DNA of 64,000 nucleotides from Lepidodermella squamata. Lineage: Eukaryota; Animalia; Gastrotricha. The stretch lies in the NCBI GenBank assembly GCA_047495785.1, contig JBLDXI010000018.1:186001-250000 (forward strand), written 5' to 3'. Below, in pieces: positions 1 to 64,000 of the stretch (position 1 is the stretch's first letter; each line of letters opens with the position of its first letter). The position numbers and the translations under genes are program-made. The notes under the pieces were generated by a model. The model was not told the DNA's origin and ran no database searches. It worked only from the letters and a program-made list of their open reading frames with translations.

Positions 1-979
1 TTTGGATGATTCTAGGAAAATTGAATTTCAGGATTTCATTTGAATTTATAGGAAATCATACAATGGTCCCATCGAGAAAAGGCTGGCAATAAGCTACGCC
101 GACTCGTGTTGTCTGCATTCGAGGCGGCTTTTCTGTAAAACCGCGATCACTTTCGGCAATTTTTCCCACTGTTCAATTTTCACCCGGCGAGCGATCGAAC
201 CAGAATTTAGCCGGCAAATGGCGCCACTTCTCACGCACAGAAAACTAGGCCTGGCTGCTACAAAAGCCTATTTCATCATGAGAAGTTTAGAAAAATCGAA
301 AGACGGCGATTTCTTGTTATTCTCAAGCCCGGCTGCCGCGATTTGGGGCTCATTCGAGCGCATTTTTAACGAGATGAAGGCAGGTCATTTCAATTTTCTC
401 GAAATTTCATTTTAAACTCAATTTTAAAGGCTCGGAAACGCGATATTGCTTTGATTACTCAGATCCCTAGTAGAAACAAAACTTCAAAATTTTATGAAAA
501 ATGCAATTTGCTATTGATCGGTTCTACTCAATATTGGCTTGTTTTACGCCGATCTTTCGAATCGCTGCGATTTGCCGGCGATTATTTGAGCCAGGTAACT
601 GGTTTGGACCCCGAAAACGGAGACAAAAACAGCCGATTCTCGCGAATCGAACACGAATTGTTCCGAAATTTGGCTGAAAAATGGCGATCACGATGCATTC
701 AATACAACGCTGCTGATGAAGCGCATGAATTGATTTGGGATCATGGAAATATGTTTTAGCCAATAAATGGCCATGAAAACGAAAGCCACTCGTTTCAAAT
801 AATCATTTCATATAAAAACTTGAAATAAAAAAAGCATAGAAATTTAAAAAATTCCAGAAAAACGACCGTTTTAGCAAGTATTTCCATTCAATTTCGATCG
901 TTAAAATTTCAAATTTTCAAACATTTGTCATTTAAGTTATTCGAGATTAAAATGACTTCAGTGAAATTTTGGAATTTAC

Positions 980-3900
980 CTCAGAATGTGTGTTGGGACA
1001 GCGATGATTTGCAGCTCTTCATCGTAGTCCAAGTGGTGGCCACTGCCAGCCGATCCGACGGGCACGCCAGGCGAGCCGAAGGACTGCAACCGCTGCCGCT
1101 GCTGAGCAATTTGACCCGCAGATTTCGCATCCCCACCACCGCCGCCGCCGCCGCCGCCGCCACCGGACGCCGGCGGCTTCGAACTCGCGTCATTGGCAGC
1201 CGACCCTAGCTGGGACAGGCCCTCGGCTGACAGCGACCGTTGAGCGCCGATCACGGACGAAACAGCCGCGTTGGCTTGCACTTTGGACGAGGAGTTTTGC
1301 AGCGATACGCTCTGCTGATTCGCGGCCGCGTTCGAGCCCGAGCTCGACTGGCGCCGCTCGGAGCCCGCCGAACCCGAACCGCCGCCGAGTCGCTCGCGAG
1401 AGCCTGCAATTGACATGGCCCGCAACGAATCGCCATCGCCTTCAAAATCTAAAAATTATAACGAAAATTATAATTAAAAGAGAAAAATTCGCATCAGCTA
1501 TATTTAGATAATTATGAGAAACATATTTTGTGATTTTTTGCAAACAAAAGTCAATAAAAAATAGGTCACAAGTTTGTGTAGCAGAGTTCTCAACCTTGGC
1601 ATTTGAGCTCTTTTTCTCTGAAATGAGTGAAACCGGAACTAAAACGATGAAATATTTTCCGTTCTACAAATCCACTGGTTTGAAGCCATAAGCCGATAGA
1701 CTCTTTACACATCGAACTTGAGTAGTGACTGATAATAATGTGATTTTTGCAAGTGAATCGTAAACCATCATTCAATTGATTATTCAATATCATAAATTTC
1801 ATGCAAAGAAAATAATTTACAGAGTGATCCTCAGTGATCGTGATACAGCTTTTACAGTATAATACAGAAACAACTAGGACAAAACGCGCTACTTTTCTCA
1901 CTATTGCGAGGCAGAACTCGCTCCGAGAAGCCAGACGTCAGCTTCAAAATCGTCGTCAACACTGAGCTTTCTGTCATTTCTTCAATAGCAAAACGCATAA
2001 AATAAATTCGCAAATATTGCCAAGAAATTCGAGTATCAAAATGAGTGTGACGGCTTTCCAAGAAAAAACCTATTTGAAACTTATTTGAATTTCCGAATTT
2101 TAAAAAAGCATTTAAATAATTAAATTTCGAGGAATATTACTAACAACGGCAGCAAAATCCTTTTAGGGCAGAAATTATTATTCACCAGGGAAATATTTTA
2201 CTTGCAGCTCGTTATATTTCAGGGGAAAAAGAGCAAATAGCTATAGTTTAGATTGAAATTCACCATGCGATTCAACGCCGCGTGTTGGGTCGCAACAACA
2301 CCTTGAAAGCAGTTTAGAAACGACCGCTCGTGGAAAAAGAACAAAGGAAAAGGTGATCGCGCATTTTATTACGCCTCGAGCCCTTCACTTCATTTACTAC
2401 CGATTCACTATCAGTTGGTAGTAATTTCTTTTATATAATTATAACACGAAAATGGTCGAAGTTCAACTCTGGACGCTGTCAACAGTAGCAAAATCATCGC
2501 GCAAGCAATTTTTCCCTGAAATAAAAAAGGACTGCTAATAAAATATGTTCAACACGAACAAACTATGGCCCATTATGAATGATTCACCCGGGAAAAACTC
2601 CTGGAAATCATGAAAAATATTGTTTCCCAACTTGAAATACCTGAACTTGAGCAGTAGACACTATCGAGTGAGTCATCGTCCGACAAACTATCGCCACTAC
2701 GATTCGACGCGTTAGAAGACGCCCGTCGGTGCAGACTGCCGCCGCTGAAGACGCGCCTCGGCTGGCGGCCTCGCCGACCTCCGGCGACCGGGTGCCGCCT
2801 CGCGCCCCAGAAATACACCGCATTCGACGTTTTCGACCCGGCGACCGAAAATGTCGTCGATGCGCCGATGAAGTTGGCGGGCGCTTTCAGTTTCGAAACA
2901 GCTGTTGGACGCTTTTGTTCGCGCCGGTTGCCGAGCCCGAGTTGAGCGAGTGAGTTCTTGCCGACCGTTATCACTTGACCAGAATCAGATAGCAGAACCG
3001 TCTAAAAATGCGAAAGAAGTATTAGCAAAATTGCACATTTTTGTAAAAATGTTGGATCTTAATAACATATGGCACTTCAAGTGTCTAAACCGCTGTATAT
3101 AAACTTCTAAGACTCGAATTTTATCAACAATTGTCCCAGCAATTTTGAAAATTTACAAATGGCTGTGGTAATATTCGAAATGAAAGTGCCGCCAGCTATC
3201 AGAGTTGTCATCAAGGGTCCAGGCCCAAATAAATAACTACATAATTCAGCGGATACACAATCCGGACTGAGGAGCCAGCGATAGCTAAACGCTGAGTGAA
3301 CACGTGGCTGCCAACCAGTCAACCAACAACAGGTTAATGGGCCCACGACCAGCGCTACAAGTCCTCAGAGATAGTCTTCGGTTCAACGCTTAGCATCAGC
3401 GAATGCGGATTTATTTCGCCAAGGAAACATCGAGTGCCGTCGTTAATACTGCGCACTTTGCCGTAATAGTAAGGAAGAGGATTTGTACAATTTATCGCAT
3501 TTATTGGTAAATGATTTGATGCGAGCTCGTGGTTTACTAACCTCTCGAATTCCCCCGCACTACACCTGCGTTATCATAATTTGAAGTCGGCTTCTAAGCA
3601 AGATCGCGAGACCGTTTAGAATCAGCTAATCGAATTCGTATTAGCAGTTTCTGGTAGCGGCTAAGAGTAGCCGACCACCATGAATCATCTGCCAGATGGG
3701 TTTTAAACGGGCCTTGATCGCGGTTTTGAGACCCATCTATCACCGTCAAGACCACGAGCTAGAAATTATTCAAAATCGCCATATCAATTTCCTGAAAATG
3801 CAAGACAGCCGACAGATTTCTTTTCAAATTCTTGAGGCCAAAAATTAAAAAATTAAAAAAAATTAAAGAATCCTCAAATTGAAATTAATAGCCAGTTTTT

Positions 3901-6900
3901 AGTGAAAAAATATTTTTAGAGTATTCTCTTACATGAGTCGGTCCCATAGCAGCGTCGACAACGCGGTACTGTGACAGTGACTTGACGACGACGGGCACCA
4001 TCGAGCCGTCGACCTCCGTTTTCGTGAAAATGTTCTTCATCGCCATGAGAAAGCCCTGCCGGTTGTTGAGACCCAGTTTGTTGTACTCGTTCGACCCCGT
4101 CGCCAGCACCACGCCCAGTTCCGTGATGAACATGGTCGAGTTCGCACCGCACCGTACGCGCTTCACGGCAAATTTCTCCGGGAATGAAATTCGTTGAGGT
4201 GAGCAACTACAAATCAAACACTTATATTTAGCATTTCTTTTCTTGAAAATAATCAATATAATCATAAAACTATAAACAATTCCGATATTTGACATCAATA
4301 TTTCCGTCCCCCTTAAATTATTAAAAAACTGTGTTCTCTTGGTTAATTTTCGGAGGCGGATTCGGAGCATCTTCAGCTGTAGAATAAGCCCTTCACGTTT
4401 CTCATTGATCATGAGAAATTGCATTCCGTTTACATTCGAAAACGTTTCCCGATGCATAGCACAACGAATCATGTGTAATTTGCGTCCAACGACGATCAGC
4501 AGCACGAATGCTCCCTAAAATCATGAAGTCGAGGGAGCGTCAAGAACATTCAAACACGGCATGGCTTTTCAAATCAACCAGCACACAACCGCCGAAATTC
4601 AGTATTAACGACATTAGGCGTGTTTTCTCGGTTTGTTGATGTCTTGAATTGTTTGACTATTTTGAAAGAGGATTTTAAATCTGGTGACAAGTCCGATTCG
4701 CTGGTCAGCCGCTAGTTTCAATTCATTCTATCACTGCTTTGTGGGTCTAGATCTTTGTAGAACCTCAAGCGATTGATCTTAGGGAAATAGTTGTCACCAA
4801 ATGTTTTAAATATATTTTTCCAAAACTTCGATCTCTGGCAGTGAGACTTTTGCTTTTACCGAGGTCGACCGCCTCCGTTGAACGGAAATTCTCTGCTTTA
4901 AACCGAATTTCAACTGATGACCGCTCTCGCCTGACCCAAGCTCACATCAACGACCAACTTTACTGTTTGATTCACGGCCCTGAAATTCCTCCTGTTCGCA
5001 ATCGTGAAAAAAATATTGGAAATTACGACACCTTCACTGCCAACGTCTTCGCCCATTTTAATGAATCTCGCCATCGCCTTCAACTTGTAAATATTTTTCT
5101 ATTATTTGTGAATTTATGAATTCTAATTCACCTTAATTTGTTATTTTTTTGGTCAAAGCCACCAAATTTTGCGAACCCACCCCCAACTGAAAATTTCTAG
5201 ATAGGCCCTTGGCGATGAAGTTAGTCGAGCCAAAAATTCAGAAGAAATCTCAAAGTTTGATGGAGATATGTTTCGAAGCAACTGAATACATGATCAGTAA
5301 GCTTGAAATGTCTACTACGGAGCGTGGCAAGTGGCAAGTATGGGCAAATGATTGAAATGGCTTTTACTAGGATTCAACCTACTGCCGAAAATGAATAGAT
5401 GTGTTGCCTCGAGCGATGAATTGAACGCTACTATTGTTCGGACAAAGTACAACTATTCATGCTTCGCAAGTACCACGAAAGGAAAGACTGCCTTAAAGCC
5501 GATGAACTAGGACGAACTGAAATTGCTGTATTACCTATGTACCACTTAGAAATGGGCATACGTTTCGATATTAATAATACGATATACTCGACGACTTCGG
5601 TTTCTGGGGTGGTAACGAAGCCTTATATGCGGTTTGCGACCTGTAGAACGTTAACATCACAATCAAGCAGCTCGGACGTGAGAACGCAAAAACCAAGCGG
5701 CCCACGACAGGCACGACAGGGCGCCGTCAGACCCTGATCCTGCTGTTCATAAACGACCACTACATGGCACTGTGCAAATTTTGAAGTCGAAAAATTATGA
5801 AGATGTGGCTGAGAACGAGAATGACGTTCATTGCTTTCTTCCATTTTCCTCCTCATCATTCGTTTATAACGGAAATAAATTACACGGCAAATGAAACAAA
5901 AATAACCTAACAAAGAGGAACCAGGGTATTTTGGACTAAAAAAAACGATGGAGATATCACACTGATTTTTGAGGCCCCAAAATTTGATTTGAATTTAATG
6001 GAGAAAAGAGTGGATAATGGCAAAAACGTTTTTAATGTTGTGAAAAAAGGAATTGGATGAGAAATGAAGTTATTTTTCTTTACAAATAACATCAATGTGA
6101 CGCCAGAAAATGCCTGTTTTTTCAAGAATTCTGCAACCGATTTCCTCGGAATCGTCACAATTAAGCAATACTTAATTTTCAATAACGACATGATTCGGCT
6201 TGAAATAAATCAATACCCGAAAAAATAATAATACATATTGACTTACAAGCTTTCTTCTGAGCCATAACCGAGCCGGCCGTTGGCACCCTGGCCCCAGGCG
6301 TACGCCAGGCCGCCCGTGCCGATGACAACGACGTGCTCGGGACCGCAGGCGACCGACGCCGCGTCGACGCTCAGCAGCGCCTCGATCAGCCGCGGCTTGT
6401 TCAACGACGTCCAGTCACCGTGCCCGAGACAGCCCTTCGACCCGTCGCCACACGTCATCACAATGCCATTCGCCGAGCCGAAAATCGTGAAATTCGTCCC
6501 GCAACACACGTGAGCAACCGCCTTGTCCTTCAGAGACTCGACCAGGGCTGGTTGGTAGCGAGTCTCCCAGTCGCCGTGGCCCAATTGGCCCTTCGTTCCC
6601 TCGCCCCACGCGAAGACTAGCATATCAGCCGTGAGCACTACAACGTGATTCGGGCCGACAGCGACTTCTTGAATTCGAGTTTTCGGGGGCAGGTAGACGG
6701 GGAATAAACTGAATGAAGTCAGCTCTAGGTAGTACAAAACCGATCGAATTCGTTTGTTCGTCGCGGAATTCGTTTTCCCACTCAACTGCGACGAAGACCC
6801 GGAGGCTTGACTGCCAGATTCCGGCAAAGCGTTGTCACTCATCCGGCGATTTCCGATTTCTTTCAGGCGGCTCAGCAATTTCGGCAGTCGATCGTTTGCG

Positions 6901-9233
6901 ATGACTTTGGCTGATGGCCGCTTTTCAGGCTCTTGTTGCAGCAAATCGATGACGAGTTGTTTGAATAACTCGGAATAGTTGCCTTTCACGGGTGCGAACT
7001 GGCCTTTCATGATTTTGTTGACGAGGGCGGGCAGGTTTGTGCCGTCGAAAGTTCGCTGAAGGCACGCCATTTCGTATAGGATACAGCCCAGGGCCCAAAT
7101 GTCCGATTTCGCATCGTAATTCTTTCCCTCACACTGAAAAATGAAAAATTTACGATTTGAACATTGAAGAAATATAAAAAATATATAAAAATATTGAAAA
7201 AAATTGAAAATTACAATTTTCAAAAAATTGAAAATTCAACAACTCTTTCTAGATATTCTTAATTTAAATCCAATAGATTTTTTTAATAATTTTTTACCAT
7301 TTCTGGGCTGATGTAATACGGCGTTCCAAGTACTGTATTCGCATTTTGAAGATTTGTCGATAGCATTTTCGAAATGCCAAAATCGCCGACTTTGATCGTG
7401 CCGTCGCGAGATAGAAAAATGTTCGCCGCTTTTATGTCTCGGTGCAGAATGTTGTGCTCGTGAACGTAGGCTATTGCGTCTACAATTTGCTGGAACATCT
7501 CGAGGATTCGCCGCTCTTCCAGTGGTTGCGTCAGTTGACTCAGGTAATCACTCAAAGTTCTGAAAAATTAAAAAAGCCATCAAAAATTCGATATTATTTT
7601 ATTTCCAAATTTATGGTAGGTTTAATCCCAAAAAAACCCTTTATTTGACTAGCACTTGGCATCCAGTTAGAATATTTTGAATTAATTACCCTCCATCGGC
7701 GTATTCCATCTCAATGAGCATGTTGCCCTCCTCCTCGAAGCTGTCGTAGTAGCTGATGACGTGCGGGTGGTTGAGCATCGACAAAACCTTGACCTCGTTC
7801 AGCGCCATTGTCCTCTCCGCAACGTTCAAATCGTGCAAATTAATCTCCTTCAGTATCACCAGCGACTCGTCATCGCGTTTGCGGTACAAAACCGCCGTTC
7901 CATACGCACCTTTGCCGACGACGCGAATTTTTTCAAACCCAGCTAGCGATTGTTGAAAGCTTGAATTGAGCGATTTCAGCTTATCAGCCTTGAAAAACAG
8001 CTCGCCTAAGCAGGTTGGCACTCGATTTTCCTGTTTTGGCAGTTGGCTATCGGATTCGGCCACGCTTGGCTGATTCGCCGCCGAATTCAGTTCCGGTCCA
8101 CTGAAATCTCGGCACAGATCGACCTGGACTTGAAACAACGTCTGCAAATGCTTCGCGAACACCGCGCCATCCGCCGCCTGGCCCAGCGAAGTCGTGAACC
8201 ACACGATGCGTGACTGTGGGCTGCGGTTCAAACATGTTTCGCCGAGTGCGACTAGAAAATGCTTGACTCGGTCGTTCGATAGCAGGCTGTCTTTTGTTAG
8301 GGTTATGTCTTCTTTGCCGCATATGTTGATGGAGGTGAGCGTGCCGTGGAGGATGAAACCAACGCAGTCGACTTTACCGCCTTGTAGCAGCAGTTTAATA
8401 TCGTCTGTTAGAGAATGTGTGAACAAAAATCAATTATTAGACTTTTTCCTTTTATTTCGTAAAAAATACGAGTGCCAAAAAATCAATGATTTTATTTCAT
8501 ATCAAGCGACCAAGAAATAATAATTTACTAGCGAAAGATTATTCCCTCAAATTTTTGTTAGCTATCAATAGCTCTTCCAATGAATTACCATAAAAATTTC
8601 GATAAAATAAATTGTTCCTATAAACAATTTTATATCTCATCCCACTGTTCAACTTTTAGAAGCTTCAATCACTGAACATTATTTTTAAGAATTTTTCTAG
8701 CCTGTTTCTGCAATTTCAACCGGCTCGTATAGAAGCATAAAATTGGCACCTGAACAAACAAAATTTAATTGACATCAAATGTTTCGTCGCATCTAAATTC
8801 TATGCTGTACGGAAGGCTATTCCGAATTGTCTCTTTGTTACTATACCCACAATTTAATCTTTATATTTCACACATGAAAAGAGCATCAAACTCGAACCTG
8901 CGGAATTGTACACGAGCCAACTTTTTTGACGCACACACGTAACAACTCCAATTCAGAGCTTGAATGAGCTCGTGGCGTAGTGCGCATTAAAAAAAAATAC
9001 GCACATGTCACGCATTTGTGGTATTTCAACACGTATTTACAGCGGTGAGGTACACACCGTCAGAATATTAATCTAGCAATTATATAATAAACGAAAAAAA
9101 TGAGCTCACCTAGTAGCGACTGGCTAGTGCATGCTTCGTATTTGTAATGAAACAGCAGAACAGTTGGGTGGACAGAAGCTTGGATGGCTGTGAAGTTTTT
9201 GACTCGCGAACTGACGACCAACAACTGGCGCAT
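980..9233 (-). CDS. NEK8: NEK8/NEK9-type NIMA kinase with RCC1 repeats and N-terminal DUF4347-like domain; 3' end not identified, probably beyond the left edge
   Basis: Phase-consistent GT-AG exons 9233-9110, 8404-7690, 7559-7298, 7133-6247, 4206-3933, 3001-2641, 1448-980. Kinase motifs GKGAYG, HRDIKAAN, DFG, GTPYYISPE and KSDIWALGC are followed by RCC1 repeats (GQLGHG, GRLGYG, KLGL). The last visible exon ends in a donor at 979. NEK8 versus NEK9 is not resolved. Confidence 0.88.
1136..1161 (+). repeat. (GCC)n microsatellite encoding a poly-Gly tract in the NEK exon
   Basis: A run of ccaccgccgccgccgcc on + reads as a poly-Gly stretch on the minus strand. Confidence 0.8.
4841..5211 (+). mobile_element. 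hAT transposon remnant (C-terminal dimerisation domain and possible 3' end) in a NEK intron
   Basis: ORF 4841-5119 LLLPRSTASVERKFSALNRISTDDRSRL matches the hAT dimerisation motif (S/T-x-x-x-ER-x-FS...R-x-RL). The downstream aaatttctagataggcccttg resembles a hAT terminus. Confidence 0.7.
5581..5784 (+). pseudogene. Degenerate OTU-like protease fragment, probably TE-derived
   Basis: One frame reads DILDDFGFWGGNEALYAVCDL*NVNITIKQ...LILLFINDHYMAL. It has the WGG and HY motifs of the OTU C-terminal half and one internal stop. Confidence 0.5.
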
Positions 9234-9753
9234 TAACACTGCGCTAACCCCCAGTTACTTTATATCAACATACCCTAAAATGCAAAAAAAATAAATTGAT
9301 TTATAACCGGACAATTCATTATTGGTAAAGCACAGAATATATAATTATGATATATGTGTATATTTCTTCCGAGTGAGATGATAACAATATGCGTAGTGTT
9401 TCAGGTAGCAAAATTATACTTCAAATTTCGCAAGACAAAAATCACGAAGCAACAGCCTACAGATCTTCAACTACATCGGAATGAAAAGTGGAGTCTAACT
9501 TCAAACTAAGCAGGGTGCAGTATTTTCAGATTGTCTGAAATCAAAAGCGCGAAAAATATCACTTTATCAGGGGCAGAAAAGTAGCAAACGCAACAGATCT
9601 TATAGTTATTCTCTCCATAACAGATCTAAATATGAGATGCAAAGCAAGAAAACAGAAGCTACTTGATGATACAAAACAAGAGGCCACAACGCAAAGTCCG
9701 ATCATAACCAATAACAAGTAAAATCTCGGTAAACTAAAGTCTCATATTTCAAT

Positions 9754-10947
9754 TCAAACTTTAACCAGCCACTGCGGGCGCTTCTTGACGAACTCTGGCT
9801 GCCCGAATTGCATACCAGTTAGTTCATTCACCGAGCGTTGCGACAAAAGCTGGGCACCATCTGGAGGCAGCACACTGTGGCGCTTTCCTTGATACATGAA
9901 GTCGGAGACCGGGCATACGATACATGCAGTACCAGCGCCGAATACTTCGATTACTTGCTTGTCATGGACTAGCTGCAGCAATTCATCCAATGTGATTTCA
10001 CGCTCAACAACGTTGACGTCTGGCCACGAACGAGCGAGATCGATAATTGAATCGCGCGTTACACCGGGCAGAATGAGACCAGAGCTCAGAGGCGGCGTAA
10101 TGAGATCGTACGCTTTGCCTGATTTGCCTTTCGTCACGATAAAAATGTTCATAGTTCCGACTTCTGTAATGTAATGCTCCTTTCCATAAAGCCAAAGCAC
10201 CTGTTGGCAGCCTTGGCTAGCTGCATGCTTCTGTAACGCCAACGTAGGGGCATAATTCGAGCCAATTTTCGCGAAACCAGTACCGCCAGGCCATGCTCGC
10301 ACCATCGAAGGGTCAACGAGGAGGGAAACAGGCTTGAAACCAGATGCGAAGTATGGTCCAACAGGACCACCGATAACGCTGAATATAACTTCCGAACTCG
10401 AGGCGACTCCAAGAGTTGGTTCAGTTCCAATCATGAATGGCCGAATATAGTACGTTGGCGATCGGTTCAAATCTTTCGGGTCACATGGAGGAACCCAGTC
10501 AGATTCCTCCTTGATAAAACGTTTTACAGCGTTAACCCATTCATCGACATCATAAGTCGGCAAACAAGATCGTTCAACACTTTTCAACATTCGTTTAGCA
10601 TTCATGTCCGGGCGAAACAGACGAATTGCTCCATCAACACCACGATAGGCTTTCATACCTTCGAAACATTCCTGAGCATAATGCAAAACTTTAGCTCCCG
10701 GATGAATTTCCAAGTTCTTCAACTGCTTGATCTCAGGTGACTCCCAACCATGGGCACTAGTCCATTTGGCGATCAACATGTGATCAGAAAATGATTTACC
10801 AAAAACAAGTTGTGAAACACTAGGCTTTGCCAAAGGCTTCTTGGTGCGATGAACCTGGATGGCAACGCTTTTGAAAGTGGATTCGCTTGCTTGACATGAC
10901 AGCCGGGTTCCGATAACACTCAACAGTCGGTTCTTGCTTGAAAACAT
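9754..10947 (-). CDS. BCAT: Branched-chain amino acid aminotransferase, copy 1 (intronless, 397 aa)
   Basis: Motifs LHYAQECFEGMKAY, LFRPDMN, PLP lysine in AKIGSNY, ITEVGTMN, ILPGVTR and GAGTACIVCPV (CXXC). First ATG at 10947. The basic N-terminus resembles a mitochondrial presequence. Confidence 0.95.
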   Translation of the reverse strand: MFSSKNRLLSVIGTRLSCQASESTFKSVAIQVHRTKKPLAKPSVSQLVFGKSFSDHMLIAKWTSAHGWESPEIKQLKNLEIHPGAKVLHYAQECFEGMKAYRGVDGAIRLFRPDMNAKRMLKSVERSCLPTYDVDEWVNAVKRFIKEESDWVPPCDPKDLNRSPTYYIRPFMIGTEPTLGVASSSEVIFSVIGGPVGPYFASGFKPVSLLVDPSMVRAWPGGTGFAKIGSNYAPTLALQKHAASQGCQQVLWLYGKEHYITEVGTMNIFIVTKGKSGKAYDLITPPLSSGLILPGVTRDSIIDLARSWPDVNVVEREITLDELLQLVHDKQVIEVFGAGTACIVCPVSDFMYQGKRHSVLPPDGAQLLSQRSVNELTGMQFGQPEFVKKRPQWLVKV

Positions 10948-11714
10948 TGCAGTCTTAAATTGCTGCCAACAAGCTGATAAAATCAATTAATCTAAAACGG
11001 CAGAAGGGCAAGTTAGGACAAGGTTACGGAACTGAAGATGTCAGTTCCTGTTGGCAACAGCACACACGACTCAAGCATGCTAGCAAAAGTTGCATTATTC
11101 ATGGGTTAAGACATGTCCCGCGGGTAAGCCTAGTTGTCTGGGCTGGCCCGAACTCTCTCTAAAGTTTCCTCAGTGGTCCTGGTATGAAAACTAAGCTGGG
11201 GTCGCACCGGAAGCCTTACGGGTGATGATGATGGTAATGAGTTAATTTAGGTTAAAGTCGTAGTTGACGCAAACAGACAATTTTTTAAATACAGAGGTAA
11301 AAAAAGAACAATCGATATCTCAGATCAGTTGTATAACGCGAAGGCTGCAGCTCTTGTGTCAAACCAGTTTTCCAAAGCACAAATATAGCCGCCGTGGGTT
11401 GTCATAGCATCCAAATCGACGTAGGGATAGCAGTAACGAGTAACAAGAGTAAGAGATAGAGTAAGACGTACCGTATGAAAATGGCCCTTATTTAAGCTAC
11501 ATAGTAATCTGATAAAAGGTCGATTGTGATAGTACATTTATTAGTACGTAGTCACCCCAATTGAGTGACCCAAAACAAACCCCACGGTCCCTGCTCATAC
11601 GGCGCGTCTCATATGCGGCAATAAAAAGTCTAGGACGACAAAAAACGGCGAGGGCTCTTCGACACGTCTTCCGCCACAGAAAAATGTCTACTTCAATCAC
11701 ACAATCGCATAATA

Positions 11715-11875
11715 TTTGAATGAAACAGCAGGACAGTTGGACGCGCGAAAGTTTGAATGGCTGTAAAGTACTTGCAATTTGCTTTATATCAACATAACCT
11801 AAAACAGAAAGATAAAATTAATTTACAACCGGACAACTCTTTATTGGCACAAAGTAAGTTATTATGATATATGTC
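11715..11875 (-). pseudogene. Decayed duplicate of NEK exon 1 and its upstream flank
   Basis: aatgaaacagcaggacagttgg...tggctgtaaagt...tatatcaacataacctaaaa...accggacaac aligns by eye with 9145-9355. The segment containing the ATG is deleted. Confidence 0.7.
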
Positions 11876-12660
11876 AATAGGCATTTTTCACATTAGGTAA
11901 TTGAGATATCTCAATGAGCAATCCGAATGCGGTTTTTTGCCAGTTGTTCTGATCAGCCTTCAGCTTATCTAATTATAATCTATCACATATTAAAGAGCTG
12001 GGAAAGCTCTAACGACTGGTCTATATACTGGTCTATGGTGAAGAATATAAATGAAGCGATGAGGCCCGGAAGATCGTTAGAGTGGAAATTCGCAGTCTCT
12101 GCAAAGCCGCAATGTTCTTGTAGATACCGTACAAGTTATTAGGACAAATTAAGTCAGTTTGATGGGCAAAGACCTATACTGCTAATTTGCTTGATTTCCC
12201 AGTAATCTAACCAAGTAAAATAACTAAATATGACTTTGGGAATTATTACGAAAGCTATTTGAGATATCGCCATCAGTAATTGCAAGGAATTCCAATAATT
12301 TCAATTATCCCATTATTTCTTCCGAGTGAGATGATTACGTAGCATTTCAGGTAGCAAAATTATTCTCGAATTTTGCAAGACATAATAACGAAGCAGCAAC
12401 CTACAAATAAATCTGTATGAAAAGTGGGGCCTAACTTTATACCAGGCTGGGTGGAGTATTTCCAGATTGTCTGAAATTCAAAACGCAAAAAATCTCTTTC
12501 AGGGGGAGTAAAGAAGCCAACGCAGCAGATCTTATAGTTCTCGCCATTCCAGATCGAAAGATGAGATGCGAAGCAGGAAAAGAAAACATGCTACAACGCA
12601 AAGTCCGATCATAACCAATAACAAGAAAAATCTCGGTTAAATAAAGTTTCTGATTTCAAT

Positions 12661-13854
12661 TTAAACTTTAACCAGCCACTGCGGGCGCTTCTTGACGAAC
12701 TCTGGCTGCCCGAATTGCATACCAGTTAGTTCATTCACCGAGCGTTGCGACAAAAGCTGGGCACCATCTGGAGGCAGCACACTGTGGCGCTTTCCTTGAT
12801 ACATGAAGTCGGAGACCGGGCATACGATGCATGCAGTACCAGCGCCGAATACTTCGATTACTTGCTTGTCATGGACTAGCTGCAGCAATTCATCCAATGT
12901 GATTTCACGCTCAACAACGTTGACGTCTGGCCACGAACGAGCGAGATCGATAATTGAATCGCGCGTTACACCGGGCAGAATGAGACCAGAGCTCAGAGGC
13001 GGCGTAATGAGATCGTACGCTTTGCCTGATTTGCCTTTCGTCACGATAAAAATGTTCATAGTTCCGACTTCTGTAATGTAATGCTCCTTTCCAAAAAGCC
13101 AAAGCACCTGTTGGCAACCCTGGCTGGCTGCACGCTTCTGTAACGCCAACGTAGGGGCGTAGTTCGAGCCAATTTTCGCGTAACCCGTACCGCCAGGCCA
13201 TGCTCGTACCATCGAAGGGTCAACGAGCAGGGAAACTGGTTTGAAACCAGATGCGTAGTAAGGCCCAACAGGGCCACCAATGACACTGAATATAACTTCC
13301 GAGCTCGAGCCAATTCCAAGAGCTGCTTCAGTTGCAATCATGAATGGCCGAATATAGTACGTTGGCGATCGGTTCAAATCTTTCGGGTCACATGGAGGAA
13401 CCCAGTCAGATTCCTCCTTGATAAAACGTTTTACAGCGTTAACCCATTCATCCGTATCAAAAGTTGGCAAACAAATACGATCTACAGTTTTCAACATTCG
13501 TTTAGCATTCATGTCCGGGCGAAACAGACGAATGGCTCCATCAACACCTCGGTAGGCTTTCATACCTTCGAAACATTCCTGAGCATAATGCAACACTTTA
13601 GCTCCCGGATGAAGTTCAAAGTTCTTCAACTGCTTGATCTCAGGCGCCTCCCAACCATGGGCACTAGTCCATTTGGCGATCAACATGTGATCAGAAAATG
13701 TTTTGCCAAAAACAAGTTGTGAAACATTAGGCTTTGTCGATGGCTTCTTGGTGCGATGAATCTGGATGGCACTGCTTTTAAACGTGGATTCCTTCGCTTG
13801 GCATGACAGCCGGGTTCCGATAACACTCAACAGACGGTTTTTACATGAAAACAT
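12661..13854 (-). CDS. BCAT: Branched-chain amino acid aminotransferase, copy 2 (intronless, 397 aa)
   Basis: Same length and motifs as copy 1. The C-terminal ~140 aa are identical. Confidence 0.95.
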   Translation of the reverse strand: MFSCKNRLLSVIGTRLSCQAKESTFKSSAIQIHRTKKPSTKPNVSQLVFGKTFSDHMLIAKWTSAHGWEAPEIKQLKNFELHPGAKVLHYAQECFEGMKAYRGVDGAIRLFRPDMNAKRMLKTVDRICLPTFDTDEWVNAVKRFIKEESDWVPPCDPKDLNRSPTYYIRPFMIATEAALGIGSSSEVIFSVIGGPVGPYYASGFKPVSLLVDPSMVRAWPGGTGYAKIGSNYAPTLALQKRAASQGCQQVLWLFGKEHYITEVGTMNIFIVTKGKSGKAYDLITPPLSSGLILPGVTRDSIIDLARSWPDVNVVEREITLDELLQLVHDKQVIEVFGAGTACIVCPVSDFMYQGKRHSVLPPDGAQLLSQRSVNELTGMQFGQPEFVKKRPQWLVKV

Positions 13855-14767
13855 TGCAATATTACTGTGCTTACAAGAAGCTAATAAAATCAATGCAATT
13901 TAAATGAAAGGCCAGCTGGGCAAAATTAGGTCAAAGCTTAGAAGTCGTGATTACTCAGTGGCAAAAATGGGCGATTGCCGGATGAAAGCTGATTCAAAAG
14001 TGTTGAAACCTTAAGCTAAACAAATCACCAGGCGTTAAAAAGTTTCACTTGACATTTGGCATCATCAAGTCACCTGTACACACGAGAAACGATGGTGTGG
14101 CAACCGCTCACTGAACTTCAAACTTCAAAGAACTGCTGGCACGCGTTCGCAGAACGACCTGCGAAAGCTTGGTTGGAAACAGAAAAAAACATTTTCGTAA
14201 ATTTTGTATTTTTATGAGTTATAACATGCACGCAAACCTAAAGAACGAATTTTGTATTTTCTTCCCTTTATTATTGTCAATATTTAATGAAAAAGTGCGC
14301 GAACGAAACTGTGTGTGGCCAGTTTCCTTTCTCGGCTTGAGAGCTCTATCTTAACCTTCCTCAATAATGGTGGTTACTGTGGTCTCGGTAAAAAAAAACT
14401 TTGATGGCACAGAATGCCCCACGGCGATCCCATAATTAGGCTCTGAGCTTCAACGATTCAGCCACGAGGAGGTATTGGTGTCATTTTGGTGGAGATTGAT
14501 GATAGGTGATTTCCTAGCCTGCTTATTTCGGATGAAGTGCTCATTACACATTATTAATTTCATATTTCCTTACATTTATGGTTCAAGATCGGTGATAATA
14601 TCCCGATGTGTTTGTAATTAAATTGTCAGGTTTATGTTGCTTAGGTTTGTGTTGAGGCCGCGCTTCTCTCATATTTGAAGAACCACTCGCTATTATATGA
14701 CCTTGATTTCATGTCATTTCATAGACTCCTTTACTGCTACTTTGATCTTGCGTTTGAAGCCTCCGCC

Positions 14768-17700
14768 ATGTCGCAAGATTCGTTCGGAAGCTCAGATTTA
14801 TGCAAAACTCTGTTCAAAAATGCCGTCGATCTGAGTCAAAAACTTGCTGACGTCTATCGACAAACCAAAGTGTACACTGATGTCACCTCACCAACGGCAG
14901 TCATGTTGCGGGGCCAGCTGAAGGATCTGTGCCTTCGCATCATGCTTGAATCGCCGTGCGAATACGGATCACGGGCCGAAGATTTTGCTTGGCGTAAAGT
15001 TTTCTACGAACCCATTCAGCTGTTGAAAAAATTTCAGCGGCGTACTCAACTTCAGAATGATCCCGGTTTAGCCACTGCTGTCAAAATTCAAGTGCTTTCT
15101 GCAATGGGTTTTTACCAAAACTTGTTAATAGCCCTGCAATCGAGGTATGACAATCAGTAACCCTAGTAAGATGAATCAGAAATAATCTAATTTTGTCATA
15201 TAGGTACTCATTAGATTTGCGAAATGTCGTCGATATTCCGGTGGTTAGTCGTAACTTGTCTCATTTCACGGTTGTAGTCGATAAAGAAACGCGCGATGCC
15301 GCGAATGACCTTGTCTACCGCGCATTGGTCTGCCTTGGCAACCTAGCCCGTTATCAGTGTGACTACCTCGATGATTGGACTAAAACTCTCCCAACTCGTT
15401 ATTACCTTCAAGCTTTGCTGCTGAAACCAGATTGCGGCCTACCTCACAACCAGGTAAGCATACTATTATCTAATTCGATAATTTGTTTTCGAAAATGCAC
15501 GTAATATCTCATTACGTGAGACTGTATTTCTATAGAAGACCTCGAAGACGGATCGAGTTTACTATTATTATTCACTTTTTCTAGCTGGCACTTTTGGCTG
15601 GTTCGAGAATCGTCGAAGGCGCATACCATTGGCTGCTTTGTCTTTGCGCTAAGGAGCCATTTCTACCAGCAAAACGCAATTTATTTGATGTACTGGGCCG
15701 TGTCCACAAACGCGTTTCATCGATGCGGCGAACTCCGACTTCATCAATGAAAGCAATCTGTAGTCAGCTTATGGCAATCGTTTACCAATTTCTCGCGCTA
15801 TCCGACTCTCATCGCCAGGTATCGGATCAAAATATCGATAGCCTCAAATCACTTAGCGATTTTGCCTTGTCAAATTTTGGTCTCTACCTCAAAAAATGCG
15901 TTCATTGCCGCGGTCAGACGCCGATTCCACCTGATTTGATCTTCAAAGTTGTTGTCGCATTTCAAGCTATGCTGTATTTAATGGAGAAGCAGCATGAAAA
16001 GGCGGGTAAACAAAGCCCGGCGCTATTTGCGAGTGCTGTTTCGGTCACATTATCGCTTTTCGGCTCAGTGCTGCGATTTATGCGTGACCGCTTGTCGTTT
16101 CGCACCGGACTCGAGCAGTTTCAATCGATTAGCGAGTCGTTGAAACACGAAAAGCGCGAGAAATCAGCCAAGTCTGAATTGAAAAAACCGCGCCGGCGTA
16201 AAATCGCTGTTTGGAACGAATTTGAAAGCGACGATAACGACGATGATGAGTTGATTCACGCAATTCGCGAGGAGGACGAAGATCGTGAGAACATTTCAGG
16301 CGGCGAAGATGAAAACCACGGCGATGATGATTTCTCGCTTTCATCAGCTGATTCTAGTGTAGGTGGTTACGAAAGTTCGGGCGAGGAGAAGAACAATGCG
16401 GTTGAGAAGGATGTCGCTGATAGCAAATTATCACCTTTTGACGCGATTTGCGAGGAAACCTGGTCGCCGGCGTTGAAAATTCTAGCGGATTGGCTCGCCT
16501 CCAATCGGCATATTTTGAACGGGCGACCAAGTGACGACAATTTGTGGCAGGTAAATGATTATTCTACTATTCAGATTTTTTTCAATTAAAAACAATTTGA
16601 AAACAGTTGCTCAAGTTAAAAAAATTTCATTTTAATAATGCAAATTAAATGTATACTGAATGATTTCAATTGTAGAACTATTGCGACGTGGTCAATATTT
16701 TGGTACCAGCTCAGCCTCAACTGCAGTGGCTCAATTTGCGGCCTGAAATCACTCGCCACATCGAAAACAGCGTGAAAAACGCCGAAAAGTGGTCTCAACA
16801 CTTCGTCCTCACCGAAGATCGAGCGATCGGTCGATTCCCAGCTCTGGCGAAAGCGCACTCCGGCATTGAAATGTCCCCACAGCGGGGCCTGAATCGTATT
16901 CTGTCATTCCCAGAAGCGATCTCGTTGAGACTAGCAGTTGTTTTCCATCACTCGCGCAGTTTCTGCTCTGAATTTCTCGACTATTTACCAGCGACTGGGC
17001 GGTATTTCGTGAGAAATCGACTAGCTGAGCAGCAGCCGAGCAATAACGAGCCGAAATTCGTGGAGCCCGATGAAAATGCGGATGGCTTTGAGCCGCAAGA
17101 TCCATCTCCGTTTTTCACGAAAACCGAACAACGACAGCAGCAGATGCGGGCGATGGCTGAATTGTGGCTGAAATCTGAAATTTCCCGGCTAGAAAAGCCG
17201 AGCTCGCCGTCAAATAATCCAGCAGGCAGCGGCAGTGCGCAGTTGCCGATTTACGCTTGCCTAGTGGGCGATGTGTTTTTGTCGCTGAGTGGGGTCAATC
17301 ACGTGAGGAAGCTGTTGCAATCGCAGCGGCTGATTGTTGCGTTGCCACACGCCATCATTTCGCAGCTGGACGCAGAGAAGACGCGTAATGAAAGCTCCCG
17401 CGAAGCATCTCGCCTGCTCGAAAACGAACTTCGCAAAGTAAGATTAAGAATTTGAATTTTGCTGTTGTGTATGGAAAATTCGAAAAGAAATTGGCTAGGG
17501 CATCAGGACTTGAGAAACAAAATTAAGAACGATTGCTTGTCGTGGCTCACGATTTGGAATTTTTTTATTTATTTCAATTTTAAACTAGGGCATTTTTACT
17601 GATTTCGAAAGCCGCGATAGGTTTCAAGGAAACATACAGACGAATTTTATGAGGACAAAAAGCTGAGATGAATTTTTTCCCACTAAAACAGGGACAATAA

Positions 17701-18179
17701 GTTTTGCCCGCTTTTGGCTCGGCAACGTCGATTTAGAGTTGCGAGTTCTAAAAATTTGAAAGATGACTAGTGTTGATATCCAAAAGTTGAACTAAATAAA
17801 TGTTTTTCCAGATTTCGAATTTTCATTCTGTTTTCATTTCCCCCATTTTCAGGGCACTCCCTATCTTCGAATCTATAACCAATCAAGCCAAGTAGCAAAA
17901 TTATCGAATAGCACAGATTATTTCGGCGAGTATCGCACTCTGCCAGCCGTGTTCGCCATGGTTCGGCAGCTGTTGTCCGAAAACGTGCAAGCTCCTCAGA
18001 TTTCTCGTTGCCTCGTCGCCATCGTCTCTTCGAGCGCGTTGAACGAACTGCCTCAAGACGTCGAACGCTATGTTCAAGACGAAACGAAACGCCTGCCGGG
18101 TCAAGGCTCTTGCGTCGCGTTCAAATCGATGCGCCAGTTGCTGGCGGATGTTCAAGCAGCGACGCAGCTTGTCGTTTAA
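14768..18179 (+). CDS. SMG5: SMG5/EST1B-like nonsense-mediated decay factor (~893 aa)
   Basis: Exons 14768-15144, 15204-15453, 15585-16550, 16676-17437, 17853-18179. EST1/14-3-3-like motifs (WRKVFYEPIQ, CLGNLARY, GLPHNQL), an acidic insert, QMRAMAELWLKSEISRLE and a degenerate C-terminal PIN domain. Confidence 0.85.
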
Positions 18180-18450
18180 GTGACTGAATCTGATTTGACA
18201 CGGAAAACTCGTTTTTTTGGACTATAAAATTATTTTCCTCCGAAGGCTTTCATTCTATAGGTCACGATAAAAAATAAAAATTCACAAATTTTATCACTCC
18301 TTTGAAACTTCTGCTTAGAGACTTCTCTGAAATATTTTCAATTTATTTTTAAATAATTCATACATAAGGATTTTTCTTTCGATTTTTTTTATAATAGCTT
18401 CTTAATTTACATATTTTTTCAAAAATATAGATTTACCATATTATAATTTG

Positions 18451-21088
18451 ATGACACTATCTCGCGGCAAAGCCAAGGTATCGCTGCCTCCCGACACGAA
18501 TATATGCGCCGATTGCTCGAAAGCGGACCCTGGCTGGGCGTCGCTCAGCCGCGGCGTGCTCATTTGCGACGACTGCTGCATCGGCCATCGACGACTAGGC
18601 CGGCATGTCTCGTTTGTCCGCAGCCTGAAACAACCCGGCTGCCCACAGCCACTTCTTACCATGCTACACCAGGTTCGTAAAATAATCTTTAAAATTCGAA
18701 TTTCTTATATTGTCATTTTTAGCTCGTAAATAATGGCGCAAATGCGATTTGGGAACACCAGTTGCTCGACCCGTCGACTCTGCAACGGTCTCTAGTCAAG
18801 CGGAAACCAACGCCCTCGGACCCGATCTACCCGAACAAGGAGAATTTCGTGAAAGCAAAATACCAAGACCTGCTATTCGCAATCCGCCCATCGCCCGGCT
18901 CGACCGTCGACGATCTGAGCCACCAGTTGTACTCATCCGTGCGGACGAATAACGTCGAAACGAGTCTTCGCCTGCTGGCAATGGGCGCCGATGCGAACTA
19001 CCGCCACCCAGATCGGGCCAATCAACCGATCCACGTCGCAGCCGCGACCGGGCAGCCTCTTCAAGTCGAGCTGCTAGTCGTCTATGGCGCCGATCCGTTG
19101 TCTCTTGACGCTGAGGGTAGGTCCCCGGCAGATTGCGCGAGGCAGGAGGGGTTCGAAGAGCTCGCCCAGCGACTCAATGAGCTGACCTACGAACTGACAG
19201 ATCGCATGATTTGCTACCTGACGGGTCGTCGGCCGGACCACCGGTCGCTGAAATCGATGGGCGATTTGCGGTCGCTGCACATTCTAGTCCCAGAAATGGC
19301 GCATATCGCCGGGCAGAACAGCGATAACGTGCAGCTGGGCAGGTCGAGACTAGCGACGCTGGGCGATAAATTGATCGCGGATCTCGCTCAGGACTGCTAC
19401 GACGAGGTCGACCGGCGCGAGACTGATCAAACGTGGCAGCAGCAGTCGAAATTGCTGGCGAATCAGGGCGCCGTCCCGTTTCTACCGCCTAACATCAACT
19501 TATCAGCGACTCGCAATCAAAGCCGGCAAAAGCTAGGCCTGTTATCCGAGCGAGATTTTCGGACCCTCCTAGTCGAATTACTGCGGGAGATTCGAAAACG
19601 GGTGCGCGTTGCGGAGAATGGCGGAAATGCGGCGTTGGTTGAAGAGTTGGACCTGGGCGGGCATCAACGCGGGTCTTGCCCGACCAGCCCGCGGCCTATC
19701 CGAAGTCCGACCCCGAAAATTTCAACCTCCCCGCCACCGCTGCCTCAGAACCAGCCAGTTTCTAACGGAAACTCATCGCCTGGTCTCAATGACGTGATGT
19801 CGCGACTTGAGGCGATAACCGCCCGCTTAGATCGAATCGAGCGGCATCTGGGTCTTGATGGGTCGAGTAATAATAATAATAATAATGTGCCGATGTCGCC
19901 GTCGAAGCGGAACAAGAAGCCGCAGAATGGCCACAGCAACGGCGGGGCGAATACGAATGAGCTGCAGAGTATGATATTTTCGAGGACCAGCGAAGTCACG
20001 CGCATTGTTGCCGATCTGTGCTCGGCGGTTTCGACGTCGAAAAGTAACCAGCGCATCGGTTAGTTGAGTAATAATTGAAGAAAATGAACTTGTGACATTT
20101 TTCGGTGGTTGTGATCGAGCGATGGAAATTGTAGATGATGTAATCTCCATGGGCTCTTTTCCCAATTTTAAAATAAAATCAGAAACCAAACGATCATTTC
20201 TTCCTTTTTCGTGATTAGTATATACGGGCGAAGAATACATTTTTAATAGTAATTTCTGCATTTTTTGCAGTTCGGAAGATTTGTTTGAAAAATTTCTCTG
20301 ACTTATGGGTTTTGATGATAAAGTTCCTAATAAGATTTTGCTGTCGGTAGACACTTTTTATCATTTTGTTCACATTAAATCAGCTCGAAAATGAAGTTAA
20401 TCTCAAATTGGTAAGAAACCAGCGCTTTCGTAGTTTAATATAACTCTCGAGTGATCTTTTTCTCGGAAAAAAACCGCTTAATTTTCATTGATACTAACGA
20501 GCTTTAGGAGATTCGGCACGAATCTAAAAAAACCTCGAAATATGTACCTAATTAGATTTGCTTTACTGATGAAAAATATTCTTAAAAAAACGCAATAAAT
20601 TTCTCATTAACAGCTGATTAATGACCGCAATACAAAATGATTTGATAGAAATCATTATTAATTGCCGAATTTTTTTCTATGAGCATCGGGAAATAAGCTT
20701 CGTTAGTTGTTACTTATATTATTCGACTTTCATTTTTATTATTAAATTGGAAATCGTTTTGTTTATTTATTCAGAGCCGAATCCTTCTGACCCCACCCTC
20801 GCGATTGCAGCGTCACTGTGGACAGCCGTGTGCGGCCTCTGCGACATGTTCGACCAGCCTGGAGCGCAAACTGTTCTGAGCGATGACGAAAAATCAGCCA
20901 ATCTCTTGCGTGGCCTCGCCGATCTGCGCGAATCAGCCTCAGTTGTGCTGACCGAAGCACGCGCCTTCGCGCTATCGGACGACGTCGAACCACCGGCGGA
21001 CAGCCTATCGCGAGCCTGCTTCTCAGTGGCCCAGTCGACGCGATTCGTACTAGCTGCCTCGCGACAAGTCTTCGCGCAAACTGCTTAG
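18451..21088 (+). CDS. GIT: GIT-family ARF GTPase-activating protein (~623 aa)
   Basis: Exons 18451-18672, 18723-20058, 20775-21088. ArfGAP zinc finger CADC...CDDC...HRRLGRHVS, ankyrin repeats, Spa2-homology repeats (DCYDEVDRRE, SATRNQSRQKLG) and a C-terminal paxillin-binding-like helical domain. Confidence 0.92.
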
Positions 21089-22193
21089 GAAAACCTTGAA
21101 ATTATTTAATACCAGAGGACAAAATTTAGCGAAAAATGTAATTTTATAGATATTCAAATTTCAAAATTTTTAATTAAAAAAATTGGAATTTGCATTTTTC
21201 TGGAAACAGTTTGTTAGATTTTTTCAAGTTTGTTCTTAATTTAATCGATTTTTCGCTAATTTTTGCCTCCTATTCTTGTTTTTTCATCTCCTGAAATTTG
21301 GATTTCATCTTCGTCATTTTTATTTGCTTTCTCCGCACTGCTCGAAACGGCGTAAAAACTGGAATTCTAGTGACACCTCTTCTCTTGTATAAAGGCTATC
21401 ATTATTAGCGGAAATTTATGCAACTCGCAGCGAGTGATCTATTATTCGAAATTATTATTATTATTCTAAAATATGACAATAATATTGCAATTTCTAGTGA
21501 TATTTATTTAATTTTATAGCTTCCGACCCACTTTTCGTAGACCAAAAAACTCGTTTTTACATATGCACGATTATTTATCATAGAACCATGCTGATTTTTT
21601 TTGAGTTACCTATTTCACTCCGGTTTCGTTGATTCATCGATAGAAGCAGCCATCTTCACAGAAAAATGATATCATTATACACTGCTTATATGAATATTTA
21701 GCTGCATGAATTTTGCTACCATTTATGCATTATATTGATGTGATATAGAAATGTTCGTAAATTGCCTAATTATATGTTATCGCCTGATTGGTGTGGCTTT
21801 AGCCTATTTATCCTCCATTATTCCATTGTGAGAAAGAACGCCCAATTTTTACGAAAAGTTTTCCGCCTGAATCACGACGTGACATATCGCAATATTGAGT
21901 CTGGAAAATGTGTACCACCAACATACCTATACCTGTTTTCTCTAATGTCCTTATCTCGTGGTGGTGCTTTTCTCGTTTGTTTCTTCAATATTCTCAATTC
22001 TAGTTACTATTCGATAGCGGTATGCGTTCCGGTATTTATTAATCGAAGCTGGTAGTCTTATCGCATATTAAAATTACGATTGTTTTGCTACGCTCACGCA
22101 CTTGTACGTTGTAATAAATTCGCCCCTGCCTCTTCGCTAAAATAATTGAATTTTTGTCATTTTTAGTGTTTAATTTTTGTTGCCTTATCCGAA

Positions 22194-25100
22194 ATGGAAG
22201 CATGGCCCTCGAAATCTGAGGTAAACAGCGTTTTTCTCTGATTGAAATGCGATAGAATTGAACATTTTTACAATTTAAAGGGCGATGATTCACCTGAAAT
22301 TCGAACGGCTCGTATTGAATCTAACGGATCAGTAATCTATGTCGTGGTTCAAGAAAATTCGAACGTGCCCTCTCCGTATTTCAAAAATCCATTCGCTGAA
22401 GACGATGACGATGAAGTTGTTGAAGAAATTGCTGTGAATGGGCGAGAAATCGAAATTGATACTGAAAACCGGATAGAATATTTGCCTGCTGCTTCATCTC
22501 AAATGAGCGACGAAGGAGAGGAAGCTGATCAGAATCAAGAATACGACAGTGAATCGCAAAACGAAGAATCTGAGGTAAGATTGATAAGCACTTGTCGTTA
22601 TTTCTATGAATTTGCAGTGCATGATTATAGCGTAAGTTCGATTTTTTAAGAATTTAGACGACTTAGCTTTACGGTTATTTTACTAATTGCTTGCTAAAAA
22701 TGCAAAATTCCGGATTTTTGGGAATATTTGGACGCGATCTAGTTGACAAAGTTCCGCATTGAGTTGCGAATTGGCAGGCTTTATCCAGACGGACCCCATG
22801 AATGGAGGACTGTCATCTAGACTAGAAAATATGAAACTTGATACTTCAAAGATTGACCATGCCAAGGTGCCACCTACTTCTGAGCCTCAGGGAAAATAAT
22901 TAAATTATTAAAAATGTCCAGTAGTATTAATCGTCGATATATCGAGAAATGAGTATAATTTTGAATCTTTTCTTATCATTTAGACTTATAATTCAGCCGA
23001 ATCGAACCAAATCGATGCAGAAGGGGAGGGAATGGATGGAGAAAGTAACGAGGAGGAAATGGCCGCTGAAACCGACGATGAGGACGAGGAACACGAATCG
23101 GACTCCTCTTCTCAAGCGGCTGAGAGTGGAAACAATAACGATCAAATGGATATCGAAAATCAGGTTTGCTCTTAATTTTTCGCAGCATAATCTTTGTTTT
23201 TCTGCAAATTTTCACTTGGGGTCATAACAGAAATTGTCATTTTCCTCTAGAATCTTGTACAAGCAATCGAACCAAGTCAGATCGAGCCGAGCCAAATCGA
23301 CCCTAACGACTCGTTGGCGCCGTTGATCGTCAAACCAGAACGCGAAGAAATCGTCTTCTCAACCTCTGAACCTATCGTAAATTTGCTATCCCTACCGCCA
23401 GTATCGGCAAATGAAAGCGAAGAAGCTCCTACCCCGTCCTCTGATTCATCATCAGAGATTCATGAGGAAGTTGTCGTAAAGGCTGAGCCTGATGAAGGCT
23501 GCCATCACACGTGCAATGTTCGACAAGTTTTCGACTACGAAACACCGTCTTCCTCCTCCGCGATTTCAGCTGCTCACATTCTAATCGATGACGACGATTT
23601 GCCGCCTCTTTCGCCATCGGACCCGATTTTCATCTCGAGCCAGGCCTCAAATCTACCGCAAGAAAGTGAATCTTCGGATGACGATGAGTCTCATGACATG
23701 ATTCAACGGGTCGAATCTCCGCCTGGTCGTATCGAAGATGAAAACTACTTCATTTCATCAGGCGAGGTTGTTACAATGCGAAAGGCGGATTTACCCCGAA
23801 AATTCGCTTCACTACCACCTGCGGAATTCGACGTAGGCTCTGGCATTTTGATGGTTGGCATGGATCGGATGAATATTGCCGAGTGTTTGCCTGCGTTTTC
23901 AACGACCCCTTACAACGAATTGCCGACTTTTGTTGTTGGAGAGGGGAATCAGTTGATGGGCTACGTGTTGCCAGTCAGCCGGGACGAGGATGAAGAAAGT
24001 GAAGATGAAACTCCGCCGCCGCCTCAACTGCAGCGTGATAGCTCGGTGATAATGATCGATTCTCGAACGAGTTCAGCCGAACCTGCTGAAAACCAGTCTC
24101 GAAAGCGCCGCCGTCTCGGCCCGGCCATCTATCATCGATTTCAGCGGAAAAAGGCGAAGTTGTTGGAGAGGATTGAGATGAAGCAGAAACTGAACGCGGT
24201 TGCTGCCGATTCGCCGGAGTGTGGCGAAGTTCCAACCGAGACGCCCTGTCCCACGGTGATTCCTGCAAGCAAACAGGATTCCACGAGCCTGCCGAATAAA
24301 TTAATATGTAAGCACTTATTCAAGAATAACTTCAAAAAGTTCAAAAGCTCCAAATTTAAAATAATAATACTCCTATTTTAAGGTGGCGCACAACGCATAC
24401 ACTGAAGTATAAGTGAGTACCAATCAGATGAAAGGACCCATTTAGAAGAGAGGGTTTGAAGTAATTGAAGTGATGATCGAAATGGTAAAGAGGGTCTAAT
24501 ACTTTTGATGCCACCAGGCGGTCAAAATTACCTGCTCAATTGATTCCTTTTAGTCTAGTTTGCTTGCAATTTGAGCGAAACTCTAAGAAAAGAGGCCCGA
24601 CTGAAAATCCTCTCATTCGAAGATTATTAGTGACATGTCATGTGATGCCCATGGAGAATATAGTTATCCGTGGTACCTTGTCAATTTTGACCGGAGCCTT
24701 GGAGGTGCTTAAAGGGATAGGAAATTGCCTAGCGGACCACCTGCATTCGCTTCACTTCCTCGTCACCCACTTTGACGGGATGTATAAATGACATCCGAGC
24801 GAAAACCGCAACATCGGTTTCCTACAATGGCCAGCTTTATTGCCGTCAAGCCCATACATGTGCCGCAGCGATGTTCTAGAAGCTTGTCATTACTCGAGCA
24901 CAACACCTTTTGCGTTTCGATACCGCTGAAAAACGGCGCAGTCACGAAACGTCGCATGCGTCCTTGCTGATCTATTCATGAATTCATGATGATGATCATC
25001 TTAATTGAAGTAAATTACAGTCCGCAAGAACTTCCGCACAGTTACCGACTGTCGCTTTGCGCATTTCGCGTTCGAGCTGAGTGATGAGTGCAATGTAACG

Positions 25101-28100
25101 GTACAGCCACTGGTAAAGTAGACCGTAACGAGCCGGGCGACTGCCTGTTAAGGCGCGGATGCGGCTTGGCGACGTAGCGGTGCGAGACGACTCGAGGCTG
25201 TGACTGGGCCGAATTCACCCGTGTGCTTGATCGTAGTGTGCGCGCGTTCTAGCTGTGATTCATGTTGCTGTTTGGCGATGACTTAGCGTAGAAAACAAAC
25301 CGACAGAAACGAAGAGAAACGATAAGACAGAAACGGTGTGAATTAACTTGAGTGATGCTGAGTGAGCGAGTGATGATCTGGTTTTGGCCATGAGACTTAA
25401 AAAGATCAAAGAGAGACGGTTAAGGTTGAGGATCAGGCGAGAGATGGTCAACAGGAGGAGAAGAAAACCATGCGCATGTCGACTGAACTGAGATGGAAAT
25501 TCATCAGGGGAACCTCCGGCAGCAAGTAAAAGTACACCAGATAGTAATTTATTCCTGCATAGGGAGACATCGCTTGCTTGGGTTGTTTGTCTGGGTCTAA
25601 TCTGGTCTTTGAGACTTCAAACTTAACAAAGAGAGATGGTTAAGGTTGAGGATCAGACGAGAGAAAATGAGAAGACCATGCGCTGGTCGACTGACCTAGA
25701 TGGAAATGCAACAGGGGAACCTCCGACAGCAAGTAAAAGTACGCCAGATAGTAGTTTATTCCTGTGTAATGAACAATCACATGCTTGGTTTGTTTCTCAT
25801 GTTCAATTGCTCACTTGTCAGCAGTTTTGAGGACATGTTACCTCAACGTAATATTTGCTTGGAATATTCAAAAGAAGTTAAGCCAGTCAGTTCTTCTGAT
25901 TACGATCTTTGCTAATGAAAGCTTTCTATTAAATTGCTATGAAGGCTCAAATGGGACAACTTTGAGGAGGGATAGATCTAAGATTCACTCGAATCGATAA
26001 TTATTATATAAATGCAGTAACTCGAGACTTTGAGATTTGCAGCCGTTTGATTAATTAAATACCCCTTCGAATTTAGATAAAGTGTTATAGTTTAGTAACC
26101 ATAATCGAGATCACGGATAGCCATTTCTTGAGTGAGATAGAAATCTGGCTATAAATCTTGAACTACAGGTTTTAATTTTTTGGTGAAAAGCGTGTAATTT
26201 GTTGTTAACTTGATTTTAGCTCTGGTGCTGAAATCGCTGTCGATGCCTCGAAGTGTTGGCGTTGTCGGTCTAGAAAATGCTGCTTGCCTTGCAGCGTCGA
26301 ACGCCATCATCCAGATGGTTCGCTCTTGCCCGGAAACTCTCGCTTCTATGCTCAACCGAGACCCGAATGCTGTTAACTACGGACTCATCGAAGGCGAACA
26401 AATTGTCGGGCTATTATCGCTATTCTGCGCGGTTATGAATTCAAGCAAAAATCACAGGTTGGTAAAATAAATTAAATAATTTTTATTCAAAATTATACAT
26501 AATTAGAATGATGAGAATTCAAATAATTTAAAGTGCAACATGGCGAGTCCATTTGCGACGAATTTAATTTCGAAATATTTTTTCCAGTGCTCTCCAGCCA
26601 AATGCGGTTTTGAAAGATCTCGGAATTTACAGCCACGAACAAGGCGATGCGATCGAATTTTTCAATCTTCTGTCTCGAATCATAAATTATGGCACCTCGC
26701 ACCCTGCTCAAACGTTCGACATGAAATCTCGCGTATTTTGCGCGTCTTGTGGCCGAAATCCGATAACTGAGTCCACTCAAACTATGCTCAGCTTCGACGT
26801 CATTCTTCCGCCTCGGGATGAATCTGTCAGCCAAGTCATTCACAGCATTGAAGATTTGTTGGTGTTCACGCTGGAGAAATCCAAAAAGAGCTACGCGCTG
26901 CGAAACGATGCGGTCACTCATCCGAATCCCCTATGCCCAAGCCGGTCGGAAAGTTGCGGTGGCATGAGTGTTGTTAAGGAGGATAAAATTATGGCGAGTG
27001 GCCCGACCGTTTTCTACGCGACCATCAAGCGAGATCGAAAACTAAAAGGTATGTTCTTAATATTGGGTCTTGCTGCTTTACTTCAAATCTATCCTCGCAT
27101 GAATTGGTCAATCATGACCGGGCCAAGACTAAAATTTGACATCTATACAACTATGTATCTATTATGCACACTATCTAGACTATATATCTAGACTTTATAT
27201 CACGAAGCGGCTCTTAGGCTTTTCCGTGCTATTATAGCCTAAAGAGTGACTTGAAAAGTGTTAAATTTTCGCCTATAAAAAGTGCATGACTTCAGCGAGC
27301 TAGAGCGGGATATCGACAGCTTGGCCACCAACTCGTCCAAGTCCAGAGCAATCTTATAGGCTGGCTGGTGACCAGGTCGAAGGTCTCGGCCTCTCTGGCA
27401 GCGAGGCGGAAGGCCCGGGTGACGCCGGCATCTTTCGATGACCGGGGCGTACTATTTGACAAATGCCTTGGCAAATTGCCGCAAATAACATTTGCTCTTG
27501 TTTCTGTCTGGAGAGAGGATTTGAATTGGAATTAACACTGTTGCAAAAACTTGTTGCCTTGTGATTTGAAAAATTCTGGCCAAATAATGGCAGTTCGGTT
27601 GAGAATCGCGGCCAATGCAGGAAGATCGCCAAATGCAACCTTGATATTCATCCTGACAGTGACCGTGACCTCTCCTGCAATTCGTAGAACATACGTAGAC
27701 AAAATTGCTTTCAAAATTGTCTCAGGTAGAATCGCCGTTCAACCTCGTCCTTCGGCTTTCTCACTGCAGACTGCAGACCAAAAGCCGAGTAAAAGCCTCT
27801 TAAAGCGGGCAGGCGTAGGGATGTTATGTCGATTCGACGAATGATCATGCCCAACTGATGGGGGACGTGACAGTAACAAATTCGAATTTTCTTTGATTTG
27901 TTCGCATGATCTTCGCCCCGATAGCATCGCCATGAGCTGCATTCGACACAGTGAGTTATCACTTCCGAGTTCAGCTAACGAGCTTCCTCGGGACAGTCAG
28001 CTACGATGATAATGCGGCAGGTGGAAGTTGATTTTCTTGAATTTATCCGTTGAAGTGGTGTAGCTACGGTTGCATGCTCTGTAGTGAATTTTGCGACATA

Positions 28101-28893
28101 AAATGCCCTCAAATGGATGCATTAAGCTGGGATCAGCAACCAAGGCTGATGGTCGCTATGTCGAAGCTGAGACCGTGACGAAACTAGACGCAATGCATCG
28201 CTATTGCTCTATCGAATCATTGTAACCTAGAAGGAGTGAAAAAGCAGAAAGCTTGTTTGAAAGTTTGAAGCCAATTGAGAACCTACGATTTCATCTTCAG
28301 AGATCAAATCCCAATAATCCTGTTCTATTTAATTGATTCAATTATTAAACTACTGTCTTTTCTTAGGTGAAACAACCGTGACGTGGTCAGATGTGCTCAA
28401 ATTGCCCTGCGAAACCGTCCCTTACATTTTCACTGGTGCAGTGGTCGAGATTCGAACTGCTGCGAATTGGCACGCAGTTTTCTACAATCGGCAACATCCG
28501 AAACTCATGCGTTACGACGATTCTCACTGCACAGAAATTAGCGAGCCGAAACTCGACCCTCCGCATTTGACGCTAATCGACGACGAAACGGACGGCAAGC
28601 GGTACGCATCGAATCGCGTGGTGCTACTTCGATTCATGCGAATTGACGCGGCAGTTGCGAGAACTTACGACGAGGCTGGTCCTCCTCAATCGATTCGCGA
28701 CCAAGTTCAAATCGAACTGACGGAATTAGCGACACGAAAGAGCCGTTTTTTGAATCAACCCCGTTACTTGAAGAAACGCCCGGTCTACCAAGTTAACGAA
28801 TCGGTGATAGAAAACTTCAAGCCGTATCGCGGCACTAGAATGGCAGCCCTGGTGGCTTATATCAACGAAATGGAGTCGAATAATCACTTTTGA
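22194..28893 (+). CDS. Divergent USP (peptidase C19)-fold protein with long acidic N-terminus; probable pseudo-deubiquitinase (~927 aa)
   Basis: In-frame exon chain 22194-22220, 22281-22574, 22984-23163, 23251-24307, 26220-26457, 26588-27048, 28367-28893. Cys-box-like GLENAACLAASNAIIQ, EQGDAIEFF, CASC, TIKR and His-box-like WHAVFY...YDDS. The 24307-26220 junction is inferred from phase only. Confidence 0.7.
25392..25767 (+). repeat. Imperfect direct repeat, two ~160-170 bp copies (25392-25560 and 25611-25767)
   Basis: Shared blocks ggttaaggttgaggatcag, accatgcgc..gtcgactga, caggggaacctccg and cagcaagtaaaagtac.ccagatagta. Confidence 0.8.
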
Positions 28894-29036
28894 TATGAAA
28901 GAGAGATTTTTACCTCGGTTATTTGCTCAAGAATGCTTCCTCAGCTGTTTGATTAAATTTTTGTAACATTGTTCATATTTTTCGCCCGCTATAGGTGCCC
29001 TTTAATTGATGTGTGTGTGAATTGAAGGGCTGAGAA

Positions 29037-32029
29037 ATGGCGAACGACACGCCGTTGAGTCCTGCGAGCCAGTCGCGGGAAATCCTCGACATCGAAGTTA
29101 GCCAGGTCAAATTCATCGCCAACATCGGCTCCGGGACATTCGCGAATGTTTACCTCGCTGATTGGCGGGGCGAAAAAGTGGCGGTGAAGCAGTACACCCA
29201 AGTGCAGCATATGCCGTTTTTCGAGGCTGAAACGCGGCAACTGGCGCGGGCGTGCCACCCCAACATCGTGGCGTTGTATGCGAAATCGAATGAACAACGC
29301 ATTTTGCTGATGGAATTCTCGCCGATGGGCGCGTTGGATCACATCATTGAGAAGCTGCACCGGTATGACTACACAGCGGCGCATGCGATATCGTGGGCGC
29401 GGCAGGCTGCGGACGGCATCGCACATTTGCACAAGGTCAATGTGCTGCATCGCGACCTCAAGCCGGCCAATATGTTGCTGTTTCGCGATGGGGCGCTGTT
29501 GAAGCTGACCGATTTCGGCACTTCGTGTCTTCAGCGAACTTACTTGACGAGCGACCGCGGTTCACCGGCTTGGATGGCGCCTGAAGTTTGGCACAGTAAG
29601 TTGGTATCGATATATTTGATCGTATCTTTTGACACATCGTTGTACCAATGTACTGTTACCATGAATGAGAGTGGCTTAATTTTCCCGCGCCAAATTTTAC
29701 TACTGTTTATACCCTGAGTGCCCTCGGTTGCCACATCCGTCGCATTTCCTTAAAATGGACACGTAGCCGAGAAGTGAGAACATGTTAGTCGGAGTCAGTC
29801 GCCGTCTGGGTGCTCGTAATCCGAGCCAGAATCAGGTTCAACATCCATTTGATCGACAGCGAAGTTGGCGAACTCGGCGACATTCTTCTAGACAGCCGTG
29901 AGGTATTGTTTTCGTGCCATTGCGGGACGAAGTAAGCCAGGAAATCTTCTTTCTCTGGAGTTTTGGCTTCTTCCATGACACGGACCATGTATTCATCGAC
30001 CCTATCGGGAGGTAGCAAAGCGTGAGTTTGCGAACCCACAGGCGGAAATTCTGGTTTTGCTGATACAGAACCTATATATAAAATGATATATAAGTACTTA
30101 ACAATTCAGCGGAAAACCGAGTTCACTTACCCTGTAGCCTCGATCGACAACGTTTGTGTAAAGGCATTGGCAATAGTGGAAATAGCATCCCACAAACTGA
30201 GCCGCGGGGAACGCCGTGGCAATTGCGGGGATGAGCCCAGTTTCGAAGTCAGCCGTTGTCTCATTTCGCCTGAGGCTCATGTGGTCTTGACAGTAGTCCT
30301 TCAACCGCCGGAAAATAGCTTGATAGCAAGGCTTTTTGACGATAACAACGCATACCACAACGGTTACGTTGTGCCGTGCTCCAAGCTGTGAACTATGAGG
30401 AGCTAGCTACATACGCGAGGGGCAACCTAATTACAAAATAGAGCTTAACATGACGAACAAGTTCTGAAAGAAACCATGAATTCAATACGGAAAGTAGGGT
30501 AAACGGTAAACCACAAGCTCCCCCAAGGCCTCGGCGGCTTGGATCACGGGCGGAAGAATTTTCTTCGGGGTTAGCCGTAACTTTTTCTGGAGGGTTTTCG
30601 CTGTCGCCGCGACCTCTTCGAGGAACTGCGCTGCTCGGTAGGTGTCGATGCCTTTCAGTGTCTCGTGTATCAACCGAACAGCTCGCGGCTTACCCGCGGC
30701 TTACTTAAGATCCTTTAACCTGAGACATTGAATAGACATTGAAAAAGCAGATCTTGGAGTAAATGAAAATTCTCAGCTTGATCTGGTGTAAGAAATCTTC
30801 TCATAAAAATCGGGCCATAGGCGAGAATGAAAGCCAAAAATCCTGGGCGTGCCAATCTTTGCCGATATCTCGTGCTAGTAATCGTGTCGGGGAAGACGAA
30901 ACGGGTTGCATAGAAACATTTAATTATGTTTTATATATATTGATGCGGTGTTTGTTTCTTCTTTTAGCTAACGACTACAACGAGAAGTGTGACGTCTACA
31001 GTTGGGCGATTGTCTTCTGGCAAATCCTATCTCGCCAGCAGCCATTCAGCGGCTTCACGATGTACCAGGTGATGTGGAAGGTCATCCACGGCGACCGGCT
31101 GCCGATGTTGAAGCAGTGCCCAACTGTCATTCGCAGGCTCATCACAAACTGCTGGGACGGCGATAAATCACGCCGACCTGACATGGACGATGTTTCTAAG
31201 CAAATGGCAATTCTTCAAAAAGTATGCCGAATCCCTTTTGCTAAGAGTTTTTTCTTATAAATCTCCAATTTTTCTAGTTGTACCCCGGAGGCGACCAGCC
31301 AATAACTGTACACCCCGAATCCGATCAGTTGGCTGCTGAACAAGCTGAAGCTTCCCGGCCAAACGACTTGCCAAGCTCGCTCGAAAGTTTCGATACCATA
31401 TCATCGTCGTCTTTCGAGAATCCCAGTCCTTTCATCCACGACGACCTCGGCTCGTTGAGTGTCGCCAGCAACGCGATTCGCTATCATGCGATGCCTGCTA
31501 CGACTTCCACCCTAACCCCAGCGCCTATGAGCCCACCGCCTAATAACTTCGAACTAGGCCTGCCAAGCACTGCTAGACGAATCAGCTCAAGAACGAATAC
31601 GCCAACCCCACCACCCGGGCCTGCCTCGAGGTCGAGCTCCGCAAATCAGATGTCGCGGCAAAATTCATCGCATTTGCCGAATTCGAACTCTGAGCAGGAT
31701 TTAGAACGATCGTTAGTGCAACCGTTGCCGGTAGATCCGAACGGGGCGATTTCGAAGGAGATCTACGAGCAGCACTTGCGGGTATCGGATGCTTACGCGA
31801 AGGCGTGCGCGAAAATCGACGAGTTGACGCGACAAAAGCAGGAGATGGTGTCTGATCTCGACCGCGTTCGTTCCGACGAGCGGGCTGGCCGAGAACGTGT
31901 GCAAGAGTACGAACGAGTCAGCAAAGAAAACGTAATTCTTCCAAATAAATCGGTAGCGTTTTTAATTCGTTCGATTTTCAGGAGGATCTATCACAAATCG
32001 TCAGTTTTCTTGAAAACAATCCCCAATAA
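29037..32029 (+). CDS. MAP3K7: TAK1/MAP3K7 kinase, full-length copy (~504 aa)
   Basis: Exons 29037-29595, 30968-31221, 31278-31931, 31982-32029. Motifs YTAAHAISWARQ, HRDLKPANMLL, GSPAWMAPEV and EKCDVYSW. The C-terminal QPLPVDPN...EIYEQH...QKQEMVSDLD resembles the TAK1 TAB2/3-binding coiled coil. Confidence 0.88.
29785..30673 (-). mobile_element. Mutator/MULE transposase remnant in TAK1 intron 1
   Basis: TADFETGLIPAIATAFPAAQFVGCYFHYCQCL (DFE plus CxFH signature) and downstream LLPP...DFLAYFVPQW. The ORFs are fragmented and the element boundaries are uncertain. Confidence 0.8.
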
Positions 32030-32439
32030 TGAACAATCACCGCCAGAGTCATCGTTCCGGTTCAGCATTTTCTACGCTCCATGCTGTTTAGTATTCGTGG
32101 ACAAGTCCAAACCAAATCGTATATGAATGATATGTACCTATATATGCGCGATTCTAAAGTTATCCTAAAACGACTTCTGATTTTCAACGAGATGCATCGA
32201 GGTTGTAAACAAAATTCTTCGATTGATACTGCTTTTTATGACGAGATGACTTGACATGCTACCTTCAAATGCCGCGGCCTTTACTTATTGTTATTATTAC
32301 TTGAATGTTTTATAATATTATCGCGAAAGTGAGTTGTTCGATTTCAGCTTTGCGAGTACGGCAAAAATCGTGGTTTTTTGTTTTGCGCCGAAAAATAAAG
32401 TGAATTTTACATTTTATCTAGAAATTTGATGGAATAAAA

Positions 32440-33921
32440 ATGGATAAAGTTTTGGATATTGGTGATCGGCGTTTGAGCTGGATTCGCAATATTGGTTACG
32501 GGAGTTTCGCCAGTGTCCATTTGACTAATTGGAATGGGGCCAAAGTAGCGGCAAAGCAATATATCCAGGAGCACCACGGAAGCTTTTTCGAAAATGAGGT
32601 TGAATTACTGGACCGTATGGCTCACCCTAATATAATTTCTCTCCTTGCAATATCGCGACCGCAACGTGTTTTGCTACTTGAATACTCACCCCTGGGCGCG
32701 TTGGATAAAGTTATTGACAATACGGACAAGTTTGACTATTCGGCTGAGCATGCAATTTCTTGGGCTCGGCAAATCGCGGACGCGTGTGCGCATCTGCATG
32801 AGCATAAGGTGTGCCATCGCGATCTGAAGCCGGCTAACATGCTGCTGTTTTGCGACGGCACAGTTTTGAAGTTGACAGATTTTGGCACTGCGGTTATTTA
32901 TTATGCCGATCGATTTATGACCAGTGACCGCGGATCGCCCGCTTGGATGGCGCCCGAAGTTTGGGGAAGTGAGTTGAACATTTTCACTTTTATTTATTCA
33001 TCTTATTTATTGATGAGCCATTCATCCATGAAGAGGTGGAAAGCTCAGCTGTATGCACAATTTACCTACTGTTATTTGGGAAATTCAATTTTGAAATCGG
33101 TACCGTAAATTTGGGGTGACTTTGGCATGTCGCAGATCGAAGGACAGAGTTCCAAAGAGGCCAATTAATTAGCCCGGCCGCTTTGATTAGTCCTTACATA
33201 TTCCTCTTGGTACTGGACTCCTACGACCTACTGCAATCGGTTTTATGTTCATCTTTTCCTTCGTTTTTAGCGAACAACTACACTGAAAAGTGCGATGTTT
33301 ACAGTTGGTCGATAGTTTTCTGGCAAATGCTGTCCCGCGAGCAGCCATTCAACGAATGCTTGAACCGATTCGAGGTGATGTGTAGAGTCGTCTCGGGCCT
33401 GCGTCTGCCCTTCTTGGACCAGTGCCCATCCGTCATTCAAGAGCTCATCACATCCTGCTGGGACTCGGAGCCACGAAAACGGCCTGATATGGCTTATATC
33501 GCTCGGCAAATGGAAATTCTTCAAAAGGTATTAAAATCATATTTTAAACTTTGTAGGCAATCATTTGATTTTGCTAGCTTTATCCTGGAGGTCACTTGCC
33601 GATCACAATGCACTTGGATCCTTCAGATAGATTGCATTCCGACGACGAACTCTTCGATGACGCCGATTGGGTTGTAGTAGGCGAATTCAGAAATGAACGT
33701 GCCAATAGTGTTGAAGTGAATGGATTCACACTCATCCCAGGAGAACACCAGCATTCCAACGCACCCCATAGATCAGCTAGTTTGACACAAGAAAACGTGA
33801 GTCATTTTCTTTTGCAATACGGCGAGTTTACGTTAACGTATTGAAAAATTTTCAGCGCAAGAAAAACGCATTCTTCGGCAAAGCTCTAAGAGCAATCAAA
33901 CGGCTGACGACTGATTCGTGA
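32440..33921 (+). CDS. MAP3K7: TAK1-like tandem paralogue with shortened C-terminus (~356 aa)
   Basis: Exons 32440-32968, 33271-33527, 33578-33796, 33856-33921, with the same three intron positions as the upstream copy. The VAAK, HRDLKPAN, DFG and APE motifs are intact. Confidence 0.82.
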
Positions 33922-34049
33922 TAACTTTTTTCCTATTTTTTGATGAAATGACAGTTTATTTAGTTGAGATTTTGAGCTTTGCAATACCGGTTTTTCATTA
34001 AAATATCTTCCGGTTTTTTTCAAAAGGAATGCTCTTTTTCTCATAGATC

Positions 34050-37000
34050 ATGGCAGATTCTAGTTTTATCGCGGGTTCAGATAATAATGAAGACTCAATT
34101 GTTGCAGCTAGTCCTCAAGCAGATGCTGAAAAAATGTGTCCAAAATGCGTTTTGGATCTATTTATCCCCGGAGCAATGGTTGAAAAAATGAGAAAATTCG
34201 TCGAAAAATGTGAACATATTTCAGCAGCGAGATCGATCGCTATTTTTTCCAAAGGGGCTCATAGGTTCGATGATTTGCGATGACTGGCCTCTGTTCCAAT
34301 AATTGCTTTTTTGAAGAGTAGCCTCAGCCTTGGCGTTTCAAGCCGCGATAACCATGGGATGCTGCCTTCAGAACAACGAACCAGATACCGATGAATTTGC
34401 GGAAACTTTGCTAGCAACTGCAGCCTCGCATCACTCGTTGCCTGAATTTCACACCTTGTTCATTCGCAAGCAGTCTTTGAATGATCTCCCGCTTCGAGTC
34501 GACGGTCTGCCGCCTCCAAATGTAGCGGCCGCGAATGGGATAAAATTTGTTTACGTTCAGACAAGTGAAGAGTTTGTCACTCTGTTGCTGGCCTTGCAGA
34601 GCTCGGCTGAATGCTATCGGTTGGTTGTAGTGGACAACTGCACGCAGGCGATGTTCTCGCTGTGGGACGAGTATCACATGCTGGCTGTCACCAGTTTGCT
34701 AGCAGCAACGCTGAACATGATAGACGCTAGGTAAGTAGTTACCGTAAAAACCGAAATTGGGTCCTAGGTCTATAATAGTGCCTCGCCTGGTTTAAGCCCC
34801 CAGTCTGAGCGAAGATTGAACTAATAATATCTCAGACCTAAATTAGTGTCTTGGTTTCTTAATAAATATGTTGCACTTGCTAATTTTAGCAAACATTCAA
34901 TTAAATTGATGTCCAGCTCAAATCTAATCTGGTGAGTATAAATACCTGATAGTTGAGATGAGTCGTCATCATTTTCGGTCAATAACAACCTATAACCTGC
35001 TGAGTTTCATTTTTTTCATCCCGAACTTTTACATCACACCAACCTCTTCTGTGGAAAGGATTCCCGTTTTGGTTGATAATCGAGGAAGTTGCCGAGGAGA
35101 TTGAAAAAAATGAAAATGATCTCCACGAAGAGGCGGAAATTTGACCGTTGTTTCATTTTAAAACTCTTTTCTAAATTCATTTTAATCTCATGACGATAGA
35201 TTTAAATAAATAATACCACGGCCTACAATAGTACCTCGCCCGTAATAAGCCCTCACTTTTTTCTTGGTTTGAAACTATAAAAACACGGCACCCAATTTCG
35301 GTTTTTACGGTATTTTATCTTTGATTGCGGTCTAAAGCACTGCTAAACATGACCAAGTTGGCTGTTTCTACTTTATATACCTTTTGGGTCAATGTATAAA
35401 CGTTTAAACTGTATAAACGTCTTTATACCTAATCTAGAAAGTTGAAATTGCTAATTAAGACGCATCTATTATTATTTCCCGCTTTTTTCATTTTTCTCAT
35501 TAAACATCAAAACCTTCAAAAAGTGTAAGCTTTCACTGATCAAAATGTTCAATCTTCACCGATTTTTTCTTCATCCTCAACACCCATGTCTAAACCAGTC
35601 AATTCTTCGTCTTCGCCTACATCGCTCTCGCTTGTAATGTATAACGAGGTATCCGGGGTTTCACTCGCTTCACTCGCGGCACTCGGCGCCGGGTTAGCGG
35701 CCTTATTTCGCAGGCTTTTAGCGATCAGCCTTTTGCGCACAAAAACTAGCTGATATGCAGTTATAGACCGGAGTCGGTTTCAAATTTTCGACCATTGAAA
35801 GCCGTACTGCGAAAATAGCCTCTCCACAGTAGAGTCAGACGATACCAGGCCATCCGATTTCAACGCGAGCTGAACGACTTTGTTGATGTGATTAGTAAAT
35901 AATGAACGGGTGTTGGCGAGAAAAATTCGATGCTACATGACTAAAATGAAACTGTTTACCTTGCGTCCTTCTCGACACGTGGTGGAAGTATGAAAGATGA
36001 GAGACGTGGAAGTATGCGGTATAACCTTGTGGGATCGCGAGACGACGCATGATGAGCGATCAAATCCGACGACGATTCGGCAAATATGCATATTCGTAAT
36101 TTTTCATACAATTCGTAGCTCCTCCGATTTTAGCGAGTTCCATAGGCTAAGACAATCCAGCCCGGTTCTTCAGGCGCTTTTGAACTCGAGTTTTTCATCC
36201 ATCGGAACTCGGCACCAGTTTAGAGTCGCGAAGGCCTGTTTTCAATCGAGATATGTCGTCACGAAGATTAAAGGCTTCGACAGAACGACGAATTTCGTCT
36301 ACGATAGCAGTTGGGCATTTTTCGAAGTGCACCTTTCGTCCATATTATACTATGTTTTTGTAGTTCCATGTGGCACTTATGCGTTCCTCTAGAATTGTTC
36401 AAACTGCTCCAGAGTGGGAAAGTTTGGCAATGCCTCCGCCTGGATTAGATGTAACTCAGCGCTTTGCGACAACAAGTGGATTAGGTGGAAGATAATGTCG
36501 CAATCTTGCTGGTCCTTCGGACGGTCAGCAAATGCAACCGCAGCCAGGTCGTGCGCAGTTTGAACGGAACCAGAAATATCAAGCGGGTCAAAAATCAAGC
36601 ATTCCAACCACGCTTGCGCTTCAAACGGGTTACGCACTCGCGCCAAGCGCATAGCGAATAAATGCAGAAAATGGGGTAAAGTAATATCAGATCCGCACAA
36701 AGAATCTAGCAAGCGTTGGTAATCTTGACGCGCCGAGCCTACCAAACGCGAGCCAAGCGCCCTGATGAAGAGCAAATCATCGTCCAACCCTTGGGCACTG
36801 TCCGCCCATTCCATGACCAAGTCTCAAAGGAACCCTTCCCATCAAATTTACCAGGATCGCTAAATAAGTTGGACACGGTAAATTGACTGCGCCCGGTATT
36901 GTTCAACATCATGCTGGCCCCCAATAAAGTGGATGGTCCCACACTAAAGCGCTCCGGTGCAGCTGTACTAACCGATGGGATGCACGCTCCCGCACTATTA

Positions 37001-38032
37001 GCCGTTGTGACCCGAGATGTTGCCCGGCCGATAAAGCGATCCTGCAGCAAATGTAGAAATGGTTGGACTGGAGTTGGAATCGCAGCAAGGTGCGGGCGCT
37101 GAATTCTTTGGTGACAATGTCTGTCGTACGTCGCACTTAGTTGGAATAATCAGGAAAATACAGTGAATGCGCCAAGTATGTTTTCGTCAGGTTTACATTT
37201 CTAGAGAATCAAAACTCTCGGAACGCAACGGGGAATATTTTAGTCAATATTCTTACTCCCGCTGATGAAATAATTATTTCGGGCGATGGAAATGAATGCG
37301 CAACTTTTGAACTGTGTAAATTTAGATGCCGTGAGATATCGGAATATCAATAACTTGTTCATTCAATTCAGTTCTTGTGGCAGTTCTTGTGGCTGACAAG
37401 TTGAGAGTGTAAGATTCAGCTTTGTGTAAGCTTTGTAGGGGAGACAATCTCATGCTCTGATTCGGGACTAGTCTGGTTTCTGGTTTGGAACAAGTCCGAA
37501 GTTCACAAGGTGTCTTCGTCACGATGTGCCGGATTTCGGTTCAAGCATCGATTCATGACACAAATAATATCGATGCTTAAGTAGAAGCTTGTGAGGCTTG
37601 CCTTTGAGTTTTCGGAGATAAAAACTCGAATAGATCTCGTAATATTTGGGCAATCCGCTCTGTGAATAATTTTGAGTATCTCGTTCTTCATTGTTTGTAT
37701 GATTAATTACTCTTTTTCTTTTTAGGGCTAAGAGTAGCATGAATTTTCCGAATCGATGCTACGGCATTTTGCTGCTTCCTCCGTTTCAAAAAGCCACTCA
37801 GGGGCCATCGCCACTAAATTTGATCTCACATCTCTACGACCAAATGCTGCAACTTGAACCAAACCAGCTACCGGGCGGCGATCCCGCGGCAGCCAACAAT
37901 TCGTTCAGTCTTCGAGATCCTGAGCATAATTTGACTATTGAATTTACTACTGACTATGAATCGAGTCTCATTTCTATGAATTTTCCTGAATTGACCAGGC
38001 CAGAAAATGATAACAATGACGACGATTTGTAA
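34050..38032 (+). CDS. SWSAP1: SWSAP1-like RAD51/RadA-fold Shu-complex protein (~311 aa)
   Basis: Exons 34050-34264, 34317-34730 and 37726-38032 join in frame. LAFQAA...TLFIRKQSLNDLP...IKFVY...RLVVVDN parallels the SWSAP1 motif order, including a Walker B-like segment. Confidence 0.62.
34742..35310. mobile_element. MITE with 21-bp TIRs and TA target-site duplication (Tc1/mariner-pogo type)
   Basis: TA|ccgtaaaaaccgaaattgggt ... acccaatttcggtttttacgg|TA. The subterminal motif aatagt(g/a)cctcgcc...taagccc occurs twice. Confidence 0.88.
35549..35900 (-). mobile_element. hAT transposase C-terminal remnant
   Basis: The minus strand reads VSSDSTVERLFSQYGFQWSKI*NRLRSITAYQLVFV (hAT dimerisation motif with one stop), followed by an acidic tail. 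Confidence 0.68.
36389..37136 (-). mobile_element. Frameshifted gag-like remnant of an LTR retrotransposon
   Basis: PGKFDGKGSFETW is followed, after a frameshift, by RALGSRLVGSARQDY, like Ty3/gypsy capsid N-termini. No pol or LTR pair is seen. Confidence 0.45.
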
Positions 38033-38509
38033 TTTCGCGTTTTTTACTATTTCGAATTGCCGCATTGTACGACTAACAGTCAAGAAACGAGAGAATAGAT
38101 CAAAAAGGCGCTGTCAAATTATAATTATTATACACAACACATCGTGCAAATTTTTGATGATAATAGTAATAAAACGAATACAATTGATACGCGTCACATG
38201 AAAGAGAAATCATCGACATTGCCAGTGATTGCAAGAAAAGTTGTTCAAACACTACCGAGACGGATTATAAAATAATAATAGTGACATCATCATATTGCAG
38301 CCGGGAAGAAATGATAACATAAAATAACAATTTTCGCGCAAAAATAATCTGCAATTTGTTTTCCTAGCTTCGTGATTTTCGTGTTTTAAAAGCTCAGAAC
38401 TGATCGAGACATCACTTTTACTGATCATAATTTCACTGACTACAAATAAATCAGAGAGGACTTGCATTTATACGTTAAATTAGGGAATAAAATCGTTAGA
38501 ATTCAACAT

Positions 38510-40006
38510 TTATTTCGCCTCTTTGGCCTCCTTCTTGCTGTCCTTTTTCATGTCCTGCTCGAGCTGCTTGCCCAAATACTCCCAGTTTTGCGTCATCAAC
38601 TTCTGAACAGCGAGCAGAGCCTCGTACTTCACGTTCGGATCGTCGTGCGTCGACAGCAGGGCCATGATCGCCTGTTTACCGCCCAGCTGTTCGACGACGT
38701 GCTTGCCAAAGTTGTACCAGCGAATGTACTCGCCAATGTCGTGCACCGCAACGCAAAGCACCGTCGGATTTTTCGAAACTTCGAGCAGTTTCACCAAAAT
38801 TTTCAACAACTCGTAGTTCTTCTCGTTCAAACGCTGCGCATTCTCGCGCCAGAACTTCTCCTGCTTGTGCACCGGCGACCACTCGAGGCGCTGCGATCGC
38901 ACCTCGGCCGCGTATTCGTCGAACGAACTCATGTCCTGGACGATTGTCTGCAGCTTGTCGTTGAGATACTTGATATCGTCAATCAAATCTTCGTCGTCGA
39001 ACGAGCGCGATTCGAAGTTTTCAAGCTGCTTCACGACCTTGCCGTGAACCATCGCCAGCGCATTCGCTTGAACAATCGACGCGTCATCTTCGTTCTTCTC
39101 AAGCATGTTACGGAATGTGCCGAGAATGATACGAATCACTTTCTCCTTCTGCGCTTCAATCAAAATGCCGCACAGAAGAGGTACAACGTTGCATTGGGTG
39201 ATTTTATCGGCGAAGGCCGGGTTGAAGGTCAACGTCCACAGGCAGAAGATCAGTTGGTATGTCAACTGGTAGTTGGGTGCGTTTTGAAGAACCGTGGCGA
39301 TCATTGTAACTCCGTCGACAGCGACAAAAGCTTGTCGGTAATACTCAAGACGAAGCAACATCTGCAGACAGCGGGCCGAAGTTTGCGCGAATTGGTTATT
39401 CGGCTGGGCAATGTCGTCCTTCAGCTGTGTTAAAAAGTGCTGTAAATCACGGCCTTCCAATCGATCTCGGCCCCAGCAAGCTAGTTTAGTAATAACGCGG
39501 AATGCTTGATGCGAGATGAATGGATCGGGCCGGAGTAATAGATGGAAGAAGGGCGACCAGACAGACTCGGCTGCCTTTTTGCTTTTAACAGCGTCTTTAA
39601 ACATCTGAACGCGTTTACGGTCTTCAACAAGCAAATCGTCGATCAGAGTCAACAGGCTTTGCACAGTCTGGTCTTTCGCCATGTGGCTAATTAAATGCAA
39701 CAGAACGCGAGCGCAGTTCTGTGAGTTTTCCGCCAGATACTTAGCTCGCTGTGGCTGCGTCGAGTAATTCGGGTCGCAATTAATGACAACCTGATATTCC
39801 TCCTCAGTAATCATTTGGCCTTGCAAATACGTTTGCCAAGGAATGCGGTTGCCTCTGATTGTCGCAACCTGACGCTGAAATTCGGTGACGGCTGCGTTCA
39901 CATTGGACGACCCAACTAATCAAGACAAACATGCTCAGTTGAATAAGTAAGACAAAACCCGAGATAACTTACGCGTGCTTTCTAGATCGTGCACTGTGAC
40001 CGTCAT
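38510..40006 (-). CDS. ATP6V1H: V-type proton ATPase subunit H (~479 aa)
   Basis: Exons 40006-39973 and 39915-38510. Motifs IPWQTYLQGQMI, SSFDEY, LEWSPVHKQEKFWRENA and YEALLAVQKLM. Confidence 0.96.
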
Positions 40007-40944
40007 TATTGCACACTTAATTTATATTCTATAAAATTGCAAAGATAGACAATCAATATTGATATGACATTGGTAGCAAGCAGAAGATCGACGGAACGTT
40101 TACGTTAACACGAAGGTTAAAGAAAAATTGGGACAATCAGCCTAAAGACTAAGAGCCATAGTAAGTATGATGCGTATTATACATCTTAGGTACTATTAGG
40201 TAAGCTAGGCGATTGATAAACCGCTGGGATCCTAAATGAAGGTTTTACAACGAACGGATAAGAGATCACATCGCTCCACGAAACGACCAAACTAACAGGT
40301 CGTGCAGCTTCAGACTTCAGACTTAAGCTGAGAGTTACCATTCACAATCTGCCATCACTGTAACTAATTACTGGATCAAATTGATCAAATTCACCATCCC
40401 AAGAGGATGTAGGAACTTCGGTAGCTGCGGATGGGGGCGTAGTGAGAGTGGGGGTTCCGCTTCAGATGGATTTTGAGGGTAAAAAATTTAGCGCGTAAAA
40501 ACGAATTAAAATGTATTTCACTTATACATTTTAACAATTCTTATTAGGAGATAAGTACAATATTCTATATAAATTACATATTAAGTATTTTTCTTGGACG
40601 CGATTTTTTTTCTTCAGCGTCGCTGGTGACGAAGCCCTTTAAGGTAGCCCTCCTAAAACGCCGCTGCATCCGATTAGTATGTCCATGTTCCTGGTCCTGG
40701 AAAAAATTAACCTATTTTGTCTTTTTAGGCGTATGTTGTGTATATGGATAGTGGAATTACTTTAGACTTTAGCTGTATTATTAGCCTCATGCTATATGAG
40801 CCCTCTCGTGTTTTCTTGTATCGGTTGTGATGACTCATCTCGTCGAATGGCCGTTACTAAATTTCCGATCATCCAATTGTAAATCATCATTTCTCATTGC
40901 ATGATTTAGGCGTCTTTTGTCTAGATTTCTGTAATTAACTGACC

Positions 40945-41961
40945 ATGGGTATCGACTACTACGCCAAGCTCGGTTTGAACCGAAGCGCGACAGATGCAGA
41001 CATCAAGAAGGCTTATCGTAAATTGGCGATTAAGTATCATCCATTGCGAAATCCTGACGATGTTACTGCCGTTGAAACTTTCCGCCAAATCTCCGAATCT
41101 TATGATGTGTTGAGCGATCCGCGAAAGCGTGCCACTTACGATCAATTCGGCGAGGAAGGACTGAAGAAGGGTGTTCCAGAGGGTACGGAGAGAGCAGGTG
41201 CGTGGACTCAGAGCTACACCTATCATGGAAATCCTGACAAGACGTTTCAGGTTTGCAGAAATAACTTATATCGAATAGCTGGGTTTTATGTTTGGTTATT
41301 TCAGGAGTTCTTTGGAGGAGATAACCCTTTCCAGGAATTTTACGATAGGGTTGATGGAGACATGTCCATGGGATTTGGTGGTTTGAAGGGACGCGGCCGC
41401 CGTCGCCAGGAAGATCCTGTCGTTCGCGACTTACTTCTTACTTTAGAAGAGCTGTATCACGGATGTATGAAGAAAATGGCCATTTCACGCCGTGTTTTGA
41501 ATGACGACGGAATTACCACCGCGGTTCGGGACAAAGTTCTAACCATCGAAGTCCGTCCTGGTCTGCCTGAGGGACAGAAGATTTCATTCATACGTGAAGC
41601 CGACCAGCAGCCAAATGTTGTCCCGGCTGACATTGTTTTTGTTGTCAAAGATCGGCCTCATCAGAGGTTCCGCCGTTCAGCAGGCACTGCTGATCTAATT
41701 CACACGGCTTACATCACCCTGTTGGAAGCGTTAACTGGCTGTGAGTTGGAGCTGCGAACCCTAGACGACCGCCTTCTTCGCATTCCGATTAACGACATTG
41801 TCTGCCCTGGTTACGTCAAAGTCGTCCCGGGCGAGGGCATGCCTTATCCGGACGACATTTCAAAGAAAGGCGACCTGAAAATCGAATTCGTCGTGGAATT
41901 TCCGAAGAATCTTGTGCCGGAACAGAAGGCTTTGATCAAGAAAGCGTTGCGACGTGCCTAA
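40945..41961 (+). CDS. DNAJB13: DnaJ homolog subfamily B member 13 (radial-spoke HSP40/RSP16), ~320 aa
   Basis: J-domain with HPL in place of HPD, YDQFGEEGLKKGVP, FFGGDNPF and a type II C-terminal domain. Probable 54-nt intron at 41251-41304. Confidence 0.92.
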   Translation: MGIDYYAKLGLNRSATDADIKKAYRKLAIKYHPLRNPDDVTAVETFRQISESYDVLSDPRKRATYDQFGEEGLKKGVPEGTERAGAWTQSYTYHGNPDKTFQVCRNNLYRIAGFYVWLFQEFFGGDNPFQEFYDRVDGDMSMGFGGLKGRGRRRQEDPVVRDLLLTLEELYHGCMKKMAISRRVLNDDGITTAVRDKVLTIEVRPGLPEGQKISFIREADQQPNVVPADIVFVVKDRPHQRFRRSAGTADLIHTAYITLLEALTGCELELRTLDDRLLRIPINDIVCPGYVKVVPGEGMPYPDDISKKGDLKIEFVVEFPKNLVPEQKALIKKALRRA

Positions 41962-42173
41962 GTCCTAAAACGAAACAAAAATCTCGAAGCTTACGGACTC
42001 TAGTAGTTCATCAATCTTAAATAGGTCAAAAAATTTAAATAGGTCGGCTGTGATATGAATCTCTCAATAATTGGGATTGAATGTATTTTTCATCGTGATT
42101 AAACTGAATTAATATAATTTCTTTTTGATTTATTAGGTTAATTTATAGCTTAATATATTTAATCTGTTTGACT

Positions 42174-43110
42174 ATGGGGGAAAATGGCGGCGACTACAAT
42201 TTTCCCGACTACGAAAAAGAAGCGGAGGATGGTTCTATTCGCGTCAAAATTATCTGCTTAGGTGACAGTGCTGTTGGAAAGTCGAAGTGAGGATGAACTT
42301 TGTTGAGTTGAACTCGTCATAGTTCACCTGATTTTTCTAGGTTGGTTGAGCGTTATTTGCTGAAGAATTTCTACCCTCAACGAATCTCAACTTATGCATT
42401 AACGCTATTTCGTCACCAGACGGAAATAGGCGGGCGGAAAGTTACAGTTGGTAAGTTGAGAGGATTTTCATATTTTTCCAATTTTTCAACATGTTTTTCA
42501 ATCAGATTTTTGGGACACTGCTGGGCAAGAACGCTTCAATTCTATGCATCCGTGCTATTATCACCAGGCTCACGCTTGTATTATGGTATTCGACGTGACG
42601 CGAAAGGACACGTATAAGCACCTACCTAATTGGTACCGCGAGTTGCGCGAGTACCGCCCCGAAATTCCGTGCCTGTGCGCGGCGAACAAAATCGACGCGC
42701 GCATGGACATGACGGACAAAACTTTCAAATTCGCTGAACAGAACCGCCTGCCGTTCTACTTCGTCTCGGCCGCCAATGGCGTCAATGTCGTGAAGCTGTT
42801 CGACGACGCTATTCGAGCCGGCATGGGCTACAAAGAGAACGCAACCGATATCGTTGATCAAATTCTCGAAGAGCTAGAGGTTAGAAATTACTTGAAATAA
42901 TTCAAATTAATTTCGAAAGAAATAATTTAATTTTCCATTAAGTGCCGTGTTTTTCTAAACATTTCAAATAATTTTTTAAATATTTTTTAGCGTCTTCGAT
43001 TTGAATCGTCGGCGTCTAGTTCGCGATCGGTCAGCGTGCCGGGCTCAGTTGTGCCGACGCCGATCGGCGATACGCAATCGCTACTGACCACTGCTGCCGA
43101 TAAGCCGTAA
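42174..43110 (+). CDS. RABL2: Rab-like protein 2 (IFT-associated GTPase), ~238 aa
   Basis: Exons 42174-42286, 42341-42450, 42506-42879, 42991-43110. Motifs KIICLGDSAVGKS, STYALTLF, WDTAGQERFNSMHPCYY and ANKID. No prenylation Cys at the C-terminus. Confidence 0.92.
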
Positions 43111-44482
43111 TAAATCGACGTAATAGCAACGACCCAGAAAAATCACGATGCGCATGAATGAGCATGAGGCTAAAAGTATTACTAATATATGTGAGCATGC
43201 ACGCAATTTCTTTGTTCCATTTTATAAAAATATATTACCTGAACAAGTGTACCTATATAAATGACTTTACTTCCATCGGGAGTTTCAACGCGAGGTTCAT
43301 TTCAGCGTGATTATAACCAAACCACAAAATTCAACGACGAAGCTTTTCACTGATAATAACGACCTGACAAAAGCGTGTCGTCCTGTTGTCTTTCTTCATC
43401 TCTTGTCAATATCAGCTAATTAACTACTAATTAATTTTCTTGTTGCCGCATGTTTGAAAATTATCTCAATTAAAACAAAAAAAGCTGTATGCGTTTAATT
43501 CCATATTTATTCCTAAGCTCATTTTCTTTCTCTCTATCTCCCCCTCTCTCTCTATCTATCTAAAACATGTATAAAAAATTGCACTCAAAGGTGTTTTTTC
43601 GCGGTCGAATTATTCGATCGCAGCGCATATACCTTTTTTGTGCTCTCATGCGCAAAAAATGACACAAGTTTTTACTGTACATATATACTGCTTACGTATA
43701 CGATATTGATAAATAATGAATAGGCTTTTTTCAATACACAAAGCCGAAACAACATTGAAAGGGGCTTGTAAAAACACTTGATCATGCTATAGAAAACTTC
43801 ATCTCATCGGTGTAGGTTTCATTATTGTTTGTTCCTGTTTGGTCGCATCCTATCAATATAGGCTATGAAATTTTAGCCATGCATAGCGAGTTAAGTTGAG
43901 GGGGAAATTACAATCAAAATTCACTTGATGCATTAATTCTACTTGAAATTTTTTGTATATTTTTTTGACCTCCGAACAATCGATAAATTCGCTTCTTCAC
44001 GCTTGATTGATTTTTATCTCCTAACACTTCCGGGTGTAGAATTTCCTTTGAATTAGTCACCTTTTTACGCCGATTTCAGTTAGCTATATTGCATTATTAT
44101 TTATAATTTAAAAAATTAATTCTCTCAACCCTGGTGTTTGTTAACAAATTAAAATTATTGAATTTTCTGCAAGCAACATGTGGTGATTTCAGAGTCGGTC
44201 TCTACACGCTATTTGATCGTTAACAAATTATTTGTTTCATATTATATTTATTCTTAAATTTTGTTCGTCTGCATATTGTGCCTATCGCCGCTTTTATTGT
44301 CTAATTTTTTGATTTCTCGAAAAAGTAATGTATCACACAAAAACTCATGTTGGCTATATTGTATATAAATATTATCATATTAATGGCGGAATGTAGTTGT
44401 TGTGGGTTATCTCGAAAATCATTGCGAAATAAAATCATTTCTGGTAAAGTATATCGTGTTCTGAATTCTGAGTTCGATGTTT

Positions 44483-44844
44483 TCAGATGCAGATAACACT
44501 TCTCTCCATGTCAGTCTCGGCATCGTCGATCGTTATACACGGCGGAGATGGTGGTTCTGAAAATGATTGGAGTTAAAAAATAATTTTTTTTGATATGAAA
44601 TAAATTTACGTCGACACCCGCCGACGCAATTGCAGCCGAAAAAGTCGCATTGGCCAACGCCGCAGTAGGGTGCTGGTCGGGTGTTATCGGCACACCAGTG
44701 CCACTCCGGGTAGCAGCAGTCCTTGCCCTTGAAGTAGGGGCCGTGGTAATAACCGTGGTTTTCGCGATTTACCATCTGCGCCGAAACAGCGCAATAAATC
44801 ACGGAAATAGCGGCCAATGCGAGTAGGAAAGCTAGTTTCGCCAT
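44483..44844 (-). CDS. Secreted Cys-rich Diedel-like peptide (~102 aa)
   Basis: Exons 44844-44610 and 44556-44483. Signal peptide MAKLAFLLALAAISVIYCAVSA, then CC...CADNTRPAPYCGVGQCDFFGCNCVGGCR, matching the Diedel-type C-x-D...YCG-x-G-x-C-x-x-FGCNC-x-GGC pattern. Confidence 0.75.
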
Positions 44845-45206
44845 TTTCGAGTGATGCGGTGAAACTTGATGAAGTAACTGACGATTGTCTCGAGCTTTCA
44901 ACAGTAGAAACGCCTCGCATTTTTTCAAGCGAATGAAGGGTAAATAAAGATTGTGACCCTTGCGCGCTTTTTTGGGAAACGGTGCGCAAATACGGCATGT
45001 GCGTTTGGTTTTTTCCTCGTTGCACTGAAGAACGATCACATTCCAAGCAGAGGTTAGAGTTAGAAGTCGGTGAATCAATGTGAATGACTGTAAAAATGAA
45101 AATTCAAGCAATGGAACTAATCAAGCTTGCAATGATTTCAGCGTTGAAGGCTACTAATGGAAAGTTGAGTAGTAGTAGCCGATCATTACTGCGGATGATC
45201 AGCCTC

Positions 45207-45278
45207 GGGGGCATAGCTCAGTGGTAGAGCGTCTCATTCGCATTGTGAAGGTCTCGGGTTCAATCCCCGATGCCTCCA
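45207..45278 (+). tRNA. tRNA-Ala(CGC)
   Basis: Cloverleaf with acceptor stem GGGGGCA/TGCCTCC, G3:U70 and loop TTCGCAT. One T-T mismatch in the anticodon stem. Confidence 0.9.
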
Positions 45279-45364
45279 AACGGCATGTTTTAGCGCTCGA
45301 TAACAAATATTTTTTTCCCTTTCAATGTTTAGAAAAACAAACTAAGGCCATATAGGCACAGGCA

Positions 45365-45438
45365 GCCTCCTTGGCTCAGTTGGCTAGAGCGCCAGTCTCA
45401 TAATCTGGAGGTCGTGAGTTCGATCCTCACAGGGGGCA
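45365..45438 (+). tRNA. tRNA-Met(CAT), elongator type
   Basis: GCCTCCT/AGGGGGC stem, loop CTCATAA, GTTCGA T-loop and a T-run terminator. Confidence 0.95.
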
Positions 45439-45531
45439 GCTACAATCTTTTTCGATACAGCTCATAATGTGGCTCATAATGTACAGATTGCCTCCAGACA
45501 AGACCAAATAGACATCGTCTTACCATGCGCA

Positions 45532-45603
45532 TCCCTGATGGTCTAGTGGTTAGGATTCCGCGCTTTCACCGCGGCGGCCCGGGTTCGATTCCCGGTCAGG
45601 GAA
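45532..45603 (+). tRNA. tRNA-Glu(TTC)
   Basis: TCCCTGA/TCAGGGA stem, CCGCG-CTTTCAC-CGCGG arm, followed by a T run. Confidence 0.95.
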
Positions 45604-45673
45604 CTTTTTTAATAAATGAGTCGAGCGGGAACCAAGCTATAAAACAGAGCGGAATCTTCTTCTTCACAAGCCA

Positions 45674-45746
45674 GGTTCCGTAGTGTAGTGGTCATCACGT
45701 CTCCTTCACACGGAGAAGGTCGCGGGTTCGAACCCCGCCGGAACCT
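45674..45746 (+). tRNA. tRNA-Val(CAC)
   Basis: GGTTCCG/CGGAACC stem and TCTCC-TTCACAC-GGAGA arm. Confidence 0.93.
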
Positions 45747-45823
45747 CGACTCAAGTTATCTTTTGGGCCAGCAGACCTCTCCATTCGCTCTATTGTATAG
45801 ATAGCTAGTTCGTCATTTCATAT

Positions 45824-45895
45824 GGGGATGTAGCTCAGTGGTAGAGCGCTTGCTTTGCATGTAAGATGTCCCGGGTTCAAACCCCGGCATCTCCA
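45824..45895 (+). tRNA. tRNA-Ala(TGC)
   Basis: GGGGATG/CATCTCC stem with G3:U70, loop TTTGCAT and a T-run terminator. Confidence 0.95.
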
Positions 45896-45977
45896 ATTTT
45901 TAAGCTTTTCAGGTCCCAGAATCTGTAACCTCCCATAGATAATCGATAATTCTATAGTTGAATAGTTGAAAGAAGGC

Positions 45978-46049
45978 GGCCCAGTGGCCTAATGGTAAGG
46001 CGTCGGCCTCCGGAGCCGGAGATTGTGGGTTCGAGTCCCATCTGGGTCG
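45978..46049 (+). tRNA. tRNA-Arg(CCG)
   Basis: GGCCCAG/CTGGGTC stem and TCGGC-CTCCGGA-GCCGG arm. Confidence 0.95.
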
Positions 46050-46101
46050 ATAATTTTTCAATTTCAGGGTTTTAACCATAGACCCGAGGAGTCCCAATAT
46101 A

Positions 46102-46182
46102 CAGTGGAACCCCGATTTGCCGTCACCTGATTTTCTGTCTGACAGCGAAGTCTGGCGGTTTAGGGGCGACGGGTTTTCACTG
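46102..46182. mobile_element. Miniature (~80 bp) pogo/Tigger-like inverted-repeat element
   Basis: TA|cagtggaaccc ... gggttttcactg|TA, i.e. CAGT-initiated imperfect TIRs with TA flanks. Confidence 0.55.
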
Positions 46183-46835
46183 TAAAACAGCCGGCTCCGT
46201 AGCTTATAGTGGTAGGCTTGCTAGCAGAAGGCCGATTCTCGTCTGGGCCTCGGCATAGCTTTTTCAGTAGCGTCCTGGGGTGGCTTTAACAAGCCAAAAT
46301 GGGGCGACGAATATAGAAGAGTTTAATCTTTTCGATCCCATCTGCTCAAGTTACCCCAGTTGACGGTACTGCAACTCTTGTTTAAGACCTGCCGCAAATA
46401 ACGAATTACAAGGCAGGACCTAAACAAAGGGCAGGGATAGACCCATCCTAAAAGTTTGAGCTCTGTTTTGCGCCGATCTTGGCCCCAGGCGAGCAATTAA
46501 TAATAAGTGGTATTCACTTTCGCCCAACTCTCGATGTTCAAATATAAAAACACACGTTAGTTCCGTAAATTTTATTGAATATTCAAATTCGAGTAGAAAA
46601 TATAATGAAAATTAATCAATCAGAACATTGCGGTAAAAAATAAACAAATATTTACAACAACAAAGAGTGGAGCGGTTCGGGTCATTCAAACAGCCAGATC
46701 ATAGAAGTTGTAGAAAATAGGTACACACATAGCGAGTACACCAACGTCGAATGATAGAAACAAAAACCAAAAATAAAATGAGAATAGAATTGTTTGTCAA
46801 TAACATTTTCTCGATCAGTGGGGCTCACACTTGTT

Positions 46836-49358
46836 TCATTCCACCGTCGAAGAAGAAGCCGAGATTGAAATGGAGACGTCAGAAAAGCTCGGACTCAGAA
46901 ATGATGGTTCATCATTCTCGAGTTTGACAGCCACAACGGGGTTCGTCAGTTCGTCATCCGTTGAGCTAGAGTGGCTACTCAGAAAAATAACCGACGACGC
47001 AACATCCGATTCCGAATCGGTCGACGTTGAGCTACTCGATTCAGATCGGTCCGACGAAGAATCTCTGAAATCGGGTCCATGACCGTCCGAAATCGCTGGA
47101 ATAGTAGAATTTCCGAATTTGCCAGAGTCAATAAATCCGGTTTCAGAAACAGTTTCGGGTTTTTCCGGGGGGCTAGAAAATCCAGGTTCGGCTTCTATTG
47201 TCATTCCGGATTCCGGAATAGTAGGCGCTACCTGGTGAAACCCGATATCGGATTTTTGACATATCTCGGTCAATTCAGGTCCAACATTGATCAAGGACTC
47301 GATATTTCTAGCAAATCCATTGATACCATTTTTAGGGAATTTCTGGGTATCAGGTTCGGCAACCGGTTTGTATTTCCCGGGTTCTGAAAGGCTCTGCGAG
47401 AGTAGTTTAGGAACAAAACCATTTTTCCCGTTTTCGGCAGTTTCGGCTTTTTCGGGTATTACCGAGTCCGAGTCATTGTCAGTTAGTGTTGATTCAGACG
47501 ACGAAGCGTCGAACACGTGTTTTGGCTCTCGGTCCTGCTTGCATTCCGCCGATTTGCACATGCACGGCTGTTCGATGGGCAGCCCGCCGAAATAGTCGAA
47601 CGTCAACTCTTCGTGCGCGGCGATGTTCCGGCTGGCGAAAAAGGCAATGCGCGGCAGTTCTGGATGCACGCAGTCGACAAAAACAGCCTGCGGCACGAGG
47701 TTAGCATCTCCGCACCGCGAGTTGATGAAACGCGCGATGTTGCCGTACTGGTAGGCGTTGATGACGTAGGCAGGGCACTGCTCGATGTTGAAGTCTATGT
47801 CGAACAGGTAACGCTTAGCTACATTTTTCTCCAACTTGAGGCTCGATTTTTTCGAAATCACTTCACCTAAAAATAGGTTAAAAATAGTTTTACAATATTT
47901 CGGCAATTTAAAAAATGAAATTTTTACAGAAATTGTATCAAGTCAAACTTTCGAACTTTTGCTGTTGAATTGAGTTGAAAAGTCAGCTCTCAGTTTATTT
48001 TATCATCAACACAAATGTAATGCTTCTCAGCGATGGAACGAGTTCTCCTTGCTCGAAACATTTGAGAAGGTTCTGCCTGGTCGAAAAAGTCACCAGCGCT
48101 AGCTTTCAAGAAGCAGCTAAGGTTTAGGACGAAACTGAGCGTTATGCTGACTCGCCTATCTTACAATGGATCACTGGAAATCGCTCGGATCTGGAGATTC
48201 GTGGTACTCACGAACGGTCACAATGTTGTAAAAACGAAATTCAAATAAATTCAAAAACGAAAATTGAATTTTGATTATAAGATTGATGACTGATTCCAGG
48301 TTTAACAATTCACTTACCGACATATTCCACCACAAATCGCCCCTTCTTGATCGGCCGCAGTGTTTTGACGCCCCAACCTCTGTCCCGAGTTTTGAACAGC
48401 AACAAAGGCACCGAAAGACCGTGCTGAACCACGCGGTTCGTGCAGTAGTAGTCGCACTCGCATAACGACGTGCATTCGTAGATAACTTGAGGATGCGGCA
48501 CCTTCTTCAGCGTGCCGTATCGCCTCGAGTGGTAGGCGAACGTGACTTGGCCCAGTTTCGGACAACAGTCAGACCGCTCCGAGCAGTAGCCGCCCTTCTC
48601 GCTGGAACACAGGCACTTCGTCACGGGTTCAGTGACGCATGACGCTGGCACGTCGTCCGAGTACAGGCAGTTTTTGATGTAGTGAAAACGCGCGGGTAAC
48701 AGATCATCGTCGACAGTGTTCTCGCAGGCTATAGTGAAGCGGACTGATGGGTCGGCGGATCCGGCAGATTCGATGCGTTCGATCTCACGCGCAAACTGGG
48801 CCCGTAGAAAGGCTGGTTTATCCGCGAATTCGCTCGGCAATCCGACTGGAAATTTCAGCGAAGGAGGAGGGAATAGTAGGTCAGGGTTCAACAGCTTTGC
48901 TGAAAACAAGAAAATTCGAAATAAACTGATAATGAGACAAGAAATGTGGGCAGAATTCATTGATACCCCACATTTTTTAGTTGGTAAAATATTCGAAAAC
49001 GACCCTGAATTGCATATTATATTATCGCATATTCACCTAATTCCGAGTTAATATCTTCAATGCCGATGTCAAGCAAATCGAAGACCTGTTGCATCCTGAC
49101 GACGAAATCCGCCCATTTCAAGGTCATGGTCAAGAATTTTGCTGACTCTTCGATTTCTTCACAACTCGGTTGCTTCTTTACGGACTCAACATCGACCGAG
49201 TCCAGCTTGTATTTTCTGCCCAGCTCAGATTTTTCACTCATTTTCTCTTCAAGCTCGTCAGGGTTAGTCAGCCAAGTGTAAACATCCGCGTAACGAGAGC
49301 CCAAGCCTTCTAAGATCGCTCGGGTCGCTTCGACTTTGTTGATTGGAATTTGACTCAT
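46836..49358 (-). CDS. SUV39/G9a-type pre-SET/SET/post-SET protein, paralogue A (~644 aa)
   Basis: Exons 49358-49037, 48899-48318, 47866-46836. Cys-rich pre-SET (IYECTSLCEC...CTNRVVQHG), RGWGVKT, FVVEYVGE, GNIARFIN, EELTFDY and post-SET CMCKSAEC. Confidence 0.85.
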
Positions 49359-50032
49359 GGTGACGCTTTCCCTAAAACAAGACGAAAATATGGTTTTAGG
49401 AAAACGATAATCACAAAACGATAGAGAAATTCTTTTCCTAGTTTAGACTATTCTTTCATCCGTTTGGTAACTCAAATTTTAGGAAGTTGAAATTGCAGAA
49501 AATTTGTAAGCGGAATAAAGACATAATTCCTTTTGCCCATTACATTGATTTTGTGGTCCTATTTGTTAACACCAAAATTACAAGCTGTCGATCATTTTCT
49601 GGGGGCGAAAAATGGCACTGCACGCGATCTCAATGTCGAAAATTTTTCGATTTTTCTCCTGGGTGCCACCATAAAATCGAATTCACTTCACATATAGAAA
49701 CGTACAGTGAAAACTTCTCCGCGACAGCACTGTTTCACTCTCTGAAATTTTCGATTTCAACACTCATCTAAAAAGTACGCAAACATAAAAACGAATAAAG
49801 TTCACTCGATATTAAGATAGATTTTACTCGAATTTAAATGCACAATAAAACGGCGGCGAGAAAATTTGTTTCGTTCAAATGTGAGCAATGATTGCGGCAA
49901 TTTTTTTCACAGGCAGAAAGAACGAGGAATTTATGCACACATACATACATAGATACATAATAGTACAGCTTGAATAAACATCAGCAGCATCAACAATTTT
50001 CAAAAAAATTAAACAATCAAAAATATCTTGCA

Positions 50033-53000
50033 TCAAATATGTAAAATGTCGGATTCGGACGATGATGAAATCACAACAACATCGGCTTGATCGGTTGAAT
50101 GCAGCTGCTTTTCCGGACTGGGCAGTTCTAAATCTTCTCCGTCATCGCTGTCCAAAATTATAGTTTTACTCGGCCGCGGCTCGGCGAAGCCGCTGTCATC
50201 CATATTTCTAGACAATTTCCGTTTCGCTTTGCCACTGCTGTGCTGGCTGCGCATTGAAAAATAATCACTCGTTGTCGATTCTCCGATTGAAATCGTCGAT
50301 TTCAGGTTCGTATTCGAGCGAGGCCGTTTCGGCGTCGATGCGATCGAGATGGGTTCGGCCATTCTGCAGTAGGACGAGCCGCACTGACACACTTGGCCGC
50401 TTGTCCTCAGCCCTTCGAAATAGTCGAAGGTCAACTCTTCAGAAGCGGCGATGTTACGACGGGCGAAAAACGCTATTCGAGGTAGCTGAATTGAAGAAAA
50501 AAAGAGAATTATTGATTTATTCAAAAAATTCAATCAAGAGCAAAGTTTCGAGTTTCGCTTACATTAGAATCAACACAATCGACGAAAACAGCTTGAGTGA
50601 TGAGGTTCGCATCGACACACCGCGAATTGATGAAACGAGCCAGGTTGCCGTACCTACGGGCGTCGATTAGAAACTGCGCCTTTCGCTCTTCGTTGTAGTC
50701 CAGTGCAAATGTGAAACAATTTGAAGGTTTAATCGCTGTCGGATCGCTGATTTCCAACACCTCGCCTAAAAAAATTCACAAAATATCTCATTCGCATTTT
50801 AAAATAAAATGTATCATATGCGCCAGAAAAATGTGGGCGCAATTTTGCGAATTTAGTCAACATTTTATTTCTAGTCAATTTCCTATTTCTAGCACACAAA
50901 TGGGTGATGCGCTAGAAGCTTCCATCTTCTGAAAGCCAGTTGATCAGGTCTCCACCGCGGCCCATCAAAACTGCAGCGGCTACAATTTCTGACTAACTAA
51001 ACTCAGCGCCTCAACTTCACAGCATTCAAGTACGCCAGCCCCAACTTCCACCAGTAAAATACGGGCGAAAAGGATTCACTTTTATTGACTCAATGCCGAA
51101 GACTCAATGCCAGCTTGACTCGAGTCCAAAAGTTGGCTCAAAATATACTAGTCGCTTTCAGATCTACTTTCACTTTCATTTATTTACACTCTGAATTTTA
51201 GGGTCTCATTGCTGCTCGCTTTTCATCGCTCTCAATTCCCATGATGAATCGCATGCCACCGGTCATCCACCGTATTATGCTCGATTCGCGAATTGCGGCG
51301 AAAAAGGCCATGTACAGGCAAATTTTGAATTTCGGATTAATAACCTCGCTGTATACATGGTGGACCAGTTTGTCAGCTTCGTCAACTCAGCCATGTTTTT
51401 CGGTAAATCGGTTGGTCGTCTGGCATTAGCCGAGGTTGTGAAAAAGCATCTGTCGCGACAGGTTTTCACCGCAAAAAATTCAGAAAAACGATTCCGTGAG
51501 ACAGATACTACAGAAGGAGAATAGCTTGGGCGCTTTACTAACACAAGTCAGAAACCTTTCGATATCGCTTGCAAGAGTTTACAGAGGCTGTGATGAGGCA
51601 GCACTGATCATGAAAGGAATGAAAGTGAACTATTTTCTATTCGTACCCGTGTGCGTGAAGATGCGTGAAAGTGCCGCCAGATAACTTTCCACGTGCGAAA
51701 TTTCCAAACAGCTTAATGTCGATCTCTACGATGAATTCTGCGAAGAGGCCCTGGAGGACGAACTACAAAATTCCGTGTTCTCAGCAATTTCTGACCTGGA
51801 AATTTTCCGTTGTGAAGCTAGAAAGCTTGAGTTGCCTCTGGCAAGATAATCATCCACCTTAATGGCTTGCAACTACGTGCGCTATCAAAATGCCTCCATT
51901 TTTCAACCAGATAAACATCGACCAGACTGTCAAGCTAGATTGACCTCGCTGCCCAGAGTAATAGTATGCCGATTTCATCAATGTTATTATCACCATTCGC
52001 GTTACTCTCTTCAACTCTCTATTCTCGTTATTGATTAATTTTCGTCGCATGGCCTAGCGTCGTGACCAATATTATATTATTCGAATTGTGCTAGGTTGTT
52101 CTTATTTTGGGTTTAATAAAAGTAACGTTTGATTAATTCGCGTCGTTCGCTACACAGCAGCACAATAGCGATGCCTGGTTATAGGAATCTGGGCCAAACC
52201 CCAGAATGCTGGAAAAATCAGCAACTGACGCGTCTAATTTCCCAACGCAATCAGCAAGTGTTACTCACAGTGCTACGATCGCTCCCAATCTAAATTAAAA
52301 CTGCTTTCATCTCATTTCCACGTCACTTCAAACTTTTAAATTCGAAGAAATCTATAGGTAGCTCATAGCTTCAAGTTGATTAGATTCATAGTTTTACATT
52401 TAAAAAAATTTAATCATGATTTCTCATAATTTTGTCGCAAAATTTTTGAAAATTTACCGCAAAATTCGATGACAAATTCGCCTTTCCGAATAGGCGCGAG
52501 AGTTCGAAGTCCCCAGCCGCGATTCCACGTCTTCTCGAGCAGCAGCGGCACTTGCAGCCCGTTTTGAACCACCCGGTTCGGACACGTACTCAAACACCGG
52601 CACAGCGCCGTGCATTCGTAAATAGCCTGCGTTCTATCGACGTCTCGCAACGTACCCAACTGGCAAGTCGAGTAAGGAAAATCCGCGATCCCAGCCATTT
52701 TCGGGCAGCATTTCGCCGAGTTTTCATTGCATAGCCCGCGGCACTGGCAGCCAACAACCGGTTCCAGCGCCGCTTTCGGCACTTTCTCGCCGTATCGATT
52801 CGATTTTATGTACGTGAAATCGTTGGGTAGAACTTCTTGGTCGAATCGATTTTCGCATGCAACAATTACACCCTCGATTTGTTGAATTTGACGTGCGAAA
52901 CAAGCGCGTTTAAATGCGGGCTGGTTGACGATAGACCGAGGTAGGCTGCTTCGATTCGGCACTGGGATGCGAAATTTCGGAAAATCGAGCACTTTACTGA

Positions 53001-53444
53001 GCAGCGGCTCGTCTTCGCCGAAAATTCTCCGCTGGGGGTCGAAAATTCGAACGCGGGATGCGAAGTATTCCCACGTTAACAAGTCGGCTATTCGACGAGC
53101 TGATTTCTCCAATATTTCGATGCTTGGAATCTGAATAAATTAAAAAAAATAGCTCGTCATTTTTAATCGAATCCTGCTGCCAAGTTCTCAATTTCAGCTC
53201 AATCCTCGATTGGCAAATGCCCCGAATCCCCGAATGGTACCTGATTTGCAGTGATATTACTGGCAGAGAAAGACAGCGAGCTCAAATGCGAAGAATCGTT
53301 GCGTTTGTTGAAACTGGCGAGAAAGACGTCACATTTCGGGCCGAGTCGCTGCAGCACGGCGAGCACCATCTCGAACACGCCCTGTTTGTCGGTTTCTAGC
53401 AACGGCTGCGGCGGCTCGACTTGGGCGGCCCGGTAGTTCAACAT
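50033..53444 (-). CDS. SUV39/G9a-type pre-SET/SET/post-SET protein, paralogue B (~510 aa)
   Basis: Exons 53444-53241, 53130-52458, 50765-50563, 50485-50033. Motifs IYECTALCRC...CPNRVVQNG, RGWGLRT, GNLARFIN, EELTFDY and CQCGSSYC. Confidence 0.85.
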
Positions 53445-53724
53445 CGTTGCGAAAATAAAAATATGGTAAATTAACCTAATTAAATTACAAAATTTGAAGG
53501 TGTGAAAATAGAATTCCGATAGATCAATACAAATCGATATGGTTGTGGTGACCCGGCGAAAACAATCCGGCGTGATAGATTAAAAATTTACACGAAAATG
53601 CAGTGGCGGTAATCGATAATGAGCGCAACACGCCTTCAAAGAACCATCTTGCTAACAAAATAAGAGCCGGTACACTCGATCAAAGTTTATATTCCAAGAA
53701 AAATAACGGTTTTCACCAACGAAA

Positions 53725-56366
53725 ATGGAGAGTGAAGCTCAATGGAAGGAGGTTATCGAATTCAGCAAACAAATCCACGCAATTGCCGAAAATGCCCTCA
53801 ACACGTAAATTATCCCCAAAACTATTTCATGCTATTTTATAATTTTTCGCTAATAGAAAATACGAAAATTCCGAGGAAATGCGGCCTCATTTGAAATCGG
53901 CCGAGATTTTTCTCGCGAATTTCAAATTATTGCTGAGTAAGAAAAATGAATGGACTGTGGCGAGAAAGAAGGCGGTTCAAACGGCGATGCAGCGCGTCAA
54001 ATTCACGGCTGAAATGGTCGACGGAATGAGAAAAGAAATCGAAAAAGACCGCGAACAGGTAAGGAAAAATTCAAATTTTTCACACCAATTTTTCTGAAAT
54101 TCTGAATTTTTCCCCAGATTAAAAAATTGGCCGAAGAAGCGCAGCAAGTTGCCGAAGGAATAAGCAAAGAAAAGGAAGAGGTGATCGCAATAAACCAAAA
54201 ACTTGCCGAGGAAGAGGCTGAAGAAAACGAGGTAACGGCCGCTTCTCGAAAACTGAAGGAAGAATGCGAACGCGAACTGGCCGACGTCATGCCGGCCATT
54301 GAGAAAGCCCTCCAATCACTCGATTTGATAAAACCGAAAGAAATCGCCGAAATTAAATCTATGAAAAATCCACCAGCAGTCATCAAATTCGGTAAATTAT
54401 CGCCCCATTGCCTAAACTTGATGTTTCATAATTTTCAATAATTTTCAGTTATCGCTGCGATTTGCGTGATGCTGGAGGTGGAACCTGAAGTGGCTAAAAC
54501 GCCCCAGCCACTCGTTGACCTGTACTGGAAGCCGTCTCAAAAAATGTTGGGAGATGTCAATTTCATGCGAAGACTTCGCGACTACGATAAGGACAATATT
54601 CCCGACAAAGTTCGAATTTTATACAAGTTTGGCCAATTTTAATTGATTTTTCAAAGGTCATGGAAATTTTACGAGCTGAGTTTTATGGGAAACCAGAATT
54701 CGAGCCAAGTCGAGTCGCTAGAGCTAGCCAAGCTGCAGAAAGTTTATGCAAATGGGTCGTTGCCATGGAAAAATACGATAAAGTCTCAAAGGAGATTCTA
54801 AAACCGAAGAAAGAAGCGCTATTAAAGGCTCAAGAACAACTCGGCCAGACTCTTCAAAGCATGAATACAAACCGGTCAAAACTGACAGTTCGCGAGCAAA
54901 AAGTGTTCGATCTGGAGACGAAGCTGAAAAAAGTCGAGGAGAAGAAAAAAGGCTTCGAGGATCAAATGGAGCAGAAAGACCGGGCCTTAGCCCGCGCTAA
55001 AGAGCTGATCGACGGTCTGACGGGTGAATCTGAGAAATGGTCACAAACTCTCGACGAATGCCGGTCAAGTTATGCAACTATGGTCGGCGATGCAATTCTT
55101 AGCTCGGCCTCGATTGTCTACCTCGGGCCATTGCCGCTAGAAAGCCGAGACGAAGTCATAAAATCCTGGGCTGAACTGATTGATACCTCAAAGGAGAAGA
55201 CGAAATGTTCTGAACCTTCGAAATTTTCACTGCATAAATTCGTGAATGATGGCTTGACCCTGGAATACTGGCGTGAGGCTGACTACCCTCAAGACCTGCT
55301 TTGGCTCGATAACGCGACAATTGTCACTCAGTTAGCCCAGCGACAGCCTTTCCCGTTATGTGTCGACCCTCTAGGGGCTGTGAATAAGTGGATAAAATAC
55401 TTGGAAAAGGACAACAGTCTTTCGGTTGCGAAACCAGGTGATGAAACAATGCTGGAAACGTTGAAGGAATGCTTGAAAAACGGCAAGCCAATGCTGTTGG
55501 AAGACGTCAATGAGCCGCTAGATGCTCAGCTGGACAATCTTTTGACGCGAAAAAGTGGAAAATCAACAGGTGCGACATTATAATTCACACTTTTTAAGAT
55601 TTCTCATAAAAAAATGTTACTTGATTTTACAGAAGGGAACGGTAATTTAAAAGCTTTGATACTAGCCTTTCTCTACTGAAATTTTCAGCTTAATCTGTAG
55701 CTTGACTCTAAATTTCTTTTCATTACATTTTCCTTAATTTCTTCTCAGCTGCTGAAACTTGCAAAATTGGCGAAGAAGAGATCAAGGTTCATAAGGATTT
55801 TCGGTTTTACATGACGAGCCGGTTGCGTTGTGTCAAGCCGTTTCACTTCTACAAACCCGACGAAGAAGCTGAGCGAGAGGCGAATTTCGCCTTGGTCAAT
55901 TATGTTCCACCCAACCCTGAAAGCGCCGCCCTCGAGCATGCTCTGTTATCCGGCGTTGTCTCAAAGGAAAAGTAAGATTGATAACTCAATTTAATTTCTT
56001 GGAAATATTTGCAAAAAATTTAGGAAAAAATTGGAGGCTGAAAGACTGGCTACGATAGCCAAATTATCTCTCCATCGGTCGAAAATCATCAAAATTGGCG
56101 ATAAGGTGTTGGAAGTGCTTTCAAACCCGGCCGCCGGCCGCTTGATTTCAATCGAGATGACACTGGCTGTTTTGGAGGCGAAAAAGCCGCTCGTAGAAAT
56201 GCAAGAACAGGCGGCCGAGGACGAAGAGGCGATGAAGAAAATCGACTCGAGTTTGGACCCGTTCCGAAAACTGACCAACAAACTGGCGAAGAAAATTTGC
56301 ACTTACGATGACGATGACAGTTTGAAGCCATTCGATCTGGACGCTTTCATCAAAAAAGCTCTGTAA
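53725..56366 (+). CDS. Stand-alone truncated axonemal dynein heavy-chain-like protein (AAA4 lid, stalk/MTBD, AAA5, strut; ~734 aa)
   Basis: Exons 53725-53804, 53857-54058, 54118-54391, 54449-54609, 54657-55569, (55633-55641), 55749-55971, 56024-56366, with no stop or frameshift. Motifs EIAEIKSMKNPP, YWKPSQKMLGD..F...L.DYDKDNIP, ASQAAESLCKWV, LIDGLTGE..KW, PLCVDP, GKPMLLEDV.E.LD and DFRFYMTS. Confidence 0.82.
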
Positions 56367-56544
56367 AATCTACGATAGACAACAAAATGACATGCAGTTA
56401 ACTGCCAATACGTTTAATCAAAGTGTAAATAAGAATGCCATTGGTCGATTGAGCAATAATATGTAAGAAAACAATCACGAGTATAATCAGATTAGGTCAA
56501 TAAAAAATCATCAAAAAATGTCAGATTTCTTTGGGCACAACAAG

Positions 56545-58050
56545 TTACAATTTGGTGACTAGAAGTTCGCCAAAACTTTCAGATTGTTCCAGGGCAATAG
56601 CACCGGTTTTTACGCCGAACAGCAACGCGAGAAAAACGTCAGCAGCTTGAGATTTCGTAGTAGATTCATCGGGGCAGAATTCAGAAAATTGGCACATTGA
56701 ATTCGCATCACTAGTCGCTAGCCATAATTTAAACGAAGCAACCGGCGTTTCACCGCTTGAAAAATCGTAACTAGGCGGAGGCATGACCGGACTCATCGGC
56801 ATCTCCATCATTGGAATTTGCGGTTCTTCAAACGCAGCCGTGCTGTGGCCGCCTATTTCTGACGCAGTTTTACTTCGATCTTTTCGCTCGTTATTCGTCG
56901 GCAGATTCGTGGAAACTCGTAATGAACTGTTCGATCGAACTGAACGGCCTCGAGGCTCTTCAACAGTCTCATCGTTCGGCAAAGTTGTATGATTGACAAA
57001 GGTCATTTCATCGTCAACAATCATCGGCTGGTCGTTCAAGTCAACATTGCGACGGGCGAAGAAAGCCTCGATGAGATCAGCGTGAATTTCCAACGCATTC
57101 GACGGGAAATTTCGTTTCACAGTAAATTTGTGAGCGGTAAAACGATTTTCAGCCTCAAATGGACGAATAGGCGGCTTTGGGAGTTGGGAAAAACTCGCCA
57201 AATTATCAACAATAACAGCTCGTTTGACTGGGCCACGACGGCGAACAGTTCGCTTCTGTTCCTGTTCCTCTTCAACTTCAACAACAGGGGGCTGGTTCTC
57301 CTTTTCAGGCTCTTCCGGCATGAAAACAGGCGGATTTTCGTCCAATATCTGGCCGTATTGAGACGCAAAGGCTTCAGAGTCAGCCGGGACCCCTCGGTCA
57401 AACACCTGGTGATCGACATCCATCGCCGGCTGAGGTATAATCCCAAGCATTTCAAACGGGTCCATCGGGTCCATTCCGCCAAGATCAATTGGTTCATTCA
57501 AAGGGTTGTGCTGTGGTTCAGGCGGCGTCACAGGGCGATGCGTTTGATGAGATTCGAAGTCAGAAGTCATTTCGAAGTTGGGCGGGATTTGAAGATCCAT
57601 CATAAAAGGCGTGTTAATGTGCTGGAATAACAGAATGTCGGCTTCATTCGTTTGAGTAACTTCGATAACAGCTTCTTCGTCAATATTAGCCGTGGTGGTT
57701 GATTTCCCCCCTGCTGGACGCGATTGGCGGTGAAAAACCACGCTAACCATGGCTGAATTGACATCGTCAAGCAGGTAACAGTGCTGCTGAGAAAACACCT
57801 TCACCACGCCGTACATCAGTTGAGCAGATAAATAGAGTGAGAACTTGACGATGTCTTCTTGACTCGTGGTCAACTTCGGCCGACCCTTTGAAAAGCCAGA
57901 AACTTTGATGTGTTCGACGAGGAAATGGCACTGCTGAGGAATGTTAACGGAAATATAGTCTCGCTTCTTAAGCCCGGCTGGACGCGTTGCAGCAATCCAT
58001 ATCGTGCCAAATTTACCGCGCTTGGTGAGCAAATTTTTCTCGAAAAACAT
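56545..58050 (-). CDS. REC8: Meiotic kleisin REC8 (Rad21/Rec8 family), intronless, 501 aa
   Basis: MFF..NLL..RGKFGTIWIAAT, FSLYLSAQLMYGVVKVFSQQ (REC8-type) and the C-terminal winged helix KSQAADVF..LL...EQSESFGEL. Confidence 0.88.
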   Translation of the reverse strand: MFFEKNLLTKRGKFGTIWIAATRPAGLKKRDYISVNIPQQCHFLVEHIKVSGFSKGRPKLTTSQEDIVKFSLYLSAQLMYGVVKVFSQQHCYLLDDVNSAMVSVVFHRQSRPAGGKSTTTANIDEEAVIEVTQTNEADILLFQHINTPFMMDLQIPPNFEMTSDFESHQTHRPVTPPEPQHNPLNEPIDLGGMDPMDPFEMLGIIPQPAMDVDHQVFDRGVPADSEAFASQYGQILDENPPVFMPEEPEKENQPPVVEVEEEQEQKRTVRRRGPVKRAVIVDNLASFSQLPKPPIRPFEAENRFTAHKFTVKRNFPSNALEIHADLIEAFFARRNVDLNDQPMIVDDEMTFVNHTTLPNDETVEEPRGRSVRSNSSLRVSTNLPTNNERKDRSKTASEIGGHSTAAFEEPQIPMMEMPMSPVMPPPSYDFSSGETPVASFKLWLATSDANSMCQFSEFCPDESTTKSQAADVFLALLFGVKTGAIALEQSESFGELLVTKL

Positions 58051-59270
58051 TCTAAAACAAAGCAATATAGTTCAATACAGCAATGAAATAAGTATAACCA
58101 GGTACCAGGCTAAAATAGGATTGAACTACAACTTGAACAATTTTAAATTGATAGGTGCGCAGACAAAGAGAGATGCATACTAGTCGCATATTTAGTTCAT
58201 TAAACTGACGCATTTTCAGTTGGCGCATCAACAACGAACGTTTTTTACTATCTCCAATCCTGCCTCTAATTATGTTGCATCGAATCCTATTACCCATTTT
58301 TACCAATCTTGCGCCAATGATTTCAAAATAAGTAGGTGTCGAGCAGCATTCTTGAACAAGGAAAAACAATCGAGAATGGTTGATGGTTGGAACACAGTTC
58401 GAATGCGACTTGAGCACTGACTAAGCAGCCCAATTTCCCTCTACTTAAACTGTACTGATCATCGAGATTAAACAACTACAAAAATCTACTTCACTTCATT
58501 TGTCCCAACTACTCATCAGTTCTCCGAAAACCGCCGGAAATTAGAAAATTGCAAAAAAGCGCGGCAAATTCGATTTTTTGCACGTTTGTCCTAGACATAA
58601 ATTTTATATTGACTATTGCATAGTATTTTATTACTAAAAATAATGTACATAAGATGTTGCACAGTTAGATTTACATTAGAAAAATAGTGGGTTAGAAGCG
58701 TCTCTGGATCTATTTTCGACGGGTTCGCTCATGATCTTACCCAAAAGTCAGATCCGGAGTCGTGAATCGTGAAAGGTTCTTAGGCCATCTAAGATCTGAG
58801 AACTGTTGTTTTAGCTCCAGCCTTTCCCCCTTTCCACTTACGGCCTGCGGATTTTACACGTTACACCTTTCGTTTTTTGTTTTTTTTGCGCCATGCGCTA
58901 CATAGCTTTTTTCAATTTCGTTCACCATGAGGTCAGTATTGAAGAGCTTCTAGTTTGCAGCAACAGTCACCACATTGGCTTTTGTAGAAGCAAGTGCTAA
59001 AATATTTTCATCGCGCACTTTTGCAAATATCGAAAATAGCATTTTCTGGCAATGTATATTGCGGGTAACTTCGCCTGTCGAAAGTCGGAGGATGAAGGAT
59101 GATGTACAACTTACAACTTTCATCATAACTACTTAATTAAGTTTAAACCTAGTTCCTAGTTTTGTTCAATTCGCTCTTATCCTTGTGCGTATTATTATGA
59201 TCAATGTTTTTATATGTTAGTTAATTGTGAATCCACATTTGGCATGCAGGTTGGATGCCATATTAGTCAT

Positions 59271-62200
59271 ATGACTAAGACATATCGCGCAGTAGCTGAT
59301 AACTATGAAGTATTGCCGATGGATGTTGAGGAAGATAAGGTGAGCATTTACAAATATTTTACTTGACTTGCGTTCAAACAAAAATATTACCGAGCAGATG
59401 TCACCTGAGACAGAAGATGCAGATGATAATTCATCATCAGTGCCTGTTGGATTTGATGACGAACTCGACGACGCTGACGTTGAGGAGTTAATGTTGAGGA
59501 AACAGCTGTTGCTATCAGCATTAAACCAATGCGAAGATGACGTCGTTGATCTCGATCAAGTTCCGTCTATCGAAGAGAAAGATGACGAGGAAAACGCTCT
59601 GCGAGAAGCGCTACTCAGCTCGCTGGCTCGACCCGATGTCGAAGAAGCCGAGATTCAAACTTCAGTAATTGATGCTTCTCTAAAGTCTGATCTTCGAGCT
59701 GCTTTACTAGGTTCAGACTCGTTAGGGGCAGAGGATGCGAAACAGAGATTAAACCCTGTGCCTGAAAAGTCTCAACGTGTCATCCGATCAACAAAAGTTG
59801 CCATGACGCTACAAGAAATCGCGTCAATGACCAAGTATGCTCCTAGAATCGCCCCGGTCATCATCCCAGTCGACCCAGAATCAGACAGCGATTACGAAGA
59901 ACCGAAATCTGTAGAACCTCTCACAAAAAAGCCAAAGTTGATCGAAGTTACTGTTGAAAAGAAGCAGGTCAATCATACTTTGCTTGCTAACCATAAAAAC
60001 CTCAGTGCTGTCAGACGTATTATCGCAGTGAAGCAGGCAGATTGCGCTCGAGCCGAGCAGTTGGTCGAGCATTTCAAGCAGAAGCTTAAAAATGCTGAAA
60101 TGATTCTTGACCTAAATCGAAAGCAATTGAAGCTATATCGTGACCAAGAAACGCAAATGATTGAAAAGCTGACATCTCAGCCGCCTAAATCAGTATCACC
60201 AGTGCAGCCGAAAGCCATTCAGCCTCCGCAGCCGCAGCCGGTCAAAACTGTTTTGCCTAGGATTTCACCAGAAGTTCGGCCTAGTTCTGGGCTGAAAAAG
60301 CCGACGATTTTCTTCACCCATGGCACGTGGATGAATTTTGACGAATTTATTCTCGATTTCCACTTGACAGCTCTTCGATCATTGCGGAAACGCTCTGATT
60401 CGCCGAATTCGGAGGCTGGCAATCAAAGCAACGAAAAATCAGCGATTTCTCTACGTTGGCTGCTGTTGACGAACGACAAAGCTCCATCGCTGGACTTCTT
60501 ACGCTCGCTGCTTTTCACGAATTACTTACATGCGATAACTTGCCCATATGAGCTGTCAGGCACCTGTGAAGACAAGAAATGCCCTTATGACCACTCATCG
60601 CTGGGTTGTGATTGGATTCTTCTGAGATTGGTTGCCCTTTGCCCGCAAGCCCTCGGCTTATCAGAGGCTGAGTTGAACGATAAAAACCTGGTAAAAACTC
60701 GAATTCAAAGCGTGTTATCAAAGTTCACAAGCCAAAACGGGAAAACTAAGCGGAAGACAAACAACGAAACTGAATTGGTTCATTTTGTATGGACCATGGT
60801 GAGAAACGCGTTGTTGCAGGAGGTGAAAACAAAAAATGGCGACGTTTGCCTTTCTGCTCGAGTTTCAGCCGTTGCTTCGTCTAACAAAGATGAGGTTTCG
60901 ATTTTGTCTGATCAAGACGTGAACGGGGTGGTTTCGAGTCTCACTTCCTCAGTATTTTCGAAAAAAGACCAGCCTTCATCGAAAAGGTAGATTTTTTGTA
61001 ATATATCTGAATATTAATGACAATTTTCAATCTAGAAAATTCGTGAAATCTGGCGTTTCAATGCGGTTGAAAACTCTTTTTCAAGTGTTGAAATGCCGAC
61101 CCGATTTTTCTCTCCAGATGGCTATTCAAGCTGTTCTCGGCGAATTCACGTCATCTCGCGATCAAATCGAAGCTGCTGATGTGCTGATTGCAAACCCATC
61201 GCAACTCCTACCTCCGACTTGGGTCAACAATCAACGTTCAAGTAGCCGTATCATCCTAACCTGCGCAATTTTCAAACTCAATTTGATATGCCTGACCTCA
61301 TCGAACCCGAATTTCGATTCGATTTTGCCGGAGGAAGCCGAAAAAGCGATGTCATGTGAAGATATTGCCTACTACAAAATGGTGCTCATCCACGCTTGGT
61401 GCTTTCAAACTGTCCCAGCCGATTTTCTGAACGCGATTTTCGGCTTTGGCAAATCAGCCTCGTCGAAATACTGCCTGTTCACTACTAATTTCTGGCACGA
61501 GAATTGCCGAATCGACGATATTTCGCCGCAAGTCGAAAAAGTCCTGACTTCCTGCGTTTCAGCGTGTTCAACCCTTCAAAAGCAATGCCATGGAAATTTC
61601 ACGTTGGAACAGGGCCAAATCGTGTTTTCGGTCCTCAGCCAAGCTGTTACGTACCGAATGTGGAAGCTGATTCGGGATTCGTGGCCCTTGGACGCGACAA
61701 GTCAGGCGAAAATTCGCAAATTGGGCGAGAAATTCTACGCGAAACTCGCGAGTGATTTCCCGAAATTCGCCACTGGTTTGACGCTAGTTGTGGCGAGGTT
61801 ATTCGCCCAATTTTTATCGACGAATATCGCGATTGATTTTCTATCGAATTCCACGGCGATCTCCGACCAGCTGCGCCTATTGCCATCCGTCATCTATGCA
61901 GATTTGTTGATTCGTCTTTCAACAGATGCCGGCAACGTGCATTTGCCGAGCGGGTCAGAGATTGCGGTGATTTCGCGCCAGTTTTCAGCCCAGGACGGTC
62001 TCGGGTCGATTGGCATCAATGAACATTTTTTCCTGTCGCTACTTCGCGTGTTTTGCTGCGAGGAGCAGGCGAAATCACCGTGGGATGAACTGCACGTTTT
62101 TACGAAATCGCTGTTCTGCACTGGAATTACTGAAAAGCTGATCGTTACATCGAGGTAATGGACAAATTAATTTAAAATTTTGATAATTTAGTTCGTTTTT

Positions 62201-62936
62201 CGATGGATTTGAACAATTTTCTGTTTGTTCATATTTTGGGTTGTGAGGCGACAGTGGGAAAGACGATTTCTTATTTTTTTCCCAATTTTTTTCCATTTTT
62301 CTTGTGAAACCGTGATTTTTGGAAACCTAAAATATCACTGTAATTTTGGACGTTACTGGAAATTCTGATTTTGATGTGATATAAATCGGAAATTTCGCTT
62401 TGCAACTGGGATTTGACCAACTTTGAAAGAGTTGAACATTTAATTACTTTTCGATTTTTTCCAGCTTCGCGGTTAAATTGGCGTTGTCTTACGACGATGT
62501 GGACGATAATTTTGCGTGGAAACTGGTCACTCCGTACTTCACCCAACTTTCGCGAGACGTGTTAACCAGCCAGCAACAGCGTTGCCAACTGGTTGCCCAC
62601 TCAATTTGCCGCGAACTGATCAGCTCAAAGGAACATTCCTCAGTATTCGCCCTGGCCGAGAAGGCGCTCGACTCAACCTCGCTCAACAACGAGTTTTTAC
62701 TCGACAGGTCTATTTAGTGTGCATCATCGATATTTTCAGGCGATTTCGCTAACTACAGATTGGTTGATCTGGCGCTGCGCGGCCCTCAGAAGCCCGATCT
62801 GACGTACCTGGCCGGCCTGGCGTGTCGGATTTCGTGCGAGCTGCAGCTGCGGCCGAGGAGACCGCGTTGCTTCAACACGCTGCCGTGCCAAGGCGCGGTC
62901 GTCCGGTGTGTTCAGCGTTGCATATCCCCTATCTAA
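59271..62936 (+). CDS. ZFC3H1: ZFC3H1/Red1-like zinc-finger protein (~1065 aa)
   Basis: Exons 59271-59339, 59398-60986, 61036-62154, 62465-62707, 62759-62936. Repeated LRxxLL helices, a coiled coil, the zinc finger CPYELSGTCEDKKCPYDH and a helical C-terminus. The first and last exons are less certain. Confidence 0.6.
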
Positions 62937-64000
62937 GCATTAATCGCTAGTTTTTGTTTGTTTTTCCCCTCATTTTTTCGGCCGAAAAGACTCATCAGCG
63001 TGCTGGCTGCTCCGAACGCATCGAATTCGTCGCCGCAAACGCGAGCCGTTGTGATACATTCGGTTCTTGATTTGTTTTACGACCTTCATCCCCCTTGACT
63101 CTCGAATAACCCCACTTTTTTGACCCGCAAAACAGGCATTCAGACTCACGTCCTACTGCTTGGTGCAGCACCCGTTCGACCTGAGACTCTGGAAATTGGT
63201 TTGTCTTATTTGTGCGTGTTTTTTCGTAATTTCTCGGCGATTTTCTGTGAGCAGCTATTCGCGAGCCAGCGATCCCTGACAGCCAAGTTCGAACCCCTGC
63301 GGATGTATTGCCGTTTGCTTAGCCATTTGGGCCTCACTGCACCGGTGTGAGATGCTTCTCTGTGTTACCCGTGCCCCAAATAGATTGATTGATGAAACAC
63401 ATGAAACACCCCTGTCGAACTGTGTTGAAACTTTACTCGCACTGTAAAAAGGAACAGAAGAATCTTGAATATTTTCTAACCCGGAGAAAGGTAAGTTCAG
63501 TTGCTGCTTTAAACTCAGAACCGATGAATTGCAACGAACCGGCAAAGTTCGAAGTTTTGTTGATGTTTCGCTGCTTCCGCGTTTGTGTTTATAAAAAAGA
63601 GAGGAAAAAAGAAAAGTTGCCTTGTAATTATCATATCAAAACTAACTGCTACCGTTGTTTATGCGTCTGTTAACCTTTCTTGCTGCTTATATACAAACTA
63701 AACTAGTTTTTTCGAATTGAATACAAGTGATTAAATAATGATGAATTGAACTTTATAAGCAAAGAATATCAATAAAAAACGGAAATGAAAATAAGGGTGA
63801 CTTGTTGGCATTGCGAGAGTTGATGATCGTTCTGAGCTGAAGAATTCCAGTGAACAAGTGGAAAAATGTGGGAAATATCTGCATGAATCCTTTCAGCCAG
63901 TAGAAAATTGAGTTGAATTCTCCAACGAATACTCGGCAGTACATGATAATCTTGCTATGATCCCTGTTTTATGCTCACTCCTCACTACTGTTCCAGCCGA

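What the first reader, a model, noticed from the sequence alone, without database searches (positions are those of the whole stretch)
53725..56366. Intact motor-less 'mini-dynein': stalk and microtubule-binding domain as a stand-alone gene
Seen: a ~734-aa ORF over 7-8 canonical exons, covering only the end of AAA4, the stalk coiled coils with the MTBD, AAA5 and the strut. It has its own ATG (in-frame TAA upstream at 53704) and its own stop. It is boxed in by a divergent SET gene 280 bp upstream and convergent REC8 ~180 bp downstream, so tail, linker, AAA1-3 and AAA6 cannot lie adjacent. Known: dynein heavy chains are ~4000+ aa and need AAA1 for motility. The MTBD motifs resemble single-headed inner-arm axonemal dyneins. 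Inference: strong divergence without any disabling mutation suggests a selected, ATP-independent microtubule tether or brake, or one piece of a split dynein.
Basis: partly seen in the sequence, partly recalled or inferred. Interest (0 to 1): 0.8.

Follow-up and report, generated by a model that had tools for sequence, protein, structure and literature searches.

The report
Stand-alone motor-less dynein stalk gene
This small animal has an expressed, conserved gene that keeps only the microtubule-gripping arm of a cilia motor protein (dynein) and none of its engine, so it probably binds microtubules without using ATP; I found no report of such a gene.

Summary
Window 53725-56366 (+) carries a 7-exon, 731-codon open frame. 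It matches only the last helices of dynein AAA4, stalk coil CC1, the microtubule-binding domain (MTBD), CC2, the AAA5 large domain and the strut. It has no P-loop, and no other dynein sequence lies anywhere in the 64 kb.

- **Neighbours:** a divergent Pre-SET/SET gene 280 bp upstream and a convergent Rad21/Rec8 gene 178 bp downstream.
- **Expression:** contigs of a cDNA-type run show all six introns removed. There is no cover in the upstream spacer. One 5' end lies about 60 nt before the ATG.
- **Orthologue:** a second, well-diverged species (three metagenome contigs) has the same gene between the same neighbours, with the same first and last residues. Protein identity is 62.5% while synonymous sites are saturated, and there are only two single-codon indels.
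- **Pattern of conservation:** highest in the MTBD (72-86%), lowest in AAA5 (51-58%).
- **Shared oddity:** both orthologues carry a one-residue insertion at the MTBD-CC2 junction, where 26 full-length dyneins have none.
- **Closest relatives:** DNAH12/3/7 inner-arm dyneins.

Stand-alone status, expression and selection are supported. The ATP-independent tether or brake function is inference. A split dynein is unlikely but not excluded. The scan has also noted another motor-less stalk gene, an SLC44 fusion, elsewhere in this genome. I did not build or search the joined protein.

The parts
53664..53724 (+). 5' untranslated region. One cDNA 5' end maps at about 53664-53665. An in-frame TAA lies at 53704-53706.
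   Evidence: a loose end of an X1 contig reads, reverse-complemented, GTACATGGGGG followed by window 53665-53683. From my memory, GTACATGGG is the 3' end of the SMART template-switch oligo. X1 depth is 0 in bin 53482-53678. The TAA is read.
53725..53804 (+). Exon 1: ATG and 26 codons, a remnant of an AAA4-lid helix.
   Evidence: Intron 1 joint 53804>53857 in X1. 73% identical to the orthologue, which starts with the same MESEAQW.
53857..54058 (+). Exon 2: the last AAA4-lid helix (a degenerate form of the NYVTPTSYLELI motif) and the start of stalk coil CC1.
   Evidence: Alignment to six full-length dyneins. Loose ends at 54058 and 54115 show intron 2 removed.
54118..54391 (+). Exon 3: CC1 (54118-54312) and the start of the MTBD with the KSMKNPP motif (54313-54391).
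   Evidence: Pfam PF12777. No indel against the orthologue. A loose end at 54448 shows intron 3 removed.
54449..54609 (+). Exon 4: MTBD core with a shortened 'flap' segment and the LGD..F...L..YDKDNI motif.
   Evidence: 72% identical to the orthologue. Intron 4 joint 54609>54657 in X1.
54657..55569 (+). Exon 5: end of the MTBD (54657-54791), CC2 (54792-55031) and the first part of the AAA5 large domain (55032-55569).
   Evidence: Pfam PF12777 at 2e-18 and PF12781 at 7e-21. PDB DNAH12 residues 2697-2990, E 5e-63. AlphaFold of the orthologous piece has pLDDT 82.8 and all top fold matches are dynein heavy chains.
54789..54803 (+). One-residue insertion at the MTBD-CC2 junction, just before the conserved CC2 proline (..YDKVSKEILKPK.. 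against ..YDRVAK-VVAPK..).
   Evidence: both orthologues have it. None of 26 full-length dyneins (those longer than 3800 aa among the hits) has any indel from MTBD helix H6 to the start of AAA5. Also seen in the HMMER alignment.
55749..55971 (+). Exon 6: second, strongly diverged part of the AAA5 large domain.
   Evidence: Pfam PF12781 positions 103-162, E 2e-4. Intron 5 joint (cut +3 = 55569>55749) in X1. In the orthologue, exons 5 and 6 are one continuous reading frame.
56024..56366 (+). Exon 7: strut (buttress) coiled-coil hairpin and one following helix. Stop at 56364-56366.
   Evidence: Weak co-linear matches to DNAH7 3126-3205 and to P0002 3081-3164. 63% identical to the orthologue with no indel, and the same end, FIKKAL-stop. 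Intron 6 joint 55971>56024 in X1 and X3.
53199..53444 (-). First coding exon of the divergent Pre-SET/SET neighbour (the gene continues to about 52414).
   Evidence: X1 joint 53130/53241 (CT..AC = GT..AG on the minus strand) and a contig ending at 53444.
56545..58065 (-). Convergent Rad21/Rec8 neighbour.
   Evidence: Pfam PF04825 at 9e-20. The orthologous gene lies in the same place in L002 and L003.

Best explanation
This is a real, transcribed, stand-alone gene that arose from part of a single-headed inner-arm dynein heavy chain of the DNAH3/7/12 type and has been kept by selection since before two well-diverged species split. Its 731-residue product keeps one structural unit of dynein: the last AAA4-lid helices, the antiparallel stalk (CC1/CC2) with the MTBD at its tip, the AAA5 large domain, and the strut that braces the stalk. 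It has no tail, no linker, no AAA1-4 P-loops and no AAA6, so it cannot hydrolyse ATP or make a power stroke. Shown: gene structure, splicing, one 5' end, its own stop codon, conserved gene order, purifying selection, strongest conservation in the MTBD, unchanged coil lengths, and a dynein-like fold for CC2+AAA5. Inferred: the protein binds microtubules through the MTBD without nucleotide control and works as a static tether, spacer or brake about 15 nm long. The diverged AAA5/AAA4-remnant/strut 'foot' would be its attachment or regulatory end. The conserved one-residue insertion at the MTBD-CC2 junction may fix the coil registry, and so the affinity state, which the ATPase ring sets in motors.
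For: Gene model and domains. No P-loop. No other dynein sequence in the 64 kb. Expression and splicing of all six introns, no cover in the upstream spacer, and a 5' end at about 53664. The orthologue has the same start, the same stop and the same SET and Rec8 neighbours on three independent contigs. Over 725 aligned codons, identity is 62.5%, dN is 0.31, pS is 0.89 (saturated), and there are only two 1-codon indels. The few polymorphisms shown inside the coding sequence are all synonymous, four of four (55196, 55409 and 55831, read; L001 9649). Conservation by part is MTBD 72-86%, CC2 71%, CC1 and strut 63%, AAA5 51-58%. The junction insertion is absent from 26 full-length dyneins. Origin in the DNAH12/3/7 group rests on two separate regions. 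The AlphaFold model of CC2+AAA5 of the orthologue has pLDDT 82.8, and all of the 50 best fold matches listed are dynein heavy chains or axonemal repeats that contain them.
Against: No binding, localisation or phenotype data exist, so the function is inferred from sequence alone. The RNA evidence comes from assembled contigs of one run that is not on record as RNA (X1), plus one spliced contig of X3. Levels, tissue and the 3' end are unknown, and the 5' end rests on a single contig. AAA5 and the strut are still conserved at 51-63%, so they do something, and that could be contact with other dynein parts. I could not search the rest of the genome for complementary dynein pieces. I did not fold the whole chain.
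Confidence: 0.6

Rival explanations
1. It is the middle piece of a split dynein heavy chain. Separate genes would supply tail-AAA4 and the rest of AAA5-AAA6, and the three polypeptides would assemble without covalent joining into a working motor, as Ustilago Dyn1 and Dyn2 do in two pieces.
For: Split heavy chains exist. In Ustilaginomycotina the split lies within AAA4, just before the stalk, close to where this protein begins (PMC5100056; PMC4540427). AAA5 and the strut are still under selection.
Against: The known split pieces reach the natural C-terminus. This one stops inside the AAA5 lid, so a three-way split would be needed. The conserved AAA4-lid motif that joins the stalk is degenerate. 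AAA5 keeps only about 96 bits of the PF12781 score (E5 plus E6), against 259 for an ordinary dynein fragment, while the stalk score is largely kept. A one-residue insertion sits in the length-invariant stalk junction. The best identity to any full-length dynein representative is 38%. No partner piece lies in this 64 kb.
Confidence: 0.1
2. It is a regulator of true dyneins rather than a free tether. It would compete with inner-arm dyneins for their microtubule sites, or its AAA5/strut foot would dock onto a dynein or the axoneme to damp sliding (a dominant-negative brake).
For: It comes from the inner-arm group and keeps part of that group's MTBD flap segment. The MTBD is the best-conserved part. 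The organism has axonemal dyneins, according to other unchecked notes of this scan.
Against: No evidence places it in cilia or sperm. This reading overlaps the main explanation and differs only in partner and location.
Confidence: 0.2
3. It is a transcribed relic: a fragment of a duplicated dynein gene that is decaying and has no function.
For: It is truncated at both ends and more diverged than ordinary dyneins.
Against: The frame is open over 731 and 733 codons in two species whose synonymous sites are saturated. Start and stop are the same, there are only two 1-codon indels, conservation is graded by domain, and introns were gained and lost without damage. A random sequence of this length would carry about 34 stop codons (731 x 3/64, my arithmetic).
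Confidence: 0.03
4. It is an assembly or annotation artefact: the exons belong to a larger dynein gene, or the locus is misjoined.
For: None found.
Against: X2 DNA contigs cover 52709-54296 and 54447-56961, with two alternative contigs over 54267-54476. Three contigs of another species show the same SET / gene / Rec8 order. No RNA joint leaves the locus. Both species have an in-frame stop upstream of the ATG.
Confidence: 0.02

Closest known systems
Single-headed inner-arm axonemal dynein heavy chains DNAH12, DNAH3 and DNAH7 (IAD-3 group)
   Same: These are the best sequence matches for the CC2+AAA5 exon (DNAH12, E 5e-63) and, separately, for the CC1+MTBD piece (DNAH12, E 1e-39, then DNAH3). 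The gene is co-linear with them through stalk, MTBD, AAA5 large domain and strut. CC1 has no indel against five of six aligned full-length dyneins, and CC2 differs only by the one-residue junction insertion. Part of the flap segment between the MTBD helices is kept.
   Different: About 2,480 N-terminal residues (tail, linker, AAA1-4) and about 790 C-terminal residues (rest of the AAA5 lid, AAA6, C-terminal domain) are absent, counted on a 3994-aa dynein. There is no P-loop. Identity to full-length representatives is only 30-38%. There is a one-residue insertion at the MTBD-CC2 junction.
Split cytoplasmic dynein heavy chain of Ustilaginomycotina (Ustilago maydis Dyn1/Dyn2)
   Same: It is a separately transcribed and translated gene that begins within AAA4, just before the stalk (PMC5100056, PMC4540427).
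   Different: Dyn2 runs on through AAA5, AAA6 and the C-terminus and stays a conserved part of one motor. This protein ends after the strut, comes from an axonemal dynein, and its ring-facing parts are degenerate. No partner genes are known.
Split, trans-spliced outer-arm dynein genes of Giardia and Spironucleus
   Same: Dynein heavy-chain pieces are encoded at separate loci (PMC5100056).
   Different: Most of those pieces are joined at the RNA level into one message; the N-terminal DHC4 part is translated on its own and then assembles into the complex. Here the message has its own 5' end, ATG and a conserved stop, and no joint leaves the locus.
Non-motile full-length heavy chains (DNAHX of sea urchin sperm; DNHD1)
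   Same: They are dynein heavy-chain relatives that have given up motor activity (PMC11785096).
   Different: They keep the full-length architecture with all six AAA modules, and insertions in DNAHX disrupt microtubule binding. Here it is the reverse: the ring is gone and the microtubule-binding part is the best-conserved.
Engineered stalk-MTBD constructs used in structural work (for example the PDB 6rza chimera of the dynein-1 stalk with the DNAH7 MTBD)
   Same: They show that a stalk plus MTBD can fold and bind microtubules without the ring. 6rza is among the matches. That the fixed coil registry sets the affinity is my own knowledge of that literature.
   Different: They are artificial, short and held in register by a foreign fusion partner. 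This is a natural gene with the full-length stalk, AAA5 and strut.
SLC44/CTL membrane protein carrying a dynein stalk and MTBD in the same genome (scan note s1-421951)
   Same: It is another motor-less use of the dynein stalk and MTBD in this animal, according to an unchecked note.
   Different: It is a fusion to a membrane transporter-like protein at another locus. I could not see its sequence, so I do not know whether the two are related.

Membership tests
Dynein heavy chain (motor) | Ring of six AAA+ modules (AAA1-AAA6) | tested here: not met
   Only PF12781 (AAA5) is found, and only in part. There are no matches to AAA1-4, AAA6 or lid families in any exon and none elsewhere in the window.
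Dynein heavy chain (motor) | Catalytic P-loop (Walker A) in AAA1 | tested here: not met
   No GxxxxGK[ST] in any of the seven exon translations.
Dynein heavy chain (motor) | N-terminal tail and linker | tested here: not met
   The protein starts at a position equal to about residue 2490 of a 3994-aa dynein. An in-frame stop lies upstream of the ATG and the 5' end is at about 53664.
Dynein heavy chain (motor) | Antiparallel coiled-coil stalk with MTBD (PF12777) | tested here: met
   PF12777 in E3 and E5. Co-linear alignment with canonical motifs KSMKNPP, YDKDNI and LCKWV.AME.YD.
Dynein heavy chain (motor) | AAA5 large domain and strut bracing the stalk | tested here: met
   PF12781 in E5 and E6. 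The model of the orthologue's CC2+AAA5 matches dynein structures at probability 1.00. E7 aligns weakly to the DNAH7 strut, 3126-3205.
Inner-arm dynein group IAD-3 (DNAH3/7/12), by descent | Closest similarity to this group rather than to other dynein classes | tested here: inconclusive
   DNAH12, DNAH3 and DNAH7 rank first for two separate regions. I built no tree with labelled classes, and the branch is long.
Split dynein (Ustilago type) | Complementary genes that together encode one complete heavy chain | not testable with these tools
   Only this 64-kb window of the genome can be read, and it holds no partner piece.
Split dynein (Ustilago type) | The C-terminal piece runs through AAA6 to the natural C-terminus | tested here: not met
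   A conserved stop follows the helix after the strut in both species.
Trans-spliced dynein pieces (Giardia type) | Pieces joined at RNA level, without their own complete reading frame | tested here: not met
   It has its own ATG and stop, conserved in two species. No RNA joint leaves the locus.

The most novel reading that the evidence does not exclude
The dynein stalk-MTBD-AAA5-strut unit has become an autonomous microtubule-binding protein. Its affinity would be fixed by the coil registry itself (the conserved one-residue CC2 insertion) rather than by an ATPase ring. Together with the SLC44-stalk fusion noted elsewhere in this genome, it would show that this animal lineage has reused the dynein arm more than once as a motor-less microtubule-gripping module, a kind of microtubule-associated protein I found described nowhere.
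Probability: 0.4. Interest if true: 0.8.

Novelty: new variant of a known kind. Interest (0 to 1): 0.68.

Why it matters
Dynein's stalk, MTBD and strut are the parts that carry the signal between the ATPase ring and the microtubule, and until now they have been studied alone only as engineered fragments. A natural, selected protein made of exactly this unit would be a ready-made test of two questions. First, what can the stalk and strut do without the ring? Second, which coil registry is the resting state, and does a single extra residue at the junction lock the affinity? It would also add a new way of making a microtubule-associated protein, by cutting a module out of a motor. This is the reverse of the known non-motile dyneins, which keep the ring. 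If it works in cilia or sperm, it could be a new kind of passive element in axonemal beating.

Tried and rejected
**Wider family search.**
- An exhaustive HMMER search of 1.84 billion representatives with exon 5 gave one orthologue cluster (P0001, 59%). The next hit was an ordinary 3994-aa dynein at 38%.
- Word-indexed searches with exon 5 and with a profile of the last exon found only that same second species.
- A JGI metagenome scan with the last-exon profile found nothing, and neither did a degenerate DNA pattern for the junction peptide.
- The ESM Atlas look-up returned only ordinary dynein fragments.

**Short database hits as possible other 'mini-dyneins'.** The 43 hits under 1000 aa carry only dynein domains, with strong canonical AAA5 scores. 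They look like fragments of normal genes.

**dN/dS.** Synonymous sites are saturated (pS 0.89), so no ratio can be given, only dN = 0.31. The three contigs of the second species are 99.7-99.9% alike. L001 and L002 differ at one coding site, which is synonymous; I did not map the L003 differences.

**Scan notes by sequence.** Blank.

**Bacterial promoter/terminator scan of the 3' spacer.** Not applicable to this organism, so I ignore it.

**Literature.** Six searches found split, trans-spliced and non-motile full-length dyneins, but no natural stand-alone stalk gene. The library does not cover most subscription journals.

**Organism.** Run and organism names are coded, and I did not identify the species.

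**Left out under the operators' rule.** I did not save, search or fold the joined seven-exon protein. In one search the exon translations were laid as separate fragments on an alignment of full-length dyneins and printed on one display line. There the exon-1 fragment was misplaced by the aligner, so I disregard that part of the display.
Full report
**What is there**

The + strand between 53725 and 56366 holds seven exons: 53725-53804, 53857-54058, 54118-54391, 54449-54609, 54657-55569, 55749-55971 and 56024-56366. All six introns are GT..AG. Five are 47-59 nt long and one is 179 nt. The coding sequence is 2196 nt, which is 731 codons plus a stop. An in-frame TAA lies 21 nt before the ATG.

I searched the exons one by one by reference. 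They match only two Pfam families:
- PF12777, the dynein stalk with its microtubule-binding domain (MTBD), in exons 3 and 5.
- PF12781, dynein AAA5, in exons 5 and 6.

No exon has a Walker A motif. The exon translations are co-linear with residues ~2490-3205 of a 3994-aa full-length dynein. In order, they cover:
- the last two helices of the AAA4 lid;
- stalk coil CC1;
- the MTBD;
- stalk coil CC2;
- the AAA5 large domain;
- the strut hairpin and one further helix.

tblastn with five full-length dyneins against all 64 kb hits nothing outside 54112-56246.

On the minus strand, a Pre-SET/SET gene starts 280 bp upstream. A Rad21/Rec8 gene ends 178 bp downstream.

**Is it expressed, and as what?**

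Three public runs hold this DNA. I laid them on 52300-58200.
- **X2** behaves as genomic DNA. Its contigs run through the introns.
- **X1** is not on record as RNA but behaves as cDNA.
  - It has GT..AG joints at introns 1, 4, 5 and 6.
  - Loose ends at 54058, 54115 and 54448 carry the sequence of the adjoining exon, so introns 2 and 3 are removed too.
  - It has the minus-strand intron of the SET gene.
  - It has no cover in the spacer bin 53482-53678.
  - It has loose ends that I recognise, from memory, as the SMART cDNA primer.
- **X3** has one contig spliced at intron 6.

One X1 loose end, reverse-complemented, reads GTACATGGGGG followed by window 53665-53683. I read this as the template-switch oligo joined to a 5' end at about 53664-53665, 60 nt before the ATG. 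This rests on a single contig.

No listed joint connects the locus to anything else. These are contigs, so they say nothing about level, tissue or the 3' end.

**Is it conserved?**

The exhaustive search of 1.84 billion representative proteins gave one close hit, P0001 (59%). After that came ordinary dyneins at 38% or less. P0001 lies on an ENA metagenome scaffold (L001). The last-exon profile found two more contigs (L002, L003). The three contigs are 99.7-99.9% identical, so they are one species.

In that species the gene has 733 codons in four exons (L001 9048-9127, 9190-9894, 9958-11031, 11096-11438).
- It starts with the same MESEAQW after an in-frame stop.
- It ends with the same FIKKAL-stop.
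- It sits between a Pre-SET/SET gene and a Rad21/Rec8 gene, in the same orientations.
- Only introns 1 and 6 are shared. Intron 6 is GC-AG in the orthologue. Four window introns are absent there, and one new intron is present.

I counted codons exon by exon and then pooled them.
- 725 aligned codons are 62.5% identical.
- pN is 0.25, giving dN of 0.31.
- pS is 0.89, which means synonymous sites are saturated, so no ratio can be stated.
- Only two one-codon indels exist, one in the MTBD flap segment and one in AAA5.

Identity differs by part:

| Part | Identity between the two orthologues |
|---|---|
| MTBD | 72-86% |
| CC2 | 71% |
| CC1 | 63% |
| Strut | 63% |
| AAA5 | 51-58% |

The neighbours are no better conserved. 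The SET domain is about 50% identical and Rec8 is 42-71% in its alignable ends. The four coding polymorphisms I could place are all synonymous (read). An unselected sequence would not keep 731 codons open at this divergence.

**Where does it come from?**

Two separate regions were searched against PDB sequences.
- Exon 5 (CC2+AAA5): DNAH12 ranks first (216 bits), then DNAH7 (190) and DNAH3 (174). DNAH1 (158), DNAH6 (130) and the two-headed dyneins follow.
- The orthologue's CC1+MTBD piece: DNAH12 (140 bits) and DNAH3 (134) rank first.

The MTBD keeps part of the extra segment that these dyneins carry between helices; one aligned dynein (P0015) lacks it. I did not build a labelled tree, so 'derived from the DNAH3/7/12 group' is a ranking, not a phylogeny.

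**What has changed**

The canonical AAA4-lid motif that leads into the stalk is degenerate. AAA5 scores about 96 bits on PF12781, summed over exons 5 and 6, against 259 for an ordinary dynein fragment. The stalk family score is largely kept.

Both orthologues also have one extra residue just before the conserved CC2 proline. In 26 full-length dyneins, the stretch from MTBD helix H6 to AAA5 has no indel at all.

An AlphaFold model of the orthologue's CC2+AAA5 piece has mean pLDDT 82.8. It shows a 100-residue helix followed by an alpha/beta domain. Confidence is low only in the diverged segment equivalent to exon 6. All of its 50 best listed structural matches are dynein heavy chains or axonemal repeats that contain them.

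**How it most likely works**

Shown: the gene is a stand-alone product, it lacks any ATPase site, the coil lengths are intact, and selection is strongest on the MTBD.

Inferred: the protein binds microtubules through the MTBD without nucleotide control. It would hold something about 15 nm away through its AAA5/strut/AAA4-remnant foot, acting as a static tether, spacer or brake. The junction insertion may set the coil registry that a motor's ring normally switches. This last point is speculation that a binding assay can test.

**Rivals**

- **A three-way split dynein** is the main one. Split heavy chains are known, and the Ustilago split lies close to this protein's start (PMC5100056, PMC4540427). 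But those pieces run to the natural C-terminus. Here the ring-facing parts are the most degenerate, and the junction insertion sits where 26 full-length dyneins have none. I could not search the genome for partner pieces.
- **An RNA-level joining as in Giardia** does not fit a message with its own 5' end and conserved stop.
- **A decaying relic or a misassembly** is contradicted by the orthologue and by independent DNA contigs.

**Novelty**

The paper searches found the following:
- split heavy chains;
- trans-spliced heavy chains;
- non-motile full-length heavy chains (DNAHX, PMC11785096);
- no natural stand-alone stalk-MTBD-AAA5-strut gene.

The library is incomplete, so absence of a report is not proof. 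Another note of this scan (s1-421951, unchecked by me) describes an SLC44-type membrane protein carrying a dynein stalk and MTBD elsewhere in this genome. I could not compare the two.

**Limits**

- The species is not identified, because run and organism names are coded.
- Only one other species has the gene in the databases I could search.
- The RNA evidence is contig-level.

Noticed in passing
window 47250-48500, 50360-50720 and 52414-53444 (minus strand): There appear to be three Pre-SET/SET paralogues in tandem upstream of the gene. The second species' single SET gene matches all three at 44-55%.
   Followed up: partly
L001 9128-9189, 9895-9957, 11032-11095 against window introns: Introns have turned over heavily between the two orthologues. 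Only 2 of the window's 6 intron positions are shared, the orthologue has one intron of its own, and the shared last intron is GC-AG there but GT-AG here.
   Followed up: yes
window 55570-55748: Intron 5 is 179 nt, about three times the length of the other five, and is absent from the orthologue. I did not examine its content.
   Followed up: no
window 54267-54476: DNA run X2 has two alternative contigs here. One equals the window. The other has 14 differences and several 1-2-nt deletions inside intron 3. Elsewhere X2 differs from the window by about 2-3%. This suggests two haplotypes or strains.
   Followed up: no
window 9754-10986 and 12661-13893 (minus strand): Two open frames of identical length (410 aa) lie 2.9 kb apart. 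The first is a class IV aminotransferase (PF01063). They are probably a tandem duplicate, but I did not test the second.
   Followed up: partly
window 55155-57931, run X1: Many 'opposite strands' joints and primer-bearing loose ends in X1 look like fold-back artefacts of the cDNA library or its assembly. I did not use them as evidence.
   Followed up: no
window 53445-53663: Only about 220 bp separate the end of the SET contig at 53444 (the first base of the SET ATG) from the 5' end of this gene at about 53664. This looks like a compact shared divergent promoter.
   Followed up: no
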